Made by a program: the position numbers and the translations under genes. This document shows positions 1-59,447 of a stretch of 59,447 nucleotides of DNA, piece by piece (position 1 is the stretch's first letter; the number at the start of each line of letters is the position of its first letter). The stretch lies in the NCBI GenBank assembly GCA_029267355.1, contig JAJUJA010000005.1, forward strand, positions 1-59,447, read 5' to 3'. The stretch comes from Elusimicrobiota bacterium. GTDB taxonomy: Bacteria; Elusimicrobiota; Elusimicrobia; Elusimicrobiales; UBA9959. A model generated the notes under the pieces. It did not search any database, was not told the origin of the DNA, and saw only the letters and a list, made by a program, of their open reading frames with translations.

Positions 1-107
1 CCGCCTCAAAGCTCTGAAATCTACAGTGTATTCCGGTTTTTTCTTTTCGAGCAATTCGGATGTTTCTTTTGCCGCCTCAAAGCTCTGAAATCTACAGTGT
101 ATTCCGG
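1..107 (-). CRISPR. Type V-B CRISPR array, leader-proximal end (2 repeats, 1 spacer visible; continues beyond the window start)
   Basis: Identical 36-bp repeats at 1-36 and 72-107 (minus strand CCGGAATACACTGTAGATTTCAGAGCTTTGAGGCGG) flank a 35-bp spacer (37-71). Located downstream of cas2. The repeat boundary at the window edge cannot be confirmed. Confidence 0.93.
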
Positions 108-290
108 AGCCGCTACATTAAATGATTATTTCTGCAGTGTTTTTTTAATATTTCGCGAGTGTGAATCAATTTAACATTCATATGCGGCATAAAAATAGCT
201 CTATGTGATTTTTTTCATATTCAAAAATCCTGCGAGCGCCACGTATAATACGCCTCAGGATATAAGCACTCGCATCAAGTAACACACAGC
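108..290 (-). promoter_or_regulatory. CRISPR leader
   Basis: AT-rich non-coding stretch between the tracrRNA and the first repeat. Carries three GCGAG(T/C)G motif copies (155-161, 232-238, and inverted at 267-273). Confidence 0.7.
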
Positions 291-373
291 AAAAAATAAC
301 AAGAACACACGCAGGTTTCAAAGAACTTTGTCTTTTCAATGGCGGGGAAAAGATGGTCGTTGGCCTTAGCCAC
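291..373 (-). ncRNA. tracrRNA of the Cas12b system (~80 nt)
   Basis: Minus strand of 302-330 (CAAAGUUCUUUGAAACCUGCGUGUGUUCU) pairs with about 28 nt of the repeat using G-U pairs and small bulges. Hairpin UCUUUUC/GAAAAGA (331-353) has loop CCCGCCAUU, whose CCGCC is complementary to the repeat 3' end GGCGG. 5' hairpin UGGC-UAAG-GCCA (361-372). U6 tract at 291-296. The position between cas2 and the array is typical of V-B. Confidence 0.85.
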
Positions 374-377
374 TAAT

Positions 378-406
378 AGTCTAGCAAAAAATTTTAAAAA
401 AATCAA
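378..406 (-). promoter_or_regulatory. Sigma70-type promoter of the tracrRNA
   Basis: TTGATT (406-401), 17 bp, TAGACT (383-378), with the extended -10 TG at 386-385. Predicted start ~373-371, at the first tracrRNA hairpin. Confidence 0.65.
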
Positions 407-422
407 GCAATAAATTTAAGCA

Positions 423-716
423 TCATATAATGGTGATTCTTGTCTTACCGCAATAAGGCCTCCCTATGGACTCTACTCGTACATTAGCATCCCCACTTTC
501 GGGACCCAAAGAAATAAACAGAACCTGATCATCTTCATGATTTAGCTCTTTTTGAATTTGTGATTTTAACTTTTCATACCTAAAATCATTCAAATGAGTC
601 TCAAAAACTGAATTCTGCAAACGGCGTCCATAACCTTCCATAATCCTGGCAATATTTCTTAAACGATGCGGGTTACTAATATCGTAGCTTACAATGTAAA
701 CCTTATTTCTGCTCAT
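423..716 (-). CDS. cas2: CRISPR-associated endoribonuclease Cas2
   Basis: 97 aa, YIVSYDI and RLQNSVFE motifs; ATGA overlap with cas4-cas1. Confidence 0.96.
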   Translation of the reverse strand: MSRNKVYIVSYDISNPHRLRNIARIMEGYGRRLQNSVFETHLNDFRYEKLKSQIQKELNHEDDQVLFISLGPESGDANVRVESIGRPYCGKTRITII

Positions 717-2404
717 CTAGTAGTAAATGATGTGTAGGTATCTGCTTCGCCTCGTAAAAATCTCCAAAGCTGCCTAGCTTGTATTTCAAACATTCTCCTG
801 TAACTCATTTTGTAACCAAAAACAGGGTGTGTTATTTCCGTATCAAGCCTCCTAACCCATCCCTGCCAAAACGTTCTTCGCCCACCATCATTTAAGTTAC
901 ACCCACTAGAAGAAAACATGAAATCTGATTTCAAGTCAAGTTCCCCCCTATTAATCAAAGAAATTACAAGACTATCAACGATAAGCGGCCTAAATTCCTC
1001 CATAAGATCAAGAGCCAAAGCAGGCCTCCCATACCTCGGGTGATGGTAAAACCCAAGAAATGGGTCAAGGCCTACTGTGTAACACACGCCCGTAATCTCT
1101 TTTGCGAGAACGCTATAACCCAAAGAAAGGAGTGAATTCACCGGGTCCCTTGGCGGCCGACGGTTCCTATTTTTAAAATCGAAACTAATATTTTTTATCA
1201 TCGTTGAAAATTGAGAAAAATAAATTGCTGCCGCTTCACCTTCAATACCAAGAAGCTGATTTTCATTTTCAGCACTGTTGGCCTTATCTTTCAGATATTT
1301 CATCTTCCCAATGAAGATTTCATTGGGCTCGCCGTTTCTCATTAATAGAACTCTTTGGTTGGTAATCTTTCCTCTTATTATTTCTCTTGAAAGTTTCATT
1401 TTTATTTCTGGGTTATCAAAAAGCATGTACTGAGCACGTCTTGCGTCAATACCTGAGACAGGTAAACCGCGCAAAAGGCCAAGAAATCTTCCAGAAGATG
1501 AAAAATATGAAACATCTATATTTTCCTCAAGACATGTCTGCATCAGTTGTGCACTTATTTGAACAGGCCCGTATAGGTATATAGAACGAAGCTGATGCAC
1601 AGGAATTTTGCTTGCTGCAATACCATCACAACTTACATATATTTCTTCCCCGTGTTTCCCGACATAGGCTTTAGGATTTTGCACCACCAAAACTTCCCCA
1701 TCGTCGCTGTCAGCCATTGGCGGTTTAATTTCATTTTCAGATTTTGAATCTGGGTTTGCCCAATATCTGCTTTCGTTTGGTAAGCAAACCGGATAAGCCG
1801 AACAGTATAAACATCTACTATCATCTTTTAGAGGTGGAGGGCACTTGCCGGATGCCGCTAGTTCTCTTGCGTCAAGAATAAGTTTCCTTACCTTTTCAAA
1901 TAAATCCTCAGTTAAATCAACAGGCACACGTTTTTTATCAGCAGCATAATAAACGAAAGCCCTGTTTACGGCAAGGCCGTTCTCTCTCATTAACAAGGCC
2001 TGTGCTGCAATTTGCATGGCATCAGGTTCCTTGACAGCATATTCACCCTCACTAAGATGTCGTGAAGAGCCTCTTTTATACTCAACAATTTCTGTTAAAT
2101 TCGCATCTTTCTCAATTATGTCTATTACACCCACAAGTCCAAGTGATTTGCTTTCCAATTTGAGACTTTTTATCGTAGTGCCATCGGAAAGTTCAAATTT
2201 ATCTATATCTGAAAACTTAGATGGTTGATCCACATTCCTATGAACATAACTCCCAGAAACTGTATCGGCATTTTCCTGAAAGATATTCTCCACCCACTGT
2301 AAATAAAAAAGCCGCGGGCAGTAAACAAAGTTGTGAAGATTGCGGATGCCCATTACAGGCTGCTTTCCATAGTCATTGTCTATCCTAAGATGTGAGTCTG
2401 TCAT
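713..2404 (-). CDS. cas1: Cas4-Cas1 fusion protein
   Basis: N-terminal Cas4 (YCPR, D..VEYKRG, QxxxQ, CxxCxxxxxC Fe-S cysteines). C-terminal Cas1 (LLGIEGEAAAIYF, RNRRPPRDPVN, GFYH, LDLMEEFRP). The fusion is typical of V-B and I-G. Confidence 0.96.
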   Translation of the reverse strand: MTDSHLRIDNDYGKQPVMGIRNLHNFVYCPRLFYLQWVENIFQENADTVSGSYVHRNVDQPSKFSDIDKFELSDGTTIKSLKLESKSLGLVGVIDIIEKDANLTEIVEYKRGSSRHLSEGEYAVKEPDAMQIAAQALLMRENGLAVNRAFVYYAADKKRVPVDLTEDLFEKVRKLILDARELAASGKCPPPLKDDSRCLYCSAYPVCLPNESRYWANPDSKSENEIKPPMADSDDGEVLVVQNPKAYVGKHGEEIYVSCDGIAASKIPVHQLRSIYLYGPVQISAQLMQTCLEENIDVSYFSSSGRFLGLLRGLPVSGIDARRAQYMLFDNPEIKMKLSREIIRGKITNQRVLLMRNGEPNEIFIGKMKYLKDKANSAENENQLLGIEGEAAAIYFSQFSTMIKNISFDFKNRNRRPPRDPVNSLLSLGYSVLAKEITGVCYTVGLDPFLGFYHHPRYGRPALALDLMEEFRPLIVDSLVISLINRGELDLKSDFMFSSSGCNLNDGGRRTFWQGWVRRLDTEITHPVFGYKMSYRRMFEIQARQLWRFLRGEADTYTSFTTR

Positions 2405-2442
2405 TTCTATTACTTAACACCCCTATCAAATTAACCTTGCAT

Positions 2443-5400
2443 TTACTGTACCTTTTCCCCGTTAATCTTAGCGCATACTACCCATTCCAAATCCCTTACG
2501 GTTTTCCATAATGCTTCCCCGCTAAAAACTTTTATACCTTTGCCTTCCAATTCTGCACAACCCCACTGAACCTTACCAGAAATATCTATAAAATAGTTCG
2601 GGTTCCTGTCTTCCTCCTCATCAGATGATCCTTGATTTTTGTTAAGAATTTTTACAGATTCATTTCCTAAAAACCTTTTTTCGTTCGCATAAATATCATT
2701 TTTGATTTTCTTGCTGCGAATACGAGAATGTATAGATAATTCTTCAGGGGATGCTATTGCTCTCAGGCCAATATTCACCGCTGCATTTACGTCAGCCTGA
2801 ATTATTTTTGGCTTAAGCCCGTCCCTTTCTGTTTCAAAAGTTATAGGAATGAAGATTGGGCCTCCGCTGATAGGCAGAAGAATTGTATTTTTTTTATTAC
2901 CTCCAGACAAATTTTCCATATTCTTAAGAAGCTTTTTCGCTTCCTGTATTTTGACAGCCATCTCTGTATAAGACCCATCCTTATTTTTTTTCTCCTTCAG
3001 CCAAGACCATGGGGCGGTATTTTCAAAACCACTGGAAACTTCAACTGCTCTGAAACCTGCAACACCGGTTCGAGAACAAAATCGGGAAGAATAAGCTGCC
3101 GGCACCTCGATTACCATGGGAATATTCTTTTTACCAACTTTTATAGAGGGATAAAAAACTTCAGAAAACATTTTTAATTTATCTATCACAGCCCTGTGAC
3201 ACCATTTCATTAAGCGGCTATTTTCTCTGGGTGCTCTGCCTTGAGAAGAAAGATAACGCGACAAATTTTCAACAACTATAAAATCAACAGGTTCATATTG
3301 TCTCTCATAACTACCATGGTGGTCTCCGATGTTACCTTTGCTATTTTCTGATGGTTTTGAAAGTCTGAGACCGAGAGCCTTAGCAATTATCATATGAGCT
3401 GTTTGATTAATCCGCTCTTCCTTAATTCTGTCCAGCTTCTCCAATATATCAGGACAACAATCAGGTATTGACTCATCTCTGCTAATAATGAAATCTTCAC
3501 TTGTTTTACGTCTTAATAAATGATTCATGGATTGGAAACGCTTGCGAAGTTCAGTCAATTGCTCTAATCTAGACATAGATAAACCTCTTTGCCCACAAAC
3601 AAGAACATTTTTGGGGGCAGAACCATTTTGGGTAAGAATACCATAATCCGTGTTCTGCGGATGTCTTTCCCATTTCCAACTTCTACCTCTCAAGGGCAAT
3701 ATGCGATTTGCTATACTAACGAGTATATCAGGCAGTTCTCTCTTTCTCTTCTCTATCTCTTTTTTTATTTCATCCAAAACAGCTTCTTTGTTCGATTGAA
3801 TGTTTTTTTTCCAATAATCAGGAATACTGCTATCTTCTTGTATTTCGTTAACTGCAATACCAATCTTATTTCCCAGGCCTAAAAAAAATGCCCATCTGTA
3901 AAGTTTAGATAAATATGTTTGATATCTTTTGACGGCGACGAGCAGCTTATCATTCTGCTCGGGGAATGAAAGATCTACCTTCCAATTTGGCGCTAGACTA
4001 TTTTCAACATCGAAGCCAAGTTTTAAAAAAAGAGCTTCTGCCTCTTTTGACTCATAATCCAAAGATTTACGTCCTTTTGATCCGGATAACTCTTCAAGAT
4101 ATTTGAACTCTCCATTGTCATCTTTACGCCATATTTTTACATCCTCCCCATGCAACCTTAACAGGCCAATATCGACGACCTTTGAATACCATTTATTTGT
4201 TCCATCAAAACCTATGTATCTTGATTTACCATCACTTTTCTTTGAAATTTTCAACCTCGCGTACGCTCCGGCATTTCTTTGACCAAGATCTACGGAAAGA
4301 CATGAAAATGAATCCAACATATCCCACCATCCTTTTTCAGGAGGATTTTTAGGTTTTTCTTCATTTGGCCAACGAAGACTGTTAATAGTCTCATGCCCGA
4401 AATTAAATTGCCCTTTCCAATTAATCCCTCTAGAAACTTTTTTTTGGATATTTTCACTCTTGAGCTCAACAGGAAACACGAGCTGAATATTGTCCATCGC
4501 ATAGGGCATTAGAGTAACCTTGGTTCTATCAAAGTTTTGATTATCATATTCTTTAATACCTAGAGCTTTCATCATAGGCTGAATCCAAGAAACAGACCCA
4601 AGGTTTTCTTCTCCTTCATGACGCAAGGCATCTCTAATCATACGGGGGGAGGAATAAGTTATCTTTATTTTCTTGACAATATACGGCATAGTCCCGCCAT
4701 TATTTTTTACACACAGGTGTACTTCCAATGACATATGGCCGTGAACATCCAATCCTTTTACATGACTCGCAGAATACTCGCCATCTTTTGGAAAATCAAA
4801 ATAGCGCGGAGAAAAAGTAGAATGAGCCGGGGTAAAATGTATGGGCCTTGTTTTATCTTTGTAGTCAAGTAAAAGAACACTATAGTTCATCCATGCATAC
4901 AAAACATCCTTTGCGTGATACTGCTCAGTTCCTTCATCTCGCCATATCGGCTGGTATTTTTCTTCAATGAGAGCATTAAACAATGGGGCACTGCCGAAAT
5001 CATCGTAATGTGCGGACTGTAATTCAACAAGAGTTTTTTTAAGCCTCAATCTCAATTCAACCTGTTCAAGATTTTGTCGGGCCAATTTTAGCCACTTATC
5101 ACGCAATTCCTTGTATCCACGCAAAGTTCTTTGAGATACTGAGTATTCTCTTATTCCGGATGATACCCCGTCTTCTGACTCAGTCAAGTAGCCAAGTTTA
5201 TTACAGAGAAGATCTTTAATCAGTTCAACTCTTTTATCATCTTTAAATCCAGGTATTACTATCTCTTCTTTATCATCGCCTTGAATTGAATGTTTAGTTA
5301 ATGATCCTTCACCTTCAAAAAAATCTATTTTTCTCTTTATTTCTTTAGCCTCTTCATCTCTTTTTTGGGTATCTTCAAAATATCTATGAGGGGCAATTAT

Positions 5401-6519
5401 TGCCTCTATAAAAGCAGCTAAATCCATTTGGAACCATGAGGCCCTATTGTTCTTTTTATTGGCAATTACCAAGTTGGTGAAATATTCAAACGGGTTTTGA
5501 TTATTATTCGAACTTCTTAAAGCATTAAGATAATCAATTGACTGTAGCGTATTTTCTTTTCCTCCTTCCTTGTTACTTTTCTTTGCTCTTACAAACTCAC
5601 TTTTTGTAAGTTTCTGAAATATAGCAACAATATCTCTGTGAGGAAAGTAGCTAAAAACCACCGCACATGGAAATACACCAGAAGGCTTTCTACCCAATTT
5701 CTTAAGAGGCTTTCCTTTAATTTTCTCTCTCAATCTTTTCTCGTATTCTCCTCTAAGTTGCCTTATATTATCATATTTCTTCGAGAGATCGTCAAAATAT
5801 TTAATTGCAAGAGACTCACCTGAATCTTCAAGCTTTTTATCCTCAGGGATTTTAGTAATGAAAAGGTAGGGATTAACTTCTTCTGAAAGTTTATTTAGTT
5901 TTTCTTCGTCTAAATTTTCTTCATGAAGCTTTTTTATGAAAGGCAGTCTCCCTATCTTTTGTTTTTCAGATTCATCTTTTGATGTAGCATTAAAACATTC
6001 TTTCTTGGAACATAAAAAAGGCAAAACTTCGCTGCAAACTTTGTTTAAATCGCGACCTCTGGAAATATCCAACAAGTAAAGCAGGGCTAATCCCATATTT
6101 TTGGAATCTCCATTATATAACTTACTAATCTCTTTCTTACAAGAATCAAAATCAGATTTACAATTGAGCAGTTTAGAAATTTTTAATCCTGGCCCATCAA
6201 ATTCAATAAATCTCTTCTTCCCTTTAGTCCAGTTATTTCTGACCTCATTGGACCAATCAGCTACAGCTTTAATTTTGGCTTTAGCATTAGACTTTTCATC
6301 AGGCTCATTAAATAAACTTAAATATTTTTTTTCGAAGTCTCCTGATTTGCAAGTTTCAGCCATAGTTGCCAGCATAAGAGTATAATAGTTTACTGCATCT
6401 TGAAAGAGCTCGTGATGGTGCCAAAGAATATTTTGCCACTCAGATTTCGACATTTTTCCCCATTGTCCAGCATTATAAGACTCAACCTCAATAACTTTAC
6501 CCTGATACATTCTGTTCAT
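2443..6519 (-). CDS. cas12b: Type V-B effector Cas12b (C2c1), long 1358-aa form
   Basis: N-terminus NRMYQGKV..LWHHHELFQDAVNYY. RuvC-I SVDLGQR (D744), RuvC-II IVVENLSRY (E1084), AAYSSRF, RuvC-III QADVNAAVNI (D1243). SD GGAGG. Order effector-cas4/1-cas2-tracr-array. Confidence 0.92.
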   Translation of the reverse strand: MNRMYQGKVIEVESYNAGQWGKMSKSEWQNILWHHHELFQDAVNYYTLMLATMAETCKSGDFEKKYLSLFNEPDEKSNAKAKIKAVADWSNEVRNNWTKGKKRFIEFDGPGLKISKLLNCKSDFDSCKKEISKLYNGDSKNMGLALLYLLDISRGRDLNKVCSEVLPFLCSKKECFNATSKDESEKQKIGRLPFIKKLHEENLDEEKLNKLSEEVNPYLFITKIPEDKKLEDSGESLAIKYFDDLSKKYDNIRQLRGEYEKRLREKIKGKPLKKLGRKPSGVFPCAVVFSYFPHRDIVAIFQKLTKSEFVRAKKSNKEGGKENTLQSIDYLNALRSSNNNQNPFEYFTNLVIANKKNNRASWFQMDLAAFIEAIIAPHRYFEDTQKRDEEAKEIKRKIDFFEGEGSLTKHSIQGDDKEEIVIPGFKDDKRVELIKDLLCNKLGYLTESEDGVSSGIREYSVSQRTLRGYKELRDKWLKLARQNLEQVELRLRLKKTLVELQSAHYDDFGSAPLFNALIEEKYQPIWRDEGTEQYHAKDVLYAWMNYSVLLLDYKDKTRPIHFTPAHSTFSPRYFDFPKDGEYSASHVKGLDVHGHMSLEVHLCVKNNGGTMPYIVKKIKITYSSPRMIRDALRHEGEENLGSVSWIQPMMKALGIKEYDNQNFDRTKVTLMPYAMDNIQLVFPVELKSENIQKKVSRGINWKGQFNFGHETINSLRWPNEEKPKNPPEKGWWDMLDSFSCLSVDLGQRNAGAYARLKISKKSDGKSRYIGFDGTNKWYSKVVDIGLLRLHGEDVKIWRKDDNGEFKYLEELSGSKGRKSLDYESKEAEALFLKLGFDVENSLAPNWKVDLSFPEQNDKLLVAVKRYQTYLSKLYRWAFFLGLGNKIGIAVNEIQEDSSIPDYWKKNIQSNKEAVLDEIKKEIEKRKRELPDILVSIANRILPLRGRSWKWERHPQNTDYGILTQNGSAPKNVLVCGQRGLSMSRLEQLTELRKRFQSMNHLLRRKTSEDFIISRDESIPDCCPDILEKLDRIKEERINQTAHMIIAKALGLRLSKPSENSKGNIGDHHGSYERQYEPVDFIVVENLSRYLSSQGRAPRENSRLMKWCHRAVIDKLKMFSEVFYPSIKVGKKNIPMVIEVPAAYSSRFCSRTGVAGFRAVEVSSGFENTAPWSWLKEKKNKDGSYTEMAVKIQEAKKLLKNMENLSGGNKKNTILLPISGGPIFIPITFETERDGLKPKIIQADVNAAVNIGLRAIASPEELSIHSRIRSKKIKNDIYANEKRFLGNESVKILNKNQGSSDEEEDRNPNYFIDISGKVQWGCAELEGKGIKVFSGEALWKTVRDLEWVVCAKINGEKVQ

Positions 6520-6626
6520 GATTCCTCCAGAAAGACAAACTTATTCTACCACATCATCGCGACAGGGACGTGTCGCGGTAAAAAAGAGGTTTTAAATAGC
6601 TTTTATGCCCGCAAGACTACAATTCT

Positions 6627-6655
6627 AATTTACAAAAAATGAATGTATATTTCAA
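6627..6655 (-). promoter_or_regulatory. Candidate cas operon promoter
   Basis: TTGAAA (6655-6650), 17 bp, TAAATT (6632-6627) upstream of cas12b. The region is AT-rich, so a chance match is possible. Confidence 0.4.
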
Positions 6656-6703
6656 ATTTATATCTTGTCTGGGCACAAAGTCCTACCCGAACCGGGGGCG
6701 GGG

Positions 6704-8521
6704 TTAGATGAATTGCTTGTCGCCGCGTTTCCTGAGGGAATGGTCAAGTATTTTTTTTCTCATTCTTACGCTTTTGGGAGTGACTTCCACAAACTCGTCT
6801 TCGGCTATGTATTCAAGCGCCTGCTCTAATGAAAGCCGCCGCGGCGGAGTAAGAATTATTGACTCGTCAGAGCCGGAGGAGCGCATATTGCTTTGCTTCT
6901 TTTCTTTACAGGGGTTCACGACCAGATCATTGTCTCTGAGATTTTCGCCCACTATCTGGCCCATATAAACATCTTCGCCTGGTCCGACAAACATTTTGCC
7001 GTGGTCCTGAAGATAATTAAGGGAATAGGAAGCTGTCTGGCCTGTTTCTTTGACTATGAAAACGCCGAGCCTCGCCGGCGGCTGGAAGGCGCCTTTCGGC
7101 ATATAGCCGTGAAAGCTTTGATGCATAAGGCCGTTGCCCTTGGTCAAGGTCATAAATTCATTTTTGAAACCTATAAGGGCCTTTGAAGAAATCAAATATT
7201 CAAGCCGTACTCTGCCCTGGGAATCTGTTTCCATATTTCTCATTTTGGCGTTTCTTTTGCCCATTGAATCCATGACCGCGCCCTGAAATTCGCTTGGCAA
7301 ATCAACTATTACCTCTTCCACCGGCTCGCACACCACGCCGTTTTCCGTTTTCTCTATTATTTTCATCTTGGACACGCAAAGCTCAAAGCCCTCTCTGCGC
7401 ATAGTTTCAATTAAAACCGAAAGATGAAGCTCGCCGCGGCCGGAAACTTTATACCCGCTTTCGCCGGGTATATCCTCAACTTTAAGCCCGACATTTACCT
7501 GAGCTTCCCTGAAAAGTCTGTCTCTAATCTGGGTTATATTAACGAATTTCCCCTCTTTGCCGGCGAATGGGCCGTCATTGGCGTAAAATTCCATTGATAT
7601 TGTCGGTTCATCTATTTTAAGCCCTTCAAGAAAGCCGGGATTTTCCTCGCAGGATACGGTGTCGCCTGCGTCTATGCCGTCAAGCCCGTAAAGAGCGGCT
7701 ATATCGCCGCATACCGCCTTTTGAACCTCTTTCTTTTCAAGCCCGTCGTACTTCATTATCTGTAAAACTTTCCTTTTTAAATTTTTTCCTGCCGCAGACA
7801 TCAAAACAACATTTTGATTTTTGGACACTTCCCCTGAAACTATTCTGCCTATGCCTATTCTGCCTGTATAAGGGCTGTAATCAAGCATGGTTACAAGCAT
7901 TCTCAGCGGTTTATCTCTTTCGTCTTTGGGCCCCGGTATATGCCTGATTATCGCCTCAAAAAGCGGGTCAAGATTTTCGCCTTTTTTATTCAGATCATCT
8001 GTCGCTATCCCCTGCTTGCCTGAAGCGTAAATCACGGGGAAATCAAGCTGTCTGTCAGAGGCGTTCAAGTCTATGAAAAGCGAAAAAACCTTGTCCAGCG
8101 CCTTGTGAGCTTCCGCATTGGGCCTGTCTATCTTGTTTATGACCACCAGAGCTTTAAGGTCCAGCTCAAGAGCTTTCTTCAAAACAAATCTTGTCTGCGG
8201 CATAGGGCCGTCGAGAGCGTCAACAAGCAGCAGAACGCCGTCCACCATCCTTAAAACTCTTTCAACCTCGCTTGAAAAATCGGCATGGCCCGGCGTGTCA
8301 ACTATATGTATGGCCGTATCCTTGTATTTTACTGATGTGTTTTTGGAAAGTATGGTTATGCCTCTTTCTCTTTCCAGATCATTTGAATCCATTACGCATT
8401 CAGCATTTTCATCCTTGACCTTGAAATAACCGGTCTGTTTCAGCATAGCGTCAACAAGAGTTGTCTTGCCGTGGTCAACATGGGCCACTATGGCTATATT
8501 GCGCAAATCTTTTCTTTCCAT
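6704..8521 (-). CDS. typA: Translational GTPase TypA/BipA
   Basis: NIAIVAHVDHGKTTLVD, ERERGITI, DTPGH, NKID, GRGELHL, EVTPKSVRMRK. Start moved to the ATG at 8521. Confidence 0.96.
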   Translation of the reverse strand: MERKDLRNIAIVAHVDHGKTTLVDAMLKQTGYFKVKDENAECVMDSNDLERERGITILSKNTSVKYKDTAIHIVDTPGHADFSSEVERVLRMVDGVLLLVDALDGPMPQTRFVLKKALELDLKALVVINKIDRPNAEAHKALDKVFSLFIDLNASDRQLDFPVIYASGKQGIATDDLNKKGENLDPLFEAIIRHIPGPKDERDKPLRMLVTMLDYSPYTGRIGIGRIVSGEVSKNQNVVLMSAAGKNLKRKVLQIMKYDGLEKKEVQKAVCGDIAALYGLDGIDAGDTVSCEENPGFLEGLKIDEPTISMEFYANDGPFAGKEGKFVNITQIRDRLFREAQVNVGLKVEDIPGESGYKVSGRGELHLSVLIETMRREGFELCVSKMKIIEKTENGVVCEPVEEVIVDLPSEFQGAVMDSMGKRNAKMRNMETDSQGRVRLEYLISSKALIGFKNEFMTLTKGNGLMHQSFHGYMPKGAFQPPARLGVFIVKETGQTASYSLNYLQDHGKMFVGPGEDVYMGQIVGENLRDNDLVVNPCKEKKQSNMRSSGSDESIILTPPRRLSLEQALEYIAEDEFVEVTPKSVRMRKKILDHSLRKRGDKQFI

Positions 8522-8650
8522 ACTTTTTCCTTTACTCAAGTTCTTTTTATTTTCAAACCGGTCAATCGTAAAATGAGGGCACCGGAAGGTAAAAAGACAA
8601 TATATTTTAGCAAATTTGAAAGTTTGCGGTAGTAAGATTATTGGTAAATA

Positions 8651-9898
8651 TCAGGGCAAAAGCATCCAATCCTGCCAGTAAACTTCTTTTTTCTCCGGCT
8701 TTTTTTCCTGCTTTTTCGGCTTCTTTTCAGCCGGCTTGACAGTTTCCGGGCTGATGTTTTCAGTTTTGGATTTTTCAGTATCTTTTTTAAGTTCTCCGGC
8801 CTTCTTTTTCTCTTTCTGCGCTTTTTCAAATTCTTTCACGGCTTTGAGATTGTCTTCCTTTCTGTTTCTGACGAAATTCTTTTCATTCATTTTAAGGTAT
8901 TTCAAGGATAGCACCTCGGCTTTTTTCTTAATCTGCCTGAGCTTATAAACTTCAGCCCTGTCTTTATCGCTGTGAGATGAAAATTTCACCACAAGCGCTA
9001 TCCTTTGAGTGCCATTACCGAAGGTATCCGGGAACTGCGCCGCATATTCAAGCCTTACAAGGGATATATTCAAGGCGAAACCGGCCGTCATAAAATTGCC
9101 GTTATACGACTGCTTATATCCGCCCATAATGGAGAAAGGCATTTTATTGAATTCCAGTTCAGCGCCTATGCCCTTTTCTATGAAACTTTCCTTAAGTATT
9201 TTTTTGGCGGAAAGACCAAGGTATAGATTTTGATATTTTGAGCGATGGCTTATGCCTGCCTCAATTTTTGCCGAAGTCGGCAATTTCTCGTCTTCATATC
9301 TGTAATTAAGGCTGCCGCCGAAATTATCCAGCAAAAATGAGGCTGTAAAAAAATCGTCAAGAGACTTATAAACCGCGCCTGTGGCAAAGGTCAAAGATGA
9401 AGCCTTGTATTTCTCTGCCAGAGAGCTTTTCACGCTTTTAGCTTTGAAACCCCAGAATAATCTTTCGTCAAAAGGGATGCCCCAGCCGCCGCTTAAGGCA
9501 TAATCGCTTTGCAGATTTATGTTATACTCATTGCCCGATAAATCATAAAATCTTTCATCTCCGCTGTTATAGCCGAGATATGAAAGGCTGAAGCTGCCGA
9601 ATTCGCCGGCGGAATAAATAAGCCCGGCTGAGCCGTATTTGCCTATGCCGTCAGGCGCATTCCAATAAGAAAGCGAAAGCGAGCTTTCCGTAATATGCCC
9701 GAGAAGCCCCGGATTTGACAGGGCTGCGCCTGCGTCATTTACCAGAAAAGAACAGGCGCCGGACAGGGCAAAACAATGCGGAGACGCTTCTTCATTTAAA
9801 AACATAACCGAGGATGTGCCGTAAGTTTCGCAAAATGAAAGGTTAGGCGCCGCCAGAAGCGCCAAAAGCGAGATGAAAAGTATGGCCTTTTTCCTCAT
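8651..9898 (-). CDS. PorV/PorQ-family outer membrane beta-barrel protein with Lys/Glu-rich C-terminal tail
   Basis: Signal peptide, FL..ASP...ALSGA..NPGLL N-terminal pattern, alternating beta-strand pattern, E.LP motif; directly downstream of a CTD-bearing protease. Confidence 0.7.
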   Translation of the reverse strand: MRKKAILFISLLALLAAPNLSFCETYGTSSVMFLNEEASPHCFALSGACSFLVNDAGAALSNPGLLGHITESSLSLSYWNAPDGIGKYGSAGLIYSAGEFGSFSLSYLGYNSGDERFYDLSGNEYNINLQSDYALSGGWGIPFDERLFWGFKAKSVKSSLAEKYKASSLTFATGAVYKSLDDFFTASFLLDNFGGSLNYRYEDEKLPTSAKIEAGISHRSKYQNLYLGLSAKKILKESFIEKGIGAELEFNKMPFSIMGGYKQSYNGNFMTAGFALNISLVRLEYAAQFPDTFGNGTQRIALVVKFSSHSDKDRAEVYKLRQIKKKAEVLSLKYLKMNEKNFVRNRKEDNLKAVKEFEKAQKEKKKAGELKKDTEKSKTENISPETVKPAEKKPKKQEKKPEKKEVYWQDWMLLP

Positions 9899-9900
9899 CT

Positions 9901-12900
9901 TTATTTAACAACAAGTATTCTCTTTGTCTCTTTATAAGACGGAGTCTCTATAACGACAAAATACACTCCGCTTGAAACCTTCCTGCCGGCCTCGTTCAGG
10001 CCCGGCCATATATCGTCATAGCCGCCGGCCGGCCTGTAGCCCTCAAAAACCGTCATAACAAGCCGTCCCTGCTGATCATACACCTTAACCGAAAATTTGC
10101 CCGCCGAATCAGATTTAGAAGTTATATGCGCCTTTTCATTTAGCGAAGGGTTTATTATCCCGCCGTATATTTTGGTTTTATTTGAAGGAGGCGCTATTAT
10201 GTGGAAATAATCGCCGTATATACCGGACTGAGAATCTGTATTTGTAACTGTCAAATTCCAGTCGCCCGGCGGAGCCGAAGCAAGGGGCAGATCGCAGACT
10301 ATTTTGTCATTTGAAACTGAAATTACGGAAGCGTTTATATCGCTGGAACCAGTTTTTGATAAGGTTACCGAAGCTCCGCTTAAAAATCCATAGCCGTAAA
10401 CTTCAAGTCTGAACAAGCCTGTATTAATAGCTGTATTGGCGCTTAAAGACTCCACATACGGCGCTGCGTTATTTATGACAAAAGCACCGCCGGAAACATC
10501 ATATTGCCCGTCAGGATTCAGCACATAAACATCCCATGAACCGGCGGAGCTTCCGGAAAGAGACAGCAGACAGTTTATCTGATAATTCCCCGTCAGAGAT
10601 ATGTTTGAACAAGGTATTACTCCCCCCATACCCCTTTTAAGGAAAGCATTCAAGCCGGGCAAAAAATTAGAGCCGTTTATCCTGACCGTTATATTGCCGT
10701 AGTTTATGGCGGTATTCGGGTATATGGTTGAAATGGAAGGAGGCGGATTCATCACTGCAAGAGCATTGGAAAGAACTGCTTCCTGAGAGTCTGAATTTCT
10801 TACCACCAGATCCCAGTAGCCGGCAGCGGCGCCGTTAAGATTCACTGTACAGGTTATTGTAGAACTGTCGACCCTGTTGATATTAGCGGCATAAATATCG
10901 GAGTATCCCGGCTTTGTAAATCTAACTGAGGGGTTTTCAGAAAAATTGCTGCCTCTTATTGTTACCCCGCTCAATACGCCGTTATTTACCCCTGAAGCCG
11001 GAGACATTGATGTCAGAGCAGGCGGAGGCAGCGTAACAGTAAAAGCAGAGCTTAAAGTAAAGCTTTGCCCGTCAGGATTTATTACCTGAATATCCCAAGT
11101 CCCCGGTTCGGCGCCCGACAAAGGGAAAATACAGGTTATTTTTGTCGGAGAAACCACATTGACGGAAGTTGCGTTTATACCGGAAAAACCGGACCTTATA
11201 AGTTTAACAGAGGCGCCGTTTATAAAATTTGTGCCGCTTAAATCCGTTATTGAGACATTACCAGTATTAAGGCCGGTGTTTGGGGTAATTGAGGTAATAG
11301 TCGGCGGCGGATATATTACCGTAAAAGCGCCGGGCAAAGTGGCGGATGAGCCGTCAACATTGACCACCTCCACATTCCAAGTGCCGGTGCTGGCCCCGCC
11401 TATCGGGAAATCGCAAGTTATCTTGTTGAGATTGACAACATTTACATTCAAAGCGGAAATATCAGAATAGCCTGTCCTTTTAAGTTTTACGGCCGCGCCG
11501 CTCATAAAGCCGCTGCCGGCTAAATCGCTGACCGGCACGCTGCCGTCATTTCTGCCTGATGAAGGAGAAATGGAAGTTACGGAGGTTTTAAGATTATTCA
11601 GTGCATTATAGGCATCCGCTATACCGGCGCCGCATTTATTTGTGCCGTAGCAGAATGAAGAAGGCGGGAAATTTCTGGCGCTTTTTGAGATATTGTAAGT
11701 CATTTCGCTTATTGAGAGATTAGGCTTGAAAGCCAGCATCAAGGCTGCCAGGCCGCTTACATGAGGCGCAGCCATACTGGTGCCGTTTTTTTCTGCATAT
11801 GTATCCGAACCCGGGTTGGTAACGCCGTTATTTCCAAGAGATAAGACGCCATTGCCGGGCGTGCTTTCGCCGCCGGCGGCAGATATATAGACCGTCGGGC
11901 CGTAATTGGAATATGAGGCCATATCGCCGTCAGTTCTAAGCGCTCCCACTGTCACGACATTGGAGCAATTGGCGGGGAAATATGAAGAAGCCCAGTCGGC
12001 TGAATTTCCGGCTGCCGCAACAACTAAAGCTCCTGCCGATACAGCTGAATCTATGGCGCTTTGAATAATGGCCGGACATGAGCCGTAGCCGCCAAGACTC
12101 ATATTTATAACTCTGGCAGGACTTGAATTTGTTGCCGCGCCTGCCACAGGCAAGCCGGCCGCCCACCTTATGCCGTCGGCTATGTCATTTGTATAGCCGC
12201 CCCCTTTACCCAAAACTCTCACCGGAATTATTTTGGCGTTCCAGTCCACGCCGGCCACACCGAGACTATTGTCTGTAGCCGCGCCTATGGTGCCGGTCAC
12301 ATGAAGGCCATGCCATGAACTGTCATCGGTTTGACAGTAAGGGTCTGAGGGATAATCTTCGCAATAGCTGTCATAACACGGGCTGTATGGATCTATTTTT
12401 TCCGCCGCCGTACACCAGTCGCCCGGGTCTGAGGGATCGGAATCCCTGCCGTCGCCGTCATTGGCCGTATCCACATCGCTTATCATATCGTAGCCGGAGA
12501 GAATCCTTGAAAGAGAAATATCTTCATGAGACAATATGCCTGTATCTATAACAGCCACATTTATTGTCGGCGAACCTTTCACTATGTCCCAGGCCAAAGG
12601 CAAATTAAGCCCGGCCGGTTCTGAGCCGGAAGAATGATAATGCCATTGCGCCCAGTATTGAGTGTCATTCGGCACAGCCGCTATTCTGGCCTTGTAAACC
12701 GGTTCCGCTATCTCAATATCGGGGTCCTTTTTTATCTCCTCCAGGATGGAGTCTATCTGAGATTTTTTTGCCCTGTAAGACAGGCGGTACAGCTCAAAAT
12801 CTCCGCCTACTTTCCTTTCATAAGACAAAGCTATGCCGCGGCTTTGAAAAGCGGATATTTTTTTGGAAGCTATGGAAAGGTTTTTTTTGACCGCTTTGTC

Positions 12901-13020
12901 CTTATATTTGACGAGAATTTTATTCGGATGATAGACCGGCTCTTTCCTTGCGGCAAAAGCGGCATTTGAGAGATTGAAAATTAGAGAAAAAACAAGAAAA
13001 ATCCCGATGTTCCTTTTCAT
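9901..13020 (-). CDS. Secreted S8 subtilisin-like serine protease with five IPT/TIG-like repeats and a C-terminal FlgD-Ig/T9SS type A-like sorting domain
   Basis: Signal and propeptide; triad motifs VAVIDTG, HGLHVTGTIG, GTSMAAPHV; five ~93-aa repeats; C-terminus VKVYDQQGRLV..W.G.NEAGRKVSSGVYF..KRILVVK. Confidence 0.9.
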   Translation of the reverse strand: MKRNIGIFLVFSLIFNLSNAAFAARKEPVYHPNKILVKYKDKAVKKNLSIASKKISAFQSRGIALSYERKVGGDFELYRLSYRAKKSQIDSILEEIKKDPDIEIAEPVYKARIAAVPNDTQYWAQWHYHSSGSEPAGLNLPLAWDIVKGSPTINVAVIDTGILSHEDISLSRILSGYDMISDVDTANDGDGRDSDPSDPGDWCTAAEKIDPYSPCYDSYCEDYPSDPYCQTDDSSWHGLHVTGTIGAATDNSLGVAGVDWNAKIIPVRVLGKGGGYTNDIADGIRWAAGLPVAGAATNSSPARVINMSLGGYGSCPAIIQSAIDSAVSAGALVVAAAGNSADWASSYFPANCSNVVTVGALRTDGDMASYSNYGPTVYISAAGGESTPGNGVLSLGNNGVTNPGSDTYAEKNGTSMAAPHVSGLAALMLAFKPNLSISEMTYNISKSARNFPPSSFCYGTNKCGAGIADAYNALNNLKTSVTSISPSSGRNDGSVPVSDLAGSGFMSGAAVKLKRTGYSDISALNVNVVNLNKITCDFPIGGASTGTWNVEVVNVDGSSATLPGAFTVIYPPPTITSITPNTGLNTGNVSITDLSGTNFINGASVKLIRSGFSGINATSVNVVSPTKITCIFPLSGAEPGTWDIQVINPDGQSFTLSSAFTVTLPPPALTSMSPASGVNNGVLSGVTIRGSNFSENPSVRFTKPGYSDIYAANINRVDSSTITCTVNLNGAAAGYWDLVVRNSDSQEAVLSNALAVMNPPPSISTIYPNTAINYGNITVRINGSNFLPGLNAFLKRGMGGVIPCSNISLTGNYQINCLLSLSGSSAGSWDVYVLNPDGQYDVSGGAFVINNAAPYVESLSANTAINTGLFRLEVYGYGFLSGASVTLSKTGSSDINASVISVSNDKIVCDLPLASAPPGDWNLTVTNTDSQSGIYGDYFHIIAPPSNKTKIYGGIINPSLNEKAHITSKSDSAGKFSVKVYDQQGRLVMTVFEGYRPAGGYDDIWPGLNEAGRKVSSGVYFVVIETPSYKETKRILVVK
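10195..11586 (-). repeat. Five tandem Ig-like (IPT/TIG) protein repeats inside the S8 gene (approximate bounds)
   Basis: Repeated P.(I/V)TSI.P..G.N.G....L.G..F..GA.V.L...G...I.A........I.C...L.G...G.W...V.N.DGQ consensus. Confidence 0.8.
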
Positions 13021-13087
13021 AATTTAAATTATATAATAAGCCGGTCACAAAATTGTTTTTTTTTTGTTAAATGAATATAATGGACTT

Positions 13088-13771
13088 ATGAGTTTTTCTC
13101 TTATAATAAACGGCTGCGAAGGAAAAATGGGACGCGAAGTTGCCGCCCAGAGCCGGCTTTTCGCTCAAATAAAGGAAATCATCGGCATTGATAAGGACAA
13201 TAACCTTTTTTCAAAGACAGACCTGAAATACTCGCACAAGCCCTTGTTGATAGATTTTTCATCTCCTGAAGGCGCACTATCCGCCCTTAAATTCTGCCAA
13301 ACCAATAAAATCCCTGCGGTAATCGGAACCACCGGCTTTTCGGAAAAACAAAAAAGAGAAATTTTGTCATTCTCAAAAAAAATACCGGTGTTTTTATCCT
13401 CAAATATGAGCGCCGCAGTAAATTTGACTTTTCTTGCAGCTGAATTTCTGGCCGGAAATCTTGATTTTGACATTCACATACATGAAACGCATCACACAGC
13501 CAAAAAAGACGCGCCGAGCGGCACGGCTTTAACCTTCGCTTCCTTTATTGAAAAGGCCGGGAAAAAAGCGGCTATAACAAGCGCAAGAATAGGAGACATA
13601 AAGGGCGAGCATGAAATAGTATTTGCCGGGCCGGGCGAAAAGGTCGTATTGAAGCATTGCGCCTTTGACCGCTCAATATTTGCCGGAGGCGCGATTAAAG
13701 CCGGTCTTTGGCTCGCCGGCAAAAAACCGGGGCTTTATAATTTCCAGGACTATTTCAAGGCAAAGATATGA
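13088..13771 (+). CDS. dapB: 4-hydroxy-tetrahydrodipicolinate reductase
   Basis: GCEGKMG, IDFS, VIGTTG, ETHHTAKKDAPSGTA. ATG at 13088 lies 6 nt after TATAAT. Confidence 0.94.
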   Translation: MSFSLIINGCEGKMGREVAAQSRLFAQIKEIIGIDKDNNLFSKTDLKYSHKPLLIDFSSPEGALSALKFCQTNKIPAVIGTTGFSEKQKREILSFSKKIPVFLSSNMSAAVNLTFLAAEFLAGNLDFDIHIHETHHTAKKDAPSGTALTFASFIEKAGKKAAITSARIGDIKGEHEIVFAGPGEKVVLKHCAFDRSIFAGGAIKAGLWLAGKKPGLYNFQDYFKAKI

Positions 13772-14937
13772 TAAAACTAAGTTCCAATCTGAAAAAATTC
13801 AAGCCATTTCTGTTTGAAGAGCTTTACAGAAAGGAAAGGGCGGAAAGAGCCAAAGGCAAAAAAGTTATAAGCATGGCTGTAGGCGATCCGGATATACCGA
13901 CGCATCCGGATATAGTTGAATTTGCTCTTAAAGAGACTCAAGATGCTATAAATCACCGTTATCCCAATACTAAAGGTAATCAGAATTTAAGGGAAGCCGC
14001 GGCGCGCTGGCACAAAAGAAGGCACGGCATAGATTTTCATCCGCATGATGAGATTTCGATTTTGATAGGCTCAAAAGAAGGGATAGCGCATTTGCCTTTT
14101 GCCGTAATGGAAAAAAAAGACATTTGCCTTATTCCCGACCCGACATATCCAACTTACAGAACAGGCGTTCTTTTGTCAGGCGGAGAGATATATGATGTGC
14201 CTTTGAAAGAGGAAAATGGTTTCCTTCCTGACCTGGCCAAAATACCTCAAAAAATAGTAAACAGAACAAGCCTGTTCTTTTTGAATTATCCCAATAATCC
14301 GACGGGAGCGGCAGCTGATAAGAATTTCTATAAAGAGCTGGTTAAATGGGCGCTTAAAAATGAAATAGTGATAGCGCTTGACGCCGCCTATTGCGAGATT
14401 TACTTTGGAGAGCCGACAAGCAGCATTTTTGAAATTCAAAACGCAAAGAAAGTCGCGGTAGAGTTTTATTCCGCCTCAAAAACATACTGTATGGCCGGCT
14501 GGCGCATAGGCTGGGCTGTCGGCAACTCCAAACTTGTCTGCGCTTTAAATCAGCTTAAAGAAAACATAGATTCGGGGCAGTTCAATGCCGTCCAAAACGC
14601 TGTAGCCTACGCCCTGGATAATCATGAGAGAGTATCGCCGCCTGTAAGGGAAAAATTCAGGGAAAGGGCCGATTTTTTCTCAAAAGCCCTTATTGAATGC
14701 GGCTGGAAAATAGTAAAGCCCGGCGGGTCCTGCTTTATATGGGCAAAAACGCCGGTTAAATGTAAAAGCGAAAAAGCAGCTGTTTTTCTGCTTGAAAACG
14801 CCGAGGTTCTCGCCGCGCCCGGGGCCGGCTTCGGCAAAAACGGAGAGGGCTATATAAGATTTTCGCTTACTCTGGAAGATGAGCTTCTCAAGCAAGCCGC
14901 TGAAAAAATTCAAAATCTGGACTGGAGCAAAATATGA
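13768..14937 (+). CDS. dapL: LL-diaminopimelate aminotransferase (class I/II PLP)
   Basis: VGDPD, LIGSKEGIAH, NYPNNPTG, DAAY, SASKTYCMAGWRIG; translationally coupled to dapB. Confidence 0.8.
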   Translation: MIKLSSNLKKFKPFLFEELYRKERAERAKGKKVISMAVGDPDIPTHPDIVEFALKETQDAINHRYPNTKGNQNLREAAARWHKRRHGIDFHPHDEISILIGSKEGIAHLPFAVMEKKDICLIPDPTYPTYRTGVLLSGGEIYDVPLKEENGFLPDLAKIPQKIVNRTSLFFLNYPNNPTGAAADKNFYKELVKWALKNEIVIALDAAYCEIYFGEPTSSIFEIQNAKKVAVEFYSASKTYCMAGWRIGWAVGNSKLVCALNQLKENIDSGQFNAVQNAVAYALDNHERVSPPVREKFRERADFFSKALIECGWKIVKPGGSCFIWAKTPVKCKSEKAAVFLLENAEVLAAPGAGFGKNGEGYIRFSLTLEDELLKQAAEKIQNLDWSKI

Positions 14938-15854
14938 CTGCGCAAGAAATCATAATCTGGACTATTCTGTGTTTAATAGCTCTTTTCGTTCTAAGCGTCT
15001 ATCTCTCGTATAAAAAAAGAGACGCCATATTGAATCCCCCCAACCGCCGCTCGCCTGTAACAACCACGCCGGAAAATTTTCATCTGGCTTATGAAACTGT
15101 GTTCTTTAATTCGTCAGACGGCATAGAGCTTAACGGCTGGTTCATACCCTGCTCCAGCGGAGAAAGCTCAAAAACGATAATATTTTGCCACGGCTGGGCG
15201 TCAAACAAGGGAGAATTGCTCAAAGATACGCATTTTCTTGCCGAAAAAGGATTTAACCTTTTCTATTTTGATTTCAGGGGCTGCGGGGAAAGCAAGGATG
15301 CCGGTATATCCTCAGTCGGCTATCTGGAAACAAGAGATTTGGACGGCGCTTTCAAGTTCATCACAAGCGCGAGGCCCCAGCAGGCCCGGGAAGTTTATCT
15401 TTACGGCTGTTCAATGGGAGGATCAGTGGCCGTTTACCATGCCGCTCACAACAGCGAAATAAAGGCTGTTCTTGCCGAAAGCACTTTTTTCTCCTTTGAT
15501 TCAGTCATAAGAAGATGGAGCTGGAAAAGATTGAAAGTTCCCTATTTTCCCCTGGCTGCAATGACCATTTTCTTTGTCAAAAGAAAACTTAAGGTTGATC
15601 CCAATCTCTATTCTCCGGCGGCAAATATAGGCAAGATTTCAGTTCCGCTGTTTTTGATAAACGGCGATAATGATGATCTCGTTTCAATACAGGAGGCGCA
15701 AAAACTCATTGAGCTTTGCGCTTCGCCGGCAAAAGACCTGTGGATAGTAAAGGGCGCAAGCCATGCCAAATGCCCTGAAACTGCCGGTATTCATTTTGCT
15801 GAAAAGGTGACGGAATTTTACTGCTCGGCTGCGCAGCCCGCCGCGGCTAAATGA
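14934..15854 (+). CDS. Membrane-anchored alpha/beta hydrolase
   Basis: N-terminal TM helix, HGW, DFRGCGES, GCSMGG nucleophile elbow, later D and H. Confidence 0.85.
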   Translation: MTAQEIIIWTILCLIALFVLSVYLSYKKRDAILNPPNRRSPVTTTPENFHLAYETVFFNSSDGIELNGWFIPCSSGESSKTIIFCHGWASNKGELLKDTHFLAEKGFNLFYFDFRGCGESKDAGISSVGYLETRDLDGAFKFITSARPQQAREVYLYGCSMGGSVAVYHAAHNSEIKAVLAESTFFSFDSVIRRWSWKRLKVPYFPLAAMTIFFVKRKLKVDPNLYSPAANIGKISVPLFLINGDNDDLVSIQEAQKLIELCASPAKDLWIVKGASHAKCPETAGIHFAEKVTEFYCSAAQPAAAK

Positions 15855-16198
15855 AAAAAAGCCTTTTTATAATTTCCGGTTTTATATTTCTGCTTACAGG
15901 CCTGATAGGCGTATTCATTCCGCTTCTGCCGACCACTCCGTTTCTGCTTCTGGCAATTTTTTGCTGGACAAAAGCAGACGGCAGTCTCAATAAAATTATT
16001 CTTGAATCAAAATACCTCGGCCCTTACGTGAAGAATTACCTTGAGGGGCGAAAGACTCCTCTCAAGGTAAAGATAATTTCAATAATTTTTCTGTGGGTCT
16101 CTTTAACCGCCGGATTCATAATCTCAGGCAAAGAATGGCTGGCAATTCCGCTTGCCGCTATCGGAATAGGTGTAACCTGGCATATATTGAAAATTTAG
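15851..16198 (+). CDS. YbaN (DUF454) family membrane protein
   Basis: GLIGVFIPLLPTTPFLLLA signature. Confidence 0.88.
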   Translation: MKKSLFIISGFIFLLTGLIGVFIPLLPTTPFLLLAIFCWTKADGSLNKIILESKYLGPYVKNYLEGRKTPLKVKIISIIFLWVSLTAGFIISGKEWLAIPLAAIGIGVTWHILKI

Positions 16199-16222
16199 CC
16201 GCGCGCCTTTAAAAAAACCTTA

Positions 16223-18352
16223 TCAATGCTTGAAATGTCTTATACCTGTCAAAACCATTTTTATCCCAAGCTCTCTGGCCTTGGCTATGACCTGCTCATC
16301 TCTTATTGAACCGCCGGGCTGTATTATGGCAGACACCCCTATGGCAGCGGCCTGCTCAATGGCGTCTTCAAAAGGGAAAAAGGCGTCCGAAGCCATAAAA
16401 AGCGCCTGCGGTTTGCTATTATTTTTAAGCCATTGGGAATATTTATGGCCCGCCATAAAAACCGAATCCACTCTGGACATCTGGCCCGCGCCTATGCCAA
16501 CGGTTTGAACCCCGTCGGATAAAACTATGGCATTGGACCTTACATGTTTAACGCAGACAAAAGCGAAGGAAAGGGCTTCTTTTTCGCTTTGAGAAAGCTC
16601 GCCTGACACCTCTTTCCACGGCCAGTCAAAAATCTTATCGTCTGCACCGCAATACAAAATCTGATTTCCCAATGACCTGAAGGACGCAAGATTCCTTATG
16701 TCCCTTGAAAACTTTATTATCCGCAGATTTTTTTTGGACTTCAGAATTTCAAGCGCCCGCGGCTCAAAATCAAAAGCGGCGACAACTTCCACAAACTTTT
16801 TCTCTATGAATCCGGCCGCCTCAACCGGAAGCTTTCCGTTAAAGGCTATTATTCCGCCGAAAGCCGACAGAGGATCGCAGTTAAAAGCTCTTTCAAAGGC
16901 CTGGCCGTGATTTTCTCCTATAGCGGCGCCGCAAGGCGTAACATGCTTGAATATTACGCAGGCCGGCCTGTCAAAATCGCATACAGCGCGCATACTTTCG
17001 TAAATATCAAGGAGATTGTTGTATGAAAGCTCCTTGCCCCAAAGTTTTTCAAAGGGCAAGGAATCCATTGAGTAAAGAGCGGCTTTCTGATGAGGATTTT
17101 CGCCGTATCTGAGATCAAGCTCCTTTTTTGCAGTTTTGGCAAAAATATTTTTTTCGGAAAGTTTTTCGCAAATAGCGCTGTCATAGGCGGCGGTATGCGA
17201 GAAAGCCTTAACAGCCATGGCCTTTGAAGTTTCAAGAGATAAAGAGCCCTTTTCTTTAAGCTCGGCAAGCACGGCATTGTAATCAGCCGGGTCGCAGACC
17301 GGGCAGCAATCCTGATAATTTTTGGCGGCAGCCCTTAACAGAGAAACGCCGCCTATGTCTATATTTTCTATCAATCTTTCAGACCAGTTTTCTTCGCCGG
17401 CGGCAGTTTCAACAAAAGGATAAAGATTAACAGCGGCTATATCTATTGAGGGTATGAGATTGGCGGCCGCCTGCGAAGCGTGCTTTGGATCATTTCTTTT
17501 ATATAAGAGGCCGGCAAAGATCCTGTTATTAAGCGTTTTCACTCTGCCGTCAAGTATCTCCGGATATGAAGTTAAGGCGTCAACGGCTATCACATCAATG
17601 CCGCCGCTTTTGAGCAGATTGTAAGTGCCTCCGGTGGCAATAAGCGTAAACCCCATACCGCAAAGCCCTTTTGCAAATTCCAAAGCGCCTGTTTTATCGC
17701 TTAAAGATAAAAGCGCAAAACGCATTCTTTTGCCCTTTTCGTGCGGCAGAATTGATGCTTTTCCATTTTCAACCTTTATAAGCCCTCTGCAAAAAAGCTC
17801 GGCTATTTGCGGATATAAATACAGTTCCGTTCTGTTTATTTTTTCAGCCAGCGTTTCCGGAGTTTCGCCGTCTTCAATGAAAACCTGCTGCTGGGCTATT
17901 ATCGGCCCTTTGTCATATTCCTCATTTACAAGATGAACTGTTACGCCGGAGATCTTAGCGCCGCTTGCTATTACAGCCTGATGAACTTTTTCGCCGTAAA
18001 AGCCTTTGCCGCCGAAGGCGGGAAGAAGGGAAGGATGAACATTAAGTATTCTGCCTTCATATTTTCTTACGAATCCGCGGGGAAGTTTTGAAAGAAAACC
18101 GGCCAGAAAAACCGCCTCCGCCCCTTTTTCTTCAACGGCTGAAATAAGCGCATTTGAATACTCGGCCTCATTTTTAAAGTCTTTGGAGGAGATTTTGACG
18201 ACCGGCACGCCTTCGCTTGAAGCCTTTGAGGCGGCGGGGCAATCCCTGTCGGTAACCGCCAGAACAACCTGCGCGGCGCCTGTTTTCCTGAAGCGGCTTA
18301 TCAAAGCGGCCATATTGCTGCCCCGGCCGGAAGCAAAAATACAAACCTTCAT
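16223..18352 (-). CDS. purH: Fused PurN-PurH: GAR transformylase + IMP cyclohydrolase + AICAR transformylase
   Basis: aa ~1-200 PurN (ASGRGSN, LNVHPSLLP, GVTVHLV..YDKGPII). From aa ~210 a complete PurH (ALLSLSDK, GRVKTL, IDIGG, LRYGENPHQ, GAGQMSRVD, RHFKH). One ORF. Confidence 0.92.
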   Translation of the reverse strand: MKVCIFASGRGSNMAALISRFRKTGAAQVVLAVTDRDCPAASKASSEGVPVVKISSKDFKNEAEYSNALISAVEEKGAEAVFLAGFLSKLPRGFVRKYEGRILNVHPSLLPAFGGKGFYGEKVHQAVIASGAKISGVTVHLVNEEYDKGPIIAQQQVFIEDGETPETLAEKINRTELYLYPQIAELFCRGLIKVENGKASILPHEKGKRMRFALLSLSDKTGALEFAKGLCGMGFTLIATGGTYNLLKSGGIDVIAVDALTSYPEILDGRVKTLNNRIFAGLLYKRNDPKHASQAAANLIPSIDIAAVNLYPFVETAAGEENWSERLIENIDIGGVSLLRAAAKNYQDCCPVCDPADYNAVLAELKEKGSLSLETSKAMAVKAFSHTAAYDSAICEKLSEKNIFAKTAKKELDLRYGENPHQKAALYSMDSLPFEKLWGKELSYNNLLDIYESMRAVCDFDRPACVIFKHVTPCGAAIGENHGQAFERAFNCDPLSAFGGIIAFNGKLPVEAAGFIEKKFVEVVAAFDFEPRALEILKSKKNLRIIKFSRDIRNLASFRSLGNQILYCGADDKIFDWPWKEVSGELSQSEKEALSFAFVCVKHVRSNAIVLSDGVQTVGIGAGQMSRVDSVFMAGHKYSQWLKNNSKPQALFMASDAFFPFEDAIEQAAAIGVSAIIQPGGSIRDEQVIAKARELGIKMVLTGIRHFKH

Positions 18353-18369
18353 TACGCCTCCCGTAAAGA

Positions 18370-19665
18370 TCAGAATGTTTCCATGCCGACCTGATTTATA
18401 ACGCTCTGCATTGTCTGGAAATAGCTGTTATTGTCTATCGGCCTGCTTTCATCGCTGGAACCCGAAGAAACGCAATACCATGTGGAGCTTTTCGTCTCAA
18501 GAAGCCAGTTCATGCTTATAACTCCCGGCTCGCCTCCCCCCTTATAGCCGGCATATTTGAAGCCGCCGGTTTTAATATCAAGGCCGGGATTAAGCGATAA
18601 TACGGCGTTCACCTTGGCATTATTTTTTTTCCTGAAATAATCCATAAGACGGCAAATATCTTCGGGCGAAGCGAACCACTCTATAGCATTTATGTAAGAA
18701 GCTTTATTGCCGGGATAAACCGATTTAATATCCGGCAGCGGCTTCTTTTCAAGCTCTTTTAAAATTTTCCTGCGGCTTTTCAAATCAGCCAGGGCGTATC
18801 TGGCCGCCAGCTGAGGGTCCGACTTGAGCTTGAACATCTCTGATGTTTTCAGAAAGGGCCTGTTCAAATCAACGAACGAATTATGAAAAAGAGAAAGGGA
18901 ATTTTCAATTTTTTCCCTGCCTATGAAATCTATCAGCATATCCGCGGCGGTATTATCGCTTTCGCTTATCATCGCCTGCGCCAGAGAGAAAACAGTAAAG
19001 GGAGAGCCCTCCGGAAAATTTTGAAGCCGCCCGGTAGGCAATGACTTGTCGCGCTCCCTTATCTTTATTATTTTGTCCCACGGCGCATCATTTTCAGCCA
19101 GCCAGGCGAGCACATAAAGTTTGAAAGCCGAACCGATAGGCATAGGTTTGGCCTCGTTTTTTGCGTAAATATTATCCTCAAGCCCTGACAATCTCTTTAT
19201 GAGTATCGCGTTATTTTGATACGGCAATTTCTCAAAAGGCGAGGAGCTTTCAGCCAGAGAAGGCGCATTTTTGAAGGCAGGCCTGAAGAAAAGGCCTGTC
19301 ACCTTCCATTTGGAGTTTTCCACGGTCACAGTTGCCGGAATTATGAAATCTTTATCGGTGTAAAAAAAGAAATCGGCCGTGAGTCCGCCCTTGTATGAAA
19401 CCGTGCTTACATTGACGACAGAGCCGTTTTCAGCATGCAATTGCTTGAATATTTCCGTCATTTTGTCCCTGGACACATAGTTAAAGAAGGACTTATCAAA
19501 GACATAGTTAAGCTTTTGAGGGTCAGGAGAAATTCTTGACGAAATCTTCCATGCCGCCACTATAAGCTTTTTAAGTTCCGGGCCTTCCTGTTTCTGCTCC
19601 TCCTGTGCCTGCTGGCAGTAAAGCGGCAGCGGCAGCAGTAAAAGCGTTAAAAGCGATTTCTTCAT
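18370..19665 (-). CDS. Secreted serine hydrolase, class A beta-lactamase/PBP-A-like (LpqF-like)
   Basis: Signal peptide, SxxK (GSAFK), SDN (ESDNTA), YKGG motif, extra N-terminal domain. Confidence 0.8.
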   Translation of the reverse strand: MKKSLLTLLLLPLPLYCQQAQEEQKQEGPELKKLIVAAWKISSRISPDPQKLNYVFDKSFFNYVSRDKMTEIFKQLHAENGSVVNVSTVSYKGGLTADFFFYTDKDFIIPATVTVENSKWKVTGLFFRPAFKNAPSLAESSSPFEKLPYQNNAILIKRLSGLEDNIYAKNEAKPMPIGSAFKLYVLAWLAENDAPWDKIIKIRERDKSLPTGRLQNFPEGSPFTVFSLAQAMISESDNTAADMLIDFIGREKIENSLSLFHNSFVDLNRPFLKTSEMFKLKSDPQLAARYALADLKSRRKILKELEKKPLPDIKSVYPGNKASYINAIEWFASPEDICRLMDYFRKKNNAKVNAVLSLNPGLDIKTGGFKYAGYKGGGEPGVISMNWLLETKSSTWYCVSSGSSDESRPIDNNSYFQTMQSVINQVGMETF

Positions 19666-20642
19666 AATGAAATACCCCTTATCTCAACTTTTTTGGTTCC
19701 TTTCTCTATTTTCCCTATCAAACTGGCCGTTTTATCCTGCTTAAGTATCAGCGGAACCGCTTTTTGAGGCACCACAGCTATCATGCCGATACCCATATTG
19801 AAAGTGGCGAACATTTCAGCCGCCTTTATATCAGCCTCATCGGCAAGTTTCTTCATAAGCGGCGGAACTCTCCAGCTTTTTGCATCCAGAACTGCGCTAA
19901 TCCCGTCTGGAATTATCCTTTCCAGATTGCCTTCTATTCCGCTGCCGGTTATATGCGCCAGTCCGCCTATCTTGAGTTTTTTCTTTGAAAGCGTATCCTT
20001 CATTTTTTCTATTTGCCTTACATAAATTCTTGTGGGCGTAAGAAACTGCTTTGAAAATTTCTTCAAAGATGGTTTTTTCTCCATAGCTTTCCTTATGAGA
20101 GAATATCCGTTTGAATGAAACCCGGAGGAAGCAAGTCCTATAACAGCGTCTCCCGGCCTTATTGAACTTCCGTCTATTATCTCGCTGTTTTTAACTATGC
20201 CTACGGAGAAGCCGCCCAGATCATATTCCCCTTTGGCATAAAAACCCGGCATTTCGGCCGTCTCCCCCCCCAAAAGTATCATACCCGACATTTTACAGCC
20301 TTCAAGAATGCCTTTTATTATGCTCTTTGATTTTTCCAGCTCAAGCTTGCCGGTGGCGTAATAATCAAGAAAGAACAGGGGCTTGCCGCCGCATGTTATA
20401 AGATCATTTACGCACATAGCCACGAGGTCTATGCCTATGGTATCATGGCGGTTCAATGCAAAGGCAAGCTTAAGTTTGGTTCCCACTCCGTCAGTGCAGG
20501 CGACAAGAGAGTAATCGCAGCCGTAATCCTTAAGGCCGTAAAGGCCGGCAAAGCCGCCTATAAGCGGCGATTTCTTTTCTAAAAATTCCGTGAATCTGTC
20601 AGACAGCGCGCTGTCAACTCCGGCTTTTTTATAGGAAATCAT
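19662..20642 (-). CDS. purM: Phosphoribosylformylglycinamidine cyclo-ligase (AIR synthetase)
   Basis: YKKAGVD, DGVGTK, GGETAEMPG, SSGFHSNGYSL, AHITG, TFNMGIGM. Confidence 0.97.
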   Translation of the reverse strand: MISYKKAGVDSALSDRFTEFLEKKSPLIGGFAGLYGLKDYGCDYSLVACTDGVGTKLKLAFALNRHDTIGIDLVAMCVNDLITCGGKPLFFLDYYATGKLELEKSKSIIKGILEGCKMSGMILLGGETAEMPGFYAKGEYDLGGFSVGIVKNSEIIDGSSIRPGDAVIGLASSGFHSNGYSLIRKAMEKKPSLKKFSKQFLTPTRIYVRQIEKMKDTLSKKKLKIGGLAHITGSGIEGNLERIIPDGISAVLDAKSWRVPPLMKKLADEADIKAAEMFATFNMGIGMIAVVPQKAVPLILKQDKTASLIGKIEKGTKKVEIRGISL

Positions 20643-20697
20643 TGCTTCTCCAGTTTTTTGAATTTTATCGGATTAAAAAGAGCTTTGAGACAAGTAT

Positions 20698-20726
20698 ATG
20701 TTATTACTTTGAGATTTCCCTGTCAA
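20698..20726 (-). promoter_or_regulatory. Promoter of the purM operon
   Basis: TTGACA (20726-20721), 17 bp, TAACAT (20703-20698). Confidence 0.6.
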
Positions 20727-20859
20727 ACGCGGCTGAAGCTGGAAATATTTCCGCCAACAGCATAAGATTTATCCCGGATTTGCCGCTTTAAGGAATAATG
20801 TTTTAACAGCCGTAAAAGAGAGCTTAAAAAGGGCTTTGGCAAAATGTTAAAATATAGTC

Positions 20860-21504
20860 ATGAAAGAACCGGCTTTGGCCTATGAATACGGCAAAGGACT
20901 TTATCTGAACATAACGAACAAATGTCCCACATCATGCGTATTCTGCATAAAAAGAAAATGGAAAATGTCCTACAGAGGAAATGACCTTAACCTCGGCGCC
21001 AGAGAGCCGTCCCTTGAGGAAGTAATTGCACAAATTAAAAATAAATCATCGCAGAAAAGATTTGAGGAGCTTGTTCTTTGCGGCTATGGCGAACCGACTC
21101 AAAGATTTGACATCATAAAAAAGCTGGCAGGTTCGGTCAGAAAAGGCGAAATAGAAGGTTTGCCGAAAGACATCAGGATAAGGATAAACACGAACGGACT
21201 GGGCAATCTGATAAACGGCTATGACATAACCCCGCAGATGAAAGGCCTCATAAATTCACTTCATATAAGCCTTAATTCGCATAAGCCGGAAAACTGGAAA
21301 AAACTGATGAGGCCTATGCCCCAATATGAGAAAGAAGGTTTTGACAGCGTAATTAGCTTTATAATCTCAGCCCGCTCTCATGTAGATGAGGTTGTTATTA
21401 GCGCCGTAAAGGGTTTGGAGCCGGATATTGAAGGATTGAAAAAATTTGCCGAAAAAATTAATGTGCCGCTGAGATTGCGCCCGGAGCTTGAAAATGAGAA
21501 TTGA
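20860..21504 (+). CDS. TatD-associated-type radical SAM protein
   Basis: LYLNITNKCPTSCVFC (CxxxCxxC), CGYGEP, RINTNGLG, ISLN. Confidence 0.85.
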   Translation: MKEPALAYEYGKGLYLNITNKCPTSCVFCIKRKWKMSYRGNDLNLGAREPSLEEVIAQIKNKSSQKRFEELVLCGYGEPTQRFDIIKKLAGSVRKGEIEGLPKDIRIRINTNGLGNLINGYDITPQMKGLINSLHISLNSHKPENWKKLMRPMPQYEKEGFDSVISFIISARSHVDEVVISAVKGLEPDIEGLKKFAEKINVPLRLRPELENEN

Positions 21505-21964
21505 AAGAAAGGATTTGCTTATAGCGCTGGCAGCCGCGCTTTTTATTTTCGTATCCGTGCCGGGAGTTATATTCAACTCGGCCATAAAAAAATATCTCGG
21601 TTTTCTAAATATCTGGTCACAAAAACCGATAACCTCCGTAAGACATCATAACGGGCAAATCCCCCCTGCAAGGTCATATACTTTCAGGGCTGACATTAAA
21701 GAGCCGGAACTCAAGGTGATATCATTTTCACTGAAAACCAAAAAAGCCGGAGAGATATTTATAGCAGGAGATTTTAACAAGTGGAAGAAAAACGATATAA
21801 AACTTTCCAGGAAGGAAAACGGCGCGAGCGAAACCATGATAGCGCTGGCGCCCGGAAAGTATAGATATGTTTTTTACATAGAAGGAGAAAAAGTCCTTGA
21901 TCCTTACAATCCGTCAGTAGCTGAATTTGAAGGAGAAAAGGTCTCCATCATAGAGGTTAAATGA
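21494..21964 (+). CDS. Membrane-anchored CBM48/AMPK-beta-type glycogen-binding domain protein
   Basis: N-terminal TM helix; IAGDFNKW, LAPGKYRYVFYIEG..DPYN. Confidence 0.82.
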   Translation: MRIERKDLLIALAAALFIFVSVPGVIFNSAIKKYLGFLNIWSQKPITSVRHHNGQIPPARSYTFRADIKEPELKVISFSLKTKKAGEIFIAGDFNKWKKNDIKLSRKENGASETMIALAPGKYRYVFYIEGEKVLDPYNPSVAEFEGEKVSIIEVK

Positions 21965-23442
21965 AAGTATTTTTCACCCTTCTTTTAATTGCCTCTTTGA
22001 GCCATGCCAAAGACGCCGCATTTCTCTGGCTGCCGCCGAGAGAGGCGGACTTTTCAGTATTTTCCTCTTCACTTCCGGCTTCATTTCGGCTTACAATAGC
22101 CTGCGAGCCGGAGAAATGCCGGCCGATTGAAAAGCTTATCTCAGGCGGAAATTTTGAGCAAGCGGCCGTGCCGCCGGGGCTGCCTTTTGTCTCAATTTCA
22201 TATTTCCCCTCGTCGGTTGACATAGATTATTTTAAAACGATGAATGACAATCCCTATATTTTCGCTTCGCTTATAAATGAAGTAAAAAAACAGCTTGAAG
22301 CGGCCGGGCCTGTTTACGGTTTTTTAACGCCCTATGGAGACTTGAATATCTCTGAACTTTCGCTTTATAAAGCTCTTGGCTATTCATGGGCTGCAGCTGC
22401 CGGACACAGGGAAAAAAATGATTGCGTTTTTGATTATCAGGGGCTTAAGATACCTTCTTTTGAAGTTTATTCTTCCACACAGCAAGTATTCTCTTCTTCA
22501 TGCCCTTTTTTTATCATAGACGATTCAGCTTATTCGGCTGACTATTCTTCGCAAACAATACTTTCTCTTTTATCGTCTCAGGATTTGAATCTTCTTACGG
22601 TAAGCGGGGCGATAGCCTTATCAACCGCAGCTGCCTTAAGCGATACCGATATATCATTTTATCCGTGGGTAGGATACAAAGATTATCTGAGCCAGGAAAA
22701 TATGTATGCATATCTGAAAACTCTTTCTCTGGTCAAAAAGGATATTTCAGTTTTCATAAACTCAAATCCCAAAAAAGAAAAAGAGCTTCTGGGGCAATAT
22801 CTTGAAGCCGAAAAACTTATTAAAGACTTAAAGAACTGCAGCGATATTTCCCAGCTTGAAGAGGAAGCGTCATCAGCTCTGGCCGCCGTTTATCAGCTTA
22901 TGGGCAGGCCGGCCCCCGATTTCGTTTATAAACCCTTCTTTGAGAAAAAAGAGGAAAAAAATTACGATATTTCGCAGAAGGAGAACTCCATAATTTTTTC
23001 CGCGCTCAATCCGGCCTTGTCAATATCTGAATTTTCGGTAAGCAGACAAGATAAGGGACTTTTATTCTCTTTGAAAGCCTCCACTTCCTCAAGGATTGAG
23101 GATTTGGCCGTTTATCTGGATATAAACTCCGCTGTCGGCGCAGGCAATGTTTCTCTTTTAAATTCTGTGAAAGCAAAGCTTTATGTCAAGAACGCCTGGG
23201 ATTACGCTTTGGCTTTTGAAAAAGACAGCGTTATTCTTTACAGTTATTCGTTCTATTCGCTAAAAAAAATCAAAACATACAGGCTTAATAGAAATAACGG
23301 CGAAATGCAATTTCTGATTCCAAAAGGCGATATACCTCAAAATTTTGAAAAATGGAAATATGCCGTTATCAACTCCTCCAATGGTACGATAATTGACGGC
23401 ATTTACAAAGAACTGGACAAGGGCTTCGTTTATCCCGTATAG
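21961..23442 (+). CDS. Secreted protein, degenerate GH57-like N-terminus plus glucodextranase DOMON-like C-terminus (tentative)
   Basis: Signal peptide; C-terminal LAVYLDIN..GAGN..AWDYAL resembles the DOMON-like domain of amylopullulanases; coupled to the CBM48 gene. Family assignment by eye. Confidence 0.5.
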   Translation: MKVFFTLLLIASLSHAKDAAFLWLPPREADFSVFSSSLPASFRLTIACEPEKCRPIEKLISGGNFEQAAVPPGLPFVSISYFPSSVDIDYFKTMNDNPYIFASLINEVKKQLEAAGPVYGFLTPYGDLNISELSLYKALGYSWAAAAGHREKNDCVFDYQGLKIPSFEVYSSTQQVFSSSCPFFIIDDSAYSADYSSQTILSLLSSQDLNLLTVSGAIALSTAAALSDTDISFYPWVGYKDYLSQENMYAYLKTLSLVKKDISVFINSNPKKEKELLGQYLEAEKLIKDLKNCSDISQLEEEASSALAAVYQLMGRPAPDFVYKPFFEKKEEKNYDISQKENSIIFSALNPALSISEFSVSRQDKGLLFSLKASTSSRIEDLAVYLDINSAVGAGNVSLLNSVKAKLYVKNAWDYALAFEKDSVILYSYSFYSLKKIKTYRLNRNNGEMQFLIPKGDIPQNFEKWKYAVINSSNGTIIDGIYKELDKGFVYPV

Positions 23443-23494
23443 AGATTGAAGTCAATATAGGCCTTAAGGTCCTCCATTTTTAGACTTAGGACAT

Positions 23495-23523
23495 TAGACA
23501 TACGTTTCATACGATACTATAAT
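23495..23523 (+). promoter_or_regulatory. Promoter for a leaderless PLD transcript
   Basis: TAGACA (23495-23500), 17 bp, TATAAT (23518-23523); ATG 7 nt later. Confidence 0.65.
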
Positions 23524-23530
23524 TTTACAG

Positions 23531-24727
23531 ATGAAAAAATTCAGACTGCTGATTGCCTCGCTTCTTTTGATGCCGGTCCTTGCTTTCTCCGGCCAGGCGG
23601 CAAGCCAGTTGTCGGGTTTTGGATATCCATCTTTCGAAATACCTCAGCCTCAAGCTCCCTATAAAGACGCCTCGCAGATAACGGGACTTCCGCTTTATTC
23701 CTTCTCCAGAGAAGGGATGATTTCATCTTATCTTAAAGCGGCTATAGACTCTTCCCGGTATTCAGTGGACATAGCGATATACGGCATAAGCGACTCACAG
23801 CTGGCGCAGGCGGTAATAGAGGCGAAACAAAGAGGCGTCAAGGTCAGAATGATAGTGAATCAGGCGCATCTTTTTGCAGCAAAAGTTGATCCGTCCCTTC
23901 AGGCCCTTATAGACGCAAAAGTTGAGATAAGAACTCTCAAAGGCGGCGGAAGATACGGCATAATGCACAATAAACTTGCGATTTTCGATTCAAGGATACT
24001 ATTCGGCGGCTCTTTCAACTGGACATTAAAGGCCAATAATTCAAATTTTGAAAATGCAATCTTTTCGGCAGACTCAAAGTATATATCCGGTTATAAGGCA
24101 TATTTTGAATGGATGTGGTCATATGCCAGGCCTTATGAACAGGGGCCTATGAGCGACTATGATGTTTCCAATCTTAAATTCATTCCGTCCGACAATTCTC
24201 CATCGGTTTCCTTTAATTCAATAAGATTGCCGTCCTACGCTTTCTCGCCAAACGGCGGCATAAAAGAAACCATAATAAAAGCCATAGATGCAGCCGGCAA
24301 AGAGATCAAAGTCGCCATTTTCAGTTTTTATGACGAGAAAATCTATGATGCGCTTAAGCGCGCAGCTTTAAGAGGAGTTAAAGTTAAAATGGTGGCGGAC
24401 AGGGTCCAGTCCAGCCAGAGCGACATAGTAAAGAAAATGTATTTAGAGGGCTATGACTTCAGATGGTCAGCCGGGTTTTCCGGCGGCGTTATGCACAATA
24501 AGTTTATTGTACTGGATTCCAAGCTTCTTATAAGCGGCTCTTTCAATTTTTCAGACAGCGCCCAGTATTACAATTTTGAGAATATATTTATAACCGACAA
24601 AAGTTCATATACGTCGGCCTTTGAGCAGGAATTTGACTATATATATTCCCAGGCCAGAAAGCCGTCCCAGGAAGAAATAGACTCAATAAATTCATTTTCC
24701 TCAGACAGCAGATTTGAGTCTTTCTGA
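23531..24727 (+). CDS. Secreted phospholipase D-family protein with two HKD domains
   Basis: Signal peptide; HNKLAIFD..GSFNW..NFEN and HNKFIVLD..GSFNF..NFEN. Confidence 0.9.
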   Translation: MKKFRLLIASLLLMPVLAFSGQAASQLSGFGYPSFEIPQPQAPYKDASQITGLPLYSFSREGMISSYLKAAIDSSRYSVDIAIYGISDSQLAQAVIEAKQRGVKVRMIVNQAHLFAAKVDPSLQALIDAKVEIRTLKGGGRYGIMHNKLAIFDSRILFGGSFNWTLKANNSNFENAIFSADSKYISGYKAYFEWMWSYARPYEQGPMSDYDVSNLKFIPSDNSPSVSFNSIRLPSYAFSPNGGIKETIIKAIDAAGKEIKVAIFSFYDEKIYDALKRAALRGVKVKMVADRVQSSQSDIVKKMYLEGYDFRWSAGFSGGVMHNKFIVLDSKLLISGSFNFSDSAQYYNFENIFITDKSSYTSAFEQEFDYIYSQARKPSQEEIDSINSFSSDSRFESF

Positions 24728-24760
24728 GGCAAAGCCCGCCTATTTGCTATAATTTTACTG

Positions 24761-25852
24761 ATGGTACATGATATAACTAGGATTCTCTGCCAGGCCATTA
24801 CTCAGTCGGATATTTCATATTTCATTACCGACAAAGACGGCAAAATCATTTTCGCAAATTCCGCCTTTGAAAAAAACACCGGCTATTCCTCAAAGGAAAT
24901 CGAGGGAAAAACTCCTTCTTTGATAAAAAGCGGAAAACATAACAGCGAATTTTACCAAAATCTCTGGAACACCATAAAAACCGGCAGTAAATTTAAAAGC
25001 CGCATAATAAACAAAAAGAAGAATGGTCAGCTCTATACCGTTATGCTGAGCATACAGCCTGTCAGAATAGATGGCGAGGTTAGATATTATATAGGCAGAG
25101 AGGAAGACATTGAAGGGCTGATGCAGCTTGAATCCAAGCTGATAGAATCGCAGAAAATGGAATCTCTGGCCACAATGACAGGCGAGCTGGCTCATAATTT
25201 CAACAATTTGCTTACGGTCATAATAGGCTCCATGGAGCTTATTTCCGAAGAATTAAAAGAAGATTCTCCGACAAAAAAGCTTTCTGTTGAGCTTTTGAAA
25301 AGCGCAAAAGAACAGGCCAAAACCATAAAACAGCTTATGATCTTTGCGAGAAAACAAAACTCTTCAGAAATAAAAGAAGCGGACATAAATGAAACTCTAA
25401 GGGATCTTCTGCCCTTGATACAATCGCAGGTAGGATCCAAAATAAGGGTCTTTTTCATTCCTTCCGGCACCATCTATAAAGCGCGTATAGACGAAAATCA
25501 GATCAAGCAGGCAGTACTTAATCTGACTTCAAATTCAAAAGACGCCATAGACGGCACAGGAGAAATAAATATTCTGACCTACACGATCAATAATCAGACA
25601 GAAGAAAAAGAGCCCTACCACACAGGAAATTTTTCAGTTATAGAGGTGCAGGATAATGGCTCAGGAATACCGGAATCGGCCATAGAACATATATTTGAGC
25701 CTTTTTATACCACAAAACAGAAGGGCAAAGGCACGGGACTGGGTCTTTCAAGCGTTTACGGTATAGTAAAAAATCACGGCGGCTATGTTTATGCCTCAAA
25801 TCTTAAGCCCAAAGGCGCATCCTTCAAAATCTATCTTCCGTCAGCAAAATAA
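24761..25852 (+). CDS. Cytoplasmic PAS sensor histidine kinase
   Basis: PAS/PAC, LAHNFNNLL H-box, NSKDA, DNGSG, FEPFYTTK, GTGLGL. Confidence 0.92.
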   Translation: MVHDITRILCQAITQSDISYFITDKDGKIIFANSAFEKNTGYSSKEIEGKTPSLIKSGKHNSEFYQNLWNTIKTGSKFKSRIINKKKNGQLYTVMLSIQPVRIDGEVRYYIGREEDIEGLMQLESKLIESQKMESLATMTGELAHNFNNLLTVIIGSMELISEELKEDSPTKKLSVELLKSAKEQAKTIKQLMIFARKQNSSEIKEADINETLRDLLPLIQSQVGSKIRVFFIPSGTIYKARIDENQIKQAVLNLTSNSKDAIDGTGEINILTYTINNQTEEKEPYHTGNFSVIEVQDNGSGIPESAIEHIFEPFYTTKQKGKGTGLGLSSVYGIVKNHGGYVYASNLKPKGASFKIYLPSAK

Positions 25853-25870
25853 TTTTTTTCCGCAGCGCTT

Positions 25871-28800
25871 TTAACTTTCTCTTTTACCAAAGCCGAATTT
25901 ATCTTTGAGCCATTGCTGCATATCATCCATATAAGAATATGTAACAGGCGTCATAAGAAGAGTTATGAGAAGCGAAAGAGACTGACCGCCTATTATGACC
26001 CAGGCCATGGAACGCCTCATATTCGCGCCGGGGCCTGTGCCGAAAGCTGTCGGCAGCATGGCAAAGATGAGAGTAAGAGTCGTCATAAGTATGGGCCTGA
26101 GCCTTGTCCTGTTGGCCTCTATCATTGCCTCATACCTCGGCTTGCCTTCAGCCCGCAGGGTATTCGTATAGTCAACCTGAAGTATGGAGTTTTTCTTTAC
26201 TATGCCGAAAAGCATAAACATGCCCATAAGAGAAAATATAGTCAGGTTGGAGCCGGTTAAAAACAGCGATATTATCGCAAAAGGCAAAGTTAGAGGCAAA
26301 ACCACTATGATTGAAACTGGATAAACAAAACTTTCAAACTGAGCCGCCAGCACTATATATACGAACAAAAAGGCAAGTATAAAAGACATAATGAAACTCT
26401 TAAGCATTCTTCCAAATTCCTTGGCCTTGCCTGTCGGCTGAGCCTTATACTGAGGCGGAAATTTCAGAGAGGCGAAGGAAGATTGGCATATATTCAGCAG
26501 CTTGCTTAAAGAGGCCTCTTTTTCCAGATTGGCATAGATTGATATCTTTCTTTGCCTGTTATAACGGTCTATTTGCGTAGGCCCCATGCCCTCTTCAAGT
26601 TTAGCCACGCTGTCAAGACGGACAACGCGTCCCTGTGCGGCCGGCACCATAAGAGCCTTTACCACTTCGGGGCTGTTTCTATAATTTTTGTCTGCCCTTA
26701 CCCTTACCTGATACAAGTCGTCTCCTTCCTTGTACTTGGTTATATTTTCAGCCCCGCCTACCATAGTCCTAAGCGAAGTGGCTATATCTTCCGGCTTCAC
26801 CCCGAGTTTTGCCGCCTTTTCCCTGTCTATGATGACTCTGTACTCGGGTTTGGCATAGGTAAAACTTGTGTCTAAATCCACAGCGCCCCTGATATTTTTG
26901 AGTTTTCCCAAAATCTCGGAAGAGGCATATTGAAGCTTGTCCAGTTCCGGTCCGGTTATCACATATTCCATGTCATAATTTTTCATCCCGCTTATGCTGC
27001 CCTGACCGCCTATTATCACCGAGGTTCTGAGCGTATTATATTTCTCGAGCATTTTTCTGGCTGAAGCCATCACCGCCGAAAGGGGAACGCTTCTTTCAGA
27101 AGCAGGAGTCAACTCAAAGAACAGAGAGGACTGATTTGAGGCATTTACATTTCCCTGGCCTGAACCGACAAGGACAAGACTTTCCTTTACATAAGGGATT
27201 CTTTTCATCTCCTTTTCTATCTGGAAGGACACATTCTTCATCATTTCTATATTTGTGCCCTCAGGAGCTGTTATATTAACCTGAAACATTCCGGTATCGT
27301 CCTGCGGCAAAAAGTCTTTTCCTATGAGAAAAAGCAGAGGAAACATTGAAGCTATGACAAGAAAAGCAAAAAGCACCATTTTTTTCCTGTTGGATAAGGC
27401 CCATTCCAGCACAATCACATATCTGTCGGCAATGTACTTATTAAGTTTGTCAACAAACTGCTGAAATTTTGTTGAACCGTGGGCTTTTTTCAAAAAAATG
27501 GATGAAAGCATCGGAGTTATTGTTAAAGCCACAAAAGTGCTTATGGCGACTGCATAGGCTATGGACAGGCCGTAGCTGTTTATGAATCTGCCCACCATTC
27601 CGGACATATAGGCCAGGGGCACAAAGATGGCCAGAAGCGAAATTGAAATGGCTATAACGGCAAAGCCTATTTCGGCGGAACCTGAAATAGCCGCCTCATA
27701 AGGACTCTTGCCGTATTTTTCCATATGCCTGTGTATATTTTCTATCATAACGACAGCATCGTCTATGACAAGGCCGACAGCTATCATAAGGCCGAGAAGC
27801 GTCATATTGTTCAGTGTAAACCCGCTCTTATCCATAAGAGCAAAGGCGCCTATTAAAGAAACTGGTATGGCCACTGATGATATTATGGTGGAACGCCAGT
27901 CGCCTATAAAAAGCAGTATTATCAGAGAGGCCAAAATTGAGCCCAATACCAAGTGTTCATAAACGGCATGCACTGAACCTTTTATAAAAATGCTTTGATC
28001 GCCTATAACCTTTACTTCCACATCCTTGGGCAAAGTTTTTTTAAGTTCAGAAAGCCTTTCCTTGACCTTGTCTATAACCTCAACCGTATTGGTCCCTGAC
28101 TGTTTTCTGACCGTAAGCGTTATTGCCGGCACGCCGTTGAGATAGGAAACGCTCTGAATTTCCTCTCCTGTATCTTCAACTTTGGCTATATCCGAAATTT
28201 TAATCTGGGCGCCGTTTGCTGAAGCAACTACTATATCTTCAAAATCCTTTGGAGAAGTTATTCTGCCGAGAGTTCTCAAAACGAAATCCTTGTCCTTTTG
28301 CTCAACTTTGCCGCCCGGTATTTCCACATTATGCTGGGTGAGAGCGTCTTTGACCTGTTTTATGGAAATATTGAGCGCCTGAAGTTTTAAAGGATTTACA
28401 AGTATATGTATTTCCCTTTCCCTTCCGCCTATCAAATCTATGGCGCCTACTCCGTTGACGGTTTCTATATTTTCCTTTATCTGTTTTTTGACTATGTTGG
28501 TGAATTCAATTATGTTCCTTCTTGAAGCGGCCGCTATACTCATAACCGGCATACTGCCGAAGTCAACCTTGCTTATAACCGGCTGATCGGTGCCCTGAGG
28601 CAGCTGGCTTAATACGGAGTTTACCTTGTCTCTGATTTCCTGAGCGGCCACATCCGGGTCTTTTTCAAGCTCAAATTTTATCATTACAACCGAAAGGCCC
28701 TCATAGCTTGTGGAACTTAAATCCTCTATGCCGCTTACAGTATTTACCGCTTCCTCTATTATCTTTGTAACTGACGATTCAATTTCCTCGGGGCTGGCGC

Positions 28801-28957
28801 CTCTCAGAGATGTTTGAACCGTGACAAAAGGGAACTCTATGTTGGGGTAAAGGTCAACGCCCAGTCTTGCAAAGGCAAATAAGCCGAGAACAACTATGGC
28901 CACGGAAGTCATTGAAGTGAAAACCGGCCTTTTCACTGAAAATTCTATTATTTTCAT
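25871..28957 (-). CDS. RND efflux permease (AcrB/HAE1-like)
   Basis: 1028 aa, VIDDAVVMIENI, RLRPILMTT, 12-TM pattern. Confidence 0.95.
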   Translation of the reverse strand: MKIIEFSVKRPVFTSMTSVAIVVLGLFAFARLGVDLYPNIEFPFVTVQTSLRGASPEEIESSVTKIIEEAVNTVSGIEDLSSTSYEGLSVVMIKFELEKDPDVAAQEIRDKVNSVLSQLPQGTDQPVISKVDFGSMPVMSIAAASRRNIIEFTNIVKKQIKENIETVNGVGAIDLIGGREREIHILVNPLKLQALNISIKQVKDALTQHNVEIPGGKVEQKDKDFVLRTLGRITSPKDFEDIVVASANGAQIKISDIAKVEDTGEEIQSVSYLNGVPAITLTVRKQSGTNTVEVIDKVKERLSELKKTLPKDVEVKVIGDQSIFIKGSVHAVYEHLVLGSILASLIILLFIGDWRSTIISSVAIPVSLIGAFALMDKSGFTLNNMTLLGLMIAVGLVIDDAVVMIENIHRHMEKYGKSPYEAAISGSAEIGFAVIAISISLLAIFVPLAYMSGMVGRFINSYGLSIAYAVAISTFVALTITPMLSSIFLKKAHGSTKFQQFVDKLNKYIADRYVIVLEWALSNRKKMVLFAFLVIASMFPLLFLIGKDFLPQDDTGMFQVNITAPEGTNIEMMKNVSFQIEKEMKRIPYVKESLVLVGSGQGNVNASNQSSLFFELTPASERSVPLSAVMASARKMLEKYNTLRTSVIIGGQGSISGMKNYDMEYVITGPELDKLQYASSEILGKLKNIRGAVDLDTSFTYAKPEYRVIIDREKAAKLGVKPEDIATSLRTMVGGAENITKYKEGDDLYQVRVRADKNYRNSPEVVKALMVPAAQGRVVRLDSVAKLEEGMGPTQIDRYNRQRKISIYANLEKEASLSKLLNICQSSFASLKFPPQYKAQPTGKAKEFGRMLKSFIMSFILAFLFVYIVLAAQFESFVYPVSIIVVLPLTLPFAIISLFLTGSNLTIFSLMGMFMLFGIVKKNSILQVDYTNTLRAEGKPRYEAMIEANRTRLRPILMTTLTLIFAMLPTAFGTGPGANMRRSMAWVIIGGQSLSLLITLLMTPVTYSYMDDMQQWLKDKFGFGKRES

Positions 28958-28977
28958 ATTTTCCTTCCAGAGATGCT

Positions 28978-29871
28978 TCAGTTATCCTGCGCCAGAGATA
29001 TCTTTGCCTTGTCATAAATGCCGTAAAGTCCGACAGTGACAATTTTATCTTTCGGCGAAATATTTTTGACCTGCGCATACTGAGAATCGCTAAGTCCCAA
29101 AGAAGCCTTTATTTCCCTTACTGAATGGCCTGTTTCATCCACAGCGTATATATAGGGAATATTGTCCTTGTAGACTATGGCGGAAAGCGGCACAGCCAGC
29201 ACATTTTTGGCTTCATTGACTGAAATTCTTGCCTCGCAGAACATTCCTGATTTAAGATAAGAACCGCTGTTATCCGCCACAGCCTCAACAAGAGCGGTTT
29301 TTGAAACTCTGTCCACCACAGGACTTATTTTTTCTATAACTGCGTAAAAAACTTTTTCAGGCCAGGCCTCAACCCTGAAACTGACTTTCTGGCCGAGACG
29401 GACATTTGAAAGATATTTCTCCGGCACATCCATTTGTATTCTGACCTTTTTCTGATTTACCACAAGAGCTATCGGCGTCTGAACCGTTATATCAGCTCCA
29501 GGGTCCTGGTATATTCTGCCTATGACTCCATCCAGCGTGGAAGGTATCGGAGCCGGTTCATAAACGACGCCCACCTCATCTTTCTTAACATAAGCTATAG
29601 CCTGATCTTTTGCGACGGCATCGCCTTCCCTAAGGACGTTTTCAACCAATTTTCCGTTAATTCTTGAATATATAGTCGCTTCTTCCATAGCCTTAACTGC
29701 GGCGCCAAGGACTATCTCATTTGAAATAGTTCTTAAAGAAGGATTTTCCGCTTTTACAAAGAAAACGTCCTTCTCAATAGCGGCAAAAGCCTCGGCTTCC
29801 CTGTTTTTACAGGAAGTAAAAGAAAGAGCCAAAAGCACCGCACCCAAAAGAATAAATTTTTTATTTTCCAT
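28978..29871 (-). CDS. RND periplasmic adaptor (MFP), lipoprotein, short hairpin
   Basis: Lipobox-like FTSC, lipoyl-like halves, LKSGMF. Start moved to ATG 29871 (SD GGAGG). Confidence 0.88.
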   Translation of the reverse strand: MENKKFILLGAVLLALSFTSCKNREAEAFAAIEKDVFFVKAENPSLRTISNEIVLGAAVKAMEEATIYSRINGKLVENVLREGDAVAKDQAIAYVKKDEVGVVYEPAPIPSTLDGVIGRIYQDPGADITVQTPIALVVNQKKVRIQMDVPEKYLSNVRLGQKVSFRVEAWPEKVFYAVIEKISPVVDRVSKTALVEAVADNSGSYLKSGMFCEARISVNEAKNVLAVPLSAIVYKDNIPYIYAVDETGHSVREIKASLGLSDSQYAQVKNISPKDKIVTVGLYGIYDKAKISLAQDN

Positions 29872-29888
29872 AAAGTCCTCCAAAAATC

Positions 29889-31745
29889 TTAATCGCCAAG
29901 CTCCCATTCAAGCCGGGCCAGATTACTGCAATAATCATGTTCAGCCTGAGCCCAGAGAGTTTCAGCCCTATTTAAGGCCAAAGCTGTATCATTAAGGTCA
30001 AGCTGTCCGGCAAGGCCGTTTCTGAATCTGCTTTCCATCGCCTCAAGCGCCTTCCTGGCCGTTGAAACGGAAGTTTTCTGCGAGTCCATTCTTTTTTTAG
30101 CTTCCTCTAAATCCAGAATAGCGCTTTTAAGATCTATCTTTATCTTTCTTTTCAAGTCGTCAAGATTTCTCTGAGCAACTGTTACTCCGCCTTCGGCCTG
30201 CTTTATTCTCGCAGATACTGAAAAACCGCTGAAAATCGGCATATTGAATTTTATGCCCGCTACGGCGCTCCATGAACGCATGGATGAAGAAGGAAACCCC
30301 GAATCGCTTTGGCCTGAGAAAGATTTGGAGGCAAAACCGTAAAGGTTAGGCCAATGTCCGGCCTTTTCCAGACGCAGCTGCTTTTTAGCCAGCTCAAGAT
30401 TTAAAGAAGCCAGTCTGTAATCTGAACGTTTTTTAAGCGCCGCGGCATAAAGCTGATCATAGTCAGGAACTGTAAATTCCCCGCAAAAAGGGCCCGAGGA
30501 AAGCTCTATTTTCTCGTCAGGGTCCAGACCTATTATATTTTTCAAAGCGAGCAGACCTTGATTATAGGCATTTTCAGCTTTTATAAGACTCGGCTCATTA
30601 TTTGAAACCTCAACTTCCTGCCTCATAACTTCCAAATCGCTTTTCAATCCTTTTGAAAACTGCTCCTTTATAGTAGCCAGATGCTGTCTGGATATTTCCA
30701 AAGTCTCTTTCTGTATTTCAGCCATTTCTCTCATCAAGGCGACGGAGTAATATGTTTGTTTCACGGTTCTTTTTATGGTTCTTTTTGAAGAAAGCAGATT
30801 TTCCTTTGCCGAATCGGCATAAATTTCCGCCATTTCTATGCCCGTGCCTACTTTTCCGCCAGCCCAAAGCACCTGATTCAAATCCAGACTGGCAGAATAA
30901 GCATTGTCCATTCCTATCTCTATTTTGTTACCGCCGAAAAAAAGAGACTGTTTTTCTATATTTCTTGTATATGAAGCGGAAAGCGAAAGCGAGGGATAAA
31001 CTCCGCCCCAATATTCACGTATTCTTTGCTGATATATTCTCTGATTTTCAACAGCATTAAGAACTGACACATTTTTGCTCATTGCGGTTTCAACCGCTTC
31101 TTCAACGCTAAGCTGCGCAAAGGAAAATGAAGATAAGAAAGGAATCAAAATGACAAACAACATATACTTCATATTCCTTATTCCGGCGGCGGCTATAGCT
31201 GACAATTTTTTAAGTAAATCCGGGCCTATTGAATTTTTAGCCAATCTCGTTTCAAGTATCTGATAAGACAAAAGCGCCGATATCATATGGATTATGTATT
31301 CAAGGTCATTTTTCCTGATTTTCCCTGCCTCAACCATGGCTGACAGCTTTTCTCTCACCTTTTGCCTGTTTTTTTCTCTCATCTGCATGGCATGTTTTCT
31401 TATAGGGCTTGATTCAGGGGCATCCATTATTTTCATAATGCATTTTACGACATCTGGATTTGAATTTAAAAAATCATGATGCTTTTTCAATACTGCATAA
31501 ATAATATCTTGCGGATTTTCACATTTATCGGAGTCAAACTCCAGATCTTCCAGTTCTCTTGCTTTGCAGGAAAAAACCTGTTTTATAAGATCTTCCTTAT
31601 CCTTGAAGTAATAGTAAATCATCGGCTTGGTAACTGAGAGATTGGCCGCTATCTCGCGCATTGAAACGGCTTCAACGCCTTTCTCCCCCATGAGCCTTAC
31701 GGCTTCCTTCAAAATGTCTTCCTTTGAAATTTTTATTTTTCTCAT
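29889..31745 (-). CDS. TetR/AcrR-family regulator fused to TolC-family outer membrane factor
   Basis: aa 1-~190 TetR (SMREIAANLSVTKPMIYYYFKDKEDL HTH). aa 192-210 signal-peptide-like MKYMLFVILIPFLSSFSFA. aa 211-618 two OEP repeats. No stop between them. Confidence 0.88.
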   Translation of the reverse strand: MRKIKISKEDILKEAVRLMGEKGVEAVSMREIAANLSVTKPMIYYYFKDKEDLIKQVFSCKARELEDLEFDSDKCENPQDIIYAVLKKHHDFLNSNPDVVKCIMKIMDAPESSPIRKHAMQMREKNRQKVREKLSAMVEAGKIRKNDLEYIIHMISALLSYQILETRLAKNSIGPDLLKKLSAIAAAGIRNMKYMLFVILIPFLSSFSFAQLSVEEAVETAMSKNVSVLNAVENQRIYQQRIREYWGGVYPSLSLSASYTRNIEKQSLFFGGNKIEIGMDNAYSASLDLNQVLWAGGKVGTGIEMAEIYADSAKENLLSSKRTIKRTVKQTYYSVALMREMAEIQKETLEISRQHLATIKEQFSKGLKSDLEVMRQEVEVSNNEPSLIKAENAYNQGLLALKNIIGLDPDEKIELSSGPFCGEFTVPDYDQLYAAALKKRSDYRLASLNLELAKKQLRLEKAGHWPNLYGFASKSFSGQSDSGFPSSSMRSWSAVAGIKFNMPIFSGFSVSARIKQAEGGVTVAQRNLDDLKRKIKIDLKSAILDLEEAKKRMDSQKTSVSTARKALEAMESRFRNGLAGQLDLNDTALALNRAETLWAQAEHDYCSNLARLEWELGD

Positions 31746-31796
31746 AATTTACCTACCGGCAAGTAAATTATAACTTAAAAAAGCCGGCACTGTCAA
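31744..31796 (-). promoter_or_regulatory. Consensus promoter with overlapping palindromic TetR-type operator
   Basis: TTGACA (31796-31791), 18 bp, TATAAT (31772-31767). A 28-bp imperfect palindrome ATAATTTAC-CTACCGGCAA-GTAAATTAT (31744-31771) covers the -10, the start site and part of the ATG. Confidence 0.82.
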
Positions 31797-31826
31797 GCTT
31801 GGTTTTTTGTAAACGAAAAACGCGGG

Positions 31827-33287
31827 TTAAAATCTGGAGCTTTTAAGCAGATTAAAAAGCTTAATATACTCGCCGGCGGATTTATTCCATGAGTAATCGC
31901 CTTTCATCGCATTTCTGACAGCGCTGTTCCAAAGCTCTCTGGATGAGTAAAGAGATATTATACGGCCAAGAATACTTGACATATTCTCCGCATTGGGGAA
32001 GGCCATGGAAAAGCCGTTTGAGGCGGTAAAATTATCTTTGTCATAAAAGACTGTATCCCTCAGCCCGCCGGTGGCATTAACAACCGGCAAAGCGCCGTAT
32101 CTCATTGATATCATCTGGCTTAAGCCGCAGGGCTCAAACCTTGAAGGCATAAGAAAAATATCGCAAGACGCGTAGATCTTATGCGCCATTTCCTCGTCAA
32201 ATGAGTTTATGAAAGCGGCCCTGCCCGGATTTTTTTCGGCAAGATCTTTCAAAGCCTCCGTAATTGCCGGCTCGCCTACTCCCAGAAATACGAATTGCAT
32301 TTTATCCAGAAAAGCCGGCGCGGATTGGGCGATTATATCCACGCCCTTTTGCCAGTCCAGTCTTGAAACGCAGCCGGCCAGAACGGCGTTTTTATCCTCT
32401 TTAAGTCCCAGTTCTTTTTGCAATGATTTTTTGCAATGCGGCTTGCCGCGCCAGAAGGTCTTGTGATCATATCCTCTGTAGATAAAGGTATCAGTGGCCG
32501 GGTCCCATATTTCGGTGTCTATGCCGTTTAGTATGCCGAAAAGCTTTTCGCTTCTGCTTTTAAGCACGCCTTCAAGCCCCTTACCGAAGTCCGCGCCTGA
32601 TTGAATTTCAAGGGCATAGGTCGGGCTGACCGTCGTAACAAAATCGGCAAAGATTATCCCCGCCTTCATAAAATTTATTCCGCCGTAAAACTCAAGCTTG
32701 TCAGGTGTAAAATCCATCCACCCGAAACCGGCCTTTACGAAGGTCTCTCTCGGAAACATGCCCTGATAGGCGATATTATGTATTGTAAATACAGTCCCGG
32801 TTTTAGCAAAAAAAGCGTCTATCAAATACAGCGTTTTCAAATAGGCGGGAATTAAAGCGGTCTGCCAGTCATGACAATGTATTATGTCGGGCTTAAAGCC
32901 CAGGAATTTCGCGCCTTCAAGAACAGCCCTGGAAAAGAAAATAAATCTTTCATCATTGTCCTGATAATCGCCGTGCGGACCCCTGTAAAGTCCCGGCCTG
33001 TCAAAATATTTTTGATTCTCAACAAAATAAACCTTAACCTTGCCCCATTGCGCCAGATAAAGAGAAGCTTTCTCAAGCCTGCCGGAGACGGGGACAAGAT
33101 AGCTTCCGGGCACGGCCTTAAATGAAAAAGCGCCGCCGCCGGTATTTCTGTATTTAGGCAGAAAAAGAACAAGTTCGTCAACATTTTCGCAGCCGGAAAA
33201 AAACCTTGAAAGAGCCCCTGTCACGTCGGCAAGGCCTCCCGTTTTACAAAATGGAAAAGCTTCTGAAGCCGCCTGAAGAATTTTCAT
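31827..33287 (-). CDS. glgA: Glycogen synthase
   Basis: KTGGLADV, HCHDWQT, TIHNIAYQG, PSRFEPCGL. Confidence 0.96.
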   Translation of the reverse strand: MKILQAASEAFPFCKTGGLADVTGALSRFFSGCENVDELVLFLPKYRNTGGGAFSFKAVPGSYLVPVSGRLEKASLYLAQWGKVKVYFVENQKYFDRPGLYRGPHGDYQDNDERFIFFSRAVLEGAKFLGFKPDIIHCHDWQTALIPAYLKTLYLIDAFFAKTGTVFTIHNIAYQGMFPRETFVKAGFGWMDFTPDKLEFYGGINFMKAGIIFADFVTTVSPTYALEIQSGADFGKGLEGVLKSRSEKLFGILNGIDTEIWDPATDTFIYRGYDHKTFWRGKPHCKKSLQKELGLKEDKNAVLAGCVSRLDWQKGVDIIAQSAPAFLDKMQFVFLGVGEPAITEALKDLAEKNPGRAAFINSFDEEMAHKIYASCDIFLMPSRFEPCGLSQMISMRYGALPVVNATGGLRDTVFYDKDNFTASNGFSMAFPNAENMSSILGRIISLYSSRELWNSAVRNAMKGDYSWNKSAGEYIKLFNLLKSSRF

Positions 33288-34264
33288 CTTTCCTCCCTGT
33301 CAGGATTAAAAATTTTTCCCTTTCTCAGAATATCTGCCGCAGTTTCCGGCTTGAGAGAATTTATATGAAAGCCGCTGCCCCATTCAAATCCGGCCATATT
33401 GGCAAGTTTGGGCAAAATCTCTATATGCCAGTGATAATGCCTGTAATCGCCCTTCGGCGAGCTGTGAATTATCATATTGTAGGAAAGGTCTTTTACGCTT
33501 TTTTTCAGTTTTGAAAAAACATTCTTCACGGCAGCCGCCAGAGAATAGAAATCATTATTCCCTGCTTCAAATTCCGGCTGATGTTTTTTAGGCATAATCC
33601 ACACTTCAAAAAAGAATCTGCTGGCAAAAGGGCAGAAGGCGGCATAGGAACTATTTTCATAGACCAGCCTTTCCTTAAGTTTCATCTCATTTTTTAAAGT
33701 TTCGCAAAAAAGGCATTTTCTGTTCTTCTTATAGAAAGCGGCAGATTTTTGAAGCTCGTTTTCAGCTGTAACAGGCACGAGCGGAAGGCCTATGATCTGC
33801 GAATGAGGGTGTCTGAGGCTGGCGCCGGCATTTCTTCCCACATTTTTGAAAACCATGGCGTATTTTATGTTCTTTTCCTTTTTCATCCCGGCGCATCTCT
33901 GAGCGCAAATCTCAAATATTTTGCCGATTCTTTCAGTAGAAAATTTTTCCATGCTTGAATTATGCTCGGGCGTTTCAATGAGCACATCATGCAGGCCGTA
34001 GCCGCCGGCATACTCATAAAGACCATTTGACGGTTTGATGAAATTTTCGATTGAAGTCAAAGCCGGATATCTGTTGGGAACCAGCCTTATCTGCCAGTTC
34101 TTTTTTGACGGCCAGCTTAATATTTCAGGCGGCGTCTCTTCTTCGCGCCCGCGGCAAAACGGGCATTTAATGCCTTTTTTCTCATAATCATTCGGCCGGC
34201 CCATTCTTTTGTCCGAGAATATTACCCAGCCGTTGCCGAAAGCATCTTTTCTTATCTCAGGCAT
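33284..34264 (-). CDS. galT: GalT-family hexose-1-phosphate nucleotidyltransferase
   Basis: CPFC Zn site, NRYP, GASLRHPHSQ (HPH), YHWHIEILP, GFEWGSG. Confidence 0.85.
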   Translation of the reverse strand: MPEIRKDAFGNGWVIFSDKRMGRPNDYEKKGIKCPFCRGREEETPPEILSWPSKKNWQIRLVPNRYPALTSIENFIKPSNGLYEYAGGYGLHDVLIETPEHNSSMEKFSTERIGKIFEICAQRCAGMKKEKNIKYAMVFKNVGRNAGASLRHPHSQIIGLPLVPVTAENELQKSAAFYKKNRKCLFCETLKNEMKLKERLVYENSSYAAFCPFASRFFFEVWIMPKKHQPEFEAGNNDFYSLAAAVKNVFSKLKKSVKDLSYNMIIHSSPKGDYRHYHWHIEILPKLANMAGFEWGSGFHINSLKPETAADILRKGKIFNPDREER

Positions 34265-34980
34265 TATTTTCCTTCTTGAGAATTTTCAGTTTGTGAATCT
34301 TCTTCCTTCTGCTCAACCGCGGCAGTTTGCGGGGCCTGAGACTGAACTTCAGTTTCAGGATCTTTTTTCAACTCACCGGCCGCTTCCTCAAAAAGCGACG
34401 GGGTCTGCTCTTCCTGTTTTGGGCCCGCCATTATTTCATTGACTCTGTCAACGCTTTCCTTTGAAATCATATTTTCAAGATGAGGCAGGTCGGCCAGCGA
34501 GTTAAGGCCGAACTGTCTCAGGAATTCTTCCGTAGTTCCGAAAAGTATCGGTCTGCCTATGGTCTCAGCCCTGCCGAGAACCGTTATCAGCTTTCTTTCC
34601 AGCAAAGTGTCAAGCGGCCCCATAACGTCAACACCTCTTATTCTCTCTATCTGAGCCCTTGTCACCGGCTGTTTATAGGCAATTATACAAAGCGTTTCCA
34701 GAGCCGCATTTGAAAGCCGCATGGTAAGCCTTGTCTGATAAAGTTTTCTCACCCAGAGACTATACTCGCTTCTCGTGGCCATTTGCCAGCCGCCGGCGAC
34801 TTTCATAATACAAAGCGCGCGGTTTTCAATATCATAGGAGTGTTTGATCTTCTCCAGTATTTCTTCCATATGCTTGACATTCTTGACTTCGCATATCTTG
34901 GCCATTCTTTCGGTTTTTATCGGCTCATCCGTTATGAACAAAAGAGTTTCAACGGCTTTTATCAATTCATTTTCTTCCAT
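34264..34980 (-). CDS. scpB: SMC-Scp complex subunit ScpB
   Basis: LSNAALETL.IIAYKQPVTR..IE.IRGV, GRP..FGTT..FL..FGL. Confidence 0.95.
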   Translation of the reverse strand: MEENELIKAVETLLFITDEPIKTERMAKICEVKNVKHMEEILEKIKHSYDIENRALCIMKVAGGWQMATRSEYSLWVRKLYQTRLTMRLSNAALETLCIIAYKQPVTRAQIERIRGVDVMGPLDTLLERKLITVLGRAETIGRPILFGTTEEFLRQFGLNSLADLPHLENMISKESVDRVNEIMAGPKQEEQTPSLFEEAAGELKKDPETEVQSQAPQTAAVEQKEEDSQTENSQEGK

Positions 34981-34992
34981 AGTGTTCTCCGA

Positions 34993-35703
34993 TTAATTTT
35001 CCGGCTCTTTTCTGGCGTAAATTCTCACTTCCTTGAAAGCATCATCTTGAGAAACAATTATCTTTCTCTGCTTTATAAGCTCAAGCATGGCCAGAAAGCA
35101 GGTTATTATCGCAAGTTTTTTAGTCTCATTTTCAAAAACCTCGTCAAGAAGAACCCATTCTTTCGCGGCGAGAAGATTCATTATTTTTTCCATCCTGCTT
35201 TCTATAGGAAAATCCTCTCCGCTTATCTCTTTTCTATCCGGCAGTTTTTCAAAAGCCCTTTTAACCGCCTCTATTATGGCCGCAAATTCGGCGTCCAGAA
35301 CTTTATCCTCCACGCTGAAAACCGGGGAGCCTCTGTAAAAAACGTCTCTATACTTGACAAAACGCTCTTCCAGAACCTTGGAAGCGGTCTTAAATTTCTG
35401 ATACTCTTCAAGCTGCTGTATGAGCCCGGCTCTGGGGTCCTGCCCTTCCTCGCCTTCCTCCGGACTCGGCTGTTTAGGCAAAAGCATCTTCGCCTTTATC
35501 TGCATAAGAGTTGAAGCCATGACAAGGAATTCCCCAGCTACTTCCAGATTAAGCTCTTTCATCACTTCCAGATAGGAAAGATATTCGCTTGTTATTTCCG
35601 ATATCTTTATGTCGTATATATCCATGTTGTTTTTTTTGACCAGATACAGAAGCAGGTCAAGAGGCCCTTCAAAAACCTCAAGATGTATGTCCATCATATT
35701 CAT
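34993..35703 (-). CDS. scpA: Kleisin ScpA
   Basis: FEGPLDLLLYL, EFLVMASTL..IKAKMLLP, FLAMLEL. Start at 35703 gives an ATGA overlap with trpS. Confidence 0.95.
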   Translation of the reverse strand: MNMMDIHLEVFEGPLDLLLYLVKKNNMDIYDIKISEITSEYLSYLEVMKELNLEVAGEFLVMASTLMQIKAKMLLPKQPSPEEGEEGQDPRAGLIQQLEEYQKFKTASKVLEERFVKYRDVFYRGSPVFSVEDKVLDAEFAAIIEAVKRAFEKLPDRKEISGEDFPIESRMEKIMNLLAAKEWVLLDEVFENETKKLAIITCFLAMLELIKQRKIIVSQDDAFKEVRIYARKEPEN

Positions 35704-36785
35704 ATAAGTTTGGCCTCCGCCGAAGCTTTTTTCATGGTTTCTTCGGCCTTTTCGCATGCCTTTTCGGCTCCTTCTTTCAGCACTTTTTCAACATAAGCGA
35801 AATCCGAGCAGTATCTTGAAATTTTCTCAGACATATCCTTCATTGAAGGATTCATCAGTTCATAAAGATGTTTTTTGCAGGCTCCGCATCCTATGGCGCC
35901 TTCCCTGCACTCTCTCTCTCTGACCGAAAAATTATTATTGTAAAGCTTATGAAAAGCGAACACGACGCAGCCGTCTGGATTGCCCTTGTCATTTGCTTTA
36001 AGTTTTGAGGGGTCCGTGAACATCTTCTTTATCTTGCCTTCCAGCGCCGCATCGCAGTCTGAAAGCTCTATGGTATTGCCGTAGGATTTTGACATTTTCC
36101 TTTTATCAAGGCCGGGGACGAAGGGAGAAGAGGTAAAAAGAGGCTGAGGCTCAACAAATACCTTGCATTTGAATATATGGTTAAAGCGCCTGGCTATTTC
36201 CCTTGTCAGCTCCAGATGCGGCAGCTGGTCTTTGCCTATGGGAACATGCGAGGCGCCGTAAAGCAGTATATCAGCCGCCTGTAAGACTGGATAGCCAAGA
36301 AAGCCGTAATTGCTCAGCTCGGAATTCAGGGCCATATTTTCCTCGGCAGTGAAGCCGTGCGATGAAGCCACAGCATCCATGGCGCCTTCGCTCTTTTTCA
36401 TCTTGTCTTCCTGGCCTTTGTATTTTTGCCTATAAAGCTCCGTCAATTGCTCCTTAAAAGTCGGATTTCTCAAAAGCCAGGATATCGGCGTTATCATTCC
36501 AAGCATCAGATAAAGCTCGCTGTGCGCTTTTACATGGGATTGTCTGAAAATGACGCATTTTTCCGGATTTAAGCCCGCGGCCAGCCAGTCGGCGGCCAGT
36601 TTAAGAGTATTTTCATTTACGGGTGTTTTTTCAAAAGCTGTGGTGAGGGCATGCCAGTCGGCGGCAAAGAAATAGCATTCGCAGTTTTCCTGAAGCTCAA
36701 GATAATTTTTTAAGGCGCCCCAGTAATTGCCCAAATGAAGGCGTCCCGTGGGGCGCATACCTGACACTATTGTTCTTTTTTCCAT
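35700..36785 (-). CDS. trpS: Tryptophan--tRNA ligase
   Basis: SGMRPTGRLHLGN, YPVLQAADIL, GKDQLPH, KMSKS. Confidence 0.96.
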   Translation of the reverse strand: MEKRTIVSGMRPTGRLHLGNYWGALKNYLELQENCECYFFAADWHALTTAFEKTPVNENTLKLAADWLAAGLNPEKCVIFRQSHVKAHSELYLMLGMITPISWLLRNPTFKEQLTELYRQKYKGQEDKMKKSEGAMDAVASSHGFTAEENMALNSELSNYGFLGYPVLQAADILLYGASHVPIGKDQLPHLELTREIARRFNHIFKCKVFVEPQPLFTSSPFVPGLDKRKMSKSYGNTIELSDCDAALEGKIKKMFTDPSKLKANDKGNPDGCVVFAFHKLYNNNFSVRERECREGAIGCGACKKHLYELMNPSMKDMSEKISRYCSDFAYVEKVLKEGAEKACEKAEETMKKASAEAKLI

Positions 36786-36786
36786 G

Positions 36787-37428
36787 TTATACCGCCAGTC
36801 CGGCAAGAGCCATCAATTTTAAAACTAAACCCATAGGATAAACGATAAAAAGCTTGAACAGGCCTGTCAGAGCCATGAATATTATGATGTAAAAGCCGTA
36901 GGGTATATGCCTTTCATAGACCTGAAGCGCCTTATAAGGCAGAAGCCCCATAAGTATCTGGCTGCCGTCAAGAGGATATATGGGGATGAGGTTAAAGAAA
37001 GCCAAAGCGATGTTTATATACACCATAAAAGTCAGAAGATGGTAAAAAGGGACAAAAAAGGCAAGACCAAAAAGGCCTGAGATATAAAAAAGCTTAAGGA
37101 CAGCCGCGCTTAGAAAGGCAAGAGCGAAGTTGGAAGCCGGGCCGCTGGCAGCCACAAAAACCATATCATATCTTGGATCTCTCATCCTGTATGGATTTAC
37201 CGGCACCGGCTTGGCCCAGCCTATGAAAGGCATATGTGAAAAGTATGCCAGAGCCGGCAAAATTATGGTGCCGACCGGGTCTATATGCGGTATGGGATTA
37301 AGCGTGAGACGGCCGGAGAGATATGCCGTATCATCGCCCCTTTTATAAGCCGTATAACCATGCATAAATTCGTGAATTATGATGGAAAAAAACAAGGCGG
37401 GTATTTGTAAAATCCACTCCATAAGCAT
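36787..37428 (-). CDS. Site-2 protease (M50) family membrane metalloprotease
   Basis: HEFMH, AASGP.SN, NLIPIYPLDG. True start may be the ATG at 37422. Confidence 0.92.
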   Translation of the reverse strand: MLMEWILQIPALFFSIIIHEFMHGYTAYKRGDDTAYLSGRLTLNPIPHIDPVGTIILPALAYFSHMPFIGWAKPVPVNPYRMRDPRYDMVFVAASGPASNFALAFLSAAVLKLFYISGLFGLAFFVPFYHLLTFMVYINIALAFFNLIPIYPLDGSQILMGLLPYKALQVYERHIPYGFYIIIFMALTGLFKLFIVYPMGLVLKLMALAGLAV

Positions 37429-37472
37429 AAATTATATTATTTATTTGATTTGACTTCCAAATGGTTAAGAAA

Positions 37473-39008
37473 TCAAAGCATCTTGAATAGAGAGACGGTG
37501 GAAGTTTTGCCCTTCAGGCCTGTATCGGCAAGAAAAACAAATCTTTCTCTGAAGGTTTTTTCGATTACCGCATTGAGAAAGTCCCGGCTTGCAATCACAT
37601 CGCAGGCAAAGTCTTTCGTTTTTCCCTCTATTCTGGCCGCAACATTTACAGTATCGCCTATGAAGGTATATTCAAGCCTTGAGGGCGTGCCGACATTTCC
37701 GGCTACAAGAGTGCCTGCATGCAGGCCTATGCCGAAGGCGACATCAAAGGGATACTTTTTAAGCGAATTGAATTTTTTAAGAGCTTCCCGCATTGCAATT
37801 GAACAATTAACCGCCGCATCGGCGTAATTTTCGCAGCCCAGAGTCGGCGAGAATACGCACATTATCCCGTCTCCCATAAACTTGCTGACTATGCCCCTGT
37901 TTTCTATTACCGGCGGAGTTATGTATGAAAAATAATCGTTCAGGAAAGCCACCAGGTCCCTGGGAGACATTTTTTCGCTTATACCGGTGAAGTTTCTTAT
38001 ATCGCAAAACATCACGGCCGATTTTATTTCGTCACCGCCGAGGTTTACCTTGCCTTTTTTTACAAGCTCTCTGGCTATTTCTATTGACAGATATTTTCCG
38101 AATGTGGAATAAAGGTATTCTCTTTCCTTAAGGCCTTCAAGCATAAAATTAAAGCCGGCTTTTATTTTTCCTATCTCATCATTGAAATAAACCCTGGTCC
38201 TTGCCTCATAATCCCCGTTAGAAGCCCTTTTCATTTTCTCGGCGAGAATATCAAGTGGTTTTTGCAGGCCGTGGAATATGCTGGTAAGTCCGGTAAACAG
38301 AAACATTATGAAAAACAAAACGGCGGAATTTATATCTCCGCTGTACTTGGCAAGAGGAACATCCGCCTTAAGCGCCAAAAAAAGCATAATAAAAGGCAGG
38401 ACAGCGCAGGAAATTACAAGAGCCATAAGCTTATAAAAAAAAGGCACAGTTTTTCCCATTCTCGGCAGGTAAAGCTCGTTCTTGTCATAAAGCTGAAGCA
38501 TCAGGTCATCTATTCTGTAAAGAGTTGAATCCACATAGGGAAGTATGAATCCAAGCTGAACGATAAAGGAAAACAAAACGGCCGGAAACATGGTTTTCCA
38601 GAATGATAATCCCGCCGCATCAAAGCGAAGCCAGTAAAAAAACTCAAACAAAAAAAGGGATAAGACATAAAAGTAGATGAAAGAGAAATTGATATTTTCT
38701 ATTTTTTTTCTCAATCTCAGTTTCAGGCTCTCATCAGGGTTTTTCAAGTATTTCCTGAAATCAGAAAACCACACATAGGCGGCTATAGCCATGAAAGGAA
38801 CGGCTCCAAAGGCCGCCCCTCCGGCTTTGCCGATAAGTATTTCAAGATTTTCACCAGAAAGGCCTGTGTAACCGGAAAAGGTTATCAAAAAAAATTTTGA
38901 GAAACTCTCGTTTATTGCATAAACCAGGAAAAGCAGAAAACCGATGCCGTAAAGCTTTTGCAGCTGCTTTTTGGCTTTTTCATTGAGAATAATTTCATTG
39001 TCTTTCAT
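37473..39008 (-). CDS. Membrane-bound class III adenylate/guanylate cyclase with HAMP domain
   Basis: About 6 TM helices, HAMP (DEIG..FN.M), FCDIRNFT, KFMGDG, GDTVNVAARIE. The longer start (39029) overlaps the tRNA, so ATG 39008 is used. Confidence 0.9.
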   Translation of the reverse strand: MKDNEIILNEKAKKQLQKLYGIGFLLFLVYAINESFSKFFLITFSGYTGLSGENLEILIGKAGGAAFGAVPFMAIAAYVWFSDFRKYLKNPDESLKLRLRKKIENINFSFIYFYVLSLFLFEFFYWLRFDAAGLSFWKTMFPAVLFSFIVQLGFILPYVDSTLYRIDDLMLQLYDKNELYLPRMGKTVPFFYKLMALVISCAVLPFIMLFLALKADVPLAKYSGDINSAVLFFIMFLFTGLTSIFHGLQKPLDILAEKMKRASNGDYEARTRVYFNDEIGKIKAGFNFMLEGLKEREYLYSTFGKYLSIEIARELVKKGKVNLGGDEIKSAVMFCDIRNFTGISEKMSPRDLVAFLNDYFSYITPPVIENRGIVSKFMGDGIMCVFSPTLGCENYADAAVNCSIAMREALKKFNSLKKYPFDVAFGIGLHAGTLVAGNVGTPSRLEYTFIGDTVNVAARIEGKTKDFACDVIASRDFLNAVIEKTFRERFVFLADTGLKGKTSTVSLFKML

Positions 39009-39020
39009 ATAAAACAAAAC

Positions 39021-39092
39021 TGCGCCCATCGAGAATCGAACTCGAATCTACGGCTTCGCAGGCCGGCGCTCTATCCATTGAGCTATGGGCGC
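39021..39092 (-). tRNA. tRNA-Arg (anticodon GCG), CCA not encoded
   Basis: 72 nt: GCGCCCA/TGGGCGC acceptor, GCTC/GAGC D-stem with TGGATA (A20), loop CTGCGAA, T-arm TCGAG-TTCGATT-CTCGA; C27-U43 mismatch. Confidence 0.93.
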
Positions 39093-39103
39093 GGTCAAAA
39101 CTC

Positions 39104-40732
39104 TTACTTCTCCGCCATGAACGGATACTTATAGTCGCAGGGCGGAACAAAGTTTTCCTTAACAGCCCTTGGAGAAGTCCATCTTATGAGGTTGAGATAG
39201 CTTCCGGCCTTGTCATTTGTGCCGCTGGCTCTGGCGCCGCCGAAAGGCTGCTGACCCACCACAGCGCCTGTGGGTTTGTCATTGATGTAGAAGTTTCCGG
39301 CTGAATTCTCAAGGGCGTCCATGGCCTTTATTATAGCCGTCCTGTCCTGCGAGAAAATCGCTCCGGTCAGGGCATAAGGCGAGGTTGCATCGCAAATCTC
39401 CAGCGTTTCCTCAAACTTGGAATCTTTGTAGATATAGACGGTTATCACAGGGCCGAATATTTCCTCGCGCATGGTCTTAAAATCAGGCTTCATGGCCTCT
39501 ATGAGAGTGGGTTCTATGAAATAGCCCTGGGAATCATCGCATTTGCCGCCGGCCAAGATTTTTGCGTCGGAAGAAGAAGCGGCATAGTCTATGTAATTCT
39601 TTATGTTCTGGTAGGCGGACTTGTCTATCACGGCGTTCACAAAATTGCTGAAATCTTCAGCCGGTCCCATTTTGAGGCCTTTGATCTGGCTTATGAGCTC
39701 GTCCTTTATCTCTTTCCATACGCTTTCAGGTATATAAGCCCTTGAAGCAGCAGAACATTTCTGGCCCTGATATTCAAAAGCTCCTCTGACTATGGCTGTT
39801 ATAAGCGCCTTCCTGTCAGCTGAAGGATGGGCGAAAATAAAATCTTTGCCGCCTGTTTCGCCGACTATTCTCGGATAGCCTTTATAGTTGTCGAGATTTT
39901 TAACTATTGTAGACCACATGCCGTTGAACACCCCTGTTGAGCCGGTAAAATGAAGCCCCATAAAATCGGGGCTGTTCAGGGCTGGATTGCCGACATCTCC
40001 GCCTGAGCCGGGAACCATATTTATGACCCCATCAGGAAGGCCGGCCGCCTGCCAGAGCTTCATAAGGAAATAAGCCGAATAAACGGCGGTTGAAGCCGGT
40101 TTCCACAGCACCGTATTGCCCATTATGGCCGGCGAAGTCGGCAAATTGCCGGCTATTGAAGTGAAGTTAAACGGAGTGACTGCAAAGACGAAGCCTTCAA
40201 GAGGCCTGTAATCCATATAGTTCCATGTCGGCCTGGGAGAATAAGGCTGATTTGAATAGATTTGCTGAGCAAAATAAGTGTTAAAACGGTAAAAATCCAC
40301 AAGTTCGCAGGCGGAATCTATTTCGGCCTGAAAGGGATTCTTGGACTGGCCGAGCATTGTGGCCGCATTCAGCGTTTGTCTCATAGGCCCGGCAAGAAGC
40401 TCAGCGGCTTTAAGGAAAATGGCCGCTCTTTGCTCAAAAGGCATTTTCGCCCATATCTTTTTCGCCTTTTTGCTTTCTTCAATGGCCATCTCCACCTCTT
40501 TGGCCGAAGCTCTGTGATATCTGCCTATTACTTTTTTGTTTTCATGCGGAATAACTATATCGGAGGTTTTTCCAGTTCTTATTTCCTTGCCTCCTATAAA
40601 AAGCGGTATATCTATTACCTGGGCTCTGAGCTCCTCTATTTTATCTTTTAGCTCCTTTCTCTCAGGCGCGCCGGGCGCATAAGAAAGGACCGGCTCATTT
40701 TGCGGCGTGGGGACTTGAAGAATTGCGTTCAT
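39104..40732 (-). CDS. pruA: L-glutamate gamma-semialdehyde (P5C) dehydrogenase
   Basis: NEPVLSYAPG, PFNFTSI, ETGGKDF, EYQGQKCSA, EEIFGPV, QQPFGG. Confidence 0.94.
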   Translation of the reverse strand: MNAILQVPTPQNEPVLSYAPGAPERKELKDKIEELRAQVIDIPLFIGGKEIRTGKTSDIVIPHENKKVIGRYHRASAKEVEMAIEESKKAKKIWAKMPFEQRAAIFLKAAELLAGPMRQTLNAATMLGQSKNPFQAEIDSACELVDFYRFNTYFAQQIYSNQPYSPRPTWNYMDYRPLEGFVFAVTPFNFTSIAGNLPTSPAIMGNTVLWKPASTAVYSAYFLMKLWQAAGLPDGVINMVPGSGGDVGNPALNSPDFMGLHFTGSTGVFNGMWSTIVKNLDNYKGYPRIVGETGGKDFIFAHPSADRKALITAIVRGAFEYQGQKCSAASRAYIPESVWKEIKDELISQIKGLKMGPAEDFSNFVNAVIDKSAYQNIKNYIDYAASSSDAKILAGGKCDDSQGYFIEPTLIEAMKPDFKTMREEIFGPVITVYIYKDSKFEETLEICDATSPYALTGAIFSQDRTAIIKAMDALENSAGNFYINDKPTGAVVGQQPFGGARASGTNDKAGSYLNLIRWTSPRAVKENFVPPCDYKYPFMAEK

Positions 40733-40831
40733 TTTAACCTCCGAAATTCGGCCATTGGGCCGTAAAATTGTTCAATATAATTATAACAAGTTAGGGGAGA
40801 TCAAAAAAGCCGAATAATTACTTGTCAGGTT

Positions 40832-42604
40832 TCAAATGCCCAAAAGTTTCTTCCACCAGGTTTTTTCAACAGCAGGCTCCATCTCCTTCTTTTCCGTCTC
40901 CCTGTAAACTGGCAGTGAAAAGGTAAAAACGGCGCCTTTGCCCGGCTCGCTTTGAACGGTTATATTGCCCCCCTGCATTACAACCATGGCCTTGGTTATA
41001 GCCAGTCCAAGTCCTGTTCCGCCGGCTTTTTCGCCTGAAGCCGCCTGAACGAACTTATCAAAAATTTTGCCTATCTCCTCTTTTTTGATTCCGCATCCGC
41101 TGTCTTTAACGGAAAAGAAAACGAAATTTGACAGGGCGTCTTTCCCTCTGTAAGCGTAAATCTCTATTTTACCGCCTGACGGAGTAAATTTCAATGAATT
41201 GGACAGCAAATTTATTACGATCTGTTCCGACCTTCTCTTATCGCAATATACAGCCGGCAAATTCTCCTCAAATGAGACTGATATAGGCACCTGTTTTGAC
41301 TGAGACCAGGCCCTCATGGACTCCGAAGCGCCTTTTATTATTTCTTCCGGCCTGTTTTCCATAAGGCTGAAAGTCATTTTCCCGGATTGAAGCTTGGAAA
41401 AATCAAGTATGTCGCTTATTATGGAATTAAGCCTTTCAGAATTTCTTATGGCCGTTTTTATCATATTATCCACTGAAGGCGCCAAACTTTCTCTTGAAAC
41501 AAGGTCCAGAGCCATTTTGATGGATGTAAGCGGGGATCGAAGTTCATGCGTCATAGTTGATATAAAGTCATCCTTGAGTTTGTCCAATTCCTGAAGCTTT
41601 GCTATATCCGTAGGCAGAGAGATGGTACCTACTATTTTGCCGTCCTCGTTCTTTATTAAAGCGGTTGAATTTTTTATCGTCTTTGACAGATCTTCCTTGC
41701 CTTTAATGCTCACATTCTGTTCAACCTTTCTGTCCTCGGGACTTTTAAGCTCATTTGCTATGTTCACTATCTGGCTTTCAAGGTTTGCCACATCAAGTAT
41801 CTTTTTGCCGGCAATCTCACTTAAAGGCCTGCCTGTTATCGCCTGTGCCTGAGGATTCATCATTATCACATGGCCGTCCTTGTCAACCGTCAATATGCCG
41901 TTTGCTATATTGGTTATTACGGCCTGCGTTCTCTCATAGTCGTTTTCAAGTCTTGTTTTTTCTTTTCTTATTTTTTCAACCGCCTGATTTATCCTTGTCT
42001 CAACCTCGCTTCTGAATTTTTCAAACAGAGCATCTATTATCATTTTTTGCTGGGCAGGGTCTTCGGTAAGTTTTGAAACTATTGTTCTTAAGCTTTCTTC
42101 AAAATTTTTTCCGCTTATATCTTTTGAGATATCAGCAGTATTTACGCCAGACTCTTGTGGTTTTGAGCCGGGAGCATCTTTTGACGCCTTCACATAAAGG
42201 GACTTTATCAGCCTTATTTTTTCTATCTCAAAAGTTTTAAGGAATTCCTCGGCGCTTGATTTATGCGAAATTATTTTTGGAAAAGCCACCAGCTCCTTTT
42301 GTGAAACTTCGGGAGAGAAAACTATGCTGTCGCAAGCCGTTTTTTTATAGATATTTGCGAGGGAATTCGGCACTCTGTCCGCGCTTAAAAGCTGCACTCC
42401 GTTAAAAAGAAGCCGCCCCTGCTCCAGAGTAAAAACCAGCTCGTTTATTCCTTCGCTTTGAGCGACTGACTCTATATATTTTTTGGACTCAGCGGAAGCT
42501 TCAATGACCTGCGGATGCCCGCTTGAATAAAGATTGCTTTGAACAATAAGCCTTGTAAAGCTTTTCAAAAAATTTATAAGTTCGGCTCTTGTTTTTTCGT
42601 TCAT
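40832..42604 (-). CDS. Cytoplasmic PAS histidine kinase with uncharacterised N-terminal domain
   Basis: THELRSPLT H-box, NLLSNSLKF, DSGCG, GTGLGL; PAS in the middle; no TM helix. Confidence 0.9.
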   Translation of the reverse strand: MNEKTRAELINFLKSFTRLIVQSNLYSSGHPQVIEASAESKKYIESVAQSEGINELVFTLEQGRLLFNGVQLLSADRVPNSLANIYKKTACDSIVFSPEVSQKELVAFPKIISHKSSAEEFLKTFEIEKIRLIKSLYVKASKDAPGSKPQESGVNTADISKDISGKNFEESLRTIVSKLTEDPAQQKMIIDALFEKFRSEVETRINQAVEKIRKEKTRLENDYERTQAVITNIANGILTVDKDGHVIMMNPQAQAITGRPLSEIAGKKILDVANLESQIVNIANELKSPEDRKVEQNVSIKGKEDLSKTIKNSTALIKNEDGKIVGTISLPTDIAKLQELDKLKDDFISTMTHELRSPLTSIKMALDLVSRESLAPSVDNMIKTAIRNSERLNSIISDILDFSKLQSGKMTFSLMENRPEEIIKGASESMRAWSQSKQVPISVSFEENLPAVYCDKRRSEQIVINLLSNSLKFTPSGGKIEIYAYRGKDALSNFVFFSVKDSGCGIKKEEIGKIFDKFVQAASGEKAGGTGLGLAITKAMVVMQGGNITVQSEPGKGAVFTFSLPVYRETEKKEMEPAVEKTWWKKLLGI

Positions 42605-43899
42605 AGTCTTTCTATATTTGCGCTTTTGAAGCCTCTAAGTCCGTTTCTTGCGTCAAAGATGAGCCGGGCTTTTTTGACAAGGGTTGGATAATCAAAGCTC
42701 GAATGATTTGTAACGATAAGCACGCAATCATAGCGCTCAAGGTTCTTGAAACCTGCGTCCAGATATTTTTTGCCGGCCGCCTTCAATTGCTTTATGTAGG
42801 GGTCATGGTAGAAGACCTTCGCCTTATGTTTGGCTAAAAGGGCAATAATATCCAGCGCGGGGGACTCTCTTTCATCGGAAATGTCCGGCTTATAAGCCGC
42901 TCCCAGCACAAGTATCTTAGCGCCTTTTAGCGTTTTGTTTCTTTCTCCTAGGAGCCGGTAAAGTCTATTAACTATGTATTCGGGCATGGCTGAATTTATA
43001 GCGCCGGCCAGCTCTATGAAGCGCGGCTCAAAATTAAGGGTTTTCATCTTCCAGCCGAGATAATGGGGGTCAAGAGGTATGCAGTGTCCGCCTATACCGG
43101 GGCCTGGATAAAAAGGCATAAAACCGAAGGGCTTTGTCTTTGCGGCCTCTATTATCTCCCAGATATCAAGATTAAGTCTTTCGCACATTAAGGCCATTTC
43201 ATTTATCATCGCGATATTTACGGCCCTGAAAGTATTTTCCAGAAGCTTTACGGTCTCCGCCGCCTCGCATGATGACACCGTAACGACTTTTTCCGCCGCT
43301 ATGGAATAAAGTTTTGAAGCAAGCATAGAGGATTTACTGTCTATGCCGCCGACTATCTTCGGGGTATTTCTTATACCGTACTTTTTATTGCCCGGATCCA
43401 CTCTTTCGGGCGAAAAGGCGAGCCAGAAATCTTTCCCGGCCTTAAGGCCGCTTTGCTCAAGGATCGGACGGACAAGCTCGGTAGTTGTGCCCGGATAGGT
43501 GGTGCTTTCAAGAATTATGAGCATGCCCTTTTTTATGTTTCTAGATAGGGTTCTGCAGGCAGAAACGATATAGGAGACATCAGGGTCTTTGCTTTTCCTT
43601 AAGGGAGTGGGCACGCAAATTATAACAGCATCGGCTTTTTTGAGAGCCGAGAAATCGCTGAAAGCCTTTATTTTCCCCTTTTTGACTAGGGGCGCCAATC
43701 TATCGCTTTTTATGTCTATGACATAGGATTGTCCGCTGTTTACAGAGCGGACTTTTTTTTCATCAGTTTCAAAAGCGTTTACCTCGATGCCGTTTTCGGC
43801 AAATTCTACGCCGAGCGGCATTCCGACATAGCCGAATCCTATAATAGCCACCCTGATATTTTTCTGATAGATCTTCTTTTCAAGTTCCTGTGTCTTCAT
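42601..43899 (-). CDS. Nucleotide-sugar dehydrogenase (UDP-GlcNAc/UDP-ManNAc 6-dehydrogenase family)
   Basis: GFGYVG, CVPTP, ESTTYPGTT, SPER, GGHCIP. Start moved to ATG 43899. Confidence 0.92.
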   Translation of the reverse strand: MKTQELEKKIYQKNIRVAIIGFGYVGMPLGVEFAENGIEVNAFETDEKKVRSVNSGQSYVIDIKSDRLAPLVKKGKIKAFSDFSALKKADAVIICVPTPLRKSKDPDVSYIVSACRTLSRNIKKGMLIILESTTYPGTTTELVRPILEQSGLKAGKDFWLAFSPERVDPGNKKYGIRNTPKIVGGIDSKSSMLASKLYSIAAEKVVTVSSCEAAETVKLLENTFRAVNIAMINEMALMCERLNLDIWEIIEAAKTKPFGFMPFYPGPGIGGHCIPLDPHYLGWKMKTLNFEPRFIELAGAINSAMPEYIVNRLYRLLGERNKTLKGAKILVLGAAYKPDISDERESPALDIIALLAKHKAKVFYHDPYIKQLKAAGKKYLDAGFKNLERYDCVLIVTNHSSFDYPTLVKKARLIFDARNGLRGFKSANIERL

Positions 43900-43967
43900 A
43901 GCATTAATTATATATTTTTTACGGACAAAATAAGCTGTAAAAGCCGGCTTTTTATTATAATATTTCA

Positions 43968-46052
43968 ATGCCTCAATTTTCCCTTAACGCCGACCTGAAA
44001 TATCTCAAAGGAGTAGGTCCTGCGAGAGCCGCGCTTTTGTCTTATCTTGGATTAAAAACAGCAAGAGATTTACTCCGCTATCTGCCTTCAAAATGGAAAG
44101 ACAGGAGAGGCTTGAATGAACCTCTGCCGCATTATGTCGAAAAAGAGTCTGTTTTCAAAGGGAAAGTCATATCTGCCTGTCAGGTCTATACCTCCTCTGC
44201 CGTGCTTGTTTTCAAGGCGCTGCTCAAAGGCGACAAAGGCGAAGCTGAAGCGATTTTTTTCAGAAAAAAAAAAGGCAGATTTGATCCCCTGATACCCTTA
44301 AAAAAAGATTTCACACCTGAAAAAGAATTCTGGCTTATGGGTGAACCTGAACCTGATTTTCTCAAAACCAGGATAAAGGTATCGGAATATTATCCGGCTG
44401 ACAAAGAAAATATTTTTCTGCATGCCGGCTCAATTATTCCTGTGTATCCGTCCACTCAAAAGCTGAGCCAGAAATTTCTCAGAGAGCTTGCCTTCAGGGT
44501 GATAAGCGATTATTTGCCTCTTGAATGCGAATTTTTGCCGCAAGAAATCTTGATAAAAAGAGGATTCCTGCCGGCGCAAGAATCCATAAAAAACATACAT
44601 TTTCCGCCCTCCCTCAACGCTCTTGAAAAAGCCAGAGAAAGGGCCGTTTATGAGGAATTTTTCCTCATGCTTTGCGCCTGGGGCATAAAAAGAGCTCAAA
44701 CGCGGGTTTCAGACAAGGGCCGTATTTACGAAGTTAAAAAAAATCTGCTTTCCCCGTTCAAAAACAGGCTCGGATTTGAATTTACGGCCTCTCAAAAAAA
44801 AGCGATAAATGAGATTTTTTCAGATATGCGCTCAAGCGCGCCGATGTCTAGGCTTTTACAGGGAGATGTCGGCTGCGGCAAGACTGTGGTAGCTTTAAGC
44901 GCGGCCCTGCTGGCCTGCGAAAACGGCCATCAAACCGCCTTTATGGCGCCGACTGAAATTCTGGCAAGACAGCATTATGAAACCATATCCGCATTTTTGA
45001 GCGGACTCAATGTTAGGATTGCGCTTTTGACCTCTTCCATAAAACCGTCCGAACGCGAATTAATAAAAAAACAGGCGCAGGCGGGCGAGATAGACATTCT
45101 CATAGGCACTCATTCTCTGATAGAAAGGGAAATTCTGTTCGAATCTCTGGGGCTTGTTATAATTGATGAGCAGCATAAATTCGGCGTAAGACAAAGAGCC
45201 GCCTTGAGAGGAAAGGGCTTTAATGCTGATATGCTGATAATGACAGCCACTCCGATACCAAGGACCATGGCTTTGTCATTGTACGGAGACCTTGATATCT
45301 CCATAATAAATGAGATGCCTCCCGGAAGAAAGCCGGTAAAGACATATACGGCATCCAGAAGAGAAGCTTTTGAAATGCTTGAAAAGGAAATAAAAGCCGG
45401 CGGGCAGGCCTATGTAGTGCATCCGGCTATAGAGGAAAATGCGGCCGAAATAAGGTCTGTCAAAAAAGAATTTGAGTTTTTTTTAAAAGCTTATCCGCAA
45501 ATAAAAGCCGCTATGGTATACGGCACGATGAAATATTCGCAAAAAGAAGAAGTAATGAGGAAATTTGCCGCCAAAGAGATAAAAGTTCTTTTTGCCACGC
45601 AGGTCGTTGAGGTCGGCATAGACGTTAAAAGCGCGACTATGATGATAATACAAAATGCGGAAAGATTCGGACTCGCCTCGCTGCATCAATTGAGGGGACG
45701 AGTGGGCAGAGGCGAAAGAGAATCGGTATGTATAGCCGTAAGCGAAAACCCCGGACCTTTGGCGTCTGAAAGGCTTAAGGCCTTCTGCCGCTTTTTAGAC
45801 GGCTTTTCCCTGAGCCGGCAGGATGCCATGCTCAGAGGCCACGGCGAAATTTTCGGCGTGAGACAGCATGGAGATATTGAATTTGTTATAGCGGACATAT
45901 ACTCAGACAGAGATATTCTTATGAAGGCATATGAGGATAAACAGGAATTGATGCAAAATGACCCTCTGCTTAAAAATCAGGAAAATGCGCTTTTAAGAAA
46001 AAAAATGCTGGAAATGTACGGGGACAAGCTGAAACTTATAGAAGCGGGCTGA
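43968..46052 (+). CDS. recG: ATP-dependent DNA helicase RecG
   Basis: LKGVGP, QGDVGCGKT, DEQH, TATPIPR, HQLRGRVGRG. Confidence 0.96.
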   Translation: MPQFSLNADLKYLKGVGPARAALLSYLGLKTARDLLRYLPSKWKDRRGLNEPLPHYVEKESVFKGKVISACQVYTSSAVLVFKALLKGDKGEAEAIFFRKKKGRFDPLIPLKKDFTPEKEFWLMGEPEPDFLKTRIKVSEYYPADKENIFLHAGSIIPVYPSTQKLSQKFLRELAFRVISDYLPLECEFLPQEILIKRGFLPAQESIKNIHFPPSLNALEKARERAVYEEFFLMLCAWGIKRAQTRVSDKGRIYEVKKNLLSPFKNRLGFEFTASQKKAINEIFSDMRSSAPMSRLLQGDVGCGKTVVALSAALLACENGHQTAFMAPTEILARQHYETISAFLSGLNVRIALLTSSIKPSERELIKKQAQAGEIDILIGTHSLIEREILFESLGLVIIDEQHKFGVRQRAALRGKGFNADMLIMTATPIPRTMALSLYGDLDISIINEMPPGRKPVKTYTASRREAFEMLEKEIKAGGQAYVVHPAIEENAAEIRSVKKEFEFFLKAYPQIKAAMVYGTMKYSQKEEVMRKFAAKEIKVLFATQVVEVGIDVKSATMMIIQNAERFGLASLHQLRGRVGRGERESVCIAVSENPGPLASERLKAFCRFLDGFSLSRQDAMLRGHGEIFGVRQHGDIEFVIADIYSDRDILMKAYEDKQELMQNDPLLKNQENALLRKKMLEMYGDKLKLIEAG

Positions 46053-46087
46053 TTTGTCACAACAACCATTTCAAAAAATTACAAGGC

Positions 46088-46182
46088 AAAAAAAAATCCA
46101 GCGTCGCACGGCTTAGCATTGTGTCTTGGGGACTATGCTTTGGGGTTTGGGGGTTAGGGGGGCAGCACATGCAACGCTGGAT
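46088..46182 (-). ncRNA. Candidate structured small RNA or long-loop terminator with four C-tracts
   Basis: 13-bp closing stem (46182-46170 with 46108-46096; fully paired with one G-U only on the minus strand) followed by U8. The 61-nt interior has C6, C5, C4, C4 tracts and an inner hairpin. Confidence 0.55.
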
Positions 46183-46265
46183 AAATCTTTCTGTTTTTAG
46201 AGAGCCTCGCTACAGTTATATTCTACAAACAATAACTCAAAAAAAACTCAATTTTATTTCAAAAA

Positions 46266-47741
46266 TTAGAGTTTCTCTTTCTCTATTTTTCTTCTGAATA
46301 TCTTGACTATTTTGGCGGCTTTTTTGATTGACTTGTCTATTATTTTGAGGCCATTTTTTTCGTCGACATCTTCCTTTATGGACTCGCCTATAAGAGAAGT
46401 GTATCCCGACATAACCGCCAGCGTATTGTTTATATCATGGGAAAGATCGCTTGTTATTTTTTTAATTTTCTCTCTGGCTTTCATCAAAGCCAGCTCGCTT
46501 TCTATCTTTTTTATACGGCTTATATCCCGGCCGATGGCAAGCACATACTTTACCCGCCCGGTTTCGTCTTTTATCGGAGCCTTCACCACATTGACAGTTC
46601 TGCCCCTCCATTCATAGACTGCATTTATGGTCTGGCCTTCAAGAACCTTTTTTTCATCCTCTCTTATCTTGCCGGCAAGCTCTTTTCCAAACAGGTCATA
46701 ATCAGTGCGGCCTATCATCTCTTTCCTTGACTTTTTCATAAAATGTGAACAGGCCTTATTTGCCCCTACGTAAAAGCCTCCAGCATTTTTTATATATATC
46801 ATATCCGGAGCTATTTCATATATTTTGTGGAGTATTTCTTTCTGGGAGGCTATTTTACCGAAAAGCTCCCTTTCCCTGCCAGAATCTCTTATACTGCCTA
46901 TTATCTTGTAAGGTTTCCCGTTTTTGAAAATCACCGAAGATTTCTGGTCGGCGTAAAAAAAAGAGCCGTCTTTTTTCATTATCCTGTATTTAAGTATATC
47001 CCTGGTTTTACCGCTTTTAACGGCGCTGTTAAAGGCCTTCATAACATAGGGCAAATCCTCTTTATGCGTAAACTCAAACATATTATGGCCTATCACATCG
47101 CTTTCCTCATAACCGTAGCTTTTGTACCTCCTGTTCATATATTCTATTTTCCCGGACATATCTGCCATATAGATTATATCTCTGGCATTTTCAACTATCT
47201 GCCTCAAATTTTCATTCTGATCTTCAATTCTTTTGAGATTAAGCAGATTATAAACTATCATGGCATAAAAGCCGGCCATAACAGACATAAAATTCAATTC
47301 TTTTTTGCCGTAACCGCCTTTCCTGTCGGCTACGGCCAAAACGCCCACTGTATTGTTTTTTATGACCGCCGGGACAGCCAGAAAGCTTTTCATCCTTATG
47401 TGGCCTTCAGGCAGTTTTCTTTCTCCCATATCAGAGGGCAAATCGTTTGAGATAAAAGGCTTTTTGCTTTTTATGGCAATGCCGTAGACCGTATCAAAAT
47501 TCTTGAAAACTATCTGCCTGTTTTCAACTCTGCACTCACTGATGACATTTTTGGATAAGGTTGGAACTATAAGATAGCCGGTTTTATCATCCAAATAGCC
47601 GGCAAAACCGTACATACTCTGCGTTTCCTTCTTTATTATTCTCAGAACTTTCTCTGATATTTTGAAAAAATCAGGGTCTTTGTCCGTAAGGTAGGAAAAA
47701 ATAAGTTTTTTAAGAGATTTCTGATAATGGCATTCTCTCAT
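46266..47741 (-). CDS. GAF-PAS-PAS-HisKA(DHp) sensor lacking an HATPase domain
   Basis: GAF (LPEGHI), two PAS/PAC domains, H-box LSHDINN at H435; the protein ends 56 aa later with no N/G1/F/G2 boxes. Confidence 0.85.
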   Translation of the reverse strand: MRECHYQKSLKKLIFSYLTDKDPDFFKISEKVLRIIKKETQSMYGFAGYLDDKTGYLIVPTLSKNVISECRVENRQIVFKNFDTVYGIAIKSKKPFISNDLPSDMGERKLPEGHIRMKSFLAVPAVIKNNTVGVLAVADRKGGYGKKELNFMSVMAGFYAMIVYNLLNLKRIEDQNENLRQIVENARDIIYMADMSGKIEYMNRRYKSYGYEESDVIGHNMFEFTHKEDLPYVMKAFNSAVKSGKTRDILKYRIMKKDGSFFYADQKSSVIFKNGKPYKIIGSIRDSGRERELFGKIASQKEILHKIYEIAPDMIYIKNAGGFYVGANKACSHFMKKSRKEMIGRTDYDLFGKELAGKIREDEKKVLEGQTINAVYEWRGRTVNVVKAPIKDETGRVKYVLAIGRDISRIKKIESELALMKAREKIKKITSDLSHDINNTLAVMSGYTSLIGESIKEDVDEKNGLKIIDKSIKKAAKIVKIFRRKIEKEKL

Positions 47742-48427
47742 ATTTCCAGTATATATCCGTGGCCGCTTACTTTTTTCAGGCTTTCTTTCAAGCCCAGTTT
47801 TTTTCTAAGGCTTGAAATATGCTGTTCTATGGTATGAGGGCCTGAAGAAACTATTTTTTCATAGCCCCAGACAGCATCCATAATTTTTTCCGAAGGCACT
47901 ATTTTCCCTTTCTCCTTTACAAGTATAAGGATCAGATCAAACTCCTTTCTCGTAAGTTTGATCTCTTTTTTGCCGCAGAAAAGTTTTCTTGAGTCAAGGT
48001 CAAGGCTGAATTTCCCTGCCGATATCAAATTTTTTCCTTCATTCCTTTCAGGATAAGCTCTTTTGATCAAATTCTTTATCTTGGCGGCCAAAACCTGCAT
48101 TGAAAAAGGCTTAACAAGATAATCATCGCTGCCCTTGTGATAGCCCTCTATCATATCAAGTTCTGAAATCCTTTTACCTGACATCATAATTACCGGAGTT
48201 CTTGAAAATTTAGGATTTTCCCTGATTATCTTTATAAAATCAAAACCGCTTAGGCCGGGCATTTCTATGTCGGTGATTATAATGTCCGGAGAAATTTTGG
48301 AAATTGCCGACAGGGCCGCTTTTACATTTGGAAAACCGTATACGGAAAATCCGGCCGTTAAGAGGTACCTCTTAAGCATATCCAGGAAGTCTTTGTCATC
48401 GTCGGCTATAAGAACTTTGAAACTCAT
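47738..48427 (-). CDS. OmpR/PhoB-family response regulator
   Basis: ADDD, DIEMP, KPF, winged-helix LTRKEFDL..LRKKL..V.G.GY. Start moved to ATG 48427. Confidence 0.93.
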   Translation of the reverse strand: MSFKVLIADDDKDFLDMLKRYLLTAGFSVYGFPNVKAALSAISKISPDIIITDIEMPGLSGFDFIKIIRENPKFSRTPVIMMSGKRISELDMIEGYHKGSDDYLVKPFSMQVLAAKIKNLIKRAYPERNEGKNLISAGKFSLDLDSRKLFCGKKEIKLTRKEFDLILILVKEKGKIVPSEKIMDAVWGYEKIVSSGPHTIEQHISSLRKKLGLKESLKKVSGHGYILEI

Positions 48428-48532
48428 AAGCCCCCTTATATACCTCCCCCCCAAATACAAAGACAATATACAAATTTTATCCCGCTATGGCAATATTTGA
48501 TTCAGCGATATCTCTTATTGTATACTTGATGT

Positions 48533-49210
48533 ATGCTTGAGGGTGAAATAGTAATAGACAAAGATGAAAAGCTTGAAGCGATGACCGGCGCCATAAATAG
48601 GCTGGCTCATGACTACAATAATTTTCTCGCCGCCGTGGAAGGATATACGGAACTTATTTTAAGAGAAACTCCGTCAGCGTCACAGACGGCTTCGGACTTG
48701 GGCGAAATAAAGACGGTTTGCGACAAAATGGCTGCCTTGAACAAGAAATTGCTTTCCTTTGCAAGAAGAAAAAGTCCGCTAACTGAAGAAATAAACCTCT
48801 GCGAACTGATAGATCAAAATGCCTCTTACTTTTCAAAAAAGTGCCAGAATCATATTTTCAAGGTCAGTAAAAATGACGTATTTTTAAAGGGCAGTTCCGA
48901 TCAGATAACGGAACTGATATCTCATTTGCTTGAAAATGCCTGTTTATTTTCACCTGAAAAATCGGAAATAGAGCTTGGATGCTCCTATGAAGGAAAGAAT
49001 CCGTTTTTATTTGTAAGGGACCATGGTCCCGGTTTTCCAGACAACCCGGTTCGTTTTTTCTATCCCTATGAAACAACAAAAAGCGAAAGGTTGGGACTGG
49101 GTCTGAGCTGCGCTTACGGCATAGCCATGCGACATAAAGCCTTTTTCAGGATAATAAAAACCAGCGAGCATAATGAAATAAGGACGGTTTTTGAGGCGGA
49201 TAATGGCTAA
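48533..49210 (+). CDS. Sensor-less histidine kinase core (HisKA + HATPase)
   Basis: H-box LAHDYNN at H26, LLENA, DHGPG, FYPYETTK, GLGL. Own promoter TTGATT-18-TATACT ends 6 nt before the ATG. Confidence 0.85.
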   Translation: MLEGEIVIDKDEKLEAMTGAINRLAHDYNNFLAAVEGYTELILRETPSASQTASDLGEIKTVCDKMAALNKKLLSFARRKSPLTEEINLCELIDQNASYFSKKCQNHIFKVSKNDVFLKGSSDQITELISHLLENACLFSPEKSEIELGCSYEGKNPFLFVRDHGPGFPDNPVRFFYPYETTKSERLGLGLSCAYGIAMRHKAFFRIIKTSEHNEIRTVFEADNG

Positions 49211-49976
49211 AATACTTGTTATAGATGATGACGGAATAGTCAGAGACGCTCTCAAAGCTTTTCTTACAAGAAGCGGTCACAGCGTTTCCTGCGCAGCAGA
49301 CGGCTTAAACGGGCTCACCCTTTTTAAAAACTCCAAGTTTGATATAGCCATCTTGGACAGGGAAATGCCTAACTTGACCGGCTCGCAGGTTCTCGCCAAG
49401 ATAAAGGATATATCCAAAGCCACCCCCGTAATAATACTTACAGGCTACGATTCCAGCGAAGATGCCGCCGAATATATCAAAGCGGGGGCCGCTTCTTTTA
49501 TCTCAAAGGCTATGGGCCTTGAACCGCTTCTGGAAGAAATTGAAAATTTTGTATCCTCTCCTCAAAGCGGCGTCGGCAAAAACCTGGGAAAGGATTCAGA
49601 AAGACGCGAAAAGCCGAAAATCCTGATAGCTGACGACGAAGAGCCTGTGAGAAATATGCTTTCAAGATTCGCCGTTTCAGCAGGTTTTGAGCCTATTGCT
49701 GCCGCAAACGGCCTTGAAGCCGTTGAAATATTCAAAAAAGAAAAGCCGGATATTGTATTGCTTGATATTTATATGCCTGTTAAAAACGGCATAGAGGCGC
49801 TTGAGGAAATTATTTCATTTGATTCAAAAGCGGCCGTTATGATGATAACCGGAAACGATGAACAGGAACTGGCTAGAATATGCCTTAAAAAAGGCGCCTT
49901 TGATTATATTTCAAAACCGATAAATCTTAAAAATCTTGAAATTTCCGTTAAGACGAGAATGGCGATAAGTGATTAA
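49203..49976 (+). CDS. Tandem receiver (REC-REC) response regulator
   Basis: Two CheY-like domains (IDDD..DREMP..SK; ADDE..DIYMP..SKP), no output domain. Confidence 0.9.
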   Translation: MAKILVIDDDGIVRDALKAFLTRSGHSVSCAADGLNGLTLFKNSKFDIAILDREMPNLTGSQVLAKIKDISKATPVIILTGYDSSEDAAEYIKAGAASFISKAMGLEPLLEEIENFVSSPQSGVGKNLGKDSERREKPKILIADDEEPVRNMLSRFAVSAGFEPIAAANGLEAVEIFKKEKPDIVLLDIYMPVKNGIEALEEIISFDSKAAVMMITGNDEQELARICLKKGAFDYISKPINLKNLEISVKTRMAISD

Positions 49977-50009
49977 GACGGTCAAATCTTGTATAATCTT
50001 ATTTGTGCT

Positions 50010-50183
50010 ATGAAGAAGGAAATGACAACACAGCTGAGACATTTGACCGCCAAAATAAATGTGCTCGGCTATATAATAGCCAATACAAAGAATAAGAATC
50101 TGGTAAAAAAGAAACTTTCTGATATGAGCAAGATGCTTGAAGAGGCGAAAAAAATAGCGGCCGCTCTCGAGCGGTGTAACTGA
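50010..50183 (+). CDS. Small helical hypothetical protein
   Basis: Fills the gap between two receiver genes; TATAAT at 49992-49997. Start either 50010 or 50022. Confidence 0.5.
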   Translation: MKKEMTTQLRHLTAKINVLGYIIANTKNKNLVKKKLSDMSKMLEEAKKIAAALERCN

Positions 50184-50236
50184 ATTAACTTGTTTATATC
50201 AAAAGCGCTGGCTATAATTTACTGGGAGGCAAGGGT

Positions 50237-50605
50237 ATGAGCAGCAGGGTGTTGATAGTAGAAGATGATGCCGAGCTTTGCCAGCTTGTGGCTGAAGCCT
50301 TCAAGATTGAAGGTTTTGAAACTCTAACAGCCACTTCAATAGAAAAGGCGCTTGATGTGCTTTCCCGCCACAAAATAGATTTGATATTCGCCGATATAGT
50401 TATAAGTGACAAGAAGAGCACAGACTATATAAAACATGTTTTGGATAAAAACAAGGATTTGAATATAATTTTCACGTCTGCTCATTATGAGCTGGTAAAG
50501 AAGGAAAATCTTGCGCCTGAAGAGAGGGTAACAGCGGTCTCAAAACCTTACGATATAGAGGAAGTTATCAAAAAAGCCAAAAAAATCCTTGATTCAAGGC
50601 AATAG
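50237..50605 (+). CDS. Single-domain response regulator
   Basis: VEDD, phosphoacceptor D in ADIV, TSA, SKP; SD GGAGG; promoter TTGTTT-17-TATAAT (50190-50218). Confidence 0.9.
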   Translation: MSSRVLIVEDDAELCQLVAEAFKIEGFETLTATSIEKALDVLSRHKIDLIFADIVISDKKSTDYIKHVLDKNKDLNIIFTSAHYELVKKENLAPEERVTAVSKPYDIEEVIKKAKKILDSRQ

Positions 50606-50609
50606 CGGC

Positions 50610-53453
50610 TTACTTTCTATCAAGATAACCGCTTATCATTCTCTTTACATCTTCAAACTTGTAGGGCTTGGGCATGGCGGCGTCAAAGCCTTTTGACATA
50701 TAATCGCCCAGACCCTGTTCGCTGTATCCGCTTGAAACAATGGTGTAAATTTCAGGTTTTATCTGTTTAAGCTTTGCATTGACGGCATATCCGTCAATAT
50801 CTCCCTTCAATGTAAGGTCCACAAAGGCAATATCTACCTTATCATTGGAAACGATTGTTTCCGCTTCATACGACTTTTTTGCAATAAAACAGTCATGGCC
50901 CAAGGATTTTATTATCCGAGAAAGAGATTTCAATACAATTTCCTCATCATCAAGTATTAATATATTCAGTTTTCTAAAAGAGGCGCTTTGGGCAGTTTCT
51001 TTTGCTTCATTAAAGGTCTCGCTCAATGCTGGAATATAGATTATAAACTCGCTTCCTTTTCCTTTTTCAGATTTAACCTCTATATAGCCCGAATGTTTCA
51101 CTATGACCCCGTAGGCAATATAAAGCCCCAGACCGCTTCCGGTTTTTTTGGTCGTAAAATAAGGATCGAATATTCTCTTGATATTCTCGCTGTCTATGCC
51201 GCAGCCGTTATCCCTTATTGAAATTTTTACATAATTTCCCCTGGTCATATTGCTTTTATCTTGTGCAGAAACGATGTAATTTTGGACTTTTATATCTATC
51301 CTTGGATTTGAAACACCGGCCAGCGCCTGAGAGGCGTTTATAAGCATATTTGAAATGACCTGAGTTATCTGTCCTCTGTCTATTTCAAAGGCTGAAAGAT
51401 TTTCATCTATTTCAATTTTAGTTTTGACCGAGCCTATGCCTCTTGAAAGAAAATTAAAGGTGTCTCTGAGAAATTTGGTTGAATCTGTTTTTTGTCTTAA
51501 AGGTTTATAGCCCTTGGCAAGAAACATAAGCTGGGAAGCTAGAGATTTGGCTGAATCCGCTGCCTTTATGGAATCTTCCACTATATCCCTATTCTCGCCT
51601 GAAACCCTTTCAGCCAGCAGAGAAAGATTTGCAGTTACAGCGCTTAAGAGATTGTTGAAATCATGGCCTATGCCTCCTGCCAAAGTGCCAAGAGACTCAA
51701 GCCTCATAGCATTTGTCATGTCTTGCCTTATTTTTTCCTCTTTTTCCTTTAACTTCTGATTTTCCAGTATGGTATAAACCCTGTCCGCCATATGAGAAGC
51801 TATTTTTGAGATAAGGGATATGTCCTTATCGCTGTAACCTTCTTTTTTGCCGGCCAGCAAAATCACGCCGTAAACGATTGAACCATAAGATAATGGTATG
51901 GAGACAGCGCTGTCTATTTTTATATGTCCGGCAGGGGCATTACCCGGTCCATTTAATATGTTTATCTTTCCTTCCTTCAAAGATTTGGCCCACAAAGAAG
52001 AAGAATTTTTCACCATTGAATGGACTATAGAATCGCCGAGATTGCAGTCGCCGTAGACATTCTCTGTCATTACCCTGGCGACTAAATTCTGATTTTCATC
52101 CAGAAACCCCAAAAAACCGTATTTGCTGTAAGTCAAAGATAAAAGCATATCCAAAAGCTTCGGGAAAACGTCTTCACTTTTGTTTTTTATGAATATGGCA
52201 TCAACCTGCGAGGTTATCAATATGGCTTTGGTATAGGAGTTTATATCTTCATTATACTTGGTCTCAGCCGTTATGTCTCTTACCGCTGCCTGAACGGCTG
52301 TCAGCTTATTATTCTCGTCGTATATAGGCGAAAATGTCCTTTCTGTCCATATCACCGTGCCGTCTTTTTTTATCCAGCGAAGCCTCAATGAGGCTTTAAA
52401 TAAATCACCCGATTTTAAAAAATCATAAAGCTTCGGCCTGTCTTCCTCATGAACCAGTCTTTCTATGACTTCGCCGCCTGCTTCATAAAGCTCCTGTTTT
52501 GTATATCCGGTGAGATCATAAGCCATATCATTTACATACTCTATTTTTTTTGAAGGCAGGCTCATTACATAAACGCCGAAAGGCATACGCTCAAAAAAAT
52601 CTTTATATCTATTTTTTTCAAAGTCCAGACTCCTGATTAATCTGTGATTTTCCTCCACAATGGCAACTGCTTTGGATAAAATATGAAGTCTCTCTTTTTT
52701 TATCCTTTCATCTTTAAAGAAAAAGCATAAAACCCCAAATTTTACGCCATCCTTCTTTACAAGAATCCCGTAATATTTCCCGGCGCCTTCTATCAGTGTC
52801 TCATTTTGATTAAGATCCTGTTCCAACTCATCAAGATTGCTGTCATAGAGCTTTTTGCAAGGAGTGCCTTCAGCCTCAAAATCTTTCGGGAAAGAAGCCG
52901 GAACGCCGATTGAAAAAATTGTTTTTATCTTGCCGTTCTCTATCGCATTGTAGAAACAGGCCAGAGCGCCGGAAATTTCATAAGCGGTATTGAGAAGATT
53001 TTTCAAATTTTTTTCATAATCCCTGCTTAGAGAGAGGAAAGCTTCATTTATTCTCCTTATATCATGCTGGTATTCGCTTCTGAATGTTATATCATCGCCT
53101 ATACTTAAAACATACTCGATCTCTCCTTTTTCATTTTTAAGCGAATGATTATGCCAGAGTATTAATTTTTTATCGCCATTCCTGCATAGTATGTGGTTTA
53201 TATCGGTTTTCTCTTCTTTTCCGGATATTATTTCATTAAAAAGAATATCAACTTTTTCCTCTGCCAAAGTGAATAATTCCAGGAATTTTTTACCTTTTAC
53301 GAATTCATCATAGCCGGTTAAATCAAGGAAAGCGCGGTTTACATAAGAAATTTCGCCATTCGTATTTAATATGACGCAGATAAAACTGCCGTTATCGAAA
53401 AAATCCTTCTGGTTCAGATTGATTAAATCAATATGTCTTTTTTCCAGTTCCAT
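50610..53453 (-). CDS. Cytoplasmic hybrid sensor kinase (PAS, GAF-like, PAS, GAF, HisKA, HATPase, REC)
   Basis: GHDFNNLL, DNGCG, FDPYFTTK, GSGLGL; C-terminal receiver LDDE..DLT..SSGY..KPY. Confidence 0.92.
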   Translation of the reverse strand: MELEKRHIDLINLNQKDFFDNGSFICVILNTNGEISYVNRAFLDLTGYDEFVKGKKFLELFTLAEEKVDILFNEIISGKEEKTDINHILCRNGDKKLILWHNHSLKNEKGEIEYVLSIGDDITFRSEYQHDIRRINEAFLSLSRDYEKNLKNLLNTAYEISGALACFYNAIENGKIKTIFSIGVPASFPKDFEAEGTPCKKLYDSNLDELEQDLNQNETLIEGAGKYYGILVKKDGVKFGVLCFFFKDERIKKERLHILSKAVAIVEENHRLIRSLDFEKNRYKDFFERMPFGVYVMSLPSKKIEYVNDMAYDLTGYTKQELYEAGGEVIERLVHEEDRPKLYDFLKSGDLFKASLRLRWIKKDGTVIWTERTFSPIYDENNKLTAVQAAVRDITAETKYNEDINSYTKAILITSQVDAIFIKNKSEDVFPKLLDMLLSLTYSKYGFLGFLDENQNLVARVMTENVYGDCNLGDSIVHSMVKNSSSLWAKSLKEGKINILNGPGNAPAGHIKIDSAVSIPLSYGSIVYGVILLAGKKEGYSDKDISLISKIASHMADRVYTILENQKLKEKEEKIRQDMTNAMRLESLGTLAGGIGHDFNNLLSAVTANLSLLAERVSGENRDIVEDSIKAADSAKSLASQLMFLAKGYKPLRQKTDSTKFLRDTFNFLSRGIGSVKTKIEIDENLSAFEIDRGQITQVISNMLINASQALAGVSNPRIDIKVQNYIVSAQDKSNMTRGNYVKISIRDNGCGIDSENIKRIFDPYFTTKKTGSGLGLYIAYGVIVKHSGYIEVKSEKGKGSEFIIYIPALSETFNEAKETAQSASFRKLNILILDDEEIVLKSLSRIIKSLGHDCFIAKKSYEAETIVSNDKVDIAFVDLTLKGDIDGYAVNAKLKQIKPEIYTIVSSGYSEQGLGDYMSKGFDAAMPKPYKFEDVKRMISGYLDRK

Positions 53454-53463
53454 AGTTCCTTGG

Positions 53464-54327
53464 TTATTTTATTAATTCAGCAGCCGGCATTTCAAACAGA
53501 AAGCCTTTTTCATTGCTCATAACAATATTTTTACCGTTAAAAGCAATGCCTTCCGCCTGTCCCAAATTTATTTTCTTTTTATAAAACTTGCCTTTAAAAA
53601 AATTTCCGTCCTTTTTTTCAAAAATCCAGAGATAATCGTATGTCAGAACGGCGAGATATTTGCCGTCTTCGCTTACAGAAGCGTCGGTGACCATACCGTC
53701 AAAATCAAATGTATCATAAATTTCGGCTGTATTATCTTCATTGGATTTAAGATTTTCAAAAACATATATCTTTGCAGGCCCCTTGCCGCGATTTTTGGAT
53801 ATTGAAAAAAGTTTTCCGCCGTCAGCATAGCAGGCCTCGCTGTCAAAATTCATCTCATCCTGAGCCGGCGGCCATTGTTTTTGATCCGAATAATGAAATG
53901 AATATTTGGCTATAATGCCCGTTTCATCATTAAGGTAAGGGTTGGGCTCTCTCAACTTGTAAAAAGCCAAATCGCTTCTGTAATTGTAATTATTGCCGGC
54001 GTCAAAAATATACATATAGCCGCTGCCGTCAAGAGTCAGACACTCCCAGTCCCTGTTATAAGCTTCGTTTATCTTGAGGCCTTTATACTCCTTAAGCCAG
54101 AACGGTTTTATAACTTCCCCCTTTTCGTTTAAACCGAAAATCCTTGCGCTGTCGCCCGAATCATTCAAAGTCCAAAAAACGCCTTTATACTGGCGGCTTA
54201 ATTCAAGAGTGGAACCTTCATCCACCAGAGGAGAATTTATTTTGGCAAACGGTTTAAGCGAGTAATCCTTGTCTGCGGCTGATAGCAAAGAAAAAAACAA
54301 AAACTGCAGCATTAAAGCATATCTCAT
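53464..54327 (-). CDS. Secreted hypothetical protein, probable beta-propeller
   Basis: Signal peptide; WTLNDSG, NRDWE, D.GNN, FDSEA, QAEGI..SNE motifs. Start 54327 gives an ATGA overlap. Confidence 0.65.
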   Translation of the reverse strand: MRYALMLQFLFFSLLSAADKDYSLKPFAKINSPLVDEGSTLELSRQYKGVFWTLNDSGDSARIFGLNEKGEVIKPFWLKEYKGLKINEAYNRDWECLTLDGSGYMYIFDAGNNYNYRSDLAFYKLREPNPYLNDETGIIAKYSFHYSDQKQWPPAQDEMNFDSEACYADGGKLFSISKNRGKGPAKIYVFENLKSNEDNTAEIYDTFDFDGMVTDASVSEDGKYLAVLTYDYLWIFEKKDGNFFKGKFYKKKINLGQAEGIAFNGKNIVMSNEKGFLFEMPAAELIK

Positions 54328-55412
54328 TTTTTCTCCCTTAAAGCAAGGCGCCTGGCGGCGGCCATGCCCGATATTTTCCCTGACCATTGAAGAAAAGAAA
54401 TTTTTTTCATTATCTCTCCGCAGCGAGCCGGCTCAAAACCGGCAGAATAGAGATATGAAAAATCAATAAAGAGAGGCTTAAGGTTTCTTTTGTAAAGCGC
54501 CCTGTATATCTTTTTCTGTAAAGGTGAAGGGCTGACAGGATTCCTCCTTAAGTCAAATGGCTTTAGTTCATATAAAGCGCGCTTTTTATCTTCACCCGGC
54601 AGATTGAGAGAAGATATAAAATCAAGAGGAGAAGGAAAGCAAGCGGCAAAAAAAACAAGCCGTTCAAAACCGGGCTTGAAAGAATCTATTTTCTTTTCAA
54701 TCCTTGCAAAAGGCCATGCCTCATCCAAAGCGCCCCAGTCTTTTAAAAGTTTCAAGGCGGAAAAAGACTTTTTTTCGCCCAGTATTTTCAGCAGCTCATT
54801 TCTTTTTCTTTCCTGAGACAAAAGGGAGATATTCCTGTTTTTAACGGCTTTCTTCAGGGCCTTAAATGTGGTCTGCTCAAGTTTAAGGGAAAATCTCGCG
54901 CAAAACCTTGCGGCCCTGAAAATTCTGGTCGGATCATCCGTAAAGCTTCTTAAGTAAAGTATTCTAAGCCGCCTTTTTATCAAATCGCCGCAGCCGCCAT
55001 AAGGGTCCTCAAGCTTATATTTGTCTTCTTCATTTAAAGACAAAGCCATGGCATTTATCGTAAAGTCTCTTCTTTTAAGGTCCTGCTTCAATGTGCCGGC
55101 TTTTGAAACTGACGGCAGCACTGCCGGTTTTGGATAAGTCTCTTTTCTGAATGACGCAAAATCCAGTCTCTTGCCTTTAAGCAGAACTCTCGCCGTCAAA
55201 AATTTATCAAAACTCTCAAGCTTGCCTCCAAGATGCTGCGCCGCCTTTGAGGCGGAAAAAAGATGATTACGGTCAAACAAAAAATCCAAGTCCCCGCATT
55301 TTATCCCCAAAATCCAGTCCCTTACGCAGCCGCCCACCAGATATTTTTTACCCTTGTGAAAAGATGCGATTTTATTTATCAAAGCCAGATCATTAAGCGG
55401 CCTAAGCGTCAT
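54324..55412 (-). CDS. Class II tRNA nucleotidyltransferase (CCA- or A-adding)
   Basis: VGGCVRD..DLD, DLKRRDFTINAM, DPYGG..DL, DDPTRIFRAARF. Confidence 0.88.
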   Translation of the reverse strand: MTLRPLNDLALINKIASFHKGKKYLVGGCVRDWILGIKCGDLDFLFDRNHLFSASKAAQHLGGKLESFDKFLTARVLLKGKRLDFASFRKETYPKPAVLPSVSKAGTLKQDLKRRDFTINAMALSLNEEDKYKLEDPYGGCGDLIKRRLRILYLRSFTDDPTRIFRAARFCARFSLKLEQTTFKALKKAVKNRNISLLSQERKRNELLKILGEKKSFSALKLLKDWGALDEAWPFARIEKKIDSFKPGFERLVFFAACFPSPLDFISSLNLPGEDKKRALYELKPFDLRRNPVSPSPLQKKIYRALYKRNLKPLFIDFSYLYSAGFEPARCGEIMKKISFLQWSGKISGMAAARRLALREKK

Positions 55413-56050
55413 TTTTTCAAAACCGATTTTATTTCTTCATTTGAACAGGTTCTCAGAAAATCCCTGAGTTTGCCGAGTCTCTTTAATCTGTCATTTATGG
55501 AATAAATTTTTTCGCAGGCCGCAGCCGCCGATTCAATAGAAAAATTTTCCTCATAAGGCATGGAAAAAAGAAAATCCTTTTCTCTGGCGGCGCTTTTCCT
55601 TATAGCGGCAAGCTTGTACCCCGCCTCTTTGGCCAGAAATTCCATAACCTCGGTTTCCTCTTCTATATCCCTGTCATTAAGCAAAAGACCGGCCAGCTCA
55701 TCGGCCCCGAAAAGATAATACGGCTTGAATGATATGGAGCTTTCCTTTTGAATGGAGCCCTTTATGAGCTCATAGTCGGCTTTCATCTTTTCAATCAGCT
55801 CTGCGGAATTTTCCTGATTTGAAGGCAATACAAAAGCCATAATTTCGTCTTGAGGGTCCATATACACAAAAGTGTCCTCATATGAGAAGACCTTTGAGCA
55901 TTCCGGGCATAAAAGGAGATCAAATTCGCCGTTTATAATCATCTCCTTGAGCTCAAAATCCAGATCGCCTCTGACGACTGTCCAGAATATAGCGTCAAAG
56001 GCGCGCCGGCAATGCGGACATGTGACTCTTTTTTTGCCCTGATTAGACAT
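55409..56050 (-). CDS. CpXC-domain zinc-ribbon protein
   Basis: CPHC and CPEC pairs followed by Y.DP. Confidence 0.8.
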   Translation of the reverse strand: MSNQGKKRVTCPHCRRAFDAIFWTVVRGDLDFELKEMIINGEFDLLLCPECSKVFSYEDTFVYMDPQDEIMAFVLPSNQENSAELIEKMKADYELIKGSIQKESSISFKPYYLFGADELAGLLLNDRDIEEETEVMEFLAKEAGYKLAAIRKSAAREKDFLFSMPYEENFSIESAAAACEKIYSINDRLKRLGKLRDFLRTCSNEEIKSVLKK

Positions 56051-56051
56051 A

Positions 56052-57500
56052 TTAAATAAGGCCGACTTCCCTGTTGAACGCCTCTATATCCTTGTCAAGC
56101 TTATCTGCCTGAGAAAACATTTCATCCCAGAATTCCGGCTCCCATAGTTTTCTGAGCTCATCGGAATTCCTGCCCTGCTGCTCAATCCATGTAAAGTATT
56201 TCAAATTATGCACGGCCTTTCTGTCATAATAGCCAAGCTCTTTGGTATAGTCCGTTTTCAAGCCGAGCAGATATCTTTCAAAATCAACAAGCGCTTTTTC
56301 CCTGGAATACCTGCCCAATTGTTCATCCAGCTCCTTTAAGCGCGAACCGTAAAGTTCCATAGAGTCGGTAAAAACCGTGAACACTATGTCGTTTTCATTC
56401 AGTTCATAGAACCTGGCCGTCTTTATGGCTGAAAGCATATTTGAAACGCCGGATATTCCCAAAAGATTAAGCTTTTCTATCACCTCTTTTTTTATTCCGT
56501 ATTCGGCCAATACCTTATGCCCTTCTTTTTCATTGAAAAGGCGTATAATTCTCATGCAGTTTTCATCGTCTATAGCCGTAACCAGATCGGTATTTCTGAC
56601 ATTATGAACCCATGGTATATGCTTGTCGCCTATGCCCTCTATCCTGTGCTCGCCGAAGCCGTTGAGAAGTATGGTGGGACATTGAAGGGCCTCGGAAGCG
56701 GTTATTTTCATCTGAGGAAATTTCTTCTTAAGATAATCCCCGGCAGCTATGGTGCCGGCAGAGCCCGTGGCTGAAACAAAGGCCGCCAATCTGGATTTTT
56801 TGTTCTTTATCTTATTGAAAACTTCCTCGGCGGCGGGGCCGGTGACATTGTAATGCCACATAGGATTGCCGAATTCTTCAAACTGATTGAATATAACGAC
56901 ATCTTTTCTGGTTTTTCTCAACTCCCAGCACTTGTCATATATCTCCTTGACATTGGATTCGGTACCGGGGGTAGCGATTATCTCTGACCCCACTGTTTTA
57001 AGCCATTCAAATCTTTCCCGGCTCATTCCTTCAGGCAGTATGGCTATTGAATGACATCCCAGAAGAGCGCTGTCAAAAGCGCCGCCTCTGCAGTAATTGC
57101 CTGTTGAGGGCCATACGGCTTTCTGGGTTTCCGGGTCAAACTCGCCGGTAACAAGTCTCGGCGCCAGGCAGCCGAAAGCCGCGCCGACTTTATGCGCGCC
57201 TGTGGGGAAAAATTTGCCCACCAGGCCGACTATTCTTGCTTTCACGCCTGTTATTTCCCTGGGGATTTCAAGGAAATTCACTTCGCCGTAAAGACCGTCC
57301 CCTTTATTTTCAACCGGATTATTCTTCCATGTTATTCTGAATAAATTCACCGGCTCCACATCCCATAGCCCTGTTTTTTTAAGCTTTGACTTTATTTTGG
57401 CAGGGACGTTCTGCGGTTCTCTCATTTGCTTAAAAGTTGGTATTACTATATTTCTCTCGCGGCAAATCCTGGCTGTTTTTTTCATTACTTTTTCATTCAT
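56052..57500 (-). CDS. PLP-dependent enzyme, fold type II (cysteine synthase/PALP family)
   Basis: PTGAHKVGA (PLP Lys), PSTGNY, ATGSAGT, HRIEGIG. Substrate unknown. Confidence 0.85.
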   Translation of the reverse strand: MNEKVMKKTARICRERNIVIPTFKQMREPQNVPAKIKSKLKKTGLWDVEPVNLFRITWKNNPVENKGDGLYGEVNFLEIPREITGVKARIVGLVGKFFPTGAHKVGAAFGCLAPRLVTGEFDPETQKAVWPSTGNYCRGGAFDSALLGCHSIAILPEGMSRERFEWLKTVGSEIIATPGTESNVKEIYDKCWELRKTRKDVVIFNQFEEFGNPMWHYNVTGPAAEEVFNKIKNKKSRLAAFVSATGSAGTIAAGDYLKKKFPQMKITASEALQCPTILLNGFGEHRIEGIGDKHIPWVHNVRNTDLVTAIDDENCMRIIRLFNEKEGHKVLAEYGIKKEVIEKLNLLGISGVSNMLSAIKTARFYELNENDIVFTVFTDSMELYGSRLKELDEQLGRYSREKALVDFERYLLGLKTDYTKELGYYDRKAVHNLKYFTWIEQQGRNSDELRKLWEPEFWDEMFSQADKLDKDIEAFNREVGLI

Positions 57501-57562
57501 TGATCCTCCAAAATCGGGCTTTTTATATTATAGCAATATCTTAAGCGCTCGTTATTGGACGC

Positions 57563-57594
57563 AAAATAAAAGCCCCCCGCGCGGGGCAGGGGGC
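57563..57594 (-). terminator. Rho-independent terminator
   Basis: GCCCCCUGC/GCGGGGGGC 9-bp stem, 5-nt loop, then UUUUAUUUU, 22 nt after the stop at 57617. Confidence 0.85.
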
Positions 57595-57616
57595 AGTGTA
57601 AAATAGGCGGAAACGC

Positions 57617-58525
57617 TTACTTCGTCTGTATTACAGGGGTCTCGCCTTTGTCCATATACTTGTCTGTGGAGATTTTTCCAAGTCTCTTGAATCCCCATTT
57701 CAAATACATGCCCTTGGTGTCAAAAAGTCTCTCATTTTTGTAGGCATCGTCATTGGCCTGAGGCTTTATCAAGTCATTCTCGCCGAATACCATTTCATAA
57801 GAATCGGCAACATCAAAAACGAACTCTTTTTCGCCTTTTGAAGAATCAAACCAGTTGGAAACTGATTTCTTGAGCTCTATTTTGATGGAGACCTTTTCTC
57901 CGGCATATTCCTTGGCCCATTTGTCATTCACCTTAAAGGTGTATTTCTTGGTTTCCTTATCATATGAAAAAGAGCCGATTTCCAGACCGGCAAGGTCGGG
58001 ATTCATAGGCACTTTATACTGAGGAGTAAGTTCAAACAAGGGGTCATAGCTGCCGACCTTTCTGATGGAATACTTGTAGGCAGCTTCATATTTGTAAATG
58101 TCCATCCACGGGCCCTCAAGGCAGACTTCAAAAGTTTCTCTTTCCCACGGGAAAAGCTTTCTGGCTTTTATATTTATCTGAGCCTGCTGATTCCAGCTCA
58201 TGCCGGGCCTCTCATAGCAGTGCTGCTGCGGAATTTGCTGGCCGTTTGGACCTGCGACATAATATGTATGGCATTCCTGCACATATTCCTGGCTTCTAAG
58301 CCATACTTTTTCAGACATCAGATCATTATCTGAAGGGCCGAAAGTAAATCTGGCGCAATCTCTGGTGTATCTGCCGAAACGGCCAGGGACCGGATTAGGC
58401 AGGTAGTAGTCATTATGAGGAGCGTTTATGATCTGGGCGGTATTAACGCTTTGATCAAAATTGACCTGCGCATAAACAGCCGCTGTCAAAGAAAGCACAA
58501 AAGACAATGCTAACAATTTCTTCAT
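57617..58525 (-). CDS. Secreted hypothetical protein
   Basis: SD GGAGG, signal peptide MKKLLALSFVLSLTAAVYA, four Cys, own terminator. Confidence 0.8.
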   Translation of the reverse strand: MKKLLALSFVLSLTAAVYAQVNFDQSVNTAQIINAPHNDYYLPNPVPGRFGRYTRDCARFTFGPSDNDLMSEKVWLRSQEYVQECHTYYVAGPNGQQIPQQHCYERPGMSWNQQAQINIKARKLFPWERETFEVCLEGPWMDIYKYEAAYKYSIRKVGSYDPLFELTPQYKVPMNPDLAGLEIGSFSYDKETKKYTFKVNDKWAKEYAGEKVSIKIELKKSVSNWFDSSKGEKEFVFDVADSYEMVFGENDLIKPQANDDAYKNERLFDTKGMYLKWGFKRLGKISTDKYMDKGETPVIQTK

Positions 58526-58593
58526 TATTTTTCCCTCCATAGAATAGGAATGAGTATATTTTACAAACAACATAAACCTTTGTAAATCGGTTT

Positions 58594-59447
58594 TTAGTCC
58601 CTTTTCGATATAGGTCTAAGGGGCAAGGCGGCAGCGGCGGCTTTCAAAAGCTCATTGGCATGGTTTAAGGCCGTCTCAGGCGAAAAACGCGAGCCGAGCA
58701 TTCTGGCTATTTCGGTTTTTCTTTCATCGGCGGATAAAACATGGAAATTTATGGAAGTTTTTCCGGCCGATGTTTTTTTCTCGGCTTTTATGTGACAATC
58801 CGCAAAAGCCGCCGCCTGAGGTGAATGAGTAATGAAAATCACCTTATTATCGCGGGAAATTTTCCTGAGTTTTTCGCCTATCAGAAAAGCGGTATTTCCG
58901 CCGACTCCGGCGTCAATCTCGTCAAAAACGGAAAAAAGGTAATTATTTTTCTGGGAAAAAGAAGCCTTTAAAGCCAGAGCCAAACGCGACAATTCACCGC
59001 CTGAAGCGCAAAATCTCAGGGGCCTGGCGGGGCTGCCTGCATTGGCAGAAAAAAGAAATTCCGCCCTGTCAAAACCTTTCGCAGATTCATACTGGGCGTT
59101 ATGCTCTATTTCAGCAAAAAAAGAGGCTTTATCAAGCCCGAGATCCTTAAGCTGCTCCGCGACAGCTCTGGTCAAATTATCAGCAGACTTCTTCCTCTTT
59201 GAGCTTAAAGCGGAAGCTTTCTTCTCCAGTTTTTTTTCCGCCTCTGCCAGATTCTTTTCAAGCTCGCTCAAATTAAACTCGTTTTCAGAAAGATTTTTTA
59301 ATTTTTCCCTTAGTTCCTGCGCCTTCTCTATCAGGCCTTCAAGTTCGCACTGATATTTTTTCTTAAGCCTCTTTATCTTTTCGTCTCTTTCTATAAGCCT
59401 GTCTATATCACTTTGAGTCAGGTCATTTTCTCCAAGCAAGCAGGATA
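58594..59447 (-). CDS. recN: DNA repair protein RecN, C-terminal part (5' end outside the window)
   Basis: Coiled coil, EFLFSAN.G, ASGGELSR..LALK, FDEIDAGVGG, ITHSPQ, EIARML. Confidence 0.93.
   Translation of the reverse strand, partial: SCLLGENDLTQSDIDRLIERDEKIKRLKKKYQCELEGLIEKAQELREKLKNLSENEFNLSELEKNLAEAEKKLEKKASALSSKRKKSADNLTRAVAEQLKDLGLDKASFFAEIEHNAQYESAKGFDRAEFLFSANAGSPARPLRFCASGGELSRLALALKASFSQKNNYLFSVFDEIDAGVGGNTAFLIGEKLRKISRDNKVIFITHSPQAAAFADCHIKAEKKTSAGKTSINFHVLSADERKTEIARMLGSRFSPETALNHANELLKAAAAALPLRPISKRD

Follow-up and report, generated by a model that had tools for sequence, protein, structure and literature searches.

The type V-B locus and its RNA module

The window (the whole stretch of 59,447 nt of Elusimicrobiota DNA that was analysed) begins within a CRISPR array and carries on its minus strand a locus in the order cas12b, cas4/cas1, cas2, RNA, leader and array, which matches other V-B loci (PMC11423069). 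The effector is a Cas12b, with a match of 731 bits to the NCBIfam equivalog NF033949 over residues 32-1351 (cut-off 150). The product of the cas4/cas1 fusion matches NCBIfam Cas4g/Cas1g with 635 bits, and Pfam domains at the locus comprise C2c1 RuvC-like, Cas1, Cas4 and Cas2. The effector is remote from all solved Cas12b structures, its best match being 9KLN of ChCas12b (E 1e-19) in the RuvC region only, and the Aac, Bth and Bh Cas12b proteins likewise matched it over the RuvC region only (E 4e-14). The features are listed below, with names of counterparts in known Cas12b guides in brackets.

6519-2443, minus strand: cas12b, 1358 aa
2404-713, minus strand: cas4/cas1 fusion (Pfam and NCBIfam)
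716-423, minus strand: cas2, stop codon at 425-423 (Pfam)
406-378, minus strand: promoter-like site, with -35-like TTGATT at 406-401, a 17-nt spacer and -10-like TAGACT at 383-378
372-361, minus strand: hairpin 1 (counterpart of stem 1), U-GGC / GCC-A with loop UAAG, three G-C pairs and a U-A pair
360-354, minus strand: single-stranded linker ACGACCA (counterpart of L2), clade consensus CCGACCA
353-331, minus strand: hairpin 2 (counterpart of stem 2), arms 353-347 and 337-331, 7 bp
346-338, minus strand: hairpin-2 loop CCCGCCAUU, 9 nt
345-341, minus strand: short anti-repeat CCGCC inside the hairpin-2 loop, complementary to the repeat end GGCGG
330-301, minus strand: long anti-repeat, 30 nt, partner of repeat nt 2-30
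296-291, minus strand: U6 run just past the anti-repeat, a possible 3' end by its sequence only
273-266 and 239-232, minus strand: leader boxes GCGAGUGC and GCGCUCGC, which form a 10-bp hairpin followed by U5
160-151, minus strand: third conserved leader box
72-107, minus strand: first, leader-proximal CRISPR repeat, 36 nt
36-1, minus strand: second, identical copy of the repeat, 36 nt

The RNA module thus listed lies between cas2 and the array on the cas strand (373-291, minus), which is also where the tracrRNA sits in 11 of the 15 orthologs of PMC11423069. Every element named in the original prediction, namely a promoter, a 4-bp and a 7-bp hairpin, an adjacent anti-repeat and a U6 run, is present on the minus strand. 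Rfam gave no match at E <= 1 for positions 1-3000 of the window.

The array carries on from the window to contig C11 of the same genome and has 11 repeats in total, two in the window and nine at the end of contig C11, with a single mismatch in each of the two most distal ones. The repeat positions together with these degenerate distal repeats fit a leader at 290-108 and transcription of the array from the minus strand. In cas-strand orientation the repeat has GAGGCGG as its final bases, and the last five of these, GGCGG, occupy 76-72 and 5-1. The ten spacers of the genome had no self-match and two spacers had no exact match in IMG/VR, while BLAST of the window-genome array and of the 48-spacer L067 array against phage records returned chance matches (E 0.2) or nothing.

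Conservation of the module and extent of the transcript

To place the module among its relatives, we collected 646 effector relatives at E <= 0.001 among the candidates scored. Those among the matches listed are mostly 1330-1490 aa long and several carry the NCBI name Cas12b; those listed represent Verrucomicrobiota, Lentisphaerota, Omnitrophota, Elusimicrobiota, Desulfobacterota and others. Scanning species-representative genomes with an alignment of 26 relatives gave 130 encoding loci, 80 of which were analysed, and the closest related loci among the matches listed come from Elusimicrobia genomes. Arrays were detected in 49 of the 80 loci. Their repeats are 36 nt long in 48 of 49 cases and end in GGCGG in 48 of 49 (L066 after re-orientation), the exception being L038 with GACGG. 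Some 150-250 nt before the arrays there is a clade module, consisting of hairpin 1, CCGACCA, a 7-bp stem around YCCGCCAUU and the anti-repeat.

We aligned 55 distinct modules by plain MAFFT, that is, without fitting them to a structure model. In this alignment 99% of the cells of hairpin 2 were paired, with changes on both sides in six of its seven pairs; its covariation score was reached by none of 500 shuffles, slid controls paired only 33-52%, and RNAalifold, unaided, predicted exactly hairpin 2. The core pairs of hairpin 1 were formed in 50, 51 and 50 of the 55 sequences, the nine columns of the hairpin-2 loop were free of gaps in all 55, and the linker columns were nearly invariant (alignment A2 of modules). 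A covariance model built from the alignment (R1) gave 69 matches in 84 sources (1.05 Mb), and array-side modules were found in 60 of the 84, the window included. Its match in the window, at 304-379 on the minus strand (69.7 bits, E 2e-13), is the only one in the 1.93-Mb genome. Among 67 distinct model-aligned sequences all three core pairs of hairpin 1 had changed on both sides and were 98% paired, and both helices together were 98.3% paired, in a fitted alignment that favours the structure of the model. By covariation, then, hairpin 2 is proven. Both hairpins covary strongly in the related cas2-array spacers in which the original prediction had proposed to look for such a signal.

The Cas12b equivalog effector, the locus order and a module conserved with covariation in 55-67 distinct sequences bear out the proposed identity of the RNA. 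We therefore consider it very probable that positions 373 to about 291 on the minus strand encode the tracrRNA of a type V-B system, its short anti-repeat being presented in a loop. As a negative control, IMG/VR gave 17 chance matches to the linker-loop pattern, none with the stem, and so no viral copy of the module among these 17. A metagenome scan for further loop variants with the pattern CCGACCA-N7-8-YCCDDCATTG gave at least 118 stretches. The 80 retrieved were judged chance matches: only three satisfied a stem test with lenient settings, and hairpin 1 and arrays were missing throughout.

The -35 box of the promoter-like site, a consensus match only, starts 16 nt past the cas2 stop codon. 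In 36 of the 55 modules the best sigma-70-like match lies at a common place (-35 offset 25-29 of an 81-nt frame); a TTG box stands about 47 nt before CGACCA across the clade and the -10 box ends 18-22 nt before CGACCA (36/55 loci). This fixed distance places the start site at the foot of hairpin 1, and transcription would start at about 373-371. A search of sequencing records for this DNA listed one DNA entry and two runs of one study, none of them RNA. At the other end, a terminator scan of positions 1-800 gave no site, and no hairpin precedes the U6 run, where L014 and L015, the closest relatives, carry just T4. Of 43 related leaders, 38 contain a GCGAGYGC box and 36 contain GCTCGC; in the window, the 85 nt from position 281 fold with -22.2 kcal/mol, a second small hairpin included. 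The 10-bp hairpin with U5 (273-225) could be an alternative 3' end, which would give a tracrRNA of about 148 nt.

The spacing of these elements bears on a different reading of the transcript, in which the module is the 5' part of a long leader-array transcript or the processed 3' tail of the cas operon, and the anti-repeat acts in cis on the first repeats. Such an arrangement is conceivable but improbable. It would suit the fact that cas2, module and array share one strand, with merely the 16 nt between the cas2 stop and the -35-like box and 190 nt between U6 and the first repeat, and that no canonical terminator occurs in 1-800; nor did an array promoter stand out in the scan, which gave three promoter-like sites against 2.9 expected. 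It does not, however, sit well with a TTG box whose distance stays constant in 36 of 55 loci, nor with U6 and then the 10-bp hairpin and U5 between module and array, and the V-B systems studied make a separate tracrRNA (PMC6546382). A joint transcript would alter the transcript map and not the pairing scheme.

Proposed pairing with the CRISPR repeat

As a separate tracrRNA, the molecule would be transcribed from its own promoter immediately past cas2 and would fold into hairpin 1, the conserved linker and hairpin 2. Its 3' part (330-301) would pair with the first ~30 nt of every pre-crRNA repeat, and the CCGCC of the hairpin-2 loop with the final repeat bases GGCGG, adjoining the guide. Hairpin 2 and this 5-bp helix would then form a pseudoknot held by Cas12b; we infer the binding, the RNA ends, the processing and the coaxial stacking.

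RNAduplex paired repeat nt 32-36 with the CCGCC of the loop. To compare loops with their partners we used 56 pairs of loop and repeat end, which include nine fused modules (described below) and four further array-side pairs (L035, L060, L066 and L085). Among them, 53 are CCGCC/GGCGG, three are CCGUC/GACGG and none is discordant (Fisher, 3.6e-5, kinship ignored). In L038 the loop is CCGTC and both complete repeats end in GACGG; seven of the nine fused modules have CCGCC with GGCGG, and the other two, L050 and L088 from one metagenome-assembled genome, have CCGTC with GACGG. The covariation is that of one base pair in three cases, two of them from one metagenome-assembled genome, among related loci. 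Loop and repeat end are nearly invariant, so that most loci are uninformative on their pairing. Nevertheless, with hairpin 2 covarying and three concordant double changes in 56 pairs against no discordant one, the loop-presented short anti-repeat of the original prediction gains support. Because the loop of the proven hairpin 2 pairs with bases outside that hairpin, the two helices constitute a pseudoknot, provided that both form at once.

Nested folding does not bring the two helices together. A ViennaRNA cofold with the repeat, which does not model pseudoknots, had a nested optimum that opens hairpin 2. The 71-nt single-guide design put forward earlier has a nested fold of -22.1 kcal/mol; the alternative of three hairpins amounts to -20.2 kcal/mol plus -8.3 kcal/mol for the 5-bp helix, loop penalties uncounted. 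This failure of nested minimum-free-energy folds to hold hairpin 2 and the 5-bp helix together is in keeping with a real tracrRNA whose CCGCC loop stays unpaired, loop and GGCGG each being read directly by Cas12b, as are the near-invariant loop and repeat end, with the consensus in 53 of the 56 pairs. We regard such direct reading as very unlikely, given that the three double changes are concordant (loop C to U, repeat end G to A) with no single-sided change, and that L038 has the variant pair on its array side and the consensus with consensus in its fused module, L050 being the reverse. Known guides speak against it as well: the ChCas12b structure contains a homologous 5-bp duplex (PMC12204704), and in BhCas12b and BthCas12b both stems, the short duplex among them, can be reprogrammed (PMC11246509).

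For the long anti-repeat, RNAduplex gave 26 pairs between repeat nt 2-30 and 330-301, with bulges on both strands and -28.9 kcal/mol. This was the best repeat-pairing site among 7904 60-nt windows from both strands of the whole window (mean -12.8, sd 3.1). The runner-up, inside cas12b, reached -27.3 kcal/mol, and energy alone is therefore not decisive. When the window anti-repeat was set against 43 repeats, its own ranked first (-27.8 vs a median of -17.0 kcal/mol). Across the clade (43 x 43 duplexes) the own repeat had a mean of -33.1 kcal/mol vs -23.0 for foreign ones and was in the top 5 for 31 of 43 loci. Co-evolution of the long anti-repeat with the repeat of its own locus is thus shown at the level of duplex energies.

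The aligned duplex of the window has 22 Watson-Crick pairs, three G-U, one A-C and three bulged positions, and a 2-nt bulge in the long anti-repeat (UCUUUGAAA motif) is conserved. It had been argued that most deviations from the repeat preserve pairing as G-U and so reveal selection on the RNA duplex. This is so for three of the four substitutions in the window, but the fourth is A-C and three bulges come in addition; clade-wide, 80 G-U vs 50 A-C (binomial p = 0.011, related loci) and 104 other mismatches make for a weak excess among related loci. That the module is a decayed inverted copy of the repeat without function, as the identity of 22 of 29 aligned columns to the complement of the repeat might suggest, is scarcely credible and already refuted by the covariation data, since a 45-nt part unlike the repeat, comprising the hairpins and linker, has been kept across phyla with compensatory changes and the anti-repeats track the repeats of their own loci.

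Known Cas12b guides and natural single guides

According to Jiao et al. 2024, Cas12b duplexes consist of a long repeat:anti-repeat stem that carries a bulge, and of a pseudoknot whose short stem has 5-7 bp (PMC11246509). In both AacCas12b and ChCas12b it is stem 2 that closes the loop containing the short anti-repeat (PMC12204704, PMC11246509). The contrast with AacCas12b that the original prediction had drawn was overstated, as the short anti-repeat is in the stem-2 loop there too, and the pseudoknot is therefore no new principle. AacCas12b, BthCas12b and BhCas12b (5U30, 5WQE) further resemble the window in having the gene between cas2 and the array, a bulged long anti-repeat at the 3' end and, adjoining the guide, a short repeat:anti-repeat duplex of 5 bp that gives rise to a pseudoknot (PMC11246509, PMC6546382). 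Their guides, however, have three stems, whereas the window RNA is without stem 3 and L6.

Another close counterpart is the guide of ChCas12b, a protein of 1496 aa with a cryo-EM structure (PDB 9KLN), whose tracr part is 75 nt and repeat part 16 nt (PMC12204704). It is composed of stem 1, a 7-nt L2, a 6-bp stem 2 that encloses L3, anti-repeat 2, L4, stem 3 and L6, followed by anti-repeat 1. Each of these parts recurs in the Aac guide, where the stem lengths differ: stem 2 is 3 bp and stem 3 2 bp longer than in ChCas12b (PMC12204704). The window shares with ChCas12b a large effector, stem 1, a 7-nt linker, a stem 2 enclosing a 5-nt anti-repeat 2, and anti-repeat 1. In ChCas12b the helical-II domain binds L2, which is ordered (PMC12204704), and by analogy the linker at 360-354 may have the counterpart role. 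In place of ChCas12b positions -55 to -34, which hold L4, stem 3, L5 and L6, the window RNA has AUU alone, and L3 is 1 nt here vs 3 nt in ChCas12b. With stem 3 and L6 absent and L3 a single base, the core before the long anti-repeat is 42 nt (372-331), compared with 64 nt in ChCas12b (-91 to -28), and the short anti-repeat lies in a plain 9-nt hairpin loop. The architecture is the Aac/ChCas12b guide plan minus stem 3 and linker L6.

Without stem 3 the guide scaffold is some 20 bases shorter than those of previously studied enzymes; scaffolds measure 91 nt in ChCas12b and 63-67 nt in the natural fused guides of relatives. The RNA had been called very compact, which holds for the core before the long anti-repeat but not for the whole RNA, whose ~74-83 nt are close to the 75 nt of the ChCas12b tracr part. 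The tracrRNA of Aac is 79 nt by RNA-seq.

NiCas12b and DtCas12b are also large, come from uncultured bacteria and have the same locus order (PMC11423069). In their scaffolds a short anti-repeat GTGTC in the stem-2 loop pairs with the repeat end GACAC (supplementary table of PMC11423069), and stem 3, which the window RNA lacks, is present. The NiCas12b scaffold versions V1, V2 and V4, with the bulge removed or this stem-loop truncated, had 'dramatically reduced editing efficiency', the trimmed variants losing most of their activity (PMC11423069). The repeat ends in CAC in 13 of the 15 orthologs of that paper, as opposed to GGCGG here, and none of the ten scaffolds seen for the 15 has a GGCGG end. 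The new features, then, are the lack of stem 3 and its linker and a repeat with GGCGG instead of CAC at its end; the pseudoknot was already known. In the literature searched, outside of which were patents and subscription journals, we found no description of this Cas12b branch or its RNA, nor the motif 11-mer among the papers listed for it. Faure et al. 2018 omitted V-B from their comparative tracrRNA study for too little diversity (PMC6546382), and the clade-wide alignment is the V-B tracrRNA comparison for which they lacked it.

The RNA is an ordinary component and lies where one is expected; what sets it apart is its reduced form, lacking stem 3, and its membership of an as yet uncharacterised Cas12b branch. 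A natural branch of this kind shows which parts of a V-B guide are dispensable. Cas12b guides in use are long, one abstract giving sgRNAs of over 100 nt (PMC12246129), and the stem-3-less branch with its natural fused guides of 63-67 nt offers a template for a shorter scaffold. The effector is itself large (1358 aa).

In nine sources model R1 had a second match within ~500 nt of the cas12b start. These fused modules are on the cas strand in L023, L038, L030, L042, L079 and L081 and divergent in L090, L050 and L088. Each is a complete scaffold with an intramolecular hairpin in place of the long duplex and ends in TGAGGCGG or TGAGACGG; lengths are 63-130 nt, the shortest being 63, 65 and 67 nt. 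From this layout, the fused modules are natural single-guide RNAs, and the three shortest render plausible the ~70-nt single guide of the original prediction. A model search of the window and its genome found no fused module there.

The 24 nt after the scaffold have a contiguous match of 8-11 nt from the repeat-proximal end in eight of the nine cases, to a site 64-156 nt away; in L023 there is a 7-nt match, read by eye, at the place homologous to the L042 site. ATC precedes every self-target site in the nine fused modules, from which we predict a 5'-ATC PAM. The pattern looks like cas autoregulation of the tracr-L/CreR type: in the S. pyogenes II-A system, tracr-L serves as a natural single guide that matches the cas promoter region over a short stretch and makes the effector repress its own operon (PMC10120712). 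The tracr-L and CreR/CreA guides belong to type II, type I or V-A, whereas the fused modules are type V-B and are separate genes beside cas12b, absent from the window; for V-B we found no natural single guide or tracr-L-like RNA described among the papers listed. We put at about even the chances that the GGCGG-type branch (hundreds of proteins; Verrucomicrobiota, Elusimicrobiota, Omnitrophota and others) both uses a stem-3-less tracrRNA with a 63-70-nt single-guide core and has evolved natural guides that steer Cas12b to 7-11-nt, ATC-flanked sites at its own promoter. If so, type V-B would have its own counterpart of tracr-L or CreR, with a predicted 5'-ATC PAM that is unusual for Cas12b. The self-targeting single guides of the relatives, if confirmed, would extend RNA-guided cas autoregulation to type V-B.

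The natural single guides beside cas12b occur with or without a small ORF. This conserved ORF of 72-115 aa lies between guide and cas12b in the six cas-strand cases, was detected by tblastn in these six of 85 sources only, and matched no Pfam, NCBIfam or PADLOC family at E below 0.05. Reading by eye places the match site of the guide at the start of the small ORF in L038 and L030. An interruption of cas12b that had been considered for L078 and L080 was rejected, the tblastn result reflecting a weakly conserved region without a high-scoring match. An insertion into cas12b was likewise rejected for L030 and L079, where tblastn found the full-length gene after a duplicated 5' remnant; in both loci this remnant of the first ~50 codons of cas12b precedes the cassette.

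Natural single guides beside cas12b

At nine Cas12b loci related to that of the window (L-numbers denote these sources), a complete tracr scaffold adjoins cas12b and is joined to a repeat end through a hairpin of its own, giving natural single guides of 63-130 nt; there is none in the window.

Natural single-guide RNAs adjoining cas12b
L023:6524-6660, + strand
L038:966-1125, + strand
L030:7215-7375, + strand
L042:6516-6655, + strand
L079:270-365, + strand
L081:3054-3140, + strand
L090:6802-6700, - strand
L050:2429-2300, - strand
L088:6827-6715, - strand

A spacer-like stretch follows each guide, and the first 7-11 nt of this stretch match a site 62-156 nt away. The trinucleotide ATC stands before every match site, which hints at an ATC PAM. 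These RNAs are probably autoregulatory guides of the same kind as tracr-L of the S. pyogenes type II-A system and CreR, which repress their own cas operons.

Both L038 and L050 carry a second, array-side tracrRNA. The fused guide and the array-side tracrRNA are unlike at one loop base, CCGCC versus CCGTC, in L038 (966 versus 7962) and, the other way round, at this same base in L050 (2429 versus 8977). The loop of each RNA fits its own repeat end wherever that end is visible, and the difference may keep two guide channels apart.

Small ORFs and cas12b remnants

Six of these loci hold a small conserved ORF of 72-115 aa, which matched no Pfam, NCBIfam or PADLOC family; tblastn found it only at these six, the loci whose single guide lies on the cas strand. 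The start of this ORF contains the guide's ATC-flanked match in L038 and L030.

Small conserved ORFs between the single guide and cas12b
L023:6720-6974
L042:6720-6974
L038:1239-1538
L030:7427-7774
L079:456-791
L081:3211-3429

Upstream of the single-guide/small-ORF cassette, two loci carry a duplicated remnant of cas12b that covers its first ~45-52 codons, with a full-length copy of the gene downstream. It seems that this cassette arrived by recombination inside the 5' end of cas12b.

Duplicated remnants of the cas12b 5' end
L030:7001-7158
L079:63-266

Array and leader of the window

The array was broken by assembly between two contigs (window 1-107 and G000:C11:67509-68131, the latter from the same genome; the window is C50) and comprises at least 11 repeats and 10 spacers; the spacers are 34-35 nt long, and one is cut. 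None of the 10 spacers matched the organism's own genome. A stretch inside cas12b (3001-3075) pairs with the repeat at -27.3 kcal/mol versus -28.9 for the true anti-repeat, probably by chance.

Three boxes, GCGAGYGC, GCGCTCGC and a GCTCGCAA-like motif, are conserved between the leader of the window and those of related loci, 43 of which were compared.

Conserved leader boxes between tracrRNA and array in the window
273-266, - strand
239-232, - strand
160-151, - strand

GCGAGYGC is retained in 38/43 leaders and GCTCGC in 36/43, even alongside completely different repeats. In the window, the boxes at 273-266 and 239-232 fold into a hairpin of 10 bp with U5 after it. The boxes may serve to terminate transcription, mark the leader for spacer integration or bind a protein.

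Follow-up and report, generated by a model that had tools for sequence, protein, structure and literature searches.

A TetR-family repressor and a TolC-type outer membrane factor (OMF) are encoded as a single uninterrupted chain in an Elusimicrobiota genome, and this fusion is real and old, having been kept across a whole bacterial lineage. Since the join has been kept that widely, a cut at the membrane is probably needed to separate regulator from channel. From sequence comparisons we consider it probable that the precursor is targeted to Sec by an internal signal peptide and cut by signal peptidase I (SPase I), which would give a mature OMF and a TetR that retains the signal peptide as a C-terminal tail. 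We know of no described case in which one bacterial polypeptide gives rise to a transcription factor in the cytoplasm and a protein of the outer membrane through the general signal peptidase, which is what the proposed cut would achieve. If true, it would also mean that outer-membrane proteins can be made in nature with a folded 190-residue cytoplasmic domain in front of their Sec signal. It would, in addition, be a natural case of a TetR with a membrane tail at its C-terminus, and would tie efflux-pump regulation to envelope export in a way that is simple and open to test.

One open reading frame for a regulator and a channel

The features discussed here lie in a window of 59,447 nucleotides, the whole stretch of DNA that was analysed:

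29889..31745, reverse strand: fused open reading frame (TetR, internal signal peptide and OMF), 618 aa plus a TAA stop
31176..31745, reverse strand: TetR-family repressor domain, aa 1-190, with the helix-turn-helix (HTH) at aa 11-57 and nine helices (Pfam, AF2)
31122..31175, reverse strand: internal signal-peptide-like segment, aa 191-208 (n-h-c features, alignment to split orthologues)
29892..31121, reverse strand: mature TolC-type outer membrane factor, aa 209-618 (OEP, TolC alignment, AF2)
28978..29871, reverse strand: membrane fusion protein (MFP, periplasmic adaptor) (Pfam HlyD_D23, HlyD_3)
25871..28957, reverse strand: RND inner-membrane pump of the AcrB/AcrD/AcrF family, 1028 aa (ACR_tran, 943 bits)
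31767..31796, reverse strand: sigma-70-type promoter, TTGACA-18 nt-TATAAT (12/12)
31744..31771, reverse strand: putative operator, a 28-bp imperfect palindrome with arms ATAATTTACTTGCC and GGTAGGTAAATTAT (12/14 arm pairs)
31749-31766: conserved 18-bp operator core TTACTTGCCGGTAGGTAA, within the 28-bp palindrome

An earlier, sequence-only reading had described a complete TetR of about 190 residues and a full OMF within one frame, and both descriptions hold. The reading frame is free of stops over all 618 codons. Pfam places TetR_N (PF00440) at aa 11-57 with 57.6 bits (cut-off 24) and OEP (PF02321) in two stretches of the OMF part with 197.8 bits (cut-off 22). An AF2 model of the 618-aa chain, made with a 52-sequence alignment (mean pLDDT 86.2), folds aa 8-190 into nine helices that form a complete TetR fold (block pLDDT mostly 71-90), drops below a pLDDT of 50 at residues 192-208 and is again confident for the OMF at 210-616, with a predicted beta-barrel.

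The nearest solved sequences to the TetR part are TetR/AcrR-family regulators (best E 6e-11). Its matches to the AcrR and MtrR models and solved structures are weak, and the scores against the NCBIfam equivalogs lie so far under the cut-offs (46.3 against 271 for AcrR, NF007949; 41 against 280 for MtrR, NF051852) that the fused TetR is an orthologue of neither. The OMF part shares with the TolC family its two OEP repeats, a TolC-like length and an alignment over nearly the whole mature chain: the TolC model TIGR01844 (type_I_sec_TolC) aligns with aa 211-614, at a score of 162.6 that stays below the curated cut-off of 225.15, and in a phmmer comparison with E. coli TolC (1ek9) query residues 31-409 correspond to TolC residues 28-405. 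As there is no lipobox Cys, the fused OMF is of the TolC type and not of the OprM type. It differs from the TolC family in its export signal, which is not a cleavable Sec signal peptide at the N-terminus but a segment at aa 191-208, behind a 190-aa cytoplasmic domain. Databases label the fused proteins 'TolC family protein', which hides the regulator.

The fused gene heads an efflux operon with a conserved putative operator

The fused frame had been proposed to head an OMF-MFP-RND operon, and the HlyD_D23 and ACR_tran genes do follow it on the same strand. The likely start of the MFP is the ATG at 29871, with GGAGG ahead at a 5-nt spacer, the start given by the ORF lister being 29907. The promoter, claimed earlier as a consensus, scores 12/12, a score unique to 31796..31767 (reverse strand) within 25700-32000, and most of the related loci compared also have a TTGACA/TATAAT arrangement ahead of the operator.

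The putative operator reaches into both the -10 box and the start codon of the fused frame. The 28-bp palindrome of the sequence-only reading is present, but imperfect in its arms; what is conserved is its 18-bp core. Fused and split loci alike, with flanks that vary from AT-rich to GC-rich, keep this core (half-sites TTACYTACC and GGTAGGTAA) behind the -10 box and ahead of the start codon. The genome of the window holds two sites of the 18-bp palindrome (control hits, 0). The second operator and a promoter precede another operon, OMF-MFP-MacB, in G000, G316 and G060; in the window's own genome this operon sits on a different contig, with the second operator at 46257-46274 of contig 78. A search of the same genome found no other TetR similar to the fused one. 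The conservation of the operator at two operons is strong, if indirect, support for binding of the palindrome by this TetR. Together with a median dN/dS of 0.20 for the TetR part (61 pairs), close to the 0.18 of the OMF part (62 pairs) and pointing to similar purifying selection on both, it strongly supports the earlier suggestion that the DNA-binding domain is in use.

Conservation and origin of the fusion

The stop-free fusion is present in 39 of 401 Elusimicrobiota genomes, counting matches that span from aa 11 or earlier to aa 617 or later. All but three of the 39 belong to the window's own family, in which 36 of 47 genomes carry it. Of the 120 best protein clusters listed, 109, not counting the window's own protein, carry both PF00440 and PF02321, at 39-79% identity. 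The reading frame is maintained even through insertions of 16-30 residues at the junction. Clusters dominated by Gemmatimonadota and Verrucomicrobiota (the P0243 family) appear to have gained this architecture anew, a recurrence that would favour a selectable advantage over a neutral accident.

In a tree of the OMF domain, 34 of 35 fused rows fall into one clade of 37 rows (SH-aLRT 93) with the split forms basal to it; this tree comes from a quick search, leaves the fused row L043 unresolved and needs three changes of the fused label. Relatives with two separate genes had been named as an observation that would speak against the fusion. Such relatives do exist, at the base of the tree; the fusion is kept in 38 genomes other than that of the window.

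The split relatives show the ancestral arrangement. In L035-L039, L058-L060, L066-L067 and L040, tetR ends in a single stop and the ATG of the OMF follows in frame 0-5 codons on, and the final tetR codons of L035-L038 contain a strong SD-like run, AAAGGAG or GGGGG. The pairs of L035-L039, L058-L060 and L066-L067 have the gene order, operator core and promoter position of the fusion, and their homologous proteins (27-33% identity) carry a signal peptide at the homologous position; they differ in having a stop, TAA or TAG, and then an ATG, so that two polypeptides are made via translational coupling. Read in this light, the fusion is a natural join of an adjacent, translationally coupled tetR-OMF pair that lost its stop codon in the fused clade, and with the loss of that stop the OMF's own Sec signal peptide became internal. 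Because the ancestral split form was already translationally coupled, the fusion itself may add little regulatory novelty.

Later changes are also on record. Deletion variants (L046, P0122) have lost most of TetR and kept the start codon and the frame into the signal peptide and OMF, with no Met near the junction in P0122, and L048 is a secondary split in which an ATG was regained ahead of the same hydrophobic segment. The evolutionary series, from out-of-frame neighbours through an in-frame stop-ATG pair and the fusion to secondary split and deletion variants, is thus unusually complete and provides a clean case for how compartment-crossing gene fusions are tolerated.

The junction resembles a Sec signal peptide

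In the window's protein the junction reads R190-N-M192-K-YMLFVILIPFL-SSFSFA/QL, in which a pair of basic residues and a hydrophobic core 11 residues long lead up to S-F-A and Q209. The three parts looked for, a basic n-region, a hydrophobic h-region 7-15 residues long and a c-region whose -3 and -1 residues are small, are found here as R190/K193, YMLFVILIPFL and S206-F-A208 before Q209, with an SPase I site predicted between A208 and Q209. The c-region, SSFSFA/Q, resembles the SLSSFA/QQ of the genome's other OMF. Family-wide, with features computed by a custom script and not by a trained predictor, the six residues before the uncharged run include 1-4 K/R and the run itself spans 13-27 residues (median 18). 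Position 193 is K in 41 of 47 fused proteins, the junction sequence being otherwise not conserved; the position of the c-region floats, which makes a -3/-1 count at a fixed alignment column uninformative. In the split orthologues it is the true N-terminal signal peptides that align with this hydrophobic segment, which, with the computed n-h-c features, supports the earlier claim of a Sec-type signal at M192. A Tat signal at the junction was rejected for want of a twin-arginine motif, and a lipoprotein signal in the window's protein for want of a lipobox Cys.

Proposed processing and alternative explanations

We infer as follows how the internal signal would target the chain to Sec, how SPase I would cut it, what would become of TetR and what it would repress. 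Translation would begin at the TetR start codon, and the 190-aa TetR domain would fold in the cytoplasm. The internal signal, with its N side cytoplasmic and its C side outside, would then deliver the chain to the Sec translocon, the OMF part would be translocated, and SPase I, for which the genome holds a gene scoring above the cut-off (149 bits), would cut after the c-region, in the window after S-F-A208. The freed TolC-type OMF would assemble into the outer membrane. The second product would be a TetR bearing the signal peptide of about 18 residues as a hydrophobic C-terminal tail. It might remain at the inner membrane, it might be released when proteases that clear signal peptides remove the tail (S2P/Peptidase_M50 homologues are encoded, 192 bits), or the short h-region might slip from the bilayer; stable tethering is doubtful, given a short hydrophobic core of about 10-13 residues that often includes Pro. 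TetR would repress at least two promoters through the 18-bp palindrome, those of its own OMF-MFP-RND operon and of the OMF-MFP-MacB operon. A point against a polyprotein is that TetR is a dimer and the OMF a trimer, so that the fused chain has no obvious structural logic.

A more far-reaching version, which we put forward only tentatively and regard as unlikely on balance, is that export and repression are coupled. As every TetR is born joined to the OMF signal peptide, active repressor would arise only as a by-product of the channel's Sec targeting and SPase maturation, possibly followed by S2P clearance. How much repressor is supplied to the two efflux operons would then be a measure of the channel that has been exported. 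Were export or envelope biogenesis blocked, the repressor would be trapped or destroyed and efflux de-repressed. In a variant of this, TetR, still nascent and kept at the membrane by co-translational insertion, would first work in cis, at the operator that lies about 20 nt ahead of its own start codon.

The main alternative to a cleaved polyprotein is internal initiation, in which ribosomes starting at M192, M195 or near-cognate codons make an ordinary OMF precursor and the full TetR-OMF chain is a tolerated by-product, its TetR working while still fused or after unspecific proteolysis. We judge this rather improbable. In the window, the AAGGA noted by the sequence-only reading just upstream of these codons is indeed there, 2 nt ahead of M192 and 11 nt ahead of M195, and with two in-frame ATGs internal initiation is possible in this organism. 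We scanned the fused loci from 15 codons before the hydrophobic core to one codon past its start: 17 of 35 have an in-frame ATG, GTG or TTG, and only 5 of these also an SD-like 4-mer, so internal initiation may contribute in some members. The other 18 loci, both same-genus relatives (L006, L007) included, have none. At the M192 column the 47 fused proteins have L in 21, M in 13, F in 5, A, I and V in 2 each, and T and K in 1 each, with codons that include CTC, CTT, TTT, GCG, ACG and GCC; CTG is frequent at this column and could, at about 11 loci, serve as a weak start. Against this stand the loss of the strong SD of the split forms, with Arg coded by CGC or CGG in many loci, the lack of a Met before the hydrophobic core in the distant fused proteins P0181 and P0235 and in the deletion variant P0122, and the preservation of the frame through the junction insertions. 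Moreover, there is no stop between the domains and every TetR is made fused to the signal peptide and OMF, so the fusion would need processing under internal initiation too. The spread of the fusion through the phylum, the 18 loci lacking a start, the minority of Met at the column and the alignment to split signal peptides thus comparatively favour the cleaved polyprotein that had been proposed over internal initiation, although the latter may occur in the window's own organism.

It is very unlikely that TetR is freed, with its natural C-terminus, by a +1 ribosomal frameshift at the junction, with termination at an overlapping TGA (NTGAAR) while other ribosomes continue into the OMF. A +1-frame stop overlaps a 4-codon window at the junction in 17 of 35 fused loci, where 5.9 were expected from the same ORFs, but these loci are phylogenetically related and the excess is therefore not independent. 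The stop is missing in the remaining 18 loci, and neither a slippery motif nor a conserved stimulatory element was seen. The excess might hint at another way of ending TetR; what remains of an ancestral stop/start overlap, ATGA, combined with the conserved [L/M]-K explains it simply.

Just as improbable is an uncleaved signal anchor, in which the whole chain would be a type II inner-membrane protein, a ToxR-like one-component sensor with the periplasmic 'OMF' as sensor domain. ToxR/CadC-type regulators have the topology that the chain would have before cleavage, and uncharged runs reach 21-27 residues in some family members. However, the OMF part is complete, with its two OEP repeats and a predicted beta-barrel, the MFP and RND of the operon need an outer-membrane channel, and many members have a hydrophobic core of only 13-16 residues followed by small-x-small motifs. 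TolC homology also begins within about 3 residues of the predicted mature N-terminus, with no linker after the hydrophobic segment, so that an uncleaved chain could not span the periplasm.

Finally, a sequencing or assembly error that removed a stop or shifted the frame between two ordinary genes can be rejected as having next to no probability. The draft genome does have 152 contigs, and 31078-31361 lies outside the five short public contig pieces that were aligned, but the same fusion, equally free of stops, recurs in 38 genomes besides this one and, from independent sources, in over 100 protein clusters. The sequencing runs in which this DNA was located are all DNA metagenomes (shares 0.33 and 0.12), with no RNA run among them.

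Comparison with known systems

In the literature searched, we found no description of a TetR-OMF fusion or a membrane-tethered TetR and no example of a bacterial polyprotein with an internal signal peptide; the passage on fusion proteins in PMC4827864 makes no mention of a TetR-OMF fusion.

The regulatory part follows a familiar plan. As in AcrR-acrAB, MtrR-mtrCDE and TetR-tetA, there is an N-terminal HTH (TetR_N), an all-helical ligand domain and a palindromic operator, here predicted, over the promoter and the start of an efflux operon. In those systems the repressor is a separate gene, whereas here it has no stop of its own and forms one chain with the outer-membrane channel.

Signal peptidase has a precedent in the processing of regulators. 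For the anti-sigma factors RsiV and RsiP, type II membrane regulators, signal peptidase is reported as the site-1 protease, followed by the site-2 protease RasP (PMC8844934, PMC4183432, PMC6066255 and PMC9044953). RsiV and RsiP resemble the fused protein in having a cytoplasmic regulatory domain, one membrane segment and an extracytoplasmic part removed by SPase (predicted here), and a site-2 protease could likewise free the cytoplasmic part, an S2P homologue being present. They differ in that their cleavage depends on a signal and destroys an inhibitor, while here it would be constitutive maturation of an exported protein and the cytoplasmic part would itself be the DNA-binding repressor.

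The cytochrome b/c1 precursor FbcH of Bradyrhizobium is also one ORF with an internal signal-peptide-like segment and two mature products proposed to be separated by SPase; both of its products are membrane or periplasmic partners in one complex, whereas here a cytoplasmic regulator would part from an outer-membrane channel. ToxR, CadC and TcpP have the same order of an N-terminal cytoplasmic DNA-binding domain and a single hydrophobic segment. Their DNA-binding domain is a winged helix and the part outside is a sensor domain, in contrast to the TetR fold and the channel protein found here, and the hydrophobic segment of the fused protein is as short as a signal peptide.

A repressor and its channel in one gene

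The sequence-only reading had described a single open reading frame holding a complete TetR repressor, a signal-like segment and a full TolC-type outer membrane factor (OMF), and this description was borne out by the frame itself, by Pfam and by AlphaFold2. The features concerned are as follows.

Features of the fused gene and of the second operator
29889..31745, minus strand: fused TetR-signal-OMF open reading frame, 618 codons, no internal stops
31796..31767, minus strand: promoter TTGACA-18-TATAAT, score 12/12, the only such site in 25700-32000
31744-31771: 28-bp palindrome, 12/14 arm pairs, overlapping the -10 box and the start codon
Contig 78 of the same genome, outside the window, 46257-46274 (~8257-8274 of locus L055): second operator, between a TTGACA-17-TAATAT promoter and the ATG of an OMF gene

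Pfam placed TetR_N at aa 11-57 (57.6 bits, cut-off 24) and OEP in two stretches (197.8 bits, cut-off 22), and the NCBIfam TolC model covered aa 211-614 with a score below its cut-off. The AlphaFold2 model (input alignment of 52 sequences, mean pLDDT 86.2) predicts nine helices within aa 8-190, amounting to a complete TetR fold, and a confident OMF at 210-616, with pLDDT below 50 for residues 192-208. The proposed OMF-MFP-RND operon is also present, as the fused gene is followed on the same strand by a membrane fusion protein (MFP; HlyD_D23) and an inner-membrane RND pump (ACR_tran, 943 bits). The system works like the TetR-controlled efflux operons of the AcrR and MtrR type but is an orthologue of neither, and its channel fails the usual expectation that TolC-type OMFs carry an N-terminal signal.

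A conserved operator at two operons

The consensus promoter recognised from the sequence alone was confirmed, and the palindrome does overlap the start codon but is imperfect. Within it, an 18-bp core, TTAC(C/T)TACC|GGTAGGTAA, has a perfectly palindromic consensus and, in almost every related locus compared, whether fused or split into separate tetR and OMF genes, follows the -10 box and precedes the start codon; it is kept across AT-rich to GC-rich flanks and protein identities down to ~30%. Among the fused loci compared, only L016 (genome G334, contig 143) lacks the core in the ~150 nt upstream covered, where a 30-nt repeat-rich stretch (AGTCTGAATTCTGACT...) takes its place.

In the window's genome the operator pattern occurs at exactly two sites (reversed control, 0 matches), the first being the fused gene's own promoter and the second, an exact copy, lying immediately ahead of the gene for an OMF of 429 aa with a normal N-terminal signal peptide, the first gene of an OMF-MFP-MacB-type ABC operon. 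This arrangement is conserved, the second site being found upstream of the orthologous OMF in genomes G316 (75% identity) and G060 (43%) as well; operator sites number two in G228, one in G379 and one in the split-form G080. No other TetR resembling the fused one was detected in the genome at E <= 0.01. Since the repressor, judging from these sites, most likely acts in trans on the second operon, it would have to reach DNA away from its own gene. Both halves of the protein are functional and conserved, with a median dN/dS (pairwise NG86, pairs at 70-97% identity) of 0.20 for TetR (61 pairs) and 0.18 for the OMF (62 pairs); the TetR value and the conservation of the operator at two operons support the earlier proposal that the DNA-binding domain is in use.

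The junction resembles a signal peptide

The junction (...AAAGIR190-N-M192-K-YMLFVILIPFL-SSFSFA208|Q209-LSVEEAV) combines two basic residues with a hydrophobic core of 11 residues and S-x-A preceding Q209. Across the alignment of fused proteins the physical pattern is conserved and the sequence is not: K occupies position 193 in 41 of 47 proteins, and the six residues ahead of an uncharged stretch (13-27 residues, median 18) include 1-4 K/R. In many members charge comes after just 13-16 uncharged residues, and many have Ala-/Ser-rich small-x-small motifs ahead of the conserved OMF start. The segment is homologous to a true signal peptide: it aligns with the N-terminal signal of split OMFs, and the ordinary N-terminal signal of the genome's other OMF ends in ...FISLSSFA|QQ, closely resembling the internal ...FLSSFSFA|QL. 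The genome also encodes signal peptidase I (SPase I; 149 bits, above cut-off) and a site-2 protease (S2P/Peptidase_M50; 192 bits), the larger S2P lying on contig 100. A distinct small ORF of ~214 codons with Peptidase_M50 (site-2 protease) matches is located at 36904-37398 (minus strand) of the window, ~5 kb from the fused gene.

As the stop codon is absent, no TetR molecule can be made apart from the signal segment and the OMF, and the cell must deal with the fusion product. We lean towards a Sec-targeted precursor that is cut by SPase I into an OMF and a tailed TetR. The TetR part would fold in the cytoplasm, the internal signal would engage Sec while its N side stayed cytoplasmic, the OMF part would be translocated, and cleavage at about A208|Q209 would free the OMF for the outer membrane and leave TetR with an 18-residue hydrophobic tail. 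Stable anchoring of TetR is doubtful because the hydrophobic core is short, often with Pro; clearance of the tail by S2P or SppA, or its slipping back out of the membrane, could yield soluble TetR, and lasting tethering would place a membrane-bound repressor close to where pump substrates accumulate.

Other sources of the channel and of free TetR

Internal initiation at M192 or M195, put forward in the sequence-only reading as the alternative, is the strongest competing explanation but in our judgement improbable as the main source of the OMF, and comparison among relatives argues against it as the general mechanism. In the window's gene both ATG192 and ATG195 do lie downstream of AAGGA, but the spacing is just 2 nt to the former and 11 nt to the latter. 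Among 47 fused proteins the M192 column holds L 21, M 13, F 5, A 2, I 2, V 2, T 1 and K 1, and among the 35 fused loci with DNA its codon is ATG in seven and TTG in one, the others having CTG, CTC, CTT, CTA, TTT, ATA, ATT, GTT, GCG, ACG, GCC or GGT. Scanning from 15 codons ahead of the hydrophobic core to one codon inside it, we found some candidate start kept in 17/35 loci and no in-frame ATG, GTG or TTG in 18/35, including the same-genus relatives L006 (71% identity) and L007 (64%); a start codon with a Shine-Dalgarno-like 4-mer at 4-12 nt was found in only five of the 35. CTG might act as a weak start. The distant fused proteins P0181 and P0235 have no Met ahead of the core, and P0208 has Met only within it.

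Two deletion variants, L046 (a second copy in genome G384, contig 47; 500 aa) and P0122 (480 aa, no Met near the junction), have lost most of TetR through different deletions, both internal and in-frame. They still begin at the TetR start codon, with ~48 residues of the HTH region left and the reading frame continuing through the signal segment and the OMF, which is what a dependence of channel translation on the upstream start would predict. G384 also has an intact fused copy, L021. Locus L047 (genome G148, contig 64) is a 507-codon open frame with only the last ~70 TetR residues before the signal segment and OMF; its TetR part is apparently disrupted, with stops farther upstream in that frame.

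A +1-frame stop (NTGAAR) spans the conserved [L/M]-K codons (31167-31175 in the window) in 17/35 fused loci versus 5.9 expected, and may be a relic of an ancestral ATGA-type stop/start overlap or a side effect of the conserved residues; we give little weight to a +1 frameshift as a route to free TetR, this stop being absent in 18/35 loci. We give similarly little to an uncleaved anchor: residues 31-409 of the OMF query align with 28-405 of E. coli TolC (1ek9), so that TolC homology starts ~three residues or less from the predicted mature end and, given where TolC's N-terminus lies in its structure, the uncleaved chain has no linker from inner to outer membrane.

Conservation and origin of the fusion

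In a search of 5.8 billion protein clusters, PF00440 and PF02321 occurred together in 109 of the best 120 matches, not counting the window's own protein (599-661 aa, 39-79% identity). Those with a name trace to Elusimicrobiota MAGs, and their annotations read just 'TolC family protein' or, from JGI, 'outer membrane protein TolC/AcrR family transcriptional regulator'. Among the matches listed from 401 phylum genomes, the window's own included (176 further weaker matches lie beyond them), a stop-free fusion spanning aa <=11 to >=617 was found in 39 genomes, 36 of them in the window's own family (47 genomes) and one in each of three other families. A sequencing or assembly artefact, to which we give only a small weight, is in practice ruled out by the same stop-free fusion in many genomes and protein clusters. 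As for the remaining 11 own-family genomes, G054 (locus L048) has tetR and OMF in different frames, G174 (L040) has a distant paralogue carrying an in-frame stop, four have weak OMF matches only, and five gave no match at E <= 1e-20.

In the sister family and beyond, tetR adjoins the OMF gene in the same frame with one TAA or TAG between them. The OMF ATG follows the stop directly or within <=5 codons in L035-L039, L058-L060, L066-L067 and L040, and L035-L038 have a strong Shine-Dalgarno-like run (AAAGGAG or GGGGG) in the final tetR codons; in L061-L065 and L068-L075 the two genes are in different frames. The fused loci have lost the stop codon, the Shine-Dalgarno sequence and often the start codon. 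In a quick maximum-likelihood tree of 65 OMF-domain rows, with the second OMF of the genome as root, one 37-row clade (SH-aLRT 93) takes in 34 of 35 fused rows, two TetR-deletion variants and the secondary split L048; the other fused row, L043, lies in an adjoining polytomy, all other split forms are basal, and the fused label requires three changes. Most simply, a translationally coupled pair would have lost its stop codon, and the resulting fusion was then long retained. L048, nested in the fused clade, has split anew, with an ATG regained (MKMRTEKQKSLPALL...) before the same hydrophobic segment. In one subclade (L010, L011, L012, L014) a further TetR paralogue, encoded on its own, stands ~500-700 nt ahead of the fused gene and shares ~30% identity with the fused TetR across aa 3-189.

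The fusion may be nearly neutral, since the ancestral pair was already tightly coupled. A real regulatory advantage is also conceivable, given how long the fusion has been kept and that it seems to recur in other phyla. FbcH, the cytochrome b/c1 precursor, is a polyprotein split at an internal signal peptide, and ToxR-like regulators are membrane-tethered. RsiV and RsiP are described, in passages of PMC8844934, PMC4183432, PMC6066255 and PMC9044953, as type II membrane regulators on which signal peptidase acts first and a site-2 protease second. These are the closest mechanistic precedents, but none of them links a DNA-binding repressor with an outer-membrane protein, as the fused protein does. 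No description of a TetR-OMF fusion was found in full-text searches of the main texts of openly available papers, and the passages of PMC4827864 on TetR and on Elusimicrobia contain none.

Spread of the architecture

The search for TetR_N + OEP architectures proposed earlier found the fusion to be widespread in its own family, with further fused clusters elsewhere. Profile searching across 1.84 billion representatives identified, over the full span, five fused members of the main family (P0092, P0114, P0121, P0123, P0124) and four distant ones (P0181, P0208, P0235, P0243). P0181 clusters with a protein whose name derives from an Elusimicrobia MAG, and P0208 belongs to Elusimicrobiales. P0243 (690 aa) stands for a shallow, independent-looking family that comprises 16 fused clusters, its own among them (80-100% identity; 689-691 aa, with P0304-P0317 as members), which has a different TetR C-terminal domain (PF13305) and whose unfused relatives, where named, are mostly Gemmatimonadota. 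As a lead only, the ESM Atlas lists three named TetR_N+OEP clusters, the commonest phyla by its automatic labels being Elusimicrobiota (170 members), Gemmatimonadota (98) and Verrucomicrobiota (54); if these labels are confirmed, the architecture arose more than once.

Elsewhere in the window, 23531-24727 (plus strand) encodes a secreted-looking protein of 398 aa with two HxK-type motifs (IMHNKLAIFD and VMHNKFIVLD), whose translation suggests a member of the phospholipase D/nuclease family.
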